From the NCBI GenBank assembly GCA_001916065.1, contig MNRS01000020.1, positions 55,969 to 119,968 of the forward strand: DNA of 64,000 nucleotides, read 5' to 3'. Within the stretch, counting starts at the first letter, position 1. Each line of letters opens with the position of its first letter. Both the position numbers and the translations under genes were made by a program. The notes beneath the pieces are model-generated. The model was not told where the DNA came from. It made no database searches and saw nothing but the letters and a program-made list of their open reading frames with translations. Shown here in pieces: positions 1-64,000 of the stretch. Source of the DNA: Clostridium sp. 28_17 (GTDB taxonomy: Bacteria > Bacillota > Clostridia > TANB77 > CAG-508).

Positions 1-10985: not shown

Positions 10986-11301
10986 ATTGTTCTCCTTTTA
11001 TATGTACAAATTTTATAGCTACTAAATATATTATAAGCTTTTTTTAACCAAAAGTCAACATAATATGTGGTGTAAAAAATTTCTCTTACCACTAAAAACA
11101 TTATTGATATGAGATGAGCCAAATAACCAGGAATATTTAATTTGCCTCCTTATTTTCTGAAAAAAGCATCATAACCTACATATTTCTCATTCTGAAAATA
11201 ATAATTTGGTATTTTTATTTCATTGGAATTATATATAAACAAATAATAATAATAAAAGAGCCATTCTGTAAATCACAAAATAGCCCTTCGCTTAAAAATT
11301 A

Positions 11302-12243
11302 CTAAGAAACCTTCAATTCAAATACATATTGTAATACTCGTCTTTGATTTATAAATGTTTTTCTTGATATTTTCAAGAAATTAATTGGAATACCATACTT
11401 TTTAAAACTTTGGCTATTTTCTATTTTTTTAACCGCCATTTCATCTATGTCCTTTCTGTTTTCCTTATAATATTCCAACTTATCACATTTCCAATCAATA
11501 GCTAAATTTAAATCAATATAAATATAATCAAATGAGTTATTATCAATATTCTCTGGTTTTCTTATGAAAATTGGTTTTCCAACTTTAGTCACAAAATAGT
11601 CTATTTCCCTTAATGGTTCTTTTGAAGAAAATTCTGGATTAGCATAATATCTTTTTAAGTCTTCAATTGTATCCCCCTCTTCAAGCTTAGAATATGCCAT
11701 CTTTAAAAAAAGTAAATTCGTAAATCCCATATGTGTCAAATTGTAAATATAACCATCTGAATAATCTAATTTTCCGTCTATTGTAACTATTAGATTTATT
11801 GCATTTGATTTAATAATACAATTTTGATTTAATATTTCAATTTTGCCTTTATCATTAAAATAAACATATTTATTTTTTCTTCTTTTAACAACAAAATTAC
11901 TAAAATCCTGTATAGGATATACTTTTTTACGCATTATTTCATAATAATTGAGAAAGTATTGATACAACATTTCAATATTATCGCCTTCTTTAAGACAAAG
12001 TATTGCCCTAAAAACGCTTTTCTTCTTTTTTGTATCTGGTTCCACTATTTTACCGTTTTCATTAAAGAATATATTTGGCCATTCATAACTAAAAGACCAT
12101 GTATTTCTATCAAAAAAAAGGTTCTTAAAATTCTTTTTTTTTGCTTCTTTTGCAGTAAGAGAAGTATATTTTCCTTCTTCATTGAAAAAAAATACATTTC
12201 CGTCAAGCATCAAAAGTATCTCATCTTTTGCAATTTCTATCAT
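11302..12243 (-). CDS. Hypothetical protein. The ORF track extends it to 12285, but the likely start is ATG at 12243, preceded by GGAGGT.
   Basis: Long ORF with no recognisable domain. RBS ggaggtaacaaaATG. Confidence 0.5.
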   Translation of the reverse strand: MIEIAKDEILLMLDGNVFFFNEEGKYTSLTAKEAKKKNFKNLFFDRNTWSFSYEWPNIFFNENGKIVEPDTKKKKSVFRAILCLKEGDNIEMLYQYFLNYYEIMRKKVYPIQDFSNFVVKRRKNKYVYFNDKGKIEILNQNCIIKSNAINLIVTIDGKLDYSDGYIYNLTHMGFTNLLFLKMAYSKLEEGDTIEDLKRYYANPEFSSKEPLREIDYFVTKVGKPIFIRKPENIDNNSFDYIYIDLNLAIDWKCDKLEYYKENRKDIDEMAVKKIENSQSFKKYGIPINFLKISRKTFINQRRVLQYVFELKVS

Positions 12244-12387
12244 TTTGTTACCTCCTAAATTCTTTTGGAGGCATGAAACCTCCAAGTTTTTATCACTTTT
12301 TGGTTTCTAAGAAACATATAAAATATTGTATCAAATTATTTTTGAAATGTCAATTTATGTAAAACAATTTTATGTATAAATATATCA

Positions 12388-12425
12388 AAAAAATCCTCTT
12401 ACCACCCGACATTAGCGATAAGAGG
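12388..12425 (-). terminator. Rho-independent terminator downstream of the alcohol dehydrogenase gene.
   Basis: Minus-strand hairpin cctcttatcgc..gtggtaagagg followed by a U7 run (plus aaaaaaa at 12388-12394). Confidence 0.6.
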
Positions 12426-12441
12426 CAACTATCATTTCAAA

Positions 12442-13602
12442 TTACATTGCTCTTCTATATAATTCAATAAAATCTTCTTTGCTTACTTCTCTTGGATTAC
12501 CTGGTTTACAAGGATCTTCCATAGCTTTATCTGCAAGCATTTCGAAGTCTTCTTCTCTTGCTCCATAATCTTTAATAGTTTGAGTAATACCAACTGCTTT
12601 AGAAAGTTCACTAATCATCCATACAAATGTATTAATAACATCTTGGTCATTTAAGTATGCAGCATCTGGTCTACCTATTTCACATAAGATTTCTCTAAAT
12701 CTTTGTGCTGTTTCTGGACTTTCTCCATTAAATCTCATAACTGTTGGTAAAAGCATAGCATTTGCAATTCCATGTGGTGTATCATATACAGCGCCTAATT
12801 GATGTGCCATTGAGTGAACTATTCCAAGTCCTACATTACTAAATCCCATACCTGCAATATATTGAGCCATTCCCATCATTTCAACTGCTTTAGGGTCTTT
12901 ATCATTAACTGCTGCTGGTAAGTATTTGAATATTAATTTTATAGCCTTCATATGGAACATATCTGACATTTCGTTATGTGCTTTTGTAATATATCCTTCA
13001 ACTGCATGTGTTAAAGCATCCATTCCTGTTGCTGCAGCAAGTGATTTTGGCATTGATGCCATTAATTCTGAATCTACTATTGCTACAATTGGAATGTCAT
13101 TAGGGTCTACACATACCATTTTAATTTTTCTTTCTTCATCTGTTATAACATAGTTTATTGTAACTTCTGATGCTGTTCCTGCTGTTGTTGGTAATGCTAT
13201 CATTGGCATTCCTTTATTAACTGTATTTGATAATCCATTTAGAGATTTAATATCTGCTCTATCTGGGTTTGTCATTACAATTGAAATTCCTTTTGCAGTG
13301 TCCATGCTTGAACCACCACCAACTGCAACTATTACATCTGCTCCTGATTTTTTACATGCAGCAACTCCGTCTGTTACATTTTTAATTGTTGGGTTTGGTT
13401 TGATTTCGTCATATAGTGAGTATTCAATCCCTGCATCTGTTAATACTTTGTCAACTTTTGCAGTAACTCCTGCCTCTACTAATGGTTTATCTGTAACCAA
13501 AAATACTTTTTTGAATTTTCCTTTCTTAATTTCTTCTGCTAGTACCTCTCTTGCATTGTTTCCAAAATATGATGTTTCGTTTAAAACAAATCTTATTGCC
13601 AT
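12442..13602 (-). CDS. Iron-containing (group III) alcohol dehydrogenase.
   Basis: 386 aa with GGGSSMDTAK and HxxxH metal-binding motifs of the Fe-ADH family. Confidence 0.9.
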   Translation of the reverse strand: MAIRFVLNETSYFGNNAREVLAEEIKKGKFKKVFLVTDKPLVEAGVTAKVDKVLTDAGIEYSLYDEIKPNPTIKNVTDGVAACKKSGADVIVAVGGGSSMDTAKGISIVMTNPDRADIKSLNGLSNTVNKGMPMIALPTTAGTASEVTINYVITDEERKIKMVCVDPNDIPIVAIVDSELMASMPKSLAAATGMDALTHAVEGYITKAHNEMSDMFHMKAIKLIFKYLPAAVNDKDPKAVEMMGMAQYIAGMGFSNVGLGIVHSMAHQLGAVYDTPHGIANAMLLPTVMRFNGESPETAQRFREILCEIGRPDAAYLNDQDVINTFVWMISELSKAVGITQTIKDYGAREEDFEMLADKAMEDPCKPGNPREVSKEDFIELYRRAM

Positions 13603-13716
13603 TTTATATTCCTCCTTCGTAATTTTAATCTGATTTGATTATACCAATAATAATTTTTTTATACAATAGTTTTTACACAAATTTCACAATTATCTCAAAA
13701 TTGCATTTGTAATTCC

Positions 13717-14862
13717 TTAGTCTCCTAAATTAATTCCTACGCTTCTTGCTGTTTTTACCAAATCATCATCCATAGTAACTTTTCTTTGGTTACTTACAGT
13801 TGTATTTCCAGAAACAGCACCAATCTCTTTATTTTGACCAACAACGTCTTCTAATGATGCATAATCTATTTTTCCATTTTTAATAACAACTAAATTTCCA
13901 AATTTTTCTTCAATAGCCATTCTCATTGCAGCAGTACCGTATTTTGTTGATAAAACTCTATCAAATGCTGTTGGTGTTCCACCTCTTTGCATGTAACCAA
14001 GTGTTGTATTTCTAGCTTCTAATCCTGTTAATTCTTGCAATTGTTTTGCAACTTTTTCACCAACTCCACCAAGTTTTGTATTATCAACACCTTTACCATT
14101 ATCTCTTACATTTTCAACAGTAATTTCTCCATCTTTTGGCTTAGCTCCCTCTGCAACAACAACAATATCAAAATTTTTGCCTCTTTTTTTTCTATTTTTT
14201 ATTTTTTCTGCAACTTTATTTATATCATATGGTATCTCTGGAATTAATGCAACATCTGCACCACCTGCAATTGCTGATTCTAATGCTATCCATCCAGCAT
14301 ATCTTCCCATAACCTCCAATACCATAATTCTGTGATGTGTTTCACCAGTTGTATGAAGTCTATCAATTGCTTCCATTGCAACAGAAACTGCAGTATTATA
14401 TCCAAATGTAATTTCTGTACAAGCAACATCATTATCAATTGTTTTTGGAACTCCTATTACATTTACACCTTTTGTAGCAAAATCCCTAGCAGATTTTTGT
14501 GTTCCATCTCCACCTAGTGTAAAAATACAGTCAAATCCATCTTTTTTAATGTTTTCTACACATACATCAGACAAATCTTTGTATTCAACTGTTCCATTTT
14601 CATTTGTAACTTTATAATTGAATACATTTGCATTTGTTGAAGAACCTATTATTGAACCACCTTTTGGTAATATTCCTTCTGCATTTCCATCTTCTGCAGT
14701 GCTTAATCTTTCAAATTCATTTTTTAATAATCCATTATATCCATCTATAAATCCATAACATGCAACACCACTATTTTCTGCCGTTTTTACAATACCTCTT
14801 ATTACAGCATTAAAACCTGCTACATCTCCACCATTTGCTAATATTGCAACTTTTTTAATCAT
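13717..14862 (-). CDS. pfkA: 6-phosphofructokinase (PFK-A family, long form, possibly PPi-dependent). The likely start is ATG at 14862 (MIKKVAIL), preceded by GGAGGA. The ORF track extends it to 14877.
   Basis: NGGDVAGFNA, GGDGT and MGR motifs of phosphofructokinases. Confidence 0.8.
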   Translation of the reverse strand: MIKKVAILANGGDVAGFNAVIRGIVKTAENSGVACYGFIDGYNGLLKNEFERLSTAEDGNAEGILPKGGSIIGSSTNANVFNYKVTNENGTVEYKDLSDVCVENIKKDGFDCIFTLGGDGTQKSARDFATKGVNVIGVPKTIDNDVACTEITFGYNTAVSVAMEAIDRLHTTGETHHRIMVLEVMGRYAGWIALESAIAGGADVALIPEIPYDINKVAEKIKNRKKRGKNFDIVVVAEGAKPKDGEITVENVRDNGKGVDNTKLGGVGEKVAKQLQELTGLEARNTTLGYMQRGGTPTAFDRVLSTKYGTAAMRMAIEEKFGNLVVIKNGKIDYASLEDVVGQNKEIGAVSGNTTVSNQRKVTMDDDLVKTARSVGINLGD

Positions 14863-14888
14863 TTTAAATTCCTCCATTCAAATTTTTT

Positions 14889-15021
14889 CGGGATTGGGGG
14901 ACGGGTCTTCAATCCCGAAAAAATAATAATTTTAAAAATTAGGGATTGAAGACCCGTCCCCCAATCCCGAAAAAATAATAACTTTAAAAATTAGGGATTG
15001 AAGACCCGTCCCCTAATCCCG
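14889..15021. repeat. Cluster of three copies of a 27-bp GC-rich element: GGGATTGGGGGACGGGTCTTCAATCCC in one orientation at 14891-14917, and its exact reverse complement at 14942-14968 and 14995-15021 (1 mismatch). Copies are separated by near-identical 24-25-nt AT-rich spacers.
   Basis: Read directly from the sequence. Each copy is also an internal 7-bp stem-loop. The arrangement can fold into long hairpins followed by U-runs on the minus strand, so it probably acts as tandem terminators for the upstream DUF4116 gene. Confidence 0.8.
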
Positions 15022-15025
15022 TTTT

Positions 15026-15547
15026 TTATCCTAAAAGACTTTTTATTTCTTCATCTGCTTTTAATTCTTTTGTTAAAAACTGGTATGCTCTTTTGTCTTG
15101 TTTTACTGCAATTTCTGCAATTTCCTTATCATTTCTTAATCTATAACTTGCAAACTTTACAATTAAGCCTTTATTTGTAACCGCCGCTTTTACAACGTCT
15201 TTGTCGTCTCTTAATTTTTCACTTGCAAAATATAAAGTTTGTCCATATGTTTGAACACTTGCCATTATTACATCTTTATCTGCTCTTAACCTATCAGATG
15301 CATAACATGCAGTCCATGGTGCACCTTTTATTGCAAGTAACATCATATCTTTGTTGTCTTTTAATCTATCAGATACAAATTCCATTGCTTCGCCATCTTG
15401 TTCAAGTGCAGCCTTAACAACTTCTTCATCATCTTGAAATTCAGGTGCCGCAAATTCTAGAAGCTTTCCCTTGTCTTTTACCGCTTGAAGAACATATTCT
15501 CTATTATTACATTTTTTTTTCATTTCTGTTACATCTGGATCTTCCAT
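15026..15547 (-). CDS. DUF4116-repeat protein, with tandem ~35-aa repeats (...RLRxDKDVVxAAV...).
   Basis: 173 aa with an internal repeat periodicity (FVSDRLKDNKDMMLLAI / YASDRLRADKDVIMASV / FASEKLRDDKDVVKAAV / FASYRLRNDKEIAEIAV). Confidence 0.55.
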   Translation of the reverse strand: MEDPDVTEMKKKCNNREYVLQAVKDKGKLLEFAAPEFQDDEEVVKAALEQDGEAMEFVSDRLKDNKDMMLLAIKGAPWTACYASDRLRADKDVIMASVQTYGQTLYFASEKLRDDKDVVKAAVTNKGLIVKFASYRLRNDKEIAEIAVKQDKRAYQFLTKELKADEEIKSLLG

Positions 15548-15602
15548 TATCTTTACCCTTTCACTTATTTCATTAATTTATAACCTTCATTAACTCTGTC
15601 TA

Positions 15603-16268
15603 TTAATTTTTACATTTTGCAATTAATGCTTTAATCTTAATTCCCTGTTCTGAAAACATTTTCTCATGCTCTGTTTCTATATTATTTTCAAAAATTGGAT
15701 TTTTATGTAAATCATAAGTTTTGGCAACAACTTCAAAACCACTTTCTTCAAAATATATTAAACTTGAATTAAATAAATCATCATCATCTGTTTTAAAATA
15801 AACTTCTCCATTTTCTGCCAAAAATTGTTTATATTTTTCAAGTTGTCTTGTATGTGTAAGTCTTTTCTTTCTATGTTTTCCCTTTGGCCAAGGATTACAA
15901 AAGTTTATATATATTCTTTGAATATTATCTGTTTTGTCTAAAATCATTGGTATTCTTTCAATATCAAATCTTGTTAAAACAACATTGTCTGGTTCAATAT
16001 TTTTTTCTTGGTATACTTGTTCTACATTTCTTTTTGCTAGCCCAAGCATTGCATCAACTAAATCTATTGCTATATAGTTAATATCTAAATTACTTGATGC
16101 TAGATTTGATATAAATTGACCTTTTCCACATCCAAGTTCCAAATGTATTGGATTATTTGAATTTTTGAAAAATTCTTTCCATTTTCCTTTCCATTCTTCT
16201 GGGTTATCTATATAAAATTTACTTGCTTCTAATTCTGGTCTTGCCCATTTTTTGTATCTTATACGCAT
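15603..16268 (-). CDS. trmB: tRNA (guanine46-N7)-methyltransferase TrmB.
   Basis: 221 aa. SAM-binding [10 protein letters not shown]. TrmB-family length and motifs. Confidence 0.85.
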
Positions 16269-16508
16269 TTTAGTTTTCCTTCCTTAATGTTTTTATTAAT
16301 ATAATTATTTTTCCACTTTTATTTTAATTATCGTTTTTCATTTATCATTCCATAACAAATTATATACATATTTATAAAAAAAGTAAAGTAAAAATTTGTA
16401 TTTTTTGCACTTTCCTGTTACAATATTGTTACAATTCACAGTCCATAAAATTATTTTTTATATGCTGTGAATTGTAACACAATATTATATACTAAGAAGG
16501 AACAAAAA

Positions 16509-17384
16509 ATGGAAATAAATTATGAAATAAAAAATAACACACAAACAATAAACAGTACCTTACAAAATGAGCTAAAAATATCATCAAGGCTTTTATACAA
16601 ATTAATAAAATTAAATAAAATAGAACTTAATCACAAGCCTTGTGACACACGTAAAACAGGTACTTTCGGAGACACGATTACAATCAACTTTGATTATGAA
16701 GAAGATAATTCAAATATTATACCAACAAAAATGAATTTAAATATAATATTTGAAGATGACTGGCTTTTGGTTGTAAATAAACCTGCAGGAATTGCAATAC
16801 ATCCATCAGTTTTGCATTACTCCGATTCTTTGTGTAATGGTATAAAATTTTATTTTGACAAAATTGGTTTAAAGAAAAAAATAAGACCTGTTAATAGACT
16901 TGACCTAAACACATCAGGCTTAGTTGTATTTGCAAAATGTGAATATATTCAAGAATGTTTAATTAATCAAATGAAAAATAATCAATTTAAGAAAGAATAT
17001 TTAGCCGTTTGTAACGGATTTTTTGACAAAAAATCTGGTACAATTAATTTACCAATTGCAAGAAAAGAAAATAGTATTATTGAAAGATGCATTTCCGAAA
17101 ATGGTCAACCTGCCATAACTCATTATGAAGTTTTAAAAGAATTTGATAATTATTCTTTAGTTAAGTGTTCTTTAGAAACTGGTAGAACACATCAAATTAG
17201 AGTTCATATGTCTGCCATTGGTCATCCTTTGCTTGGTGATAGTTTATATGGTTCTATTTCTGATTTAATTAATAGACAGGCTTTACATTGCTTTAATTTG
17301 CAATTTATTCATCCTGTTTATAATAATGATTTGAATTTTTGGGGTGATTTACCTAATGATTTTAAAATTTTTGATATAAAATAA
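16509..17384 (+). CDS. RluA-family 23S rRNA/tRNA pseudouridine synthase. Start taken at ATG 16509, preceded by AAGGAA. The ORF track starts at 16467.
   Basis: S4-like N-terminus. Catalytic motif LLVVNKPAGIAIHPS and RLDLNTSGLVVFAK. Confidence 0.85.
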   Translation: MEINYEIKNNTQTINSTLQNELKISSRLLYKLIKLNKIELNHKPCDTRKTGTFGDTITINFDYEEDNSNIIPTKMNLNIIFEDDWLLVVNKPAGIAIHPSVLHYSDSLCNGIKFYFDKIGLKKKIRPVNRLDLNTSGLVVFAKCEYIQECLINQMKNNQFKKEYLAVCNGFFDKKSGTINLPIARKENSIIERCISENGQPAITHYEVLKEFDNYSLVKCSLETGRTHQIRVHMSAIGHPLLGDSLYGSISDLINRQALHCFNLQFIHPVYNNDLNFWGDLPNDFKIFDIK

Positions 17385-17389
17385 AAAAA

Positions 17390-17732
17390 GAGCAAATCTG
17401 TAAGCCGGGTTCTGTCTTTTAAAATAGTCATTTATCTAGGACATATATTGCTATATGCCTCAAGCCACGCAGTTCAAGAAGGCGTCGAGCAGACTTAATC
17501 TTCTTTGTTAGGTGTTGCTCCAGATGGGGTTTACACAGCATTCTATGTCACCATAGAACCGGTGAGCTCTTACCTCGCCTTTTCATCCTTACCCATACGG
17601 GCGGTTATTTTCTGTTGCACTTTCCTTATGGTTACCCACACTAGACGTTATCTAGCATCATTGCTCTATGGAGCCCGGACTTTCCTCTCGTAGTTCCTTT
17701 CGGAAGTTACCAGCGACCATTCAATTTACTCT
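17390..17732 (-). ncRNA. rnpB: RNase P RNA (bacterial rnpB, Firmicutes type B-like).
   Basis: The minus strand contains the universal GAGGAAAGTCCGGGCTCCATAG and ...ACAGAACCCGGCTTA motifs. The 5' and 3' ends can pair (P1). GC-rich relative to its surroundings. Followed by a U-run. Confidence 0.85.
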
Positions 17733-17744
17733 TTAAAAATTATA

Positions 17745-18695
17745 TCACACATTTTCTAATTCTTCCAGCAAATTTTTATATTTTATTAAAAAAATTTCTT
17801 TTTCTTTTAAATTAATAGCATTTTGAAGTTCTTCAATCATCATATATGCCTTATTAACATTATATTTACTAATATTTTGGTCATCATTTTTTCCTTTGCT
17901 TTTGCCTGTATCCTTATCATTTAAATCTTTCACATCCACACTTATTCTTGCAAAGTTTTGTGTAGCACTATTTATTGAGTCTGTCACACTTTCCCAGTCT
18001 TCATTATCCAAAATACTGTATGCTTTAAAAACATCATTTTTAGTTTTTATCACAATTACATCTTTTTTATGTGTAGAAAAATCATCTATAAATCCAGCCA
18101 AAAAGTTATACAATTCAGACAATTCTTTTAATGTTTCTTGTTTGTTTTCTTCCTTTACTGCTTTTACCAATTTATCATATTCGTTAGTAAATTTTGCAAT
18201 ATTTTCTTTATTATCAACTGTTTGATGTAAATCTACAGTTATTGAATATAATATTGTATATATTTTTTCTACATCATTTTTTATTTGATTCCAATTAGGT
18301 TCCGAATTTTGTGTAAGTATTCCTTCTTTTTTTAATTGATATTGTTTATTTTTAGTTTTTTCCTGTTCAGAAGATGAATCTTCTTTACCTGTTTCACTAC
18401 TGGAATTTTTTTCAGAGCTTCCTCCAGAACTTTGCCCTGATTTTTGTCCTAATTCCTGACTTGATTTCTTTTCTTCAATATCCGTAGCTAAAATTGTATA
18501 ATTTTCAAACTTTATATTATTAACCTCATTAAATAAATTTGTAAATTCTTTTTCTAAATATTTTATATCCGCAAAAGATTTTTCTTTTATATCATCATCT
18601 TGATTATTTTTAGCATACACTTTATAAATACAAAAAGAAAGTATAGCAATTATTAATATAAGTGCAATATATGCTAATTTTTTAAATTTTTTCAA
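17745..18695 (-). CDS. Hypothetical membrane-anchored, coiled-coil or low-complexity protein.
   Basis: 316-aa ORF with an N-terminal TM helix, a Ser/Glu-rich linker and K/E-rich repeats. rnpB begins 12 bp after its stop. Confidence 0.5.
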   Translation of the reverse strand: MKKFKKLAYIALILIIAILSFCIYKVYAKNNQDDDIKEKSFADIKYLEKEFTNLFNEVNNIKFENYTILATDIEEKKSSQELGQKSGQSSGGSSEKNSSSETGKEDSSSEQEKTKNKQYQLKKEGILTQNSEPNWNQIKNDVEKIYTILYSITVDLHQTVDNKENIAKFTNEYDKLVKAVKEENKQETLKELSELYNFLAGFIDDFSTHKKDVIVIKTKNDVFKAYSILDNEDWESVTDSINSATQNFARISVDVKDLNDKDTGKSKGKNDDQNISKYNVNKAYMMIEELQNAINLKEKEIFLIKYKNLLEELENV

Positions 18696-18839
18696 ATTAT
18701 TCCTCCTATTTAATTTTATCTTTTATTTTATTATGTACATTTTGATACAAACTATTCCAATTTTGGTTTTATGTATATTTTTTTCTTTTACGAATTATAC
18801 TAAAAGAAAGTACAATTATTTTTAGGATTGGAGAAAAGT

Positions 18840-19118
18840 ATGATTTCAGTAAATTTATATAGTAATAGTTCTAAAGAATTAGAAAAATTTTTAAGTTCTT
18901 TTTATAGTTCTTCTTTTAATTTAACAAATGTTTTATCATGGAAGCATTTATACGATAATCCTATAGAAATTGCTGATATTGTTGGTGTATATGCAGATAA
19001 TTTTAATGATTTTAAAATTATGATGTTGATTTGTTTGGATAAAGGTTTATATATTCATGTTACTAACGAAAATGCTGATAATTTAATAAAATATTTATTT
19101 GAAAGATATCCATATTAA
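18840..19118 (+). CDS. Hypothetical small protein.
   Basis: ORF with RBS GGAGAAAAG before ATG at 18840. The ORF track begins at 18828. Confidence 0.4.
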   Translation: MISVNLYSNSSKELEKFLSSFYSSSFNLTNVLSWKHLYDNPIEIADIVGVYADNFNDFKIMMLICLDKGLYIHVTNENADNLIKYLFERYPY

Positions 19119-19251
19119 AAAAAGAATTTCTAATAGTCACTTACTACAGAAATTCTTTTTTATATATTAGGAAAGCAATGCAACTTACCTAATATATAAA
19201 ATTACATTACTAAATCAATTATTAATTTTCTACATATTTTGTGCAAAATTA

Positions 19252-19806
19252 TTATTCATTTTCTTCACTTATATGTTCTACAGTTTTGTCTTCATCTAAT
19301 TTTGGGTCTGATTCTACTGTAACAGTTTTTTCTAAATTAGATTTTTCTTCATTAGACTCATTATTATTCTCACTGTTTCCGTCAAATGGATTTTTATTAT
19401 CTTCTATTATTTCAACTTCCTTGGCTGGTTCTTCTTTAATTTCTTCTTGTTTTGTTCCGCATTTTGGACAAAATTTTACATCTTTTTCTATTTCTGCAAA
19501 ACAGTTTGGACATTGTCTTTTATCTTTTAATTCAAGACACTGTTTTAAATTTGAATCAATTTCATCACTTAAAACATCTATTTTTGTACATTTTTCTTCA
19601 ATTTCCTTTGAAATATCATATTCACCATCTCTTGTGTGTTTTTGATAAACACACTCTCCTATTTCTTTGTATATATCATTTATTTGTGATTTTAATTCTG
19701 ATATTTTCATTCTTAATTTAGCCTCTTTTGCTAATTTTCCTGTTTTATCCGCTGTCACTTTGTATGCTTCACTTGCTTTTTTACCTAATTTATCAAAAAA
19801 TTCCAT
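19252..19806 (-). CDS. Zinc-ribbon domain protein. Start taken at MEFFDKLGK (19806), preceded by GGAGG. The ORF track starts at 19824.
   Basis: CPNC...CPKCG zinc-ribbon motif. Acidic C-terminal tail. Confidence 0.6.
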   Translation of the reverse strand: MEFFDKLGKKASEAYKVTADKTGKLAKEAKLRMKISELKSQINDIYKEIGECVYQKHTRDGEYDISKEIEEKCTKIDVLSDEIDSNLKQCLELKDKRQCPNCFAEIEKDVKFCPKCGTKQEEIKEEPAKEVEIIEDNKNPFDGNSENNNESNEEKSNLEKTVTVESDPKLDEDKTVEHISEENE

Positions 19807-19898
19807 TTTTATTCCTCCATTCAAATATATAAATATTATTTCAATTTTTTATAATTTTATTCATATTTTTATTATTGTGTTAATAATTTTTTAGAATT

Positions 19899-20879
19899 TT
19901 ATTCCATTTTTTTATCTCTTGTCATTAAGTCTTTAACAGCTTCTTGTGGATCAAGACTCTCATACAAAACTCTATAAACTGTCTCGACTATTGGCATTTC
20001 AATATTATGTAATTTTCCAAGTTCATATGCAACATCAATATTATCAATACTTTCAATTACCATTCCAACTTCTTTTTTAGTCTCCTCAAGTGATTTTCCT
20101 TGCCCTATTAAATATCCGGCTTTTCTATTTCTACTATGTTCACTTAAACAAGTTACTATCAAATCTCCAAGGCCACTTAAACCATAAAATGTTTCTTCTT
20201 TTCCACCAAGTTCAACACCTAAACGTACAATTTCTTTTAATCCTCTTGTTATTAATGCTGCAAAACTGTTGTCTCCTAGGCCAATTCCAGCTGCTGCCCC
20301 TGAGCAAAATGCAATTATATTTTTTAACGCTCCACCAAGTTCTACGCCTTTTACATCATTTGATGTATATATCCTCATTTTTTCTGACATAAATGCATCT
20401 TGTACCATTTTTAAAATATTTTGATGTTTTGATGCAATTACAAGTGCTGTTGGTATTGCTATAGAAACTTCTTCTGCATGACTTGGGCCTGATAATGCAC
20501 CAACTTTTGCTGTTGGCATTTCTTCTAAAATAACTTCGTCCAATGTTTCTAATGTTTCTTTTTCAAAACCTTTTGAACATATTATTATTGGTTTATTTCC
20601 AACATACTCTTTATATTGTTTAAATGTACTTCTTGTAAATTTTGATGGTGTAACATGTAAAATCATTTTACTATCTTTAATTACTTCTCCAAAATCGGTT
20701 GAACACATAATGTTCTCTGGTAATTCAACACCAGGCAAAAATTTGCATTTTCTTTCATTATTTATTAAGTCTCTTTCTTCTTCCATAAAAGACCATATCT
20801 TTACATTGTTACCTACATTTGCTAAATGTACTGCCAATGCAACTCCCCAACTTCCACTTCCTATTATTGCAATATTCAT
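19899..20879 (-). CDS. gpsA: NAD(P)H-dependent glycerol-3-phosphate dehydrogenase.
   Basis: 326 aa. N-terminal Rossmann IIGSGSWGVALA. GpsA-family conservation throughout. Confidence 0.95.
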   Translation of the reverse strand: MNIAIIGSGSWGVALAVHLANVGNNVKIWSFMEEERDLINNERKCKFLPGVELPENIMCSTDFGEVIKDSKMILHVTPSKFTRSTFKQYKEYVGNKPIIICSKGFEKETLETLDEVILEEMPTAKVGALSGPSHAEEVSIAIPTALVIASKHQNILKMVQDAFMSEKMRIYTSNDVKGVELGGALKNIIAFCSGAAAGIGLGDNSFAALITRGLKEIVRLGVELGGKEETFYGLSGLGDLIVTCLSEHSRNRKAGYLIGQGKSLEETKKEVGMVIESIDNIDVAYELGKLHNIEMPIVETVYRVLYESLDPQEAVKDLMTRDKKME

Positions 20880-20963
20880 AAATTTATATTACCTCCTTTA
20901 TCTTATGTGCCCTCAAATGGACATTTATTGTTATACAATTCGCTAATTATAAAATGTTACCAT

Positions 20964-21611
20964 TTATTTTGTATTTTTAAAACTTAATTTGTTTTCTGTT
21001 CCACTTAAAATTCTTTTAATATTACTTCTATGATTATATAAAACAATTATGGCCAATATTACACTATAAACAAAATAAACTCTGCCACTTTTGCCATCTG
21101 TTAAAACAGTATAATGTTGATTTATGAATAATGTTAAAACAGGAAACAGAACTGCTGCCGCACATGATCCCAAAGATACCATTCTTGTTAAAGCCATCAA
21201 AACAACTGCAAATACTAAACAAATTAATCCTATTTGCCAATTACTCATAAGTAAAACCCCAAGTGATGTTGCTACACCTTTTCCACCTTTAAATCCAAAA
21301 AATATTGGAAATGTATGTCCTAAGACAACCGCGATACCTGCAATTTGCAAAAGCAATTCTCTGTCTAAATTTTTTGCTATATTTCCAACTATTATTGCAA
21401 TTACTATAGAAATAACTCCTTTTAAGATATCACATATTAATGTAATTGCTGCTGCTTTTTTTCCAACTGAACGCAACATATTAGTTGTTCCTGCATTTCC
21501 ACTTCCTTTTTCTCTTACATCAAATCCTGCCATTTTTTTGCTTATTAACACTGAAAAATTTATGCTACCTATTAGGTATGCTATTATTCCTACTATTATA
21601 TATATTGCCAT
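20964..21611 (-). CDS. plsY: Glycerol-3-phosphate acyltransferase PlsY.
   Basis: 215-aa polytopic membrane protein with PlsY motifs (GSGNAGTTN, FKGGKGVAT). Confidence 0.9.
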   Translation of the reverse strand: MAIYIIVGIIAYLIGSINFSVLISKKMAGFDVREKGSGNAGTTNMLRSVGKKAAAITLICDILKGVISIVIAIIVGNIAKNLDRELLLQIAGIAVVLGHTFPIFFGFKGGKGVATSLGVLLMSNWQIGLICLVFAVVLMALTRMVSLGSCAAAVLFPVLTLFINQHYTVLTDGKSGRVYFVYSVILAIIVLYNHRSNIKRILSGTENKLSFKNTK

Positions 21612-21767
21612 TTTTTAACCTCTCTTTCTATTTTTCCAGAATTCAAGTTGGAAAAGAATTAAATTTTGGCAAGGAGAATTTTATTTAAAAGGCAAAGGCG
21701 CATACGTTTGTATGTAACTGCGTTTTAAATGAAATTCGACATAGCCAAAATTGTAATTATTTTTCAA

Positions 21768-23093
21768 CTACTCCTTTTCACCTTTTTCTCTAACTATAAT
21801 TCTAACCGGTGTACCTTCTAATCCAAACTCTTTTCTTATTTGATTTACCAAATATCTTTGATAAGAAAAATGGAATAATTGTTTATTATTAACAAAAATA
21901 ACAAATGTTGGTGGCTTTGTAGAAGCCTGTGTTCCATAATAAATTTTTAATCTTCTTCCCTTATCTGTTGGTGGTTGAACAATTGCTATTGCCTCATTTA
22001 TTACTTGATTTAATACTGATGTTGATACTCTTAATGCATTTTGTTTTGCAACATTATTTATCATATCAAATAATTTATCAACCCTTTGACCAGTTTTTGC
22101 AGATATAAAAATCATTGGTGCATATGATAAATATGATAATTTTTCATAAACTTCTTTTTTGTATTTTTCTAATGTTCCTGTTGTTTTTTCGTATTCATCC
22201 CATTTGTTTACAACAATTATAACACCTTTTCCTGCTTCATGAGCCTCACCTGCAATTTTAGCATCTTGGTCTGTAACGCCATCATTTGCATCAATCATCA
22301 TTAAGCATACATCTGCCCTTTCAACTGCTAATAAACTTCTTTGAACACTATATTTTTCTATTTGTTCATTTACTTTTGCTTTTTTTCTAATACCCGCTGT
22401 ATCTATTAAAATATATTTCCCATGTTCATTTTCAAATGGTGAATCTATTGCATCTCTAGTTGTTCCTGCAATATTACTTACAATTGTTCTTTTTTCTCCT
22501 AAAATTTTATTTATTAAAGAAGATTTACCAACATTTGGTTTTCCTATTATAGCAACTTTGATGATTTCTTCGTCATCCTCTGATTCATCTTTTTCTGGAA
22601 AATGTTCATATATTGCGTCTAATACATCACCTATTCCTAAAGCATTTGATGCTGATATTGGATATGGGTCCCCTAATCCTAAATTATAAAACTCATATGC
22701 TTCTTGTCTATCTTTTTCGTAATTATCTGCTTTGTTACATACTAGGACAATTGGTTTTCCCGATTTTTTAAGCATTAATGCAATTTCTCTGTCAGCTGCT
22801 GTTACACCTTGCCTAATATCTGTTAAAAAGATTATTACATCTGCCATTGATATTGCTAAATTTGCTTGTTCTCTCATTTGAGATAATATGATATCTTCTG
22901 ATTCTGGTTCGATACCTCCTGTATCTACCAATGTGAATTTTCTTCCACGCCAATTTGTTTCTGCATATATTCTATCTCTTGTTACACCTGGCGTGTCTTG
23001 AACAATTGATATTCTACTTCCTGCCAAATAGTTGAAAAATGTTGATTTTCCTACATTTGGTTTTCCTATTATTGCTACTATTGGTTTTGCCAT
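21768..23093 (-). CDS. der: Ribosome-biogenesis GTPase Der (EngA), with two tandem GTPase domains and a KH-like domain.
   Basis: 441 aa with two G-domains (GKPNVGKST x2). Classic der-plsY-gpsA arrangement. Confidence 0.95.
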   Translation of the reverse strand: MAKPIVAIIGKPNVGKSTFFNYLAGSRISIVQDTPGVTRDRIYAETNWRGRKFTLVDTGGIEPESEDIILSQMREQANLAISMADVIIFLTDIRQGVTAADREIALMLKKSGKPIVLVCNKADNYEKDRQEAYEFYNLGLGDPYPISASNALGIGDVLDAIYEHFPEKDESEDDEEIIKVAIIGKPNVGKSSLINKILGEKRTIVSNIAGTTRDAIDSPFENEHGKYILIDTAGIRKKAKVNEQIEKYSVQRSLLAVERADVCLMMIDANDGVTDQDAKIAGEAHEAGKGVIIVVNKWDEYEKTTGTLEKYKKEVYEKLSYLSYAPMIFISAKTGQRVDKLFDMINNVAKQNALRVSTSVLNQVINEAIAIVQPPTDKGRRLKIYYGTQASTKPPTFVIFVNNKQLFHFSYQRYLVNQIRKEFGLEGTPVRIIVREKGEKE

Positions 23094-23311
23094 TATATTT
23101 CTCCTTTCACTCTTTTATCCTTTTTAAACATTATTTAATTAATACCAGTTATTTTTGTGATTTTTTCTACTTTTTACTTTTGTTTTTAATATCTATATTT
23201 TACTATATTGGCTCTAAAATTGCAAGAAATTGTTAAAATACTATTTAATTTTTTTAAATTTTGTATTATAATATAAATGTAACTATGTAGTTTAACATTA
23301 AAGGAGTAAAT

Positions 23312-23572
23312 ATGAATATGATTGAACAATCAATTTTTATTGGATGCATCTGTATATTGGGATGTTTGCTTTCCATATTAAATTACAATATGGTATGTTA
23401 TAAAACAAACATACATATCAGACGAAAAGCAAAAGCATTAAGAAAAAAATACTTTTACGAAATGATTTTAATGTTAATTGTATCGAGTATTTATTTTATT
23501 TACAGTATTTATAATATAATTGAAAATGAAATAAATATTTCAATTGATACAATAGTAAAAGGCCTATTCTAA
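23312..23572 (+). CDS. Hypothetical small membrane protein.
   Basis: 86-aa hydrophobic ORF preceded by AAAGGAG. Followed by the hairpin at 23557-23583. Confidence 0.4.
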   Translation: MNMIEQSIFIGCICILGCLLSILNYNMVCYKTNIHIRRKAKALRKKYFYEMILMLIVSSIYFIYSIYNIIENEINISIDTIVKGLF

Positions 23573-23583
23573 GGCCTTTTTTC
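23557..23583. terminator. Bidirectional rho-independent terminator between convergent genes.
   Basis: aaaaggcctattctaaggcctttttt: an 8-bp GC-containing stem flanked by A- and T-runs. Confidence 0.6.
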
Positions 23584-23585
23584 TT

Positions 23586-25625
23586 TTACTTTATAAATAA
23601 ACTTTTAATTTTCTTAATAACATAATGGCTTCCACCACTACTATTATTTTGAGTATTTTCAACCATACCTATAATAAGCATATCATTATCATTATTATTG
23701 ACTGTAAAGCAATCAAACCAACCCAATGTACCACTTTCAGTATCTGTACTAGAATTTTTCAATTCTGCAGTTCCAGTTTTTCCGGCAATAGTAACACCTG
23801 GTACTTTCATATCAGTTGCAGTTCCCTCTGGGTTTTCTACAACCTGAATCAAGTCATCCTTCACTGTATTAGCAGCCTCTGATGTAAACGCATTTTCTTT
23901 TAAATATTCTGTATTTCCTGTTTTATATTCTATATATGGTTTTACCATGTTTCCGTTATTTGCAAATGCTGAATAAATTGATGCCATATGTATTGGATTA
24001 ACAAGTATATTACCTTGACCATATCCTGAATCGGCTAATTGTTTTTCATTCATATCTGCTTTTTCAGAATTTGAATATTGTGATTTTTTGAATGTTAATG
24101 GAAATCCTATTGTTTTATCAACATCTTCATTAAATCCTAATTTATCAAGTCCTGAGCAGAATGTATCTTTACCAATTTGCATTGCTGCTTGGCCAAAGAA
24201 TATGTTGTCAGAATGTATTAAAGCATTTGCTACATTTTTAGGTCCGTTATACGCAGTTAGTGTTGTTATATAAACATCTCCCCAACTTGAATTTTTTTGC
24301 CATTTTAATCCTGAATAATTAAATGTTGTATCCGTTGTTAATTTTCCACTCGTTAACCCTATTGCAGCAGTTATCGGTTTAAAAGTCGAACCTGGGCAAT
24401 AACTTTGTAAAAATCTATTATATAATGGTTTACTTTCATCGTTATTTAATTCTTCCCATTTTGAAGATGTCATGCCTAACACAAAATCATTTGAATTATA
24501 TGATGGTGTGCTTACTGTTGCAAGTAATTCACCTGTTGTTGGATTCATAACTACAAAAAAGCCTTTATCATTTTTCATTTGATTATATAAATTTTTTTGT
24601 ATTCCACTATCAATTGTTAATTTGACATCTGTTCCATCTTTTTTATCTTGAGTTGCTAAGGTTTTTAATTTATTACCATTTTCATCTGCTATATAAATTT
24701 CCGTTCCATCAATACCTCTTAAAGTATCTTCATATGCTTGTTCTAAACCTGCTTTTCCAATAATACTACTTGAATTATATCCTTTTCCTTCTTTTTGTTT
24801 TAATTCTTCTGCACTAATTGCTTGAACATATCCAATCAAATGTGCGGCCTCTTCTCCAAGTGGATACACTCTGGCATCAACACTTGTTATTTTGATTCCT
24901 GGTATTTCTAACAATTTACTCTTTAATTCTGTATTATCTGCAGAAACTTTTTTGATTGGTACAAATGTATCATCTTTTACATAAGATGCAGATATTTGTG
25001 TATTTATATAATCTGTTGAAACACCTGTCAATTCTGATATTTTGCTTATATTTTCTGTTTTATTTTCTCCTAATTTACCTGGTACAATTCCAACACTTGA
25101 AATACTTCCATTTTGTGCAAGTTTTGCCCCATTTCTATCTAAAATTTCTCCTCTTTTTGCAGATAATGTAGAAACTCTTACTTTGTCTGTATTTCTTAAT
25201 TCTGGAAAAATCATATTAGATGTCCAACTTATTTTATATTCCTTGTTTTCCCTTACTAATTTTGCTATATTTTCAAAACTAATTGTTCCTGCAGATGTAG
25301 ACATACTTTCATTATATTTAATGCTATATGTTTTGCCATCTTTTGTTGTTTCGGATGGTGTAACTTTTATGTCATATGCATCAATTCCTTCATATATATT
25401 TTTGTTTCTTTTTATGAAGTCTTCCTGTGATATTTGTGTTTTTGAATATTCAGAAATCATATTATACATTTCTTCATATTTTTGTTCATTTAACAATGAT
25501 ATATAAGTACCTAGTGCTTCTTCTGGCTTTGGAGTATTTCTATTTACTATATATAATGCTCCAACAATAATTGCTATTACTACTATTATTACAATTGCAA
25601 ATATTACTATTTTTTTGTTTTTCAT
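23586..25625 (-). CDS. Penicillin-binding protein: MecA/PBP2a-like N-terminal NTF2-like domain, then a dimerisation domain and a transpeptidase domain.
   Basis: 679 aa. N-terminal TM. Transpeptidase motifs STFK (..CPGSTFKPIT), SxN (HSDN) and KTG (AGKTGTAE). Confidence 0.85.
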   Translation of the reverse strand: MKNKKIVIFAIVIIVVIAIIVGALYIVNRNTPKPEEALGTYISLLNEQKYEEMYNMISEYSKTQISQEDFIKRNKNIYEGIDAYDIKVTPSETTKDGKTYSIKYNESMSTSAGTISFENIAKLVRENKEYKISWTSNMIFPELRNTDKVRVSTLSAKRGEILDRNGAKLAQNGSISSVGIVPGKLGENKTENISKISELTGVSTDYINTQISASYVKDDTFVPIKKVSADNTELKSKLLEIPGIKITSVDARVYPLGEEAAHLIGYVQAISAEELKQKEGKGYNSSSIIGKAGLEQAYEDTLRGIDGTEIYIADENGNKLKTLATQDKKDGTDVKLTIDSGIQKNLYNQMKNDKGFFVVMNPTTGELLATVSTPSYNSNDFVLGMTSSKWEELNNDESKPLYNRFLQSYCPGSTFKPITAAIGLTSGKLTTDTTFNYSGLKWQKNSSWGDVYITTLTAYNGPKNVANALIHSDNIFFGQAAMQIGKDTFCSGLDKLGFNEDVDKTIGFPLTFKKSQYSNSEKADMNEKQLADSGYGQGNILVNPIHMASIYSAFANNGNMVKPYIEYKTGNTEYLKENAFTSEAANTVKDDLIQVVENPEGTATDMKVPGVTIAGKTGTAELKNSSTDTESGTLGWFDCFTVNNNDNDMLIIGMVENTQNNSSGGSHYVIKKIKSLFIK

Positions 25626-25680
25626 ATAATCACATCTCCTTTTGAAAGTATAATATCATATTAATTTTTACAAATCAAGA

Positions 25681-28288
25681 TTAAATCCACTCTTTATATT
25701 TTTTGATATAGATTCTCTTTGCAAAAGAAGCAATAATGCAATATAAAAATGTAACAACAAAAATCATAAACAAATATTTTGCACCAATAGGTACAAGTCC
25801 AATAGCATTGCCCAAAGTTGTAAATGGCACAACAATACCAACTAATATCAATAAAATTGATGATGCATATACATATTTATGAGCATTACTTTGAATAAAT
25901 GGAACTTTAGCAGTTCTTATTATATGCATTCCAACTAAGTTTGAAACTATGCTATAAGTAAACCAAATTGTTTGAAAATGTGATACATCTCTTAATCTAA
26001 ATACAAACCATAATGTTAAAAATACAACAATGTCAAATGCTGAGCTTACAGGTCCCATAAATAGCATAAATCTCTTTAAACTCTTGATATCTAGTTTCTT
26101 TGGTTTTTCTAACTGTTCTTTATCAACATGATCAAATGGTAATGTCATTTGTCCAAAGTCGTATATTAAGCCTTCAACTAATAATTGAATTGGTGTTTCC
26201 GGTAAAAATGGCAAAAATATACTTGCTACAATTACAGATACAACTTCTCCAAAGTTGAAACTTGTTGCCATTTTGATATATTTCATTAAGTTTACAAATG
26301 TACGTCTTCCGTTCTTCAACACCGTCTAGCAATACATTTAAATCTTTTTCAAGTAAAATTATGTCTGCTGATTCTTTTGCAATATCAACCGCTGTATCTA
26401 CCGATACACCTACATCTGAATTTGTTAATGATGGACTGTCATTTATTCCATCTCCCATATAGCCTACTACATTCCCATTTTGTCTTAATAGTCTTACAAT
26501 TCTAGCTTTTTGTATTGGAGAAAGTTTTGCGAATATATTTGACTTCTTTAATAAACGTATTACCCCAATGTCTGGAAGTTTTTCAATTTGGCTTCCTAAT
26601 ACAATATTTCTAGAATTTATTCCCACTTTTTCGCATACACATCTAGTTACATCAGCATTATCACCAGTAAGAACTATAACTCTAATTCCTGCTTTATTTA
26701 GTCTTTTGATAGATTCTTTCGCACTTTCTTTTGGTGGATCTAAGAATCCTATAAATCCAAGCAATATCATATTTTTCTCGTCTGATACTTCAAAATTTGT
26801 TTTGTTTTCCATATCATTTTTTTGGCAAACCGCAACAACTCTTAACCCTTCTTTGTTTAATTGTTTACTGATTTTTTTGATATTATCTTTAATTTCTTTT
26901 GTTATTTTGCTAACTTGTCCTTTATAGTCAACCATAGTACAGATGCTCAATATTTCTTCAACTGCACCTTTTGTAATTAATTGTCTTTTTTCTCCATCTG
27001 ATACAATAACTGATAAGCGTCTCCTAGAAAAATCAAATGGTATTTCGTCAATTATTTTATATTTTTCTGTAATTTCCATTAAATTATTTTCAGAAGCTCT
27101 TTTTATTACTGCTTCGTCTATGCTTCCTTTTAATCCAGTTTGAAAATACGAATTTAGAAATGCGTGTTTCAAAACTCTTATATCTTCATCACCATTTACG
27201 TCCAAATATCTTTCAAGTACGATTTTATCTTCAGTCAATGTTCCTGTTTTATCTGTACATAAAATATTCATTGCTCCAAAATTTTGAATTGAATCAAGTT
27301 TTTTAACAATAGTTTTCTTTTTTGACATTCTTATTGCACCTTTAGATAAACTTGATGATAAAATTACTGGCAATAATAGTGGTGTTATACATATTGCTAT
27401 TGCAACTGCAAATGTAAATGCTATTACAAATTCATGTTTTTCAACATTTATAACAAATACTAATGGTATCATAAACAACATAAATTTTATTAACAATCTA
27501 CTTATGTTTTCAATTCCTTTTTGAAATGCTGTTTTGGCTTTTCCAGCAGTTATTGTGTGTGCTATTTTCCCAAAATATGTTGAATCTGCAGTTTTTATTA
27601 CAACACCTTTTGCTGAACCTGATACTACATTTGTTCCCATAAAACAAATATTATCAAAATCTGATATATTATCAATTTCGTCTTCTTTATCTTCTAATTC
27701 TACAGTTTTCTTAACACTATCAGATTCACCTGTTAAAGATGATTGTCCAACATACAAGTCTTTTGCTTCAATTACTCTTAAATCTGCTGGTATCATGCTT
27801 CCTGCAGATAATACAACAGTATCTCCAATTACTACATCTTTAATTGGAATATCTATTTTTTTTCCATTTCTAATTACAGTTGTTTTTGTTGCAACCATTT
27901 TCTTTAATTTTTCTGCTGCTTTATTTGACCTATATTCTTCAAAGAAATCTAATAAAGTACTTGCTATTACTAATATTGCTATTACTATAATATTTGCATA
28001 ACTTGGTGCTTCAGCCAAAATCACGTCTGTATAAATTAATATAAGTGCAATTCCAATTAATATGCAATTAAATGGTGTGACCAAACTTTCCCAAAAATAG
28101 TTGTACCACTTTTTAGGTTTTGCTTGTCTTATTTCGTTTGGTCCTAATCTTCGAAATTTTTCTTCTGCTTCTTCGTTTGTTATTCCGTTTTCTGTTATTT
28201 TGTATTTTTGTATAAACTCATCTTTACTTATTTTGCTTTCACTTGCATACATTTTATTTATATTTACATCTTCTTTGGTATTCGCCAT
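25681..28288 (-). pseudogene. Mg2+/cation-transporting P-type ATPase (MgtA-like), read as two overlapping ORFs (26174..28288 and 25681..26322) because of a 1-nt frameshift at about 26308-26313 (plus tccgtt).
   Basis: DKTGTLT phosphorylation motif. TGDN and GDGINDSPSL motifs. Deleting the C of gaa-gaa-cgg joins the frames as ...LLDGVEEGRRTFVNLMKYIKM, matching the MgtA consensus (..EGRRTFxNMxKYIKM). Confidence 0.85.
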
Positions 28289-28429
28289 TAAAAATCACAT
28301 TCCTCTCTTATAATATTAAAATTACAATTTACTTCTATAAATGAATATTTATAATTAACAATATATTATTAATTTATAAATATTTTTTACTGTAAATTGT
28401 AATAATATTTTCTATACTATTATGGCACA

Positions 28430-28924
28430 TTATTTTTCAAATAATACAATTTGATTTTGTTTTAAACTTTTTTGAACATCAATAACTCTTTGATTTGAAG
28501 AGCCTTTCCACTTTAAAGTAGGATTATGTAATTCGTCAACATATTGTCCATCAACTAAAACATCCAAATATTTAGCAACTTCTTTATCTTTTAAATCTTT
28601 ATCAAATTTAAAACCTGACCACGCCCATACACTTTTGTTAGGATATTTTGCTTTAAATGCTTTAGCTAATTTTGTAGTGTTTTCAATATTTCTAGGATGC
28701 ATTGGTTCACCACCTAATATTGATAGTCCTTCAATATTGTCATTATCTGATAATTCCAATATTCTATCTATTGTTGCATCTGTAAATTCTTTCCCGCCAT
28801 TAAAATCATGTGTTTCTGGATTGAAACAGTTTTTACAGTTGAATGCACAACCTTGCATAAATATTGATACTCTTACTCCTGGTCCATTTGAAATGTCCAT
28901 TTTTCTAATTTTATTATACCCCAT
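28430..28924 (-). CDS. nrdG: Anaerobic ribonucleotide reductase activating protein (radical SAM).
   Basis: 164 aa. CxxxCxxC-type cluster (GCAFNCKNC). Sits directly downstream of nrdD. Confidence 0.9.
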   Translation of the reverse strand: MGYNKIRKMDISNGPGVRVSIFMQGCAFNCKNCFNPETHDFNGGKEFTDATIDRILELSDNDNIEGLSILGGEPMHPRNIENTTKLAKAFKAKYPNKSVWAWSGFKFDKDLKDKEVAKYLDVLVDGQYVDELHNPTLKWKGSSNQRVIDVQKSLKQNQIVLFEK

Positions 28925-29007
28925 TTTATATCATCCTTCTTTTGTCCATTTCAAGACGGTTCTGCTTTGAATCAAGTTCCAAACATAACCGTCCCAAAAA
29001 AGACTTT

Positions 29008-31173
29008 TTATTCATCATCTTTATTATCAATGTGTAAAACTCTTTCTTTTATTTCTTGAGTTCTTCCTTTATTCCAGAAATTACTTCCAATATAACCACA
29101 AGTTCTTCTTGCGACATTTAATGTATTGTGGTCTCTGTTTCCACAATTTGGGCAATACCATTCTAGATTATCATCAATTAAAATTTCTCCATCATATCCA
29201 CATTTTTGGCAATAATCTGATTTTGTATTTAATTCTGCATACATAATATTGTCATAAATAAATCTGATTATTTGTAGAACAACTTCTAAGTTATCTTGTA
29301 GGTTTGGAGTTTCTACATATGATATTGCTCCACCTGGACTTAATTCTTGAAATTGACTTTCTAATTTCAATTTAGAAAATGCATCTATTTCTTCAAATAC
29401 TGGTACATGATATGAGTTTGTTATATAGTTCTTGTCTGTTATTCCTTCTACAACTCCGAATCTTTCTTTTAAACATTTTGCAAATTTATATGTTGTTGAC
29501 TCAATTGGTGAACCATAAACACTGTAATCAATATCTTCTTTTTCTTTCCACTCTTTGCATTTTTCATTTAATTTTTTCATTACTTCAATTGCAAATTCTT
29601 TTCCTTCTCCATTATCTGTATGGCTCTTGTCTGTCATGTATTTAACACATTCATATAAACCTGCATATCCAAGTGATATTGTTGAATATCCACCATGTAA
29701 TAATGGATGAATTGGTGCTCCTTTTGGTAATCTTGCAAATGCTCCGTGTTGCCATAAAATTGGTGCAACATCACTCGTTACTTTGCTTAATCTTTCATGT
29801 CTTGCTTGTAATGCTCTATGGCATAGTTCAAGTCTTTCATCATATATTTTCCAGAATTTATTTCTATCTTTTCCAGATGTTAATGCAACATCAACTAAGT
29901 TTATTGTTACAACACCTTGGTTAAACCTACCATAATATTTTGGTTTGTTTGTTTCTGGGTCTACATATGGTGTTAAGAATGAACGGCAACCCATACATGG
30001 ATAACAATGTCCTTCTCCATTTTTGTCAACTTTTAATTCTTTCATTTTCTTTTCTGATATGTAATCTGGCACCATTCTTTTTGCCGTACATTTTGCTGCA
30101 AGTTCTGTTAAATACCAGTATTTACCGTTTTTATTAATATTGTCTTCTTCTAATACGTATAACAATTTTGGGAATGCTGGTGTTACATATACACCTTTTT
30201 CATTTTTGAATCCTTCTATTCTTTGTTTTAAGAATTCTTCTATAATCATTGCTAATTCTTCTTTATACTCATCTGTTTCTCCTAAGTACATACATACTGA
30301 TAAGAAAGGTGCTTGTCCATTTGTGTTTGTCATTGAATTAACTTGATAATTAAATGTTTGAACACCGTCAGATACTTCTTTTCTTGTATCTTGTTTTGCA
30401 TAATCTTCACATTGTTTTTCTGTTAATCCTCTGTCTTTGTATTTTTTATAATATTTATCATAACTACTTTTTACAAATGGTGCTAAATGTGATAATGATA
30501 TTGTTGCACCACCATATGTTGATGATGTAACACCTAAAATTATTTGCGTTGCTATTGTACATGCTGTTATAAATCTGTGTGGTTTTTCTATCATAACTCC
30601 ATTCATAATTGTTCCATTTTGTAACATATCTTCTAAGTTAATAAGTTCACAGTTTGTTAATGCATTTTGTGCAAAATAGTCTGCGTCGTGGAAATGAATT
30701 ATTCCTTCATCATGTGCTTTTACTATATCTTCTGGTAATAAAAATCTTCTTGTGATATCTGTGCTTGTTATTCCTGCTAAATAATCTCTTTGTGTTGTTA
30801 CAACTGTTGCATTTTTGTTAGAGTTTTCGTTGTTCCAGTATTCACTTTCACCTTCAATTAATTCTTTTATTGATTGGTCTGTTGTGTTTGCTTTTCTAAC
30901 TAATGCTCTTGTGTATCTATATGTGATATATGTTTTTGCTAATTGATATTTTTCTAATGACATTAATTTTTGTTCTATTATATCTTGGATATCTTCAACT
31001 AATATTCTTGATTTTTTTAGATCTTCAATATAAGTTATTATTTCATCAATTTCTGCATCTGTTGCTTTTTCTTTTCTTGATACTTCTTTGTTAGCCTTTT
31101 TAATTGCTATTCTGATTTTTTCTGGATTATAGTCTACTATTGATCCATCTCTTTTTATGATTTTCATTTCCAT
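29008..31173 (-). CDS. nrdD: Anaerobic ribonucleoside-triphosphate reductase (class III RNR). Start taken at MEMKIIKRDG, preceded by GGGGAGG. The ORF track extends it to 31212.
   Basis: N-terminal ATP-cone. Glycyl-radical C-terminus (..RTCGYIG..). Cys4 Zn ribbon (CQKCGY...CPNCG). Confidence 0.95.
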   Translation of the reverse strand: MEMKIIKRDGSIVDYNPEKIRIAIKKANKEVSRKEKATDAEIDEIITYIEDLKKSRILVEDIQDIIEQKLMSLEKYQLAKTYITYRYTRALVRKANTTDQSIKELIEGESEYWNNENSNKNATVVTTQRDYLAGITSTDITRRFLLPEDIVKAHDEGIIHFHDADYFAQNALTNCELINLEDMLQNGTIMNGVMIEKPHRFITACTIATQIILGVTSSTYGGATISLSHLAPFVKSSYDKYYKKYKDRGLTEKQCEDYAKQDTRKEVSDGVQTFNYQVNSMTNTNGQAPFLSVCMYLGETDEYKEELAMIIEEFLKQRIEGFKNEKGVYVTPAFPKLLYVLEEDNINKNGKYWYLTELAAKCTAKRMVPDYISEKKMKELKVDKNGEGHCYPCMGCRSFLTPYVDPETNKPKYYGRFNQGVVTINLVDVALTSGKDRNKFWKIYDERLELCHRALQARHERLSKVTSDVAPILWQHGAFARLPKGAPIHPLLHGGYSTISLGYAGLYECVKYMTDKSHTDNGEGKEFAIEVMKKLNEKCKEWKEKEDIDYSVYGSPIESTTYKFAKCLKERFGVVEGITDKNYITNSYHVPVFEEIDAFSKLKLESQFQELSPGGAISYVETPNLQDNLEVVLQIIRFIYDNIMYAELNTKSDYCQKCGYDGEILIDDNLEWYCPNCGNRDHNTLNVARRTCGYIGSNFWNKGRTQEIKERVLHIDNKDDE

Positions 31174-31456
31174 ATCCTCCCCTTGATTAAGTATGCACCT
31201 ATTATATATCATCCGGAAAGTTTTTCTGTTGCAATTGCAACATTTTATGAAAAAGATTTTTTTGCATTTTTTTGTCGGCTTGGCTCTAGGCTTTTTTCTT
31301 TTGTTACATTTTCGTTACATTTTTTGTAACGAATTCTGTAACCTTAAAAAGTTATGATAACGCAAAAACAGGATATAGAATTTTATCTCTTTTATCCTGT
31401 TTACATTTAAATATTTTTATCATAAAAATTCATTTATATTTCAAACGATTTTTTAA

Positions 31457-32122
31457 TTAGATTTCTAATTTTTCTATTTCTTCTTTTGTAAGACCTGTTG
31501 CTTTACTTATTACTTCAATTGATATTTTTTGTTGTAATAATTTTTTTGCAACACTTATCATTCCTTCTTTTATTCCTTCTTTTATTCCTTCTTTTATCCC
31601 TTTGTAATATCCTGCATCTTCTGTTGCTTTTTGGTCCATTATGTATTTTTCTCTTAATTCAGCCAAATATCTTTCATGCTCATCACTACTTATTTTTTCT
31701 AATTCTTTTTGGGCTTTTTTTATTGCTACATTTTCATCCATATTTACCACCTCTGGATTCTCTATAAATTTTAACCATGAGTCCACTTGTTTCTTCTTAT
31801 TTTCTTTATACTTTATGAACTTTGGTAACTCAATTATATACAATTCCATGACATCTGTCAATATAACCTGGCGGTATTCTTCCTCTCTTATTTGCCATTT
31901 TGTTTGATATTTGGGGATTTGTTTTAATGATTCTAATTCATAATCTGTTATTAGTATTGCTATTGTTTTTTCTAATTTTGAATAGTCTTTTCCTGCTTTT
32001 ATACTTTTACTAAATAATCTACTCCAATAAAACAATAATCTTCTCTCTATGTCATTTTTATCAACTATCTGCATCTCTATATCACAATTAATAGCACTAT
32101 TTATTTTTGCTTTAATGTCCAA
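31457..32122 (-). CDS. Rpn/YhgA-family PD-(D/E)XK nuclease (recombination-promoting nuclease / putative transposase family). The conserved N-terminus continues in frame upstream to about 32330 but has no canonical start codon, so this is possibly a degraded gene.
   Basis: The ORF starts at TTG (MDIKAK..). The upstream in-frame translation ..IVKLLNPKNDYVFKRIFGQIGNEDITASLISSIV.. is the hallmark Rpn N-terminus (LLxPKNDxxFKxxFG). There is no ATG or GTG between the upstream stop and that motif. Confidence 0.65.
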   Translation of the reverse strand: MDIKAKINSAINCDIEMQIVDKNDIERRLLFYWSRLFSKSIKAGKDYSKLEKTIAILITDYELESLKQIPKYQTKWQIREEEYRQVILTDVMELYIIELPKFIKYKENKKKQVDSWLKFIENPEVVNMDENVAIKKAQKELEKISSDEHERYLAELREKYIMDQKATEDAGYYKGIKEGIKEGIKEGMISVAKKLLQQKISIEVISKATGLTKEEIEKLEI

Positions 32123-32449
32123 AATTCCTACTTTGTCATCAAATAAATCTTTTTCAAGTATTGTATTATTGTCTAATTCAACATTCGTTATTTCTTTGTC
32201 AACTATTGAACTTATTAATGAAGCAGTTATGTCTTCGTTTCCAATTTGTCCAAATATTCTTTTGAAGACATAGTCGTTTTTCGGGTTTAATAATTTTACT
32301 ATGTTGCATTCCTTCTTTCTATATTTAATTTTTTTCTTGAAACTTTGGCAGATTTGCCATAAATTGAATTAATAAAATATCGTTTGAAATATAATATCAT
32401 TATATTAACATAAAAAGTTTATATATTCAATAGATATTTAAAAATTTGT

Positions 32450-32497
32450 TTAAAAAATAAAAGTTATCAAAATGGAATACTCCCTCTTGATAACTTT
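32450..32497 (-). terminator. Rho-independent terminator downstream of the 32504..32971 gene (also hairpin-capable on the plus strand).
   Basis: aagttatcaa...ttgataactt: a 10-bp stem flanked by A- and T-runs. Confidence 0.55.
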
Positions 32498-32503
32498 TAT
32501 TTT

Positions 32504-32971
32504 TTACCAGAATATTAAAAATGTTAAGAATGTTCCCCAAACTACTTGCTCTCTTGTTAAATCTTTCAACATTTCGGGTAATTCTCCTTCTTCCTTTTCA
32601 TCAACAAATTTCATTTCGTAATAATCTACATCTTGTACTTTAAAGTATTCTTCAAAATTTCTTGTTTCATCATCTCTCATTGTAGACACATCTATGTATT
32701 TACTTCCTAAGAATGTATCTCTTTCTGAGTATAAATCTATTCTTAAGTATTTATTTGTAATTTTATGTTCTGAACTATTGTAAATACTGCCTTTTATACG
32801 TCCATTTATTTTGGTTGCTTGTGCTTGATACACTGTTACTTGTGGCAAATTGTCCTTTCTTCCTATATTTTGATATGTTGTTTCTAAATTTAAATATATC
32901 AATATGTTTGAAAATATGTAAAATAGTATTATCCACATCGCATATTTAAATAACGTTTTCATTCTATCCAT
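32504..32971 (-). CDS. Hypothetical membrane protein.
   Basis: 155 aa. Two TM helices (one at each end) bracketing a soluble domain. A 22-bp perfect palindrome lies ~45 bp upstream. Confidence 0.5.
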   Translation of the reverse strand: MDRMKTLFKYAMWIILFYIFSNILIYLNLETTYQNIGRKDNLPQVTVYQAQATKINGRIKGSIYNSSEHKITNKYLRIDLYSERDTFLGSKYIDVSTMRDDETRNFEEYFKVQDVDYYEMKFVDEKEEGELPEMLKDLTREQVVWGTFLTFLIFW

Positions 32972-33167
32972 GTTACTTCTCCTTTTATTTTTTTATGTTG
33001 TTATTATAACAGAAAAATATTGAAATTTCAATATTTTGGGTAGATTTAACTAATTTTGAAAATTAGTAGAACAAATTATATTATGATTTATTAACCACAA
33101 AAGAGGATACTCATTGAATATCCTCTTTGTTTGAAAGTACTTTAATTAATAGACATTGAAAGGTATT

Positions 33168-33956
33168 TTATAAAAGGTATTTTATAATGTCCTTTAATAT
33201 TATATTCGGGTCATACAACAACGCAAGTTGCATATCTTTTTGTTTTAGAAGTTCTATATCTGCACCATTTTCCAATAAAATTTTTATTATTTTCAGATTT
33301 TTGTTTTCTATTGCAGCCTCAAGAAGACCTGAATCTTTCTTCGTATTCTCATCCGCATATTTAATTAAAATTTTTACAACTTTTTCATATCCTCCATTTA
33401 TTGCATCAAAAATGAGAGAAAAGCAATCCGTTTCAACCACGCCATGTTCTATCAGTAATTTAACTAATCCTATATTTCCACAATTTACGGGACTCTCCAA
33501 AAGTTTATAGGGCCATACTTCCGTCACATCTGCTCCATTTTCAAGTAATACTTCTACAATTTCTTTATTTCCTATTTCTACTGCACTTAACAAAAGATCA
33601 ACCGTATAACATTCTGCTAAATTTGCTCCTTTTTCCAACAACAGTTTTACTACTTCTATTTTCCCACTTTCAATTGCTCTATAAATAACTAGATTATGCC
33701 TCGCTTCTACATCTGCTCCTTTTTCAAGTAATAATTCTATAACATCATTATTTCCTCTCTTTGCCGCTATAATAATAGCTTGATTATCATCCGCTGTTAC
33801 ATCTGCTCCTCTTTCTATAAGGAATTTTACTAGATCAGTATATCCGCCTTCTACTGCTAATTGCAATACTTCATTCAAGGTATTTGTTGAATATGCACCC
33901 AAATCCACTAGTTGCCGTATAATTTCCATATACTTCTCTTGACTATTTTCTTTCAT
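33168..33956 (-). CDS. Ankyrin-repeat protein (about 7 ANK repeats). Start taken at MKENSQ (33956), preceded by GGAGG. The ORF track starts at 33971.
   Basis: Repeats of the type ..LLExGADVxAxDNxxxxAAxxGxxxVVKLLLEKGA... Contains an in-frame CGG (Arg) codon. Confidence 0.8.
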   Translation of the reverse strand: MKENSQEKYMEIIRQLVDLGAYSTNTLNEVLQLAVEGGYTDLVKFLIERGADVTADDNQAIIIAAKRGNNDVIELLLEKGADVEARHNLVIYRAIESGKIEVVKLLLEKGANLAECYTVDLLLSAVEIGNKEIVEVLLENGADVTEVWPYKLLESPVNCGNIGLVKLLIEHGVVETDCFSLIFDAINGGYEKVVKILIKYADENTKKDSGLLEAAIENKNLKIIKILLENGADIELLKQKDMQLALLYDPNIILKDIIKYLL

Positions 33957-34011
33957 ATTAGATACCTCCAAAATTCTTTGTTTGTATTTTATTACCTTTT
34001 GCTACATTAGC

Positions 34012-34040
34012 ATTATACATTATGTTATGTTAATTGTCAA
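34012..34040 (-). promoter_or_regulatory. Consensus sigma-A promoter (TTGACA-17-TGTATAAT) driving the ankyrin gene.
   Basis: Minus-strand TTGACAattaacataacataaTGTATAAT. Perfect -35, extended -10 and spacing. Confidence 0.7.
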
Positions 34041-37000
34041 ATTTCAATTTCTTTACCCAAATAAACAGAATAAATATAAACCTTCTCCACCTTTGTACCC
34101 AAAGCACTCTCCAAAGCCTGTTTATACAAATCTAGTTGACTCTTATATTTTTCAATAAGTTCAAATTCCTTACCACTTTCAACATAATCAGTTTTATAAT
34201 CAACCAAAACAATTTGCCCATTTTCATTAACAAAATATAAATCTATAATACCCTGAACAAGTATATTTTCCTTTATATACTCATCATAAATCTGACTTGC
34301 TGGAACATTAATATAAAATGGCTTTTCTTGATAGTATTCTTTGGCATTTTTTAATTGTTTCCAAATCTCTGATTTTGTAAATTGTAATATTTTGTTTGGA
34401 TTTATTGCTTGCTTTTCTTTTTCTGTTATTATTTTATTCATTTCCAAATTTTGTATTAATGATTTTATTTTTTCTAAATCATAATCCTCTTTTGGATTTA
34501 ATTTTTGTAGGCATAAGTGTGTAAGTGTTCCTTTTTGTGCAGATGTTATTTGAGTTTCTTTTTCTTCTTGTAAAAATTTTGGTTTTTCAAAGGTTATATT
34601 TTGTGTACTAATATTGCAATCATTTTCACCTGTCTTGTCGTTTATTTCTGTAGGTTCTTCATTATCTAAACTCTCAAAATCAACATTCAATTGTTTTTGT
34701 TTCATTTTCTTAATTTTTGTAACAGAACTTTTAGTTGGAATGTCAATAGCTAATTTATCAGGATATTCATATTCAATTTGTTCCTTAATTTGATTTATAT
34801 CCTTTTTATTAGAATTTTCATTTAACATCTCAATTACATTTTGAGATGTATTTTCTTGCTCATTTTCTTGTTTTTTATTTTCAAAAACGCTACTTGGTTC
34901 TATCCTATTCAATTCAAGTAAATCTTCTGTATTAGACTGTTCATACAAATATACAAGCAATATCCAATCTAAATAGTCTTTATATTTTTTTACCAAAATA
35001 GGATTTATTTTTCCATTTTTTCTTGCATAAATATTTTTTTGTTGTTCAATATCTTCTAATTGTTTTGAATAATCTTTAGAAATTCCTGTTATTATTAATT
35101 TTTCTTTTGCTCTTGTTAAAGCAACATACAAAATCCTCATTTCTTCCGAGATATTTTCATTTCTAATAACGTTTTTTATTGCTTCTCTTGTTAAAGTATC
35201 ATATTGAACTTGTGCATTGTAATTAATATATTTAGCACCTATTCCTAGGTCTTGATGCAATAGAACCGGATTTTTTCTTATATCTTGTTCATTGAATTGT
35301 TTATTTGTATTTACCAAAAATACAATTGGAAATTCAAGTCCTTTACTCTTGTGAATACTCATTATTCTAATAACATCATCATTTTCACCTATTATTTTTG
35401 CAGAACTTAAATCACCTGAATTAATTTTTAATTTTTCTATAAAGTTTATAAAATTATATAATCCTTTAAAACTGGCAGTTTCATATTTTTTTGCTCTTTC
35501 AAATAATATTTTCAAGTTAGCCTGTCTTAAATTACCGTTTGGCATTAGTCCAACATAATTGTAATATCCTGTGTCTGAATAAATTTTCCAAATCAATTCG
35601 TCTAATGCTAGATATTCTTGTTCTTTTCTCCATGTATCAATTTGATTTAAAAATTTTTCTATTTTTTCTTTTAATTGTGCATCAACATCAACTTTTGCTT
35701 TTTGCATACAATTGTAGAAATTGTCATATTTGTCTGATAAACGAATTTCCACAAGTTCATTATCTGTGAACTTTCCTATGTTTGACCTTAAAACTGTTAC
35801 AAGTGGAATGTCTTGCATAGGGTTGTCTATTATTTTTAGTAAACTCATAATTGTTTGAATTTCTATTGAGTCTAGATATTCTTGGTTACTATCTGCAAAT
35901 ACAGGCATATCAAGTTTTATAAGTTCTTGTTCATATATACTTGCCTTGTCTTTTGTGGACCTCAATAAAATTGCAATATCTTTGTATGTTATATCTCTAA
36001 ATATTTCTTTTTTTCTGTCATATACTTGATATTTGCTATCTATTAATTTCTTTATTTTATCTGCAACATATTTTGCTTCAATTTCAATATTTTCCAAGTG
36101 TTCTAATTCTTCTTCATTTTCTCCATCATTATCGTCATAATCTGAATTTTCATAATATTTATTTGAGTACTCTTGGCTATCTTCTTCGCTTTCTTCCTCT
36201 GTTTTTACATCTATTATATCAATTTCTGTTTTTAAATTTTGTTCTATTTTTTTGTAATCTTCTGCACCAAAATTCAAATACTCATCTTCGTTATAGTCAA
36301 CTTCCCCTAATTTTTCACTCATAATATCTTTAAAAATTAAGTTTGTAAAATCAAGTACATTATCTCTACTTCTAAAGTTTTTGAATAGTTGAATCTTTCT
36401 TCCTGAACAATTTGGGTCTGTTTCAACTGGCTTGTAATTAGAATATTTATCTAAAAATAGTTTTGGCATTGCCTGTCTGAATCTATAAATACTTTGTTTT
36501 ACATCCCCAACCATAAACATGTTATTTCCCCTAGAAATTGAAGATAATATAAATTCCTGTACAAGGTTACTGTCTTGATATTCGTCAATTGCAATTTCTT
36601 CAAATTTTTCTGTGTATTTTTTTGCAACTTCTGTTTTTATTATCTTTTTGTGTTTTTCTCCGTTTTCATCAGTTGTTGTTTCTACATCTTTTACTAATAT
36701 ATTTAAAGCAAAATGTTCTATATCTGTAAAGTCAACTATGTTTTTATCTCTTTTTCTTTTTGAAAATATTTCATCAAATTCTATAATCAATTTTTCTAAT
36801 TTTTTCAAAATATCATACATATCAAATATATCTTGATTTGATTGTTGTGAATCTGATACAAATATTTTTCCTGTTTTTCTCTTGAATTTATCTTTTACAC
36901 TATCTCTTACATTTTTTGCTTCTTCTTTTATTTCTGATTCTACTTTTTTTCTTGACCATGCCGTAAATTTTATATTTTGTGCGATTTCATATGCTTTATT

Positions 37001-37805
37001 CCAATTATTTAAATTTTCTTTTAATGTTGATAATTGCTTAATGTCTGACTCCATTATTTGCTTGAAAATTTCTAGCTCCTTTTCATATTCCATTCCTTTT
37101 ACTATATCTTCAAGTATAGCTAAATCATCTGTTAATTCTTCATCCATCTCTTCCAATAACACTTTTCCCCAAGGAGTTTGGCTAAAATCTTTGTCTAGTT
37201 CATCTTTTATGTTAAACATTTCTATTTTCTCATTTAGCCATTTTAGTGGATATGGGCTTGAACTTATATAACTATAAATGCTTAAAATTAAGTCTTTTAA
37301 AGGTGTATCATCTCTGTAACTTGTATATGTATTTATAAGTTTTGTAAAGTCTTTATCTTCTGAAAGATATTTATTTTCAAACAATTCGTCCAAAATCTCT
37401 TGTTTTAAAAGTTCTATCTCGGGTGTATCTGCAATTCTAAAATTAGGCGATACATTTTCTAATTCATAAAAATTGTTTTTTACAACATCTAAACAAAATG
37501 AGTCTATTGTACAAATGCTTGCCATATTTAATAATGTTATTTGTCTTTGTAAATTTTCATTTTCCGGGTCTTCATCCAATTTTTTGTATATTGCATCTAA
37601 TACCCTTTCTCTCATTTCTGATGCCGCCGCATTTGTGAATGTTACGACTAATAATTTGTCTATATCAATATTTTCATTTATTGCTTTGTTTATAATTCTT
37701 TCTACTAATACCGCCGTTTTTCCGACTTCCCGCTGCTGCAGCCACTAATAAATTTGAGTTTTTTTCATATATTGCTTGTTTTTGTTCTTTTGTCCAGTTA
37801 GGCAT
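34037..37805 (-). pseudogene. addA: ATP-dependent helicase/nuclease subunit A (AddA/RexA: UvrD-like helicase plus C-terminal PD-(D/E)XK nuclease). A 1-nt frameshift in the Walker A region at about 37721-37725 (plus tccga). The ORF track shows only 34037..37615.
   Basis: The upstream frame reads MPNWTKEQKQAIYEKNSNLLVAAAAGS. Deleting the C of agt-cgg restores [43 protein letters not shown]. Helicase motifs. C-terminal nuclease motif (GIIDLYF...VDYKTD). Confidence 0.9.
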
Positions 37806-38152
37806 TTTTTATTTCTCCTTCCATGTTTTTTTTGAGAAGCGTCCACAAAAGGACATTTTCTATATCTTCTACAGTCTATTTTTCCATGTAAATATGTTGA
37901 TAGTTTTTCTCCGTTTATTAAGTTTTCTTTTTGTTTTTTTGTTAGATTTTTTATTTGATATTCTAATTTACATGCTAGTGATTTGTCTTTGCTTTTCCAT
38001 GCCGCTTCTAATTTAATTGCATTGTGTGATTTTGTATATTTTGCTCCATTTTTACTTTTGGTTTTGTGTTCATTAAAACGTTTGTCTAAGTCATTTGTCA
38101 TTCCTGTGTAAATTGAATTATCTTCACATCTTATCATATATGTATAGTACAT
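37745..38152 (-). CDS. GIY-YIG nuclease-superfamily protein (YhbQ/UPF0213-like), with a lysine-rich C-terminal extension that overlaps the addA start by about 60 nt.
   Basis: N-terminal YxYMIRCEDNSIYTGMTNDLDKRFNEH, a GIY-YIG signature. Confidence 0.65.
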   Translation of the reverse strand: MYYTYMIRCEDNSIYTGMTNDLDKRFNEHKTKSKNGAKYTKSHNAIKLEAAWKSKDKSLACKLEYQIKNLTKKQKENLINGEKLSTYLHGKIDCRRYRKCPFVDASQKKHGRRNKKCLTGQKNKNKQYMKKTQIY

Positions 38153-38256
38153 TTTCTTTTTTTAAGGTGTTTTTATTTACCTTTTATTCCTCCTATGTTT
38201 TTCCATATGAATATATCACAAGTTTTGTTTTGTTTCAATACAAAATTAATGTGATA

Positions 38257-38285
38257 CGCAAAAAGAGAAGTTTGGCACTTCTCTT
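38257..38285 (-). terminator. Rho-independent terminator downstream of the 38299..38532 gene.
   Basis: aagagaagtttggcacttctctt hairpin with a U-run on the minus strand. Confidence 0.6.
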
Positions 38286-38298
38286 CTTACATTTTTCA

Positions 38299-38532
38299 TC
38301 AACAACTTTTAACTTTATAATATCTAAATCTAGGTGATAGGATTCCACATTTCACATAGTCTAATATAATTTTCTGGATTTCTTCTATATTAAGTTGAAG
38401 TCCATATTTTCCCCGTAAATCCTCTTTTAGTTGTTTCTCTGTTACATTTTCCTGTGATGCAATATAATTATATATTACAAAATCACTTTCTTTTTTTATT
38501 TTTTCTTTTGTCATTTTTACGTACACGCTCAT
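38299..38532 (-). CDS. Hypothetical small protein (77 aa).
   Basis: ORF downstream of a perfect sigma-A promoter and followed by a terminator. Contains an in-frame CGG codon. Confidence 0.5.
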   Translation of the reverse strand: MSVYVKMTKEKIKKESDFVIYNYIASQENVTEKQLKEDLRGKYGLQLNIEEIQKIILDYVKCGILSPRFRYYKVKSC

Positions 38533-38583
38533 TTTTCTACCTCCAAAATATTTGTTGATATTACTGCCTTGTTACTTTTAACA

Positions 38584-38612
38584 TTATACAAAAACCTATT
38601 CCAATTGTCAAT
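38584..38612 (-). promoter_or_regulatory. Consensus sigma-A promoter (TTGACA-17-TGTATAAT) driving the 77-aa gene.
   Basis: Minus-strand TTGACAattggaataggttttTGTATAAT. Confidence 0.7.
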
Positions 38613-38628
38613 GTCAATTTATATTTAT

Positions 38629-39582
38629 CTACTTCCCAATATCACTCATATTCCAATTTTGATACTCAACTTTATAGCCAGAAAAATCAGGTACACTCAC
38701 ATCCTCATCATTTACAATACCAAAATCATATTTATATTTTTCAATAATATCACTCTCCTTTTTAACAATTTCTGTTCCTGGAATATATACTACTGAACCA
38801 CCTCTATTTATCTCTCTAATAACAAGACCAGTCTCTTTATCTAACCATACTTCCCATGTATTTCTCTTATCAAACTTATATCTTAAAATATAATACAATT
38901 TATTTGAATCATATGAATCTGATTCTATAGACATCAAAAATGCCTTACCTAAATTTGCATAAACCATTTTTCTTTCTTCTAATGGAAATCTATCAAATTT
39001 TACATTTTCTTCTTTATTAAAAGTCTCTAAGATATCACCTTTATATACTGTAACAATTTTTTCTCTTTCATTTACTATTTTTCTTTCATCACTTTCCACT
39101 TCTCCATATTCAGTAGAAATAAGTTCTTTACCATTATCTGAATATATTTCATTTGTTATTTTATATTTTCCATCTTTATAATATGTTTTGGATACAGAAA
39201 CACTATTTTCGACAGAATTTTCCTGTTTTTCACAATAATAATTTTGTGACTTTAAACTTTTTTCTGCTTTTTTCATTATATTAGAAATTCTTATAAATTT
39301 TATTAAATATAATAAAATTAAAATTAATATTATAATTCCAATCGCAATTAATATTGATTTTATTCTGCTTTTAGTTTTTATTTTTTTTAAATAGTCAATT
39401 TCTCTTTGTTGTATCTTTTCATTTTGTTTATTCTCTTCTAGAATTTCATTCAGTTTTTCTTTGCAGTCTTTGCAATCCTTCAAATGATTTTCAACTAATT
39501 TTTTAGACTCATTATTTAAAGTTTTATCAACATATCCAAATAATAAATCTTCAACTACTTTACATTCAATTTCTTTTTTCAT
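38629..39582 (-). CDS. Putative membrane-bound anti-sigma factor: N-terminal zinc-finger (ZAS-like CxxC) domain, one TM helix, extracytoplasmic C-terminal domain.
   Basis: HLKDCKDCKEKL near the N-terminus. TM helix (ILIAIGIIILILILLYLI). Overlaps the sigma-factor gene stop by 17 nt. Confidence 0.6.
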   Translation of the reverse strand: MKKEIECKVVEDLLFGYVDKTLNNESKKLVENHLKDCKDCKEKLNEILEENKQNEKIQQREIDYLKKIKTKSRIKSILIAIGIIILILILLYLIKFIRISNIMKKAEKSLKSQNYYCEKQENSVENSVSVSKTYYKDGKYKITNEIYSDNGKELISTEYGEVESDERKIVNEREKIVTVYKGDILETFNKEENVKFDRFPLEERKMVYANLGKAFLMSIESDSYDSNKLYYILRYKFDKRNTWEVWLDKETGLVIREINRGGSVVYIPGTEIVKKESDIIEKYKYDFGIVNDEDVSVPDFSGYKVEYQNWNMSDIGK

Positions 39583-40060
39583 CTTTTCTTACCTCCTTTA
39601 ATTTTTGTTTTGCTCTATAAAATGTAACTCTTGCCCAATTAGGTGTTTTTCCTAAAACTTCTCCAATTTCATTAAAACTTAAATTCCCTGTTATTCTCAA
39701 ATAAACTACTTCTTTTGTTTTTTCATCTAATTTTTGTATGTCTTTAAAAAGCCTTATTTTATCGTCATTATCACAAATAATATCTTCTACTGTTTTTGTT
39801 TCTTCTACCTCTTCAATTTCTTCTATTGATATATTTTTTCGTGATTTTTTCTTTAATTCTTTGTACCATAAATATTTTGCAATTTGGCATAGCCATACTG
39901 ATACTTTGCAGTTTCCTTTAAATTTTTTTATTTCTTTTACTGCTATTGCAAAAGTTTCTTGTGTTAGTTCTTCTGATATATCTGCATTACCTGTTAGGCA
40001 GAATAAATATTTATATACTGCATTTGAATGTTGTTTATATATTTCTTCTATATTCTGCAT
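39566..40060 (-). CDS. ECF-type RNA polymerase sigma-70 family factor (regions 2 and 4).
   Basis: 164 aa. Region 2 (ELTQETFAIAVKEIKKF). Region 4 HTH (LSFNEIGEVLGKTPNWARVTFYRAKQKL). Confidence 0.85.
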   Translation of the reverse strand: MQNIEEIYKQHSNAVYKYLFCLTGNADISEELTQETFAIAVKEIKKFKGNCKVSVWLCQIAKYLWYKELKKKSRKNISIEEIEEVEETKTVEDIICDNDDKIRLFKDIQKLDEKTKEVVYLRITGNLSFNEIGEVLGKTPNWARVTFYRAKQKLKEVRKDEKRN

Positions 40061-40213
40061 AACATTTTCCTCCTTTCACTTTATAAGTGTATTTTTTTGA
40101 TAAAATATTACAGATTATTCATTTTTTATTTTTAAAATTATATCTTTGCTAATACACAGAAAAATAGTAGCGCCATATTATAGCACTACTATCTCTTTGT
40201 TAACAACAGACAT

Positions 40214-40849
40214 TTATTTTTCAATAAAGTCCATTGCATCTTTCGTTATGGCCATTTCCGGCATTTGAAAGCCACATTTTAGCCTATCTGTAGCAACTGT
40301 TGTAATAAACTGTTTAAATTTTTCCATTCCAGTTCCTTTTAGATAATCAACTATCAATACGTCCTTTTGAACATATTTACCATTGATATTATCATAGTAA
40401 CTTCTTTTAACTTGAATAGTATCATTTAGAAATTCATGCATACAAACAATGATACCTTCAAATTTGATCTTTTCATCATTATCAATAACAAAAAATCCAT
40501 ATTTTCTTTTCATAATTTTTTTCTTGTTTCTATTACTTTTTTCTTCATCTGAAAAAAAGATTTCATTAAGTCGTATTGCATTTTCACCTTTAAAAGTAAG
40601 AGTCCGAATTTTTTCCTTACTATCCCAAGAGTGTGTTCTGTTATCAAGGACTACTTGAACTTCTCCGATACACTTAATTTTAACAGTATCATTATATTCC
40701 ATTTCATCAATAATTTCTTTAAGTATCATAGAAAATTGTTCATCCTTTTTTTTATATTTCAACAAACCCTTTTTTAGTTTTTTACTTACTTTCTTCCGAT
40801 CAAATGACTCTACCACGCCACATCTCATTAGCCAAAACACTCCATTCAT
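40214..40849 (-). CDS. Hypothetical protein (211 aa).
   Basis: ORF downstream of a perfect sigma-A promoter. A hairpin terminator follows at about 40150-40190. Contains two in-frame CGG codons. Confidence 0.5.
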   Translation of the reverse strand: MNGVFWLMRCGVVESFDRKKVSKKLKKGLLKYKKKDEQFSMILKEIIDEMEYNDTVKIKCIGEVQVVLDNRTHSWDSKEKIRTLTFKGENAIRLNEIFFSDEEKSNRNKKKIMKRKYGFFVIDNDEKIKFEGIIVCMHEFLNDTIQVKRSYYDNINGKYVQKDVLIVDYLKGTGMEKFKQFITTVATDRLKCGFQMPEMAITKDAMDFIEK

Positions 40850-40898
40850 TTTCTACCTCCAAAATTACTTTGTTGATATGTTTACAAGTTACATCTAA

Positions 40899-40927
40899 CA
40901 TTATACAAGAAATTATGTAAATTGTCA
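40899..40927 (-). promoter_or_regulatory. Consensus sigma-A promoter (TTGACA-17-TGTATAAT) driving the 40214..40849 gene.
   Basis: Minus-strand TTGACAatttacataatttctTGTATAAT. Confidence 0.7.
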
Positions 40928-40979
40928 AATTAAATTACTCTTTGTTCGCATATTCTATGATTAATCTAAAACAATCAAA

Positions 40980-41573
40980 TTACTCTTTGTTCGCATATTC
41001 CCTAGTAACCTCATTTCGTCGTTCAGGAGAACAATATTTTTTATATAACGCTTTTACATTTTTCTTAGTTAATACTTTATCAATTCCATCTTTACTAACT
41101 TGCGTCAAAAATTCAGTAATCAATGCCTCAACCTGGTCATTAACAAGAGTTTTGTCTCTCTCATTCAACCAATAATCTAGTTCATACTCCTTAGTCCAGT
41201 CTTTTCCTTTATACACCATCCCCGCAGCCAATTTATCACATAACATTTCTGCCACATATTGATATGGAATAATTGGAGTTTTATCTGGTGCACTTAAATC
41301 TACCCAATAGTCTGTATGATGCTTATTTCTACCCTTGTGATGTAGCCATGCTTGTGAATATCCTTTGTCCTTTTTTGCATCTGTTATTGGTGAATGTTTT
41401 CCATTAAAATATTTTACTCCTTCCCAAAATTCTGTAGGCGAATATTTTGATAAATCATGAACTAAACCTCTCCAAGGTTGTCCTACTTTGCAGCATAATT
41501 TGAATACTACCCATTTGTGTCTTGTTATTACCATAAAATGTCCTACTATATTTTTTAAGTACATATATTTCAT
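40980..41573 (-). CDS. Hypothetical protein with a His-rich motif (LHHKGRNKHHTDYW).
   Basis: 197-aa ORF. Its last 24 nt are duplicated 45 bp downstream. Confidence 0.5.
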   Translation of the reverse strand: MKYMYLKNIVGHFMVITRHKWVVFKLCCKVGQPWRGLVHDLSKYSPTEFWEGVKYFNGKHSPITDAKKDKGYSQAWLHHKGRNKHHTDYWVDLSAPDKTPIIPYQYVAEMLCDKLAAGMVYKGKDWTKEYELDYWLNERDKTLVNDQVEALITEFLTQVSKDGIDKVLTKKNVKALYKKYCSPERRNEVTREYANKE

Positions 41574-41738
41574 CTCCTCTTACTACATATTTAGTTTATC
41601 ACATATTTTTTTCAAAAGCAACTTTTTGAAAAAATTGCATATACTATTAAAGATGCTAATAAATATTGTTAAAATTTGCACTTTTTTAATTGTCATCATA
41701 TTTTATTGGCTACTTTTATCAAAGTCGGAGGTTTATAT

Positions 41739-52300: not shown

Positions 52301-52877
52301 CTAATTGAACCAACTTTTGATTTGCTAAAACTTGTTCTCTTATTCCATTGTTTTGAATTTCTATGTAATAATCATCTCCAAAAACTTTTTTATGCCATAA
52401 TGCTATTTCTTCTGCCTTTTCAGTTTGGTTTGCTAATAAAGCTTGATTTACTTCTCCTGCAAGACATGCACTTAGGCATATTATACCTTCATGGTATTTC
52501 TCCAATATTTCTCTATCTATACGAGGTTTATAGTAATATCCATCAACAAAACTTAATGAAACCAATTTACTTAAATTTTTGTATCCTTCATTATTTTTTG
52601 CAAGCAAAATTAAGTGATAGTAATGGTTATCAATTCCTGCTTCTTTTTGTAATCTTGAACGTGGTGCAACATATACTTCACATCCTATTATTGGCTTTAC
52701 GCCTTCTTTTTTACATGCTTTATAAAAGTCAATGGCTCCAAACATTACTCCATGGTCTGTTATTGCTATTGAGTCCATTCCTAATTCTTTTGCTCTTACT
52801 GGTAAGTCCTTTATTCTATTTGCTCCGTCTAATAAACTGAATTCACTGTGTATGTGTAAGTGTACAAATTTTGACAT
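49359..52877 (-). CDS. dnaE: DNA polymerase III alpha subunit (DnaE type).
   Basis: 1172 aa. N-terminal PHP domain (HLHIHSEFSLLDG). Polymerase core and OB fold. Confidence 0.95.
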   Translation of the reverse strand: MSKFVHLHIHSEFSLLDGANRIKDLPVRAKELGMDSIAITDHGVMFGAIDFYKACKKEGVKPIIGCEVYVAPRSRLQKEAGIDNHYYHLILLAKNNEGYKNLSKLVSLSFVDGYYYKPRIDREILEKYHEGIICLSACLAGEVNQALLANQTEKAEEIALWHKKVFGDDYYIEIQNNGIREQVLANQKLVQLARKLDIPLVATNDAHYLKREDAYNHEVLLCIQTGKRMSDEDRMKFDTDELYVKSPEEMSEYFKAFPDAIENTVKIAEECNVEFEFGHTILPNYDVSPEYPTHYDFLKELCDKGLEKRYGKNLSEEIQKRAEYELGIIKKMGYVDYYLIVWDFIHYAKINGIPVGPGRGSGAGSILAYAIEITDIDPIKYGLLFERFLNPERISMPDFDVDFSDERRQEVIDYVARKYGHDHVSQIITFGTMAAKMVIRDVARVLDYPYAEADALAKMIPNEIHITIKKALEQNKELRDRYESDEQTKKILDIAMGLEGMPRQASTHACGVVITKDPVDTYVPLYVRDGQINTQYIMTTLEELGLLKMDFLGLRNLTVIQNTIDMVKENHGIDVEFDHDMSDPKVYKLWQDGNTSGIFQFESQGMTNFMKELKPDCLEDLIAGVSLYRPGPMDQIPRYIRGKQNPGHNEYTHPSLEPILNVTYGCMVYQEQVMQIVRDLAGYSLGRADLVRRAMGKKKLDVMAKEREVFIHGQVDEDGNVVVPGCVRNGIDEVSANKIFDEMAEFAKYAFNKSHAACYAVVSYRTAYLKAYYPAEFMAATLNSYLGNLDKAPQYIDECKRLGIQILKPDINKSFEKFTVEVNNSEAVGKIRFGLGAIKNVGKTPVENIVAERQENGEYKNFTDFCERIADTQVNKKCVESLIKAGVFDEFEQTRATLLASFETIMDTIQSGKKKGLNGQVSMFDIGTEQEKEEMEKQKYQFNEHPEMPEKELLSMEKEMLGIYISGHPLEKLREQIMHSTNINSMDLVQISEQNLTNNDDGANGDEMANVQARNSKPKFVDGQKVKYAGVITSIKKKYTKNNKIMAFITIEDLYGTAEVLAFENAVIGAGRSLVEENIVLIDGRLSIRDDQEPTIIANEIKDLGEEKPKVVTFDITDFTEVQKEKLRCAIKYFSGDKNNMNVQVKIGDDIRPCGAIYYNDEIKKIFDGICE

Positions 52878-53056
52878 TATTTTTCTCTCTTTCTATTTTT
52901 GTCCTTTTTAGAACAATTCTATTTAGAACACTGTCTTAAAAAGAACATTTTTCTGTATTATATTATCTTTTTTTATTAAAGTCAACTCAAAAACTCTAAT
53001 GTATAATCATACATCAGAGTTTTAGGGTGTTTTATTTAAATCAAAAACATTTTTAA

Positions 53057-53758
53057 TTACTTACAAAATCTATGTTTACCAATAGTAACTGTCATAGGTC
53101 TAGACCAAATCCATTTATTTGTAGCAGTAGAAGGATTAAAATAATAAATTGCTCCATAACTTGGATCCCATCCATTCATTGCATCCTGCGCAGCCTTTTT
53201 TGCGGTAGAATTTGGTGTCAAATTAACCTGACCATCTTTAACCGCATCAAATGCTCCAGACTGATACACAACACCTGCCAACGTATTAGGAAAAGAACTA
53301 CTTTTTATTCTATTCATTACTACTGCACCAACTGCAACTTGTCCTGTATATGGTTCTCCTCTTGCTTCACCATAAATAACCCTAGCAAGCAAATTTAAAT
53401 TACTATTATAACTAGAAGATGATGAACTGCTTGAAGAAGATGATGTTATTCCCATTGCCTTTAATGTTGCAGGCCCCGCAATTCCATCTACAGTCAAACC
53501 GTTTTTTCTTTGAAAATATTTTACTGCATTTACTGTTTGTGTTCCATAAATTCCGTCAATACTTCCAGAATAATATCCCCACCTTTTTAATTTTGTTTGA
53601 ATTTGTGTTACTTCAGAACCTCTTGAACCATATTTTGATAAAGTTTCTACTGCCAAATTTTCTTTGTTATTTTTATATACAAATATAGATAATAACATCC
53701 CTGTTAACATTAAAATTGCAATTATTGTAAAAAGTTTATTTTTCTTTATTTTTAACAT
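53057..53758 (-). CDS. Cell-wall hydrolase: PG_binding_1 plus SleB-like (Hydrolase_2) domain, with a Ser-rich linker. Start taken at MLKIKKNK (53758). The ORF track extends it to 53911, over the holA 3' end.
   Basis: Signal/TM anchor. Peptidoglycan-binding repeat (..IQTKLKRWGYYSGSIDGIYGTQTVNAVKYFQ..). SleB-type catalytic region (ARVIYGEARGEPY...VMNRI). Confidence 0.8.
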   Translation of the reverse strand: MLKIKKNKLFTIIAILMLTGMLLSIFVYKNNKENLAVETLSKYGSRGSEVTQIQTKLKRWGYYSGSIDGIYGTQTVNAVKYFQRKNGLTVDGIAGPATLKAMGITSSSSSSSSSSSYNSNLNLLARVIYGEARGEPYTGQVAVGAVVMNRIKSSSFPNTLAGVVYQSGAFDAVKDGQVNLTPNSTAKKAAQDAMNGWDPSYGAIYYFNPSTATNKWIWSRPMTVTIGKHRFCK

Positions 53759-53849
53759 AAAAAACCACCTATCAATAAAAATATTTTGCTTTCTAATATT
53801 TTTATCAATAAATGGTTTTATTATACATTTTTCTGCTACAATGTTACTA

Positions 53850-54875
53850 TTAATTGGAACAATATCTACACAAAATGGTCTCCATTCCAACTTGTAAATC
53901 AATTTTTCCATTTTTAAAATTATAATCTAAATCCGTTAAATCCTGTAACATATTCCTTAAATCTTTTTCTTTAAAATATTTTGCCTGTACCTTATATTTA
54001 CTTGTTAAGAACATTTGGTTAGGTTTTAAATTTAAACTTGAAGCCAAATCTTTATTTGTATTCAATGCCATTTTTGTTATATACAATTTTTTAAAATGAT
54101 TATAAAGTGTAACTAAAATTTTTGCTAATGGTTCTTTTGCATATATTAAATTTTGCAAAACCTGTAAAGCACCTGTTATATCCTTTTTTCCAAGGTTATC
54201 TGTTAAATCAAATATAACGCTTTCCAATTTTTTAATTGATAATTTATCAATATCTTCTTTTTTTATTGTTCCATTTTCTCCTGCATACTCAATTAATTTT
54301 CTAATTTCATTTATTAAATCCTGCATATTAGTTCCACAACATTCAATAAAATATCTAAGTGTTTGAGCATCTATATTTACCTTATATCCATTACAAATAG
54401 TTTTTATTCTTTGTTCTATTTGATTAGCCTTTTGGAAATCAAATTTGCATACAATTCCATTTTTATTAATTGCAGAATACAAAGCAGATTTAATATCCGC
54501 TTCTTCCTCAACAAATACTAAAACAACAGACTCATCTATTATTTCCATATTTTCTTCAATATATTTTGATAATTTATCTTTTATTTTAGTAGTATCACCT
54601 GTTTTTCTCTTTCCTTCTTTTTTGAAAAGCCCTGTATTTCTTGCAATTATCAATTTCTTTTCATATCCAAAACTCGGAGTTTCTATATCTGATATTATTT
54701 CAGATACATTTTGTTCGTCTATCATTATAAAATTTATTCCTTTAATGCATTCACCAAATAAATTTTTAATTCTTTTTAAATTGCTTTCTAACAAATACAA
54801 TTCCTCTCCATACAGAAGATATAAAGAATGTAATTGACCTAATTTTAATTCTTTTTCCAAATTATCAATCGTCAT
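53850..54875 (-). CDS. holA: DNA polymerase III delta subunit (HolA).
   Basis: 341 aa. N-terminal ..LYLLYGEE.. motif typical of the delta subunit. Confidence 0.85.
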   Translation of the reverse strand: MTIDNLEKELKLGQLHSLYLLYGEELYLLESNLKRIKNLFGECIKGINFIMIDEQNVSEIISDIETPSFGYEKKLIIARNTGLFKKEGKRKTGDTTKIKDKLSKYIEENMEIIDESVVLVFVEEEADIKSALYSAINKNGIVCKFDFQKANQIEQRIKTICNGYKVNIDAQTLRYFIECCGTNMQDLINEIRKLIEYAGENGTIKKEDIDKLSIKKLESVIFDLTDNLGKKDITGALQVLQNLIYAKEPLAKILVTLYNHFKKLYITKMALNTNKDLASSLNLKPNQMFLTSKYKVQAKYFKEKDLRNMLQDLTDLDYNFKNGKIDLQVGMETILCRYCSN

Positions 54876-54935
54876 ATTTAATCCCTTCTTATAGTTTTTC
54901 TATATATAGAAACCCTTATAATGGCACATATAATT

Positions 54936-56945
54936 TTATAAAATCATTGTACAAATTGCTCCTACGCTCCAAGCCTGTGCAATTGCGCCTTTTGGTTCAT
55001 ATGGTTTTGTAGAATCATAGATTTCTGCTATATTTCCCACACATCCTCTTTGGTTAATTTCTTTTTCAAAAACTTGTTTTTCCTTTTCAACAAAATCTTT
55101 TAATTTTGTCTCTAATTTTGTCTTATATGTTTTTCTTTTTTCAAATTTTACCATATTTTTTAAAGCCTCATAATATAATTCTAAAAGCCAAGTCCAAGTT
55201 ATCCCTTGGTGGTAACTCATATCTCTTTTAAACGCGTCTCCTTCATATATATCAACATAGTTAGGTTCTCCTTTAGCCAATGTTTTTAGTCCATAATTAT
55301 TTAATAGTTTTTTCTCTACTACATTGATTATATTATTTGCCTCAATAGAATTTGGTTCTACTATTGGATATGTTAAACTTAAAGCAAATAATTGATTTGG
55401 ACGTATTTTTCCGTCTTTATTTTTTTCGTCAGTTATAACATCATATAAGCATTTTCTTTTTGAATTATAAAATTTTGCATTAAAAGATTTTTTGCATTTT
55501 CTTGCTAATTCTTTGTATTTTTTTATATTATGTTGTTCTTCAAATTTTTCTGCCAAATCTGCCATTATCATTAAGCCATTATACCATAAACTATTAATTT
55601 CAACAACTTTTCCATTTCTAGGAGTTGCCGCTATTCCATATGTTTTTGCATCCATCCATGTATTTTGTGTATTTGCAGTTCCAGAAGATATAAGAAAATC
55701 TTTATCTAATTTTATATTGTTATCATCTAAATCGATTCCATTTTTATAATTTTCTATTATCTCTTTTAATTTATCATATATATATTCTTTAACAAATTCA
55801 TAATCTCCTGTATAATTCAAGTATTTTTGTATTTGTTCAAATAATAATAATGATGCATCTACACTGTTGTATAAAGGTTTATTATCTTTTTCAGAATAGC
55901 CATTTGGAACTAAACCACATTTGATATTTTTAGCCATTGTTAGTAAAACTTCTTTGGCTATATCATATCTTTTTGTCTTTAACAATAATCCTTCTAATGA
56001 CAATAGACTATCTCTTCCCCAATCTAAGAACCATGGATATCCTGCTATTAATGTGTGTAATTCAAAAGCAGGTCTATATACAACAAATTGGTCTGTAGCT
56101 TTTATTAATTCTGTTTCAAATTCTGTTTTTGTTGATGCTTCTGCATTTTGTATTATTTTTTTTATTCTATTTTTTTCATTTTTTAACATATTATCAACAT
56201 TTATATTTTCTATATTACTTTCAAGTCCACATGTAAAAAATATTGTTTTTTCTTCATTGGGTTGTAAATTAATTTCATATACTCCAACAACACTATGATT
56301 TTCTTTTGGATAAAATCCCCTTTTTTGTTCTTCTATATAAAACATATCTTTAAAAATATTATTTTTATATTCTGTATATTTTCCATCAGATACATACATA
56401 TATATTGGTTTTTCTTGGTTCTCATCAACAATAATTTTAACCTTCGTATTATTTATTTGTTGCTTTATATTAAACTCATACTTTGTACTCATTGAGTGAA
56501 AATCTCTAAAATTAACTATTGGAGCCAATGTAAATAAAGAATGTTTATTTATATTTTTTATTTTATAACAAATTCCCACAACTTCTTTTCCATATTCCAT
56601 ACATATCGTCTTTTCAATATTTACACCTGCAACATTATATTTAAATGTTGGAAAAATATCTTTTTCAAAACTTTCTTGAAATTTATATCCTTGTGAAATA
56701 TAATTTTCTCCCACATTTGTATATAAATCATATTTTTCGTTTTCAATTTGTATACTTTCATCTACTTTTGATAAAATTAAATATCTTTGAGCCGGTGGCA
56801 TTAATGGAGCAATTAATAATCCATGATATCTTCTTGTATTTGCTCCAATAATTGTAGAACTTGCAAACCCACCCATTCCATTGGTTATTAGCCATTCTCT
56901 CTTTAATCCATTTTCTAAATTAATATCCTCTTTTGTAAACTTCAT
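54936..56945 (-). CDS. Glycogen debranching enzyme (amylo-alpha-1,6-glucosidase, GDE family; GH133-like).
   Basis: 669 aa. Family N-terminus (NGMGGFASSTIIGANTRRYHGLL). C-terminal (alpha/alpha)6 barrel segment. Confidence 0.8.
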   Translation of the reverse strand: MKFTKEDINLENGLKREWLITNGMGGFASSTIIGANTRRYHGLLIAPLMPPAQRYLILSKVDESIQIENEKYDLYTNVGENYISQGYKFQESFEKDIFPTFKYNVAGVNIEKTICMEYGKEVVGICYKIKNINKHSLFTLAPIVNFRDFHSMSTKYEFNIKQQINNTKVKIIVDENQEKPIYMYVSDGKYTEYKNNIFKDMFYIEEQKRGFYPKENHSVVGVYEINLQPNEEKTIFFTCGLESNIENINVDNMLKNEKNRIKKIIQNAEASTKTEFETELIKATDQFVVYRPAFELHTLIAGYPWFLDWGRDSLLSLEGLLLKTKRYDIAKEVLLTMAKNIKCGLVPNGYSEKDNKPLYNSVDASLLLFEQIQKYLNYTGDYEFVKEYIYDKLKEIIENYKNGIDLDDNNIKLDKDFLISSGTANTQNTWMDAKTYGIAATPRNGKVVEINSLWYNGLMIMADLAEKFEEQHNIKKYKELARKCKKSFNAKFYNSKRKCLYDVITDEKNKDGKIRPNQLFALSLTYPIVEPNSIEANNIINVVEKKLLNNYGLKTLAKGEPNYVDIYEGDAFKRDMSYHQGITWTWLLELYYEALKNMVKFEKRKTYKTKLETKLKDFVEKEKQVFEKEINQRGCVGNIAEIYDSTKPYEPKGAIAQAWSVGAICTMIL

Positions 56946-56988
56946 TTCTATTTCCTTCCTAATGATTAATATTACTCATCAAAAATTT

Positions 56989-58684
56989 TTATTTTCCTGT
57001 AGTTTTTCTTCGTCTTCCCCTTTGACTTTTTGGAAGAACCCTTTGAGGCTTTGTCGTTGTTGTTGCTTGTCTCATACTTTTTTCATATTCTTTTCTAAAC
57101 TCTAGAACCTCTTTGTCTTCTTGAAAATTCACATTTTCCTTTTTTATTTTGTTTTCTCTTATTTCCTTTGCTTTTTTTGCTTTCCTTGCTTCTTTTCTCA
57201 TTTTTTGTTCTTTAAGTTTTATCATTTCATCTGCTTGTTTTATAGATTCAATTCTATCATTATATTTGCTTCTAAATTTGCTTTTATGTGCAACTTTATT
57301 TTCTTTTTTACCTTTTTTTGCATCTTTAGCCATTTGTTTTTTTATTTTATTTATTCTCTTATCTTCTCTTAATTTATTATTTAACATTAAATATTGAGGA
57401 TCATTTTGTTTATCTTGATATTTTAAATCATCACATATTAGTCCAATTATTGATTCTGCTACTAATTCTGGGTCATGTCTTATACAACCTTCTGATATCA
57501 TTGATAAATTTCTTTGTAAAAATGTTATTCCTTTTACCTTGTCAACATTGCTATCAACTAAGTCTTGTCCCTCTAAATTATATTTTTTTATGTATTCTGG
57601 AACAACTTCCCCCGTATCATATATACAATAGTCTATTATACCTTTTCCACAATGTTCAATAATTGCATTTAAATGGTCTGATACGCTATATTCGTCTGTT
57701 TGGCCAGGTTCTGTCATGATATTACTTATATAAACTTTTAATCCTGCAGATTCTTTTATTGCTTTTGCAACACCATTTACTAATAAATTTGGTATTACAT
57801 TTGTATATAAACTACCAGGTCCAATTATTATACAATCCGCTTCTTTTATTGCTTCTAAAACACCCGGTGCAGGTCTACAATTTGTAGGGTTTAAATATAT
57901 TCTATTTATTTTTGTTACTTTATCATATACCACTTCTGCAATTTTAGATTTTTCAGTTACCAAATATCCATTTTGTAGTTCTGCTGTAATATTCATTTCG
58001 TCTAATGTTACCGGCAAAACTTTTCCTATAATATTTAGTACTTCATTACTTTTCATTATTGAATCAGAAAAATCTTTATTTATATTTCTCATTGCATTAA
58101 AATATATATCTGCAAATGTTAAATTTCTAAGCCTTCCTTCTGTGAATTTATAATTAAATAATTTTCCAATTTGCCCATCTTGAGCAGAAAGAGAGACAAT
58201 ACTACCTTTCACATCATCTAACGGCATATTTTGAAGTTCTCTTCTGGATTCACTTTCTGTCTCTCCATAATCTGATATTGTAACTATTGCAGTTATATTG
58301 TCTGTATATTTTTTTAGACCTGTAAGAACAGTATTTAATCCCGTTCCACCACCTATTACAACAATATTAGGTCCTTGATGATATACTTTTTTATTAAATA
58401 TTAATGATTTAACATTTACATTACTTTTATCATTCATCCTATCATCTGTTGATTCTATCAATATTTCTAATGTTCTCTTGTTTAAACATACTAATCCAAA
58501 AATTACTGCTAAAACTCCAATTACGAATGTGACTATTATTTTTGCTAATTGTGCAAATGACATTTCTTTTAGGACCAATATTTCTGCAGTTCCATAACAT
58601 ATCAACGCAATCCCTATTAGTATTAATAACATCCATCTCTTTAATTTGCTTTTTGAATCAAACCATTTTATAAAACCATTCATT
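56989..58684 (-). CDS. YvcK/CofD-like gluconeogenesis-factor family protein (UPF0052), with an extra N-terminal TM segment and a ~130-aa lysine/arginine-rich C-terminal tail. Start taken at MNGFIKWF (58684), preceded by GGAGG. The ORF track extends it to 58731, over the murB end.
   Basis: Core ..VVIGGGTGLNTVLTGLKKYT...IIIGPGSLYTNVIPNLLV.. matches the CofD/YvcK fold. The tail KKQMAKDAKKGKKENK...RGRRRKTTGK is low-complexity and basic. Confidence 0.8.
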
Positions 58685-58705
58685 TTTGCTACCTCCAATG
58701 GGATA

Positions 58706-59626
58706 TTATAATCCCAACACCTTAATTTCAAATTCTATTTTTTTACCAAATTTTTCATAAACTTTATCTGTAACGTATTTTGCTAAATCTAAAACATTTT
58801 GTGCCGTAGCACCTCCTGTGTTTATTATGAATCCTGCGTGTTTCTCTGAAATTTTTGCTCCGCCTATTGAATAGCCTTTTAGTCCTGCTTCATCAATTAG
58901 TTTTGCAGTTATAAAATTGTCTCCTCTTTTAAAAGTACTTCCTGCAGATGGATATTCTATTGGTTGTTTGTCTTTTCTATATTGTGCATATTCATCCATT
59001 TTGGCTTTTATATCCTTTGTATTTCCTTTTTCCAACATCATTTTTGCTTGTAAAATAATGTATTTTCCACTTGAAAATATACTATTTCTGTATGTAAATT
59101 CCGCTTGTTCATTTGTAAATGTATGTAATTGACCGTTATAGTCAATTGCCGTAATTTCTGTTATTATGTCTTTCATTTCTTTTCCATGTGCACCTGCATT
59201 CATTAATATTGCTCCACCTATTGTGCCTGGAATTCCTGATATTTCTTCGAATCCGGTTATTTCTTGTTTTAATAATTTTTGTGCTAGCATTCCTATTGGT
59301 ACAGCATCATCTGTTGTTATCTCTACTTTATTTTGTTTTTTATTTTTTATTGTTATTTCTTTTAAGTTTGTTTTTATTACTATTCCTTGTATTCCTTTAT
59401 CTGATACAAGTATATTGCTTCCATTTCCTAGTATTGTTATTTTTATTTTTTCTTTTTTTGCAAATTCTAATATTTTTTGTAATTCTTCTATTGATAATAT
59501 TTTTATAAAGAATTCTGCAGGTCCTCCTATTTTGAATGACGTGTGTTTACTCATTGGCTCATTTTGTTTTATTCTTTCTTTTGTGATTATTTTTTCTAAG
59601 TTTTCTAATATTTCTTTGTTTTCCAA
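58706..59626 (-). CDS. murB: UDP-N-acetylenolpyruvoylglucosamine reductase (MurB).
   Basis: 306 aa. FAD-binding region (GGPAEFF...GNGSNIL). MurB C-terminal domain. Confidence 0.9.
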   Translation of the reverse strand: MENKEILENLEKIITKERIKQNEPMSKHTSFKIGGPAEFFIKILSIEELQKILEFAKKEKIKITILGNGSNILVSDKGIQGIVIKTNLKEITIKNKKQNKVEITTDDAVPIGMLAQKLLKQEITGFEEISGIPGTIGGAILMNAGAHGKEMKDIITEITAIDYNGQLHTFTNEQAEFTYRNSIFSSGKYIILQAKMMLEKGNTKDIKAKMDEYAQYRKDKQPIEYPSAGSTFKRGDNFITAKLIDEAGLKGYSIGGAKISEKHAGFIINTGGATAQNVLDLAKYVTDKVYEKFGKKIEFEIKVLGL

Positions 59627-59820
59627 TTTTTCACACTCTCTTTCTTTTAGTTATTTACGTTATATATTTTACTAAAATTTATGCAAAATATCAAGTAAAT
59701 TTTAACAATTTATTTTTTGTAAAATCGAATTTTTACAGTTCACAGCACATAAAGCAAAAAAAATAAAAGCCAAGACTATTCTTTTAGTTTTGGTTTTTAT
59801 TTTAAATATTATTAAGAACA

Positions 59821-60135
59821 TTATTTATTTTTCTTTCCAAAAGTAATTTCTTGGAATAAGAAATCATGTACTTTTTCCCAAGTAATTTCTTGATGTAAAA
59901 ATTCATTTATTTCATCTTCAACTTTTTGTTGAGCAGGTGTTAATTCGACTCTAATTTCTTGGTTCCAATCAATATCTTGTAACCAAAAAGCCTTAAATTT
60001 TTGCCAGAATCCTGTTTTTACAGGCAATGCTTCATTTCTAATTGTTCCAGCATTTTCAACAACACCACTTTGATTCATATTATTTTCAAATGATATTCCA
60101 CCAAATACACCTGATTCTTGATTTATTTCAGCCAT
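59821..60135 (-). CDS. Hypothetical small protein. Start taken at MAEINQ (60135), preceded by GGAGG. The ORF track extends it to 60213.
   Basis: ORF with good RBS spacing and no recognisable domain. Confidence 0.45.
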   Translation of the reverse strand: MAEINQESGVFGGISFENNMNQSGVVENAGTIRNEALPVKTGFWQKFKAFWLQDIDWNQEIRVELTPAQQKVEDEINEFLHQEITWEKVHDFLFQEITFGKKNK

Positions 60136-60260
60136 TTTAATTCCTCCTTTGTACCTAATAATCTCTACATAATTTATACTATACTTTAATACAAATATCA
60201 AGATTTTTGCCATTTTTTTGTATTAAGTTTTTGTTACATAAATATTACATTTTTATTACA

Positions 60261-61598
60261 TTATTCCATAATAGCAATAATATGTTCTTTTTCTGCTTTT
60301 TCACACACTACATCTATAATTTTATTGTCCAATTTTTCTTTTGATTGACAATATACCATTATATAATTTTGTGTATGTCCTTTATACATTCCATCTTTTT
60401 CTTCTTCAAATAATACTTCAACATTTTTTCCAATATATGACTTGTTATATTCAATTTCATTTCTATCAGATAATTCAATTAATTTTTTACTTCTTTCTTC
60501 TTTTATATCACCATTTATTTGATTTGGCATTACTGCCGCTTTTGTTCCTTTTCGTGGTGAATATTTAAAAACATGCATTTTATAAAATTTAATTTCTTTT
60601 AAAAATTGATATGTTTTATTAAATTCTTCATCTGTTTCACCTGGAAAACCCACAATTATATCCGTTGTTAGGTTAACATCACTATACGCATTTCTTAATA
60701 ATCGTACAATCTCTTTAAATTGTTCTGTTGTATATCTTCTATTCATTCTTTTTAGAGTTTCATCACATCCACTTTGCAATGATAAATGGAAATGGTGACA
60801 TATTTTTTCTAATTTTTTAAGTCTTTCTACAAATTCTACTGTTATAAGTAGAGGCTCTATTGACCCTAATCTTATTCTTTGGATTCCTTGTATCTCGTTT
60901 ATTTCTTCTAATAAATCAATTAATCTGTAATTTGTTAATTTGCTATCTTTACTCATTGCAAAGTCTTTTCCATATGAGGCTATATGGATTCCTGTTATTA
61001 CAACTTCTTTTATTCCTTTTGATGCAATTTGTGTAATTTCTGAAATTATATTTTCTGGCTTTCTACTTCTTACTCTTCCACGTGCATATGGTATTATGCA
61101 ATATGAGCAAAACCTATCACACCCATCTTGAATTTTGATAACTGCTCTAGTTTTTTCTGTATATGTAACATCACCAAAATCTGAAAATTCTTTTGAGTAC
61201 ATTACATCGTCTAATTCAACATTATTTATGTGATTATTTATGTATTCTTCAACATGTTTTACAATTTCAACTTTTTCGTTATTTCCCAAAACTAAATCAA
61301 TCTCCGGGATTTTGGCTAATTCTTTTTTTGCAACTTGTGCATAACATCCAACTGCAACAACTATTGTTGATGGATTTTTTTCTTTCATTCTTCTTAACAT
61401 TTGTCTTGATTTTCTGTCTGACATATTTGTCACAGTACATGTATTTATAATACATATATCTGGTTTTATATCTTCATTTTCTGGTGTTATTTCTTCAATT
61501 ATTTGATATCCTTTTTCTAAGAATTTTTGTGCCATTGCATTTGTTTCGTACTGATTTACCTTACATCCCAATGTTACGAATCTTACTACTTTACTCAT
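60261..61598 (-). CDS. mtaB: Radical-SAM methylthiotransferase of the MiaB/RimO/MtaB family (MtaB-like: UPF0004, radical SAM and TRAM domains).
   Basis: 445 aa. N-terminal UPF0004 (TLGCKVNQYE). CxxxCxxC (CDRFCSYC). C-terminal TRAM. Confidence 0.85.
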   Translation of the reverse strand: MSKVVRFVTLGCKVNQYETNAMAQKFLEKGYQIIEEITPENEDIKPDICIINTCTVTNMSDRKSRQMLRRMKEKNPSTIVVAVGCYAQVAKKELAKIPEIDLVLGNNEKVEIVKHVEEYINNHINNVELDDVMYSKEFSDFGDVTYTEKTRAVIKIQDGCDRFCSYCIIPYARGRVRSRKPENIISEITQIASKGIKEVVITGIHIASYGKDFAMSKDSKLTNYRLIDLLEEINEIQGIQRIRLGSIEPLLITVEFVERLKKLEKICHHFHLSLQSGCDETLKRMNRRYTTEQFKEIVRLLRNAYSDVNLTTDIIVGFPGETDEEFNKTYQFLKEIKFYKMHVFKYSPRKGTKAAVMPNQINGDIKEERSKKLIELSDRNEIEYNKSYIGKNVEVLFEEEKDGMYKGHTQNYIMVYCQSKEKLDNKIIDVVCEKAEKEHIIAIME

Positions 61599-61692
61599 TT
61601 TTTTCCTTTCATTTTTTAATCAATTAAAGAACGTTCCATTTGTATTTTGGAATTTTCACCCCATTAAAGAACGTCCTTGTAAGTTTATGTTT

Positions 61693-62700
61693 TTATTTTG
61701 ATCTTCCATCTAATGTATCTAAGTTATCTAGTGCTTTTCCGGTTCCCAATGCAACACATGATATAGAATCTTGAGCAATCATTACATTTATTCCAGTTTT
61801 TTCTTGTAATAATTTATCTAATCCATCTATTAAGCATCCTCCACCTGTCATATAAATTCCCTTGTCACTAATATCTGCTGCAAGTTCTGGTGGTGTTCTT
61901 TCTAGTACACTATGAACTGCATCTACAATCATCATTGCAGGTTCTATCAATGCTTCTAACATTTCGCTTGAATGTATTGTTGCAGTTTTTGGTAATCCTG
62001 TTGATAAATCTCTACCTCTTATTTCCATTTCTGCATCTTGAATTTTTGGATACACACATCCAACATTTATTTTTAGGTCTTCCGCTGTTCTTTCTCCTAT
62101 TGCAATGTTATGTTTTTTCTTAATATATTTTACTATGTATTCATCAAATTTATCTCCTGCAACTTTTAATGATGTGCTTACAACTGAACCTCCAAGAGAG
62201 ATAACTGCTATATCTGTTGTTCCTCCACCAATATCAACTACCATATTTCCACATGGTTTTGATATATCTATTCCTGCTCCTATTGCTGCTGCAATTGGTT
62301 CTTCTATTAGATATACTTTTCTTGCCCCTGCTTGTATTGCTGCATCTATTACTGCTTTTTTCTCTACTTCTGTTACTTGTGATGGTATACATATCATTAT
62401 TCTTGGTGCAAATATTGATTTTCCACAAACTTTTCCTATAAAGTGTTTTAACATTTTTTCTGTTACTGTGTAGTCTGATATTACGCCTTCTCTAAGTGGT
62501 CTTGTTGCTATGATATTTCCAGGTGTTCTTCCTATCATCCTTCTTGCTTCTCCACCTACTGCTAGTACATCTCCAGAGTTTCTATCTACTGCTACTACTG
62601 ATGGTTCTCTTAGTACTATTCCTCTTCCTTTTATATATACTATTACTGTAGCAGTTCCTAAATCTATTCCTACGTCTTGTCCAAATCCAAATTTTAACAT
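61693..62700 (-). CDS. mreB: Rod-shape-determining actin homolog MreB/Mbl.
   Basis: 335 aa. GIDLGTATV phosphate-1 motif. Actin-fold motifs throughout. No mreC/mreD downstream. Confidence 0.9.
   Translation of the reverse strand: MLKFGFGQDVGIDLGTATVIVYIKGRGIVLREPSVVAVDRNSGDVLAVGGEARRMIGRTPGNIIATRPLREGVISDYTVTEKMLKHFIGKVCGKSIFAPRIMICIPSQVTEVEKKAVIDAAIQAGARKVYLIEEPIAAAIGAGIDISKPCGNMVVDIGGGTTDIAVISLGGSVVSTSLKVAGDKFDEYIVKYIKKKHNIAIGERTAEDLKINVGCVYPKIQDAEMEIRGRDLSTGLPKTATIHSSEMLEALIEPAMMIVDAVHSVLERTPPELAADISDKGIYMTGGGCLIDGLDKLLQEKTGINVMIAQDSISCVALGTGKALDNLDTLDGRSK

Positions 62701-64000: not shown

Follow-up and report, generated by a model that had tools for sequence, protein, structure and literature searches.

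Known operator systems

Pho boxes are direct repeats in an 11-bp register, used in pairs and tetrads and bound by a regulator of the OmpR/PhoB family; the half-site of Bacillus subtilis PhoP is TT(A/T/C)ACA, and that of Escherichia coli PhoB consists of CTGTCAT repeats. Half-sites of the TGTAA/TTACA type are common to several OmpR-family regulators. Among them are the F and C boxes of E. coli OmpR, the CpxR site (GTAAA-N5-GTAAA), the GTTACA repeats of the RpaB HLR1 element and the SaeR site (GTTAA-N6-GTTAA), while CovR has the half-site ATTARA. RpaB and WalR are both essential global regulators. To our knowledge, none of OmpR, CpxR, RpaB and SaeR controls nrdD, veg or mreB.

The recognition consensus of WalR (YycF) is TGTWAH-N5-TGTWAH, of which the whole Clostridioides difficile genome holds 29 intergenic matches, and its partner kinase WalK combines an extracytoplasmic Cache/PAS-like domain with HAMP, HisKA and HATPase domains (PMC9210968). 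In Staphylococcus aureus the genes rplK, dnaA, hup and prs are direct targets of WalR, and the position of the site relative to the promoter sets whether the regulator activates or represses (PMC10746227).

The window, that is the whole 64 kb stretch of DNA analysed here, carries a block of four GTTACA/TGTAAC hexamers upstream of the anaerobic ribonucleotide reductase gene nrdD. We read this block as a probable cis-regulatory DNA operator of the OmpR/PhoB-family response-regulator type, with a WalR-type consensus and belonging to a multi-operon regulon (probability roughly 0.6). The array is a known kind of element; its set of target genes is new.

The hexamer block upstream of nrdD

The features discussed are listed in Table 1. 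A preliminary description had placed the block at 31302–31342 with 11-bp phasing. Its end was correct and its start one base early, the first hexamer beginning at 31303; the start-to-start steps are indeed 11 and 11 bp at first, but the last is 12 bp, with a gap of N6. Read on the nrdD (minus) strand the order is GTTACA-N6-GTTACA-N5-TGTAAC-N5-TGTAAC. The inverted pair, said to come after the direct repeat, is therefore distal to the gene and precedes it. The gene-proximal core (31319–31303, minus strand) is TGTAAC-GAAAA-TGTAAC, which fits TGTWAH-N5-TGTWAH exactly, and with its head-to-tail hexamers, strict 11-bp register and two to four copies the element has the OmpR-family architecture originally attributed to it.

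Table 1. Features of the window that bear on the hexamer arrays
Feature	Position	Strand	Remarks
GTTACA hexamers of the nrdD block	31303–31308, 31314–31319	read on +	read from the sequence
TGTAAC hexamers of the nrdD block	31325–31330, 31337–31342	read on +	read from the sequence
Conserved core, direct repeat TGTAAC-N5-TGTAAC	31303–31319	-	gene-proximal half, ~-109 to -125 from the inferred nrdD start
Distal inverted pair GTTACA-N6-GTTACA (+ strand: TGTAAC-N6-TGTAAC)	31325–31342	-	lineage-specific addition
Terminator-like hairpin of the upstream Rpn-family gene	31366–31402	-	followed by UUUUUG on the minus strand
16-bp palindrome TGTTGCAATTGCAACA, probable Crp/Fnr-family operator	31227–31242		centred at ~-40.5
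nrdD -10 region, inferred	31201–31211	-	TG 31211–31210, TATAAT 31206–31201; start near 31194 inferred
nrdD, anaerobic ribonucleoside-triphosphate reductase	29008–31173	-	NCBIfam NF006732, 896.7 bits (cut-off 657)
nrdG, activating enzyme, same operon, downstream of nrdD	28430–28924	-	TIGR02491, 185.4 bits (cut-off 126.1)
mreB array TGTAAT, CGTAAC, TGTAAC, TGAAAC	62729–62767	-	exact 11-bp register; ~-17 to +21 of the mreB promoter
Triple array TGTAAT-N5-TGTAAT-N5-TGTAAC	60233–60260	-	31 bp upstream of TTGATA-17-TATAAA
TGTAAC-N5-TGTAAC, trmB/RluA-family divergent region	16417–16433	-	29 bp upstream of the trmB promoter
OmpR-family response regulator (2074–2742) and histidine kinase (834–2069)	834–2742	-	Response_reg + Trans_reg_C

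Of the 36 closest loci, 28 have an exact TGTAAY-N5-TGTAAY ahead of nrdD, about 110 bp before its promoter, and the T, G, T, A and A of the core hexamer are invariant in alignment A1. Among the nrdD loci compared, the inverted distal pair is restricted to the window and its nearest relatives (L001–L004), and every one of the four tail-to-tail pairs with spacer 5 comes from this same lineage. The palindromic look of the four hexamers is lineage-specific, and conservation is limited to the direct repeat.

Enrichment and spacing

Single GTTACA/TGTAAC hexamers are common in this 27% GC window (61 occurrences), as an explanation by chance clustering would have it. The pairs tell otherwise. GTTACA-N5-GTTACA with at most one mismatch has six matches in the window against 0.38 expected; TGTWAH-N5-TGTWAH has seven against 1.87; and exact TGTAAY-N5-TGTAAY has four against 0.12. 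None of 100 shuffles came up to these counts. When the window is taken together with 35 related loci (346 kb in all), 40 direct TGTAAY pairs have spacer 5, and each other spacer from 0 to 15 has 0–7. The more distant loci L037–L080 show no such peak. Arrays are also kept at orthologous positions in dozens of species. We regard chance as already refuted by the conservation, the exact-pair enrichment and the spacer scan.

The nrdD control region

Full-length alignments link the 721-aa NrdD query to 80 orthologues. The gene likely starts at the ATG 31173 (or 31167), which follows GGGGAGGA; the ORF list had put the start at 31212. Upstream lies (TG)nTATAAT, conserved in alignment A1 at a fixed distance from the palindrome, with a gap of 20–21 bp. 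This promoter lacks a -35 hexamer and is therefore missed by a simple -35/-10 scan; the missing -35 is as expected of an activator-dependent extended -10 promoter.

The half-sites of the palindrome (GTTGC-N4-GCAAC) are invariant in alignment A1. In 53 of 80 loci an exact GTYGC-N4-GCRAC lies no more than 160 bp from the ATG of nrdD, and a divergent Crp/Fnr-family gene adjoins the palindrome in about 45 of the 80; no such gene is found in this window. As a 5-N4-5 inverted repeat near -41.5 of the inferred start, the palindrome at 31227–31242 has the layout of a class II Crp/Fnr site. It is more widely conserved than the hexamer array and is probably the main control site of nrdD. The end of the array lies 58–60 or 68–71 bp from the palindrome centre, with no distance in between (27 arrays). 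The Crp/Fnr-family protein of the relatives has no NCBIfam equivalog, and the member in L059, having a single cysteine, is not an Fe-S FNR. FNR-dependent activation of nrdDG in E. coli is a related case, since here too an inverted repeat serves an anaerobic ribonucleotide reductase operon, centred about 41 bp ahead of its putative transcription start; the likeness concerns the palindrome, not the hexamer array, and the half-site is GTTGC here but TTGAT for FNR. The palindrome, the main nrdD operator, was overlooked in the preliminary description.

NrdR boxes occupy the equivalent place in other bacteria, yet the 16-bp box (ACACwAtATaTwGTGT) has no match with three or fewer mismatches in 31150–31470, and the four weak matches elsewhere in the window compare with 3.6 expected. 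In relative L057 two sites resembling NrdR boxes precede nrdD instead. On the distal side the hairpin of the Rpn-family gene, with perfect 10-bp arms (31366–31375 and 31393–31402; -15.1 kcal/mol, z = -4.6), marks the upstream limit of the control region. A secondary motif, CTTAGAG, stands about 12 nt after the nrdD arrays and some of the veg arrays and is only about 70% conserved.

Other arrays and their target genes

Recurrence of the hexamers upstream of mreB (62729–62767) and in the trmB/rluA-family intergenic region (16417–16433) had been claimed and is borne out, as are the gene calls for nrdD, nrdG, mreB, trmB, the RluA-family gene and the two-component system at 834–2742. The mreB promoter (TTGATA-17-TATAAT, 62785–62757) matches consensus at 11 of 12 positions; its array covers -10/+1 and has its first hexamer fused to the -10 (TGTAATATAAT), a fusion also present in L166, L201, L202 and L203. 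The trmB promoter is TTTACT-17-TATAAT (16387–16359). The triple array precedes a 104-aa ORF (59821–60135), which is followed by murB and then a yvcK-family gene; homologues of this ORF in L085 and L201 are likewise preceded by an array, which stands 21 bp from the -35 hexamer. This fourth array of the window is absent from the preliminary description.

In low-GC metagenome contigs from related gut Clostridia, arrays accompany veg (seven times), rpsJ, ftsE, glyQS and yyaC; these loci were picked by the motif itself, so that the target list is a sample and not a census. Arrays are present in conjugation and pilin gene clusters too. Of the targets, mreB, the murB operon and ftsE serve the envelope or division, while veg, rpsJ, glyQS, nrdD and yyaC are not wall genes, and among some 25 downstream genes seen (a small, motif-selected sample) there is no peptidoglycan hydrolase or autolysin. 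The arrays at nrdD, mreB and the 104-aa ORF, each conserved in other species, appear to define a regulon. That much of the "small regulon" proposed earlier stands; with veg, rpsJ, glyQS, ftsE and yyaC added, it is not small. Nor is it purely a cell-wall regulon, given these same five genes. Across these uncultured, low-GC gut Clostridia it would comprise nrdDG, mreB, the 104-aa ORF/murB, trmB, veg, the S10 operon, ftsE, glyQS and yyaC, with the operator in two to four or more copies and invariably in 11-bp register.

Position and orientation of the arrays

Promoter positions here rest on inferred transcription starts, located by consensus hexamers only and placed near 31194 (nrdD), 62750 (mreB), 60166 (104-aa ORF) and 16352 (trmB). 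The arrays sit 6–80 bp upstream of an intact -35. Veg arrays are 70–71 or 81 bp from TTGACA, and those of the 104-aa ORF 21 or 31 bp from the -35. Across gene families the distances do not share a single phase, the 21–24 bp class being about 3 bp off the 10/31/71/81 series. This offset rules out one common helical phase for all array-to-(-35) distances and limits the claim to 10–11 bp steps within gene families. Sites as far out as -110 to -150 would be uncommonly remote if a response regulator activates from them.

Arrays co-directional with the downstream gene number 59 and reversed ones 20; of 85 arrays, 59 face the start of a co-directional gene no more than 450 bp away. None of the 85 lies in a called ORF, though on its own strand a triple array puts a TAA into each of the three frames and its absence from same-strand ORFs is thus partly forced. 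The occurrence of both orientations points to recognition of DNA and not RNA and, together with the distance steps of about 10 bp, to an operator whose protein binds the DNA from one side of the helix.

Comparison with known operators and regulators

The arrays share with OmpR/PhoB-family operators in general their head-to-tail hexamers, 11-bp register, spacer-5 peak and, at mreB, a four-unit array. They are located in promoter regions at distances quantised by about 10 bp, and the genome encodes an OmpR-family regulator (2074–2742), which is only a candidate for the cognate role. Pho boxes are alike in register and in the use of pairs and tetrads. The hexamer complement RTTACA departs from the half-site of PhoP only in position 1, and Pho boxes replace the -35 whereas the arrays lie 6–80 bp upstream of a good one. 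No phosphate-starvation gene (pst, pho, phoU) is found among the targets seen or beside the two-component system. By half-site, location and targets the arrays are not Pho boxes. The operators of OmpR, CpxR, cyanobacterial RpaB and S. aureus SaeR have the half-site class and 10–11 bp register in common with the arrays but belong to different phyla or regulons. The essential global roles of RpaB and WalR fit the housekeeping flavour of the array targets.

The closest likeness in detail is to WalR/YycF/VicR operators, which have the identical hexamer sequence, 5-nt spacer and head-to-tail orientation, and which likewise may either precede the -35 or overlap the promoter. Some targets (mreB, the murB operon, ftsE) are envelope or division genes as in the WalR regulon. 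The arrays differ in having often three to four or more units and in reaching as far as -110 to -150, and peptidoglycan hydrolases, the hallmark of WalR regulons, are missing from the targets seen here. The tie of the arrays to growth-coupled essential genes resembles that of S. aureus WalR to rplK, dnaA, hup and prs (PMC10746227). Four exact sites in 64 kb are far denser than the 29 sites per genome in C. difficile (PMC9210968). A literature search for WalR plus nrdD found nothing relevant. The motif alone cannot identify WalR, since several regulators of the OmpR family use half-sites of the TGTAA type. As judged from the arrays, a two-component response regulator would most likely dock here, and the leading candidate is a WalR orthologue encoded outside the window.

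Several other elements were considered and set aside. The block does not contain a DnaA box, TGTGNATAA having three mismatches to TGTAAYAAA or being one base short. HcpR-type (GTAAC-N4-GTTAC) and BlaI/CopY-type (TACA-N-TGTA) dyads have the wrong orientation and spacing, the conserved part here being a direct repeat. The hexamer resembles an ECF-type -35, that of B. subtilis sigma-X being TGTAAC, and also a -24/-12 layout. An alternative sigma promoter of either type was rejected since visual inspection found neither a CGTC-type partner nor a GC -12 at the right distance, and in alignment A1 the hexamers have no conserved downstream sigma partner.

Alternative explanations

The OmpR-family two-component system reported at 834–2742 is real, and as the sole such regulator visible in the window, with Response_reg and Trans_reg_C domains and with structural relatives that include regulators of related half-sites (CovR, SaeR), it might itself bind the arrays. 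We think this rather doubtful. No array precedes the pair, which lies behind the spoIIIA operon with neither phoU nor pst beside it and has no link to any array-bearing gene. Since the genome probably has several OmpR-family regulators, proximity within 64 kb weighs little. The regulator scores 176.5 bits against the YycF model NF040534 (cut-off 340) and 201 bits against PhoB, its best NCBIfam match (cut-off 296.2); its DNA-binding domain gives 50–56 bits to CovR, RitR, ArlR and PhoB but 31–34 bits to WalR/YycF structures, and its recognition-helix region reads NTLTVYIKRIREK against RTVDVTIRRLREK, which we take to be that of B. subtilis WalR. The kinase (834–2069) has Pfam HisKA and HATPase_c alone, with a loop of about 75 residues between two hydrophobic segments, and is not of the WalK type. 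Model scores, DNA-binding domain and kinase domains together rule out the in-window system as WalRK. A protein of another kind, whether a nucleoid-associated or global one such as a YbaB/EbfC-type GTnAC binder or an uncharacterised polymeriser on 11-bp repeats, is unlikely but has points in its favour: veg, the S10 operon, glyQS and nrdD make a general growth set, not a stimulus-specific one; arrays of three to six units at positions down to -150 recall Fis-like upstream activation; and conjugation and pilin gene clusters have arrays as well. However, TGTAAT is as common as TGTAAC, so that a GTnAC palindrome is not required, and the EbfC/YbaB site itself is excluded by the TGTAAT units, which do not fit it. 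Exact 11-bp head-to-tail TGTAA hexamers are, moreover, a signature of the OmpR/PhoB family, and no candidate protein was found beside any array.

It is quite improbable that no dedicated protein is involved and that phased A/T repeats boost promoters as curved or UP-element-like DNA or as weak promoter-like hexamers. Spacers are often A-tracts (AAAAA, ATAAA) every 11 bp, GTTACA and TGTAAC each match TTGACA and TATAAT at four of six positions, and arrays stand before strong consensus promoters such as those of veg and rpsJ. Yet TGTAA has an invariant G, its most informative position, whereas the spacers are free to change; the motif is clade-specific despite similar base composition in L037–L080, and the mreB array lies over and downstream of the -10, where neither curvature nor an UP element has a known role. 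Action of the 40-bp block as RNA or cruciform, whether its hairpin belongs to the leader of nrdD or closes the preceding transcript and whether it serves as terminator, attenuator or a set of protein-binding RNA repeats, is very improbable indeed, even though the four hexamers fold into a hairpin (-16.2 kcal/mol, z = -6.9) and several species have a terminator-like hairpin between array and nrdD promoter. The inverted arm is confined to the window and L001–L004, and direct repeats elsewhere cannot pair; the hairpin is followed by no U-run, and by the inferred promoter the block is upstream of the transcription start. Arrays, in both orientations, track the downstream and not the upstream gene. 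No Rfam family matches the block, RNase P RNA being the only match in the whole window at the gathering threshold. A structured leader or riboswitch is rejected on the missing Rfam match and the absence of the four-hexamer hairpin from other species, and a hairpin or terminator reading because the arm that folds so well is lineage-specific.

Proposed mode of action

Under the reading as a response-regulator operator, a winged-helix regulator of the OmpR/PhoB family would bind the direct repeat as a head-to-tail dimer and, once activated, oligomerise along one helix face of the array. Where the array is upstream of the -35 (nrdD, veg, the 104-aa ORF, trmB) it would help RNA polymerase, and at nrdD it may also assist the Crp/Fnr-type activator; over the -10/+1 of mreB it would repress. 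The regulator would thereby make the supply of dNTPs and the genes of cell shape respond to a signal from growth or from the envelope. Among 203 loci a regulator gene beside arrays is found only in an unrelated 57% GC contig (L105), where a triple TGTAAC array lies about 110 nt upstream of a possible regulator gene whose product aligns with an OmpR-family regulator over the receiver and DNA-binding regions (26% identity, no domain scan). This is a possible parallel.

A bolder and tentative proposal, which we would not favour at present, is that one WalR-like winged-helix regulator is a master switch of growth genes in the clade, activating the strong housekeeping promoters of veg, the S10 ribosomal operon, glyQS and nrdDG from helically phased arrays up to 150 bp away, repressing mreB from its -10/+1, and joining at nrdDG an uncharacterised, cysteine-poor Crp/Fnr-family regulator that replaces NrdR. 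If true, a response regulator of a two-component system would here play a global part like that of Fis.

Significance

The nrdD region would have a two-input design: the response-regulator array is its distal element, and close to the gene, in the usual place of NrdR boxes, stands the Crp/Fnr-type palindrome. In organisms that are represented by metagenomes only, a sharply defined motif marks genes of dNTP synthesis, cell shape, wall precursors, division and translation, as well as veg, and TGTAAY-N5-TGTAAY in two to four units is usable for promoter annotation and for predicting co-regulated genes in these MAGs. Should the regulator prove to be WalR, the link of wall homeostasis to replication and ribosome genes seen in S. 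aureus would extend to the Clostridia, and would offer a candidate explanation for the essentiality of the WalR system.

The nrdD array

Within the stretch inspected (30900-31800), two GTTACA hexamers (31303-31308, 31314-31319) and two TGTAAC hexamers (31325-31330, 31337-31342) lie on the plus strand upstream of nrdD-nrdG; their start-to-start spacings are 11, 11 and 12. The four hexamers of the preliminary description (31302-31342) are real, although it began them one base too early, and its uniform 11-bp phasing fails at the last step. Read along the minus (nrdD) strand, the array runs GTTACA-N6-GTTACA-N5-TGTAAC-N5-TGTAAC. It includes the described WalR-like direct repeat, which forms the gene-proximal half, the inverted pair being distal to the gene. 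Counted from an inferred start near 31194, the core direct repeat occupies about -109 to -125; the distal pair covers -131 to -148.

The window has 27.4% GC. Within it GTTACA-N5-GTTACA was found six times with at most one mismatch (0.38 expected), TGTWAH-N5-TGTWAH seven times (1.87 expected) and exact TGTAAY-N5-TGTAAY four times (0.12 expected), all in excess of chance. A spacer scan of direct TGTAAY pairs over the window and L002-L036, the nearer nrdD loci of related species (346 kb), returned 40 pairs with a 5-nt spacer, while the other spacers between 0 and 15 nt gave 0-7 pairs each. The same scan of the more distant L037-L080 (337 kb, similar composition) showed no such peak; the 11-bp register is therefore peculiar to this motif and this clade.

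Eighty nrdD loci from species-representative genomes were compared. Gene-strand TGTAAY-N5-TGTAAY precedes nrdD in 28 of the 36 closest, mostly 130-170 bp before the ATG. An alignment of 19 array-bearing upstream regions displays three conserved blocks amid freely drifting sequence: the hexamer pair, in which T-G-T-A-A is invariant throughout save for the third base of the proximal hexamer; a palindrome, (T)GTTGC-N4-GCAAC(A); and the -10 element, (TG)nTATAAT. The distal inverted pair is confined to the window and L001-L004. The NrdD of an uncultured gut Clostridia MAG contig (CAKPJK010000005) is 100% identical to that of the window, and this MAG is accordingly taken as the same species; the next closest, from Clostridium sp. 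CAG:389, shows 96%. In L001, whose NrdD is 100% identical, similarity stops directly upstream of the distal GTTACA and gives way to unrelated DNA, which argues that the array travels with nrdD and not with the upstream gene. The nrdD array is a genuine, conserved element and a predicted operator, and the original observation is confirmed.

In the window an Rpn-family recombination-promoting nuclease/transposase-like gene lies directly upstream of this control region; L001 has unrelated DNA there. Some 12, 25 or 35 nt beyond the arrays comes a weaker second conserved motif, C(T)TAGAG/A...AAGC. It was noted in the window (about 31283-31290), in L002-L017 (some 12 nt past the nrdD array) and in L131 and L141 (past a veg array). 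In some species (L010, L016, L030, L032, L034) it supplies the 5' arm of a terminator-like hairpin with compensatory changes.

Features of the window, with gene identities checked against NCBIfam and Pfam
Feature	Position	Strand	Remarks
Kinase partner of OmpR-family regulator	834-2069		confirmed
OmpR-family regulator	2074-2742		confirmed
spoIIIA operon (AB, AC/AD, AE, AF, AG, AH)	2805-8146	minus	directly upstream of the two-component system
trmB	15603-16268		confirmed
trmB array	16433-16417	minus	TGTAAC-N5-TGTAAC; 29 bp upstream of TTTACT-17-TATAAT
RluA-family gene	16467-17384		confirmed
MgtA-type Mg2+-translocating P-type ATPase ORF	26174-28288	minus	704 aa; alignment limited to model positions 7-661 out of 867
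nrdG	28430-28924		confirmed
nrdD	29008-31173		confirmed
nrdD -10	31206-31201	minus	TATAAT, 20 nt after the palindrome; TG at 31211-31210
Palindrome	31227-31242		TGTTGCAATTGCAACA; perfect, 16 bp, just upstream of nrdD
Terminator-like hairpin	31366-31402	minus	followed by U5G; closes the Rpn-family gene
Rpn-family gene	31457-32122	minus	upstream of nrdD
104-aa ORF	59821-60135	minus	between mtaB and murB; no Pfam or NCBIfam match
Triple array	60260-60233	minus	31 bp upstream of TTGATA-17-TATAAA; precedes the 104-aa ORF
mreB	61693-62700		confirmed
mreB array	starts 62767, 62756, 62745, 62734	minus	TGTAAT, CGTAAC, TGTAAC, TGAAAC
mreB promoter	62785-62757		TTGATA-17-TATAAT, 11/12 match

The MgtA-type ORF seems truncated or frameshifted at its C-terminus. 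The spoIIIA operon marks the organism as a (former) spore-former.

The nrdD promoter and its palindrome

Given the inferred start, the palindrome centre falls at about -40.5, where Crp/Fnr-type activators bind in class II promoters. Exact GTYGC-N4-GCRAC occurs within 160 bp of the nrdD ATG in 53 of the 80 loci, and in about 45 a divergent gene directly adjoins it. The L059 copy of this gene specifies HTH_Crp_2 and cNMP-binding domains and, in this one member read through, a single cysteine; there is no NCBIfam equivalog for these Crp/Fnr-family genes, and none lies in the window. No NrdR box was found in the nrdD region of the window. The palindrome and the Crp/Fnr-family gene appear to substitute for NrdR in controlling the class III ribonucleotide reductase of these lineages, and the palindrome is probably the primary nrdD control site. 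This predicted Crp/Fnr-type operator, missed by the preliminary description, is more widely conserved than the hexamer array. One locus, L057, has neither palindrome nor array; it carries instead two NrdR-box-like sites, ACACAATATATTGAGT and GCACAATATATATAAT, about 60-110 bp upstream of nrdD.

Arrays at other genes

The recurrences reported earlier upstream of mreB and in the trmB/rluA region were both found, and in all four window arrays the coding strand of the downstream gene carries TGTAAY. The first unit of the mreB array is fused to the -10, so that the array spans about -17 to +21. Three further contigs, retrieved through MreB homologues, share this layout (-35, 17 nt, TGTAATATAAT, then one or two further TGTAAY units), as does metagenome contig L166. 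The triple array is followed by the 104-aa ORF, murB and a yvcK-family gene. Homologues of the ORF in two other contigs (L085, L201) keep the upstream array, a strong TGTAAY array preceding the ORF in all; its C-terminal half shows 67% identity in L085. The trmB/RluA-family divergent region also contains a 14-bp inverted repeat, GTTACAATTCACAG / CTGTGAATTGTAAC (16428-16441 and 16464-16478, 22-nt spacer), which extends one trmB-array hexamer into a larger symmetric element.

A metagenome scan with the triple array as query returned 120 loci, many of them simple 11-bp satellites or from unrelated high-GC organisms. On low-GC contigs veg (Pfam VEG) lies downstream of the array seven times; other downstream genes are nrdD, mreB, ftsE, glycine-tRNA ligase, yyaC and, in an nrdD locus, rpsJ, together with pilin-like, conjugation and several unknown genes. 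No peptidoglycan hydrolase was among them. In L086, L167 and L195 reversed arrays lie between small membrane-protein genes, by eye of conjugation/T4SS pilin type, so mobile elements in these hosts may use the motif too.

Orientation and spacing

Among 85 distinct arrays in low-GC sequence, 59 face the 5' end of a co-directional gene at most 450 bp away, two are co-directional with a gene beyond that distance and four have no downstream ORF in the available sequence. The remaining 20 face an opposite-strand gene; the 12 of these that were mapped lie between oppositely running genes and so precede the next gene reversed, one example being the conserved array that separates an rsmB-like gene from the adjacent gene. 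With both orientations represented, the arrays would act as DNA and not as RNA. None of the 85 lies inside a called ORF, an absence that is partly automatic on the same strand, since every hexamer holds a TAA and the 11-bp period is not divisible by 3, so that a triple array (e.g. 60233-60260) stops all three of its own frames. In veg, nrdD and mtaB contexts, upstream ORFs often terminate within the array or directly at it.

In 7 arrays the array end lies 58-60 bp from the palindrome centre and in 20 it lies 68-71 bp away, with no intermediate values. For veg arrays the distance to a consensus TTGACA is 70-71 or 81 bp, and for those of the 104-aa ORF the distance to the -35 hexamer is 21 or 31 bp. 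These helical-turn steps within three independent gene families indicate a putative protein that sits on a single face of the helix and communicates with the promoter. The claim is limited to within-family steps, as phase across all families is not fully uniform, the 21-24 bp class being about 3 bp off.

The predicted regulator

Head-to-tail hexamers at 11 bp, in two to four copies with TGTAA half-sites, are the signature of the OmpR/PhoB family, and the best available reading of the array is the operator of a response regulator (probability roughly 0.6). OmpR, CpxR, RpaB, SaeR and Bacillus subtilis PhoP have closely related half-sites, so that the motif does not identify WalR. The array sequence does equal the WalR consensus TGTWAH-N5-TGTWAH (PMC9210968), as had been claimed. 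The direct targets of Staphylococcus aureus WalR include rplK, dnaA, hup and prs, and the position of its site relative to the promoter sets activation or repression (PMC10746227); similarly, the arrays here lie upstream of the -35 (nrdD, veg, trmB, 104-aa ORF) or over the -10/+1 (mreB). Granted a response regulator, WalR specifically is a plausible but tentative candidate.

The OmpR-family two-component system noted earlier is indeed encoded in the window, and is unlikely to be the regulator of the arrays. It was rejected as WalRK: the regulator scores 176.5 against a YycF cut-off of 340 (201 with the PhoB model, cut-off 296.2), its DNA-binding domain resembles those of CovR, RitR, ArlR and PhoB more closely than that of WalR, and in the kinase no HAMP, PAS or Cache domain was detected and the outer loop is short. 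Its operon, behind spoIIIA, carries no array, and no other regulator gene lies near an array in the low-GC loci. On L105, an unrelated metagenome contig of 57% GC, a 953-aa ORF (1181-4042) is preceded, at a distance of about 110 nt, by a triple TGTAAC-N5 array (1041-1068). The ORF has a putative receiver and OmpR-type winged helix ahead of a long C-terminal region, as judged by tblastn (26% identity to WalR) and inspection by eye. This arrangement may reflect autoregulation, and gives anecdotal support to the OmpR-family assignment.

By the favoured reading the array is of a familiar type, the response-regulator direct-repeat operator; what is new is the group of organisms and an unusually housekeeping-rich set of targets.
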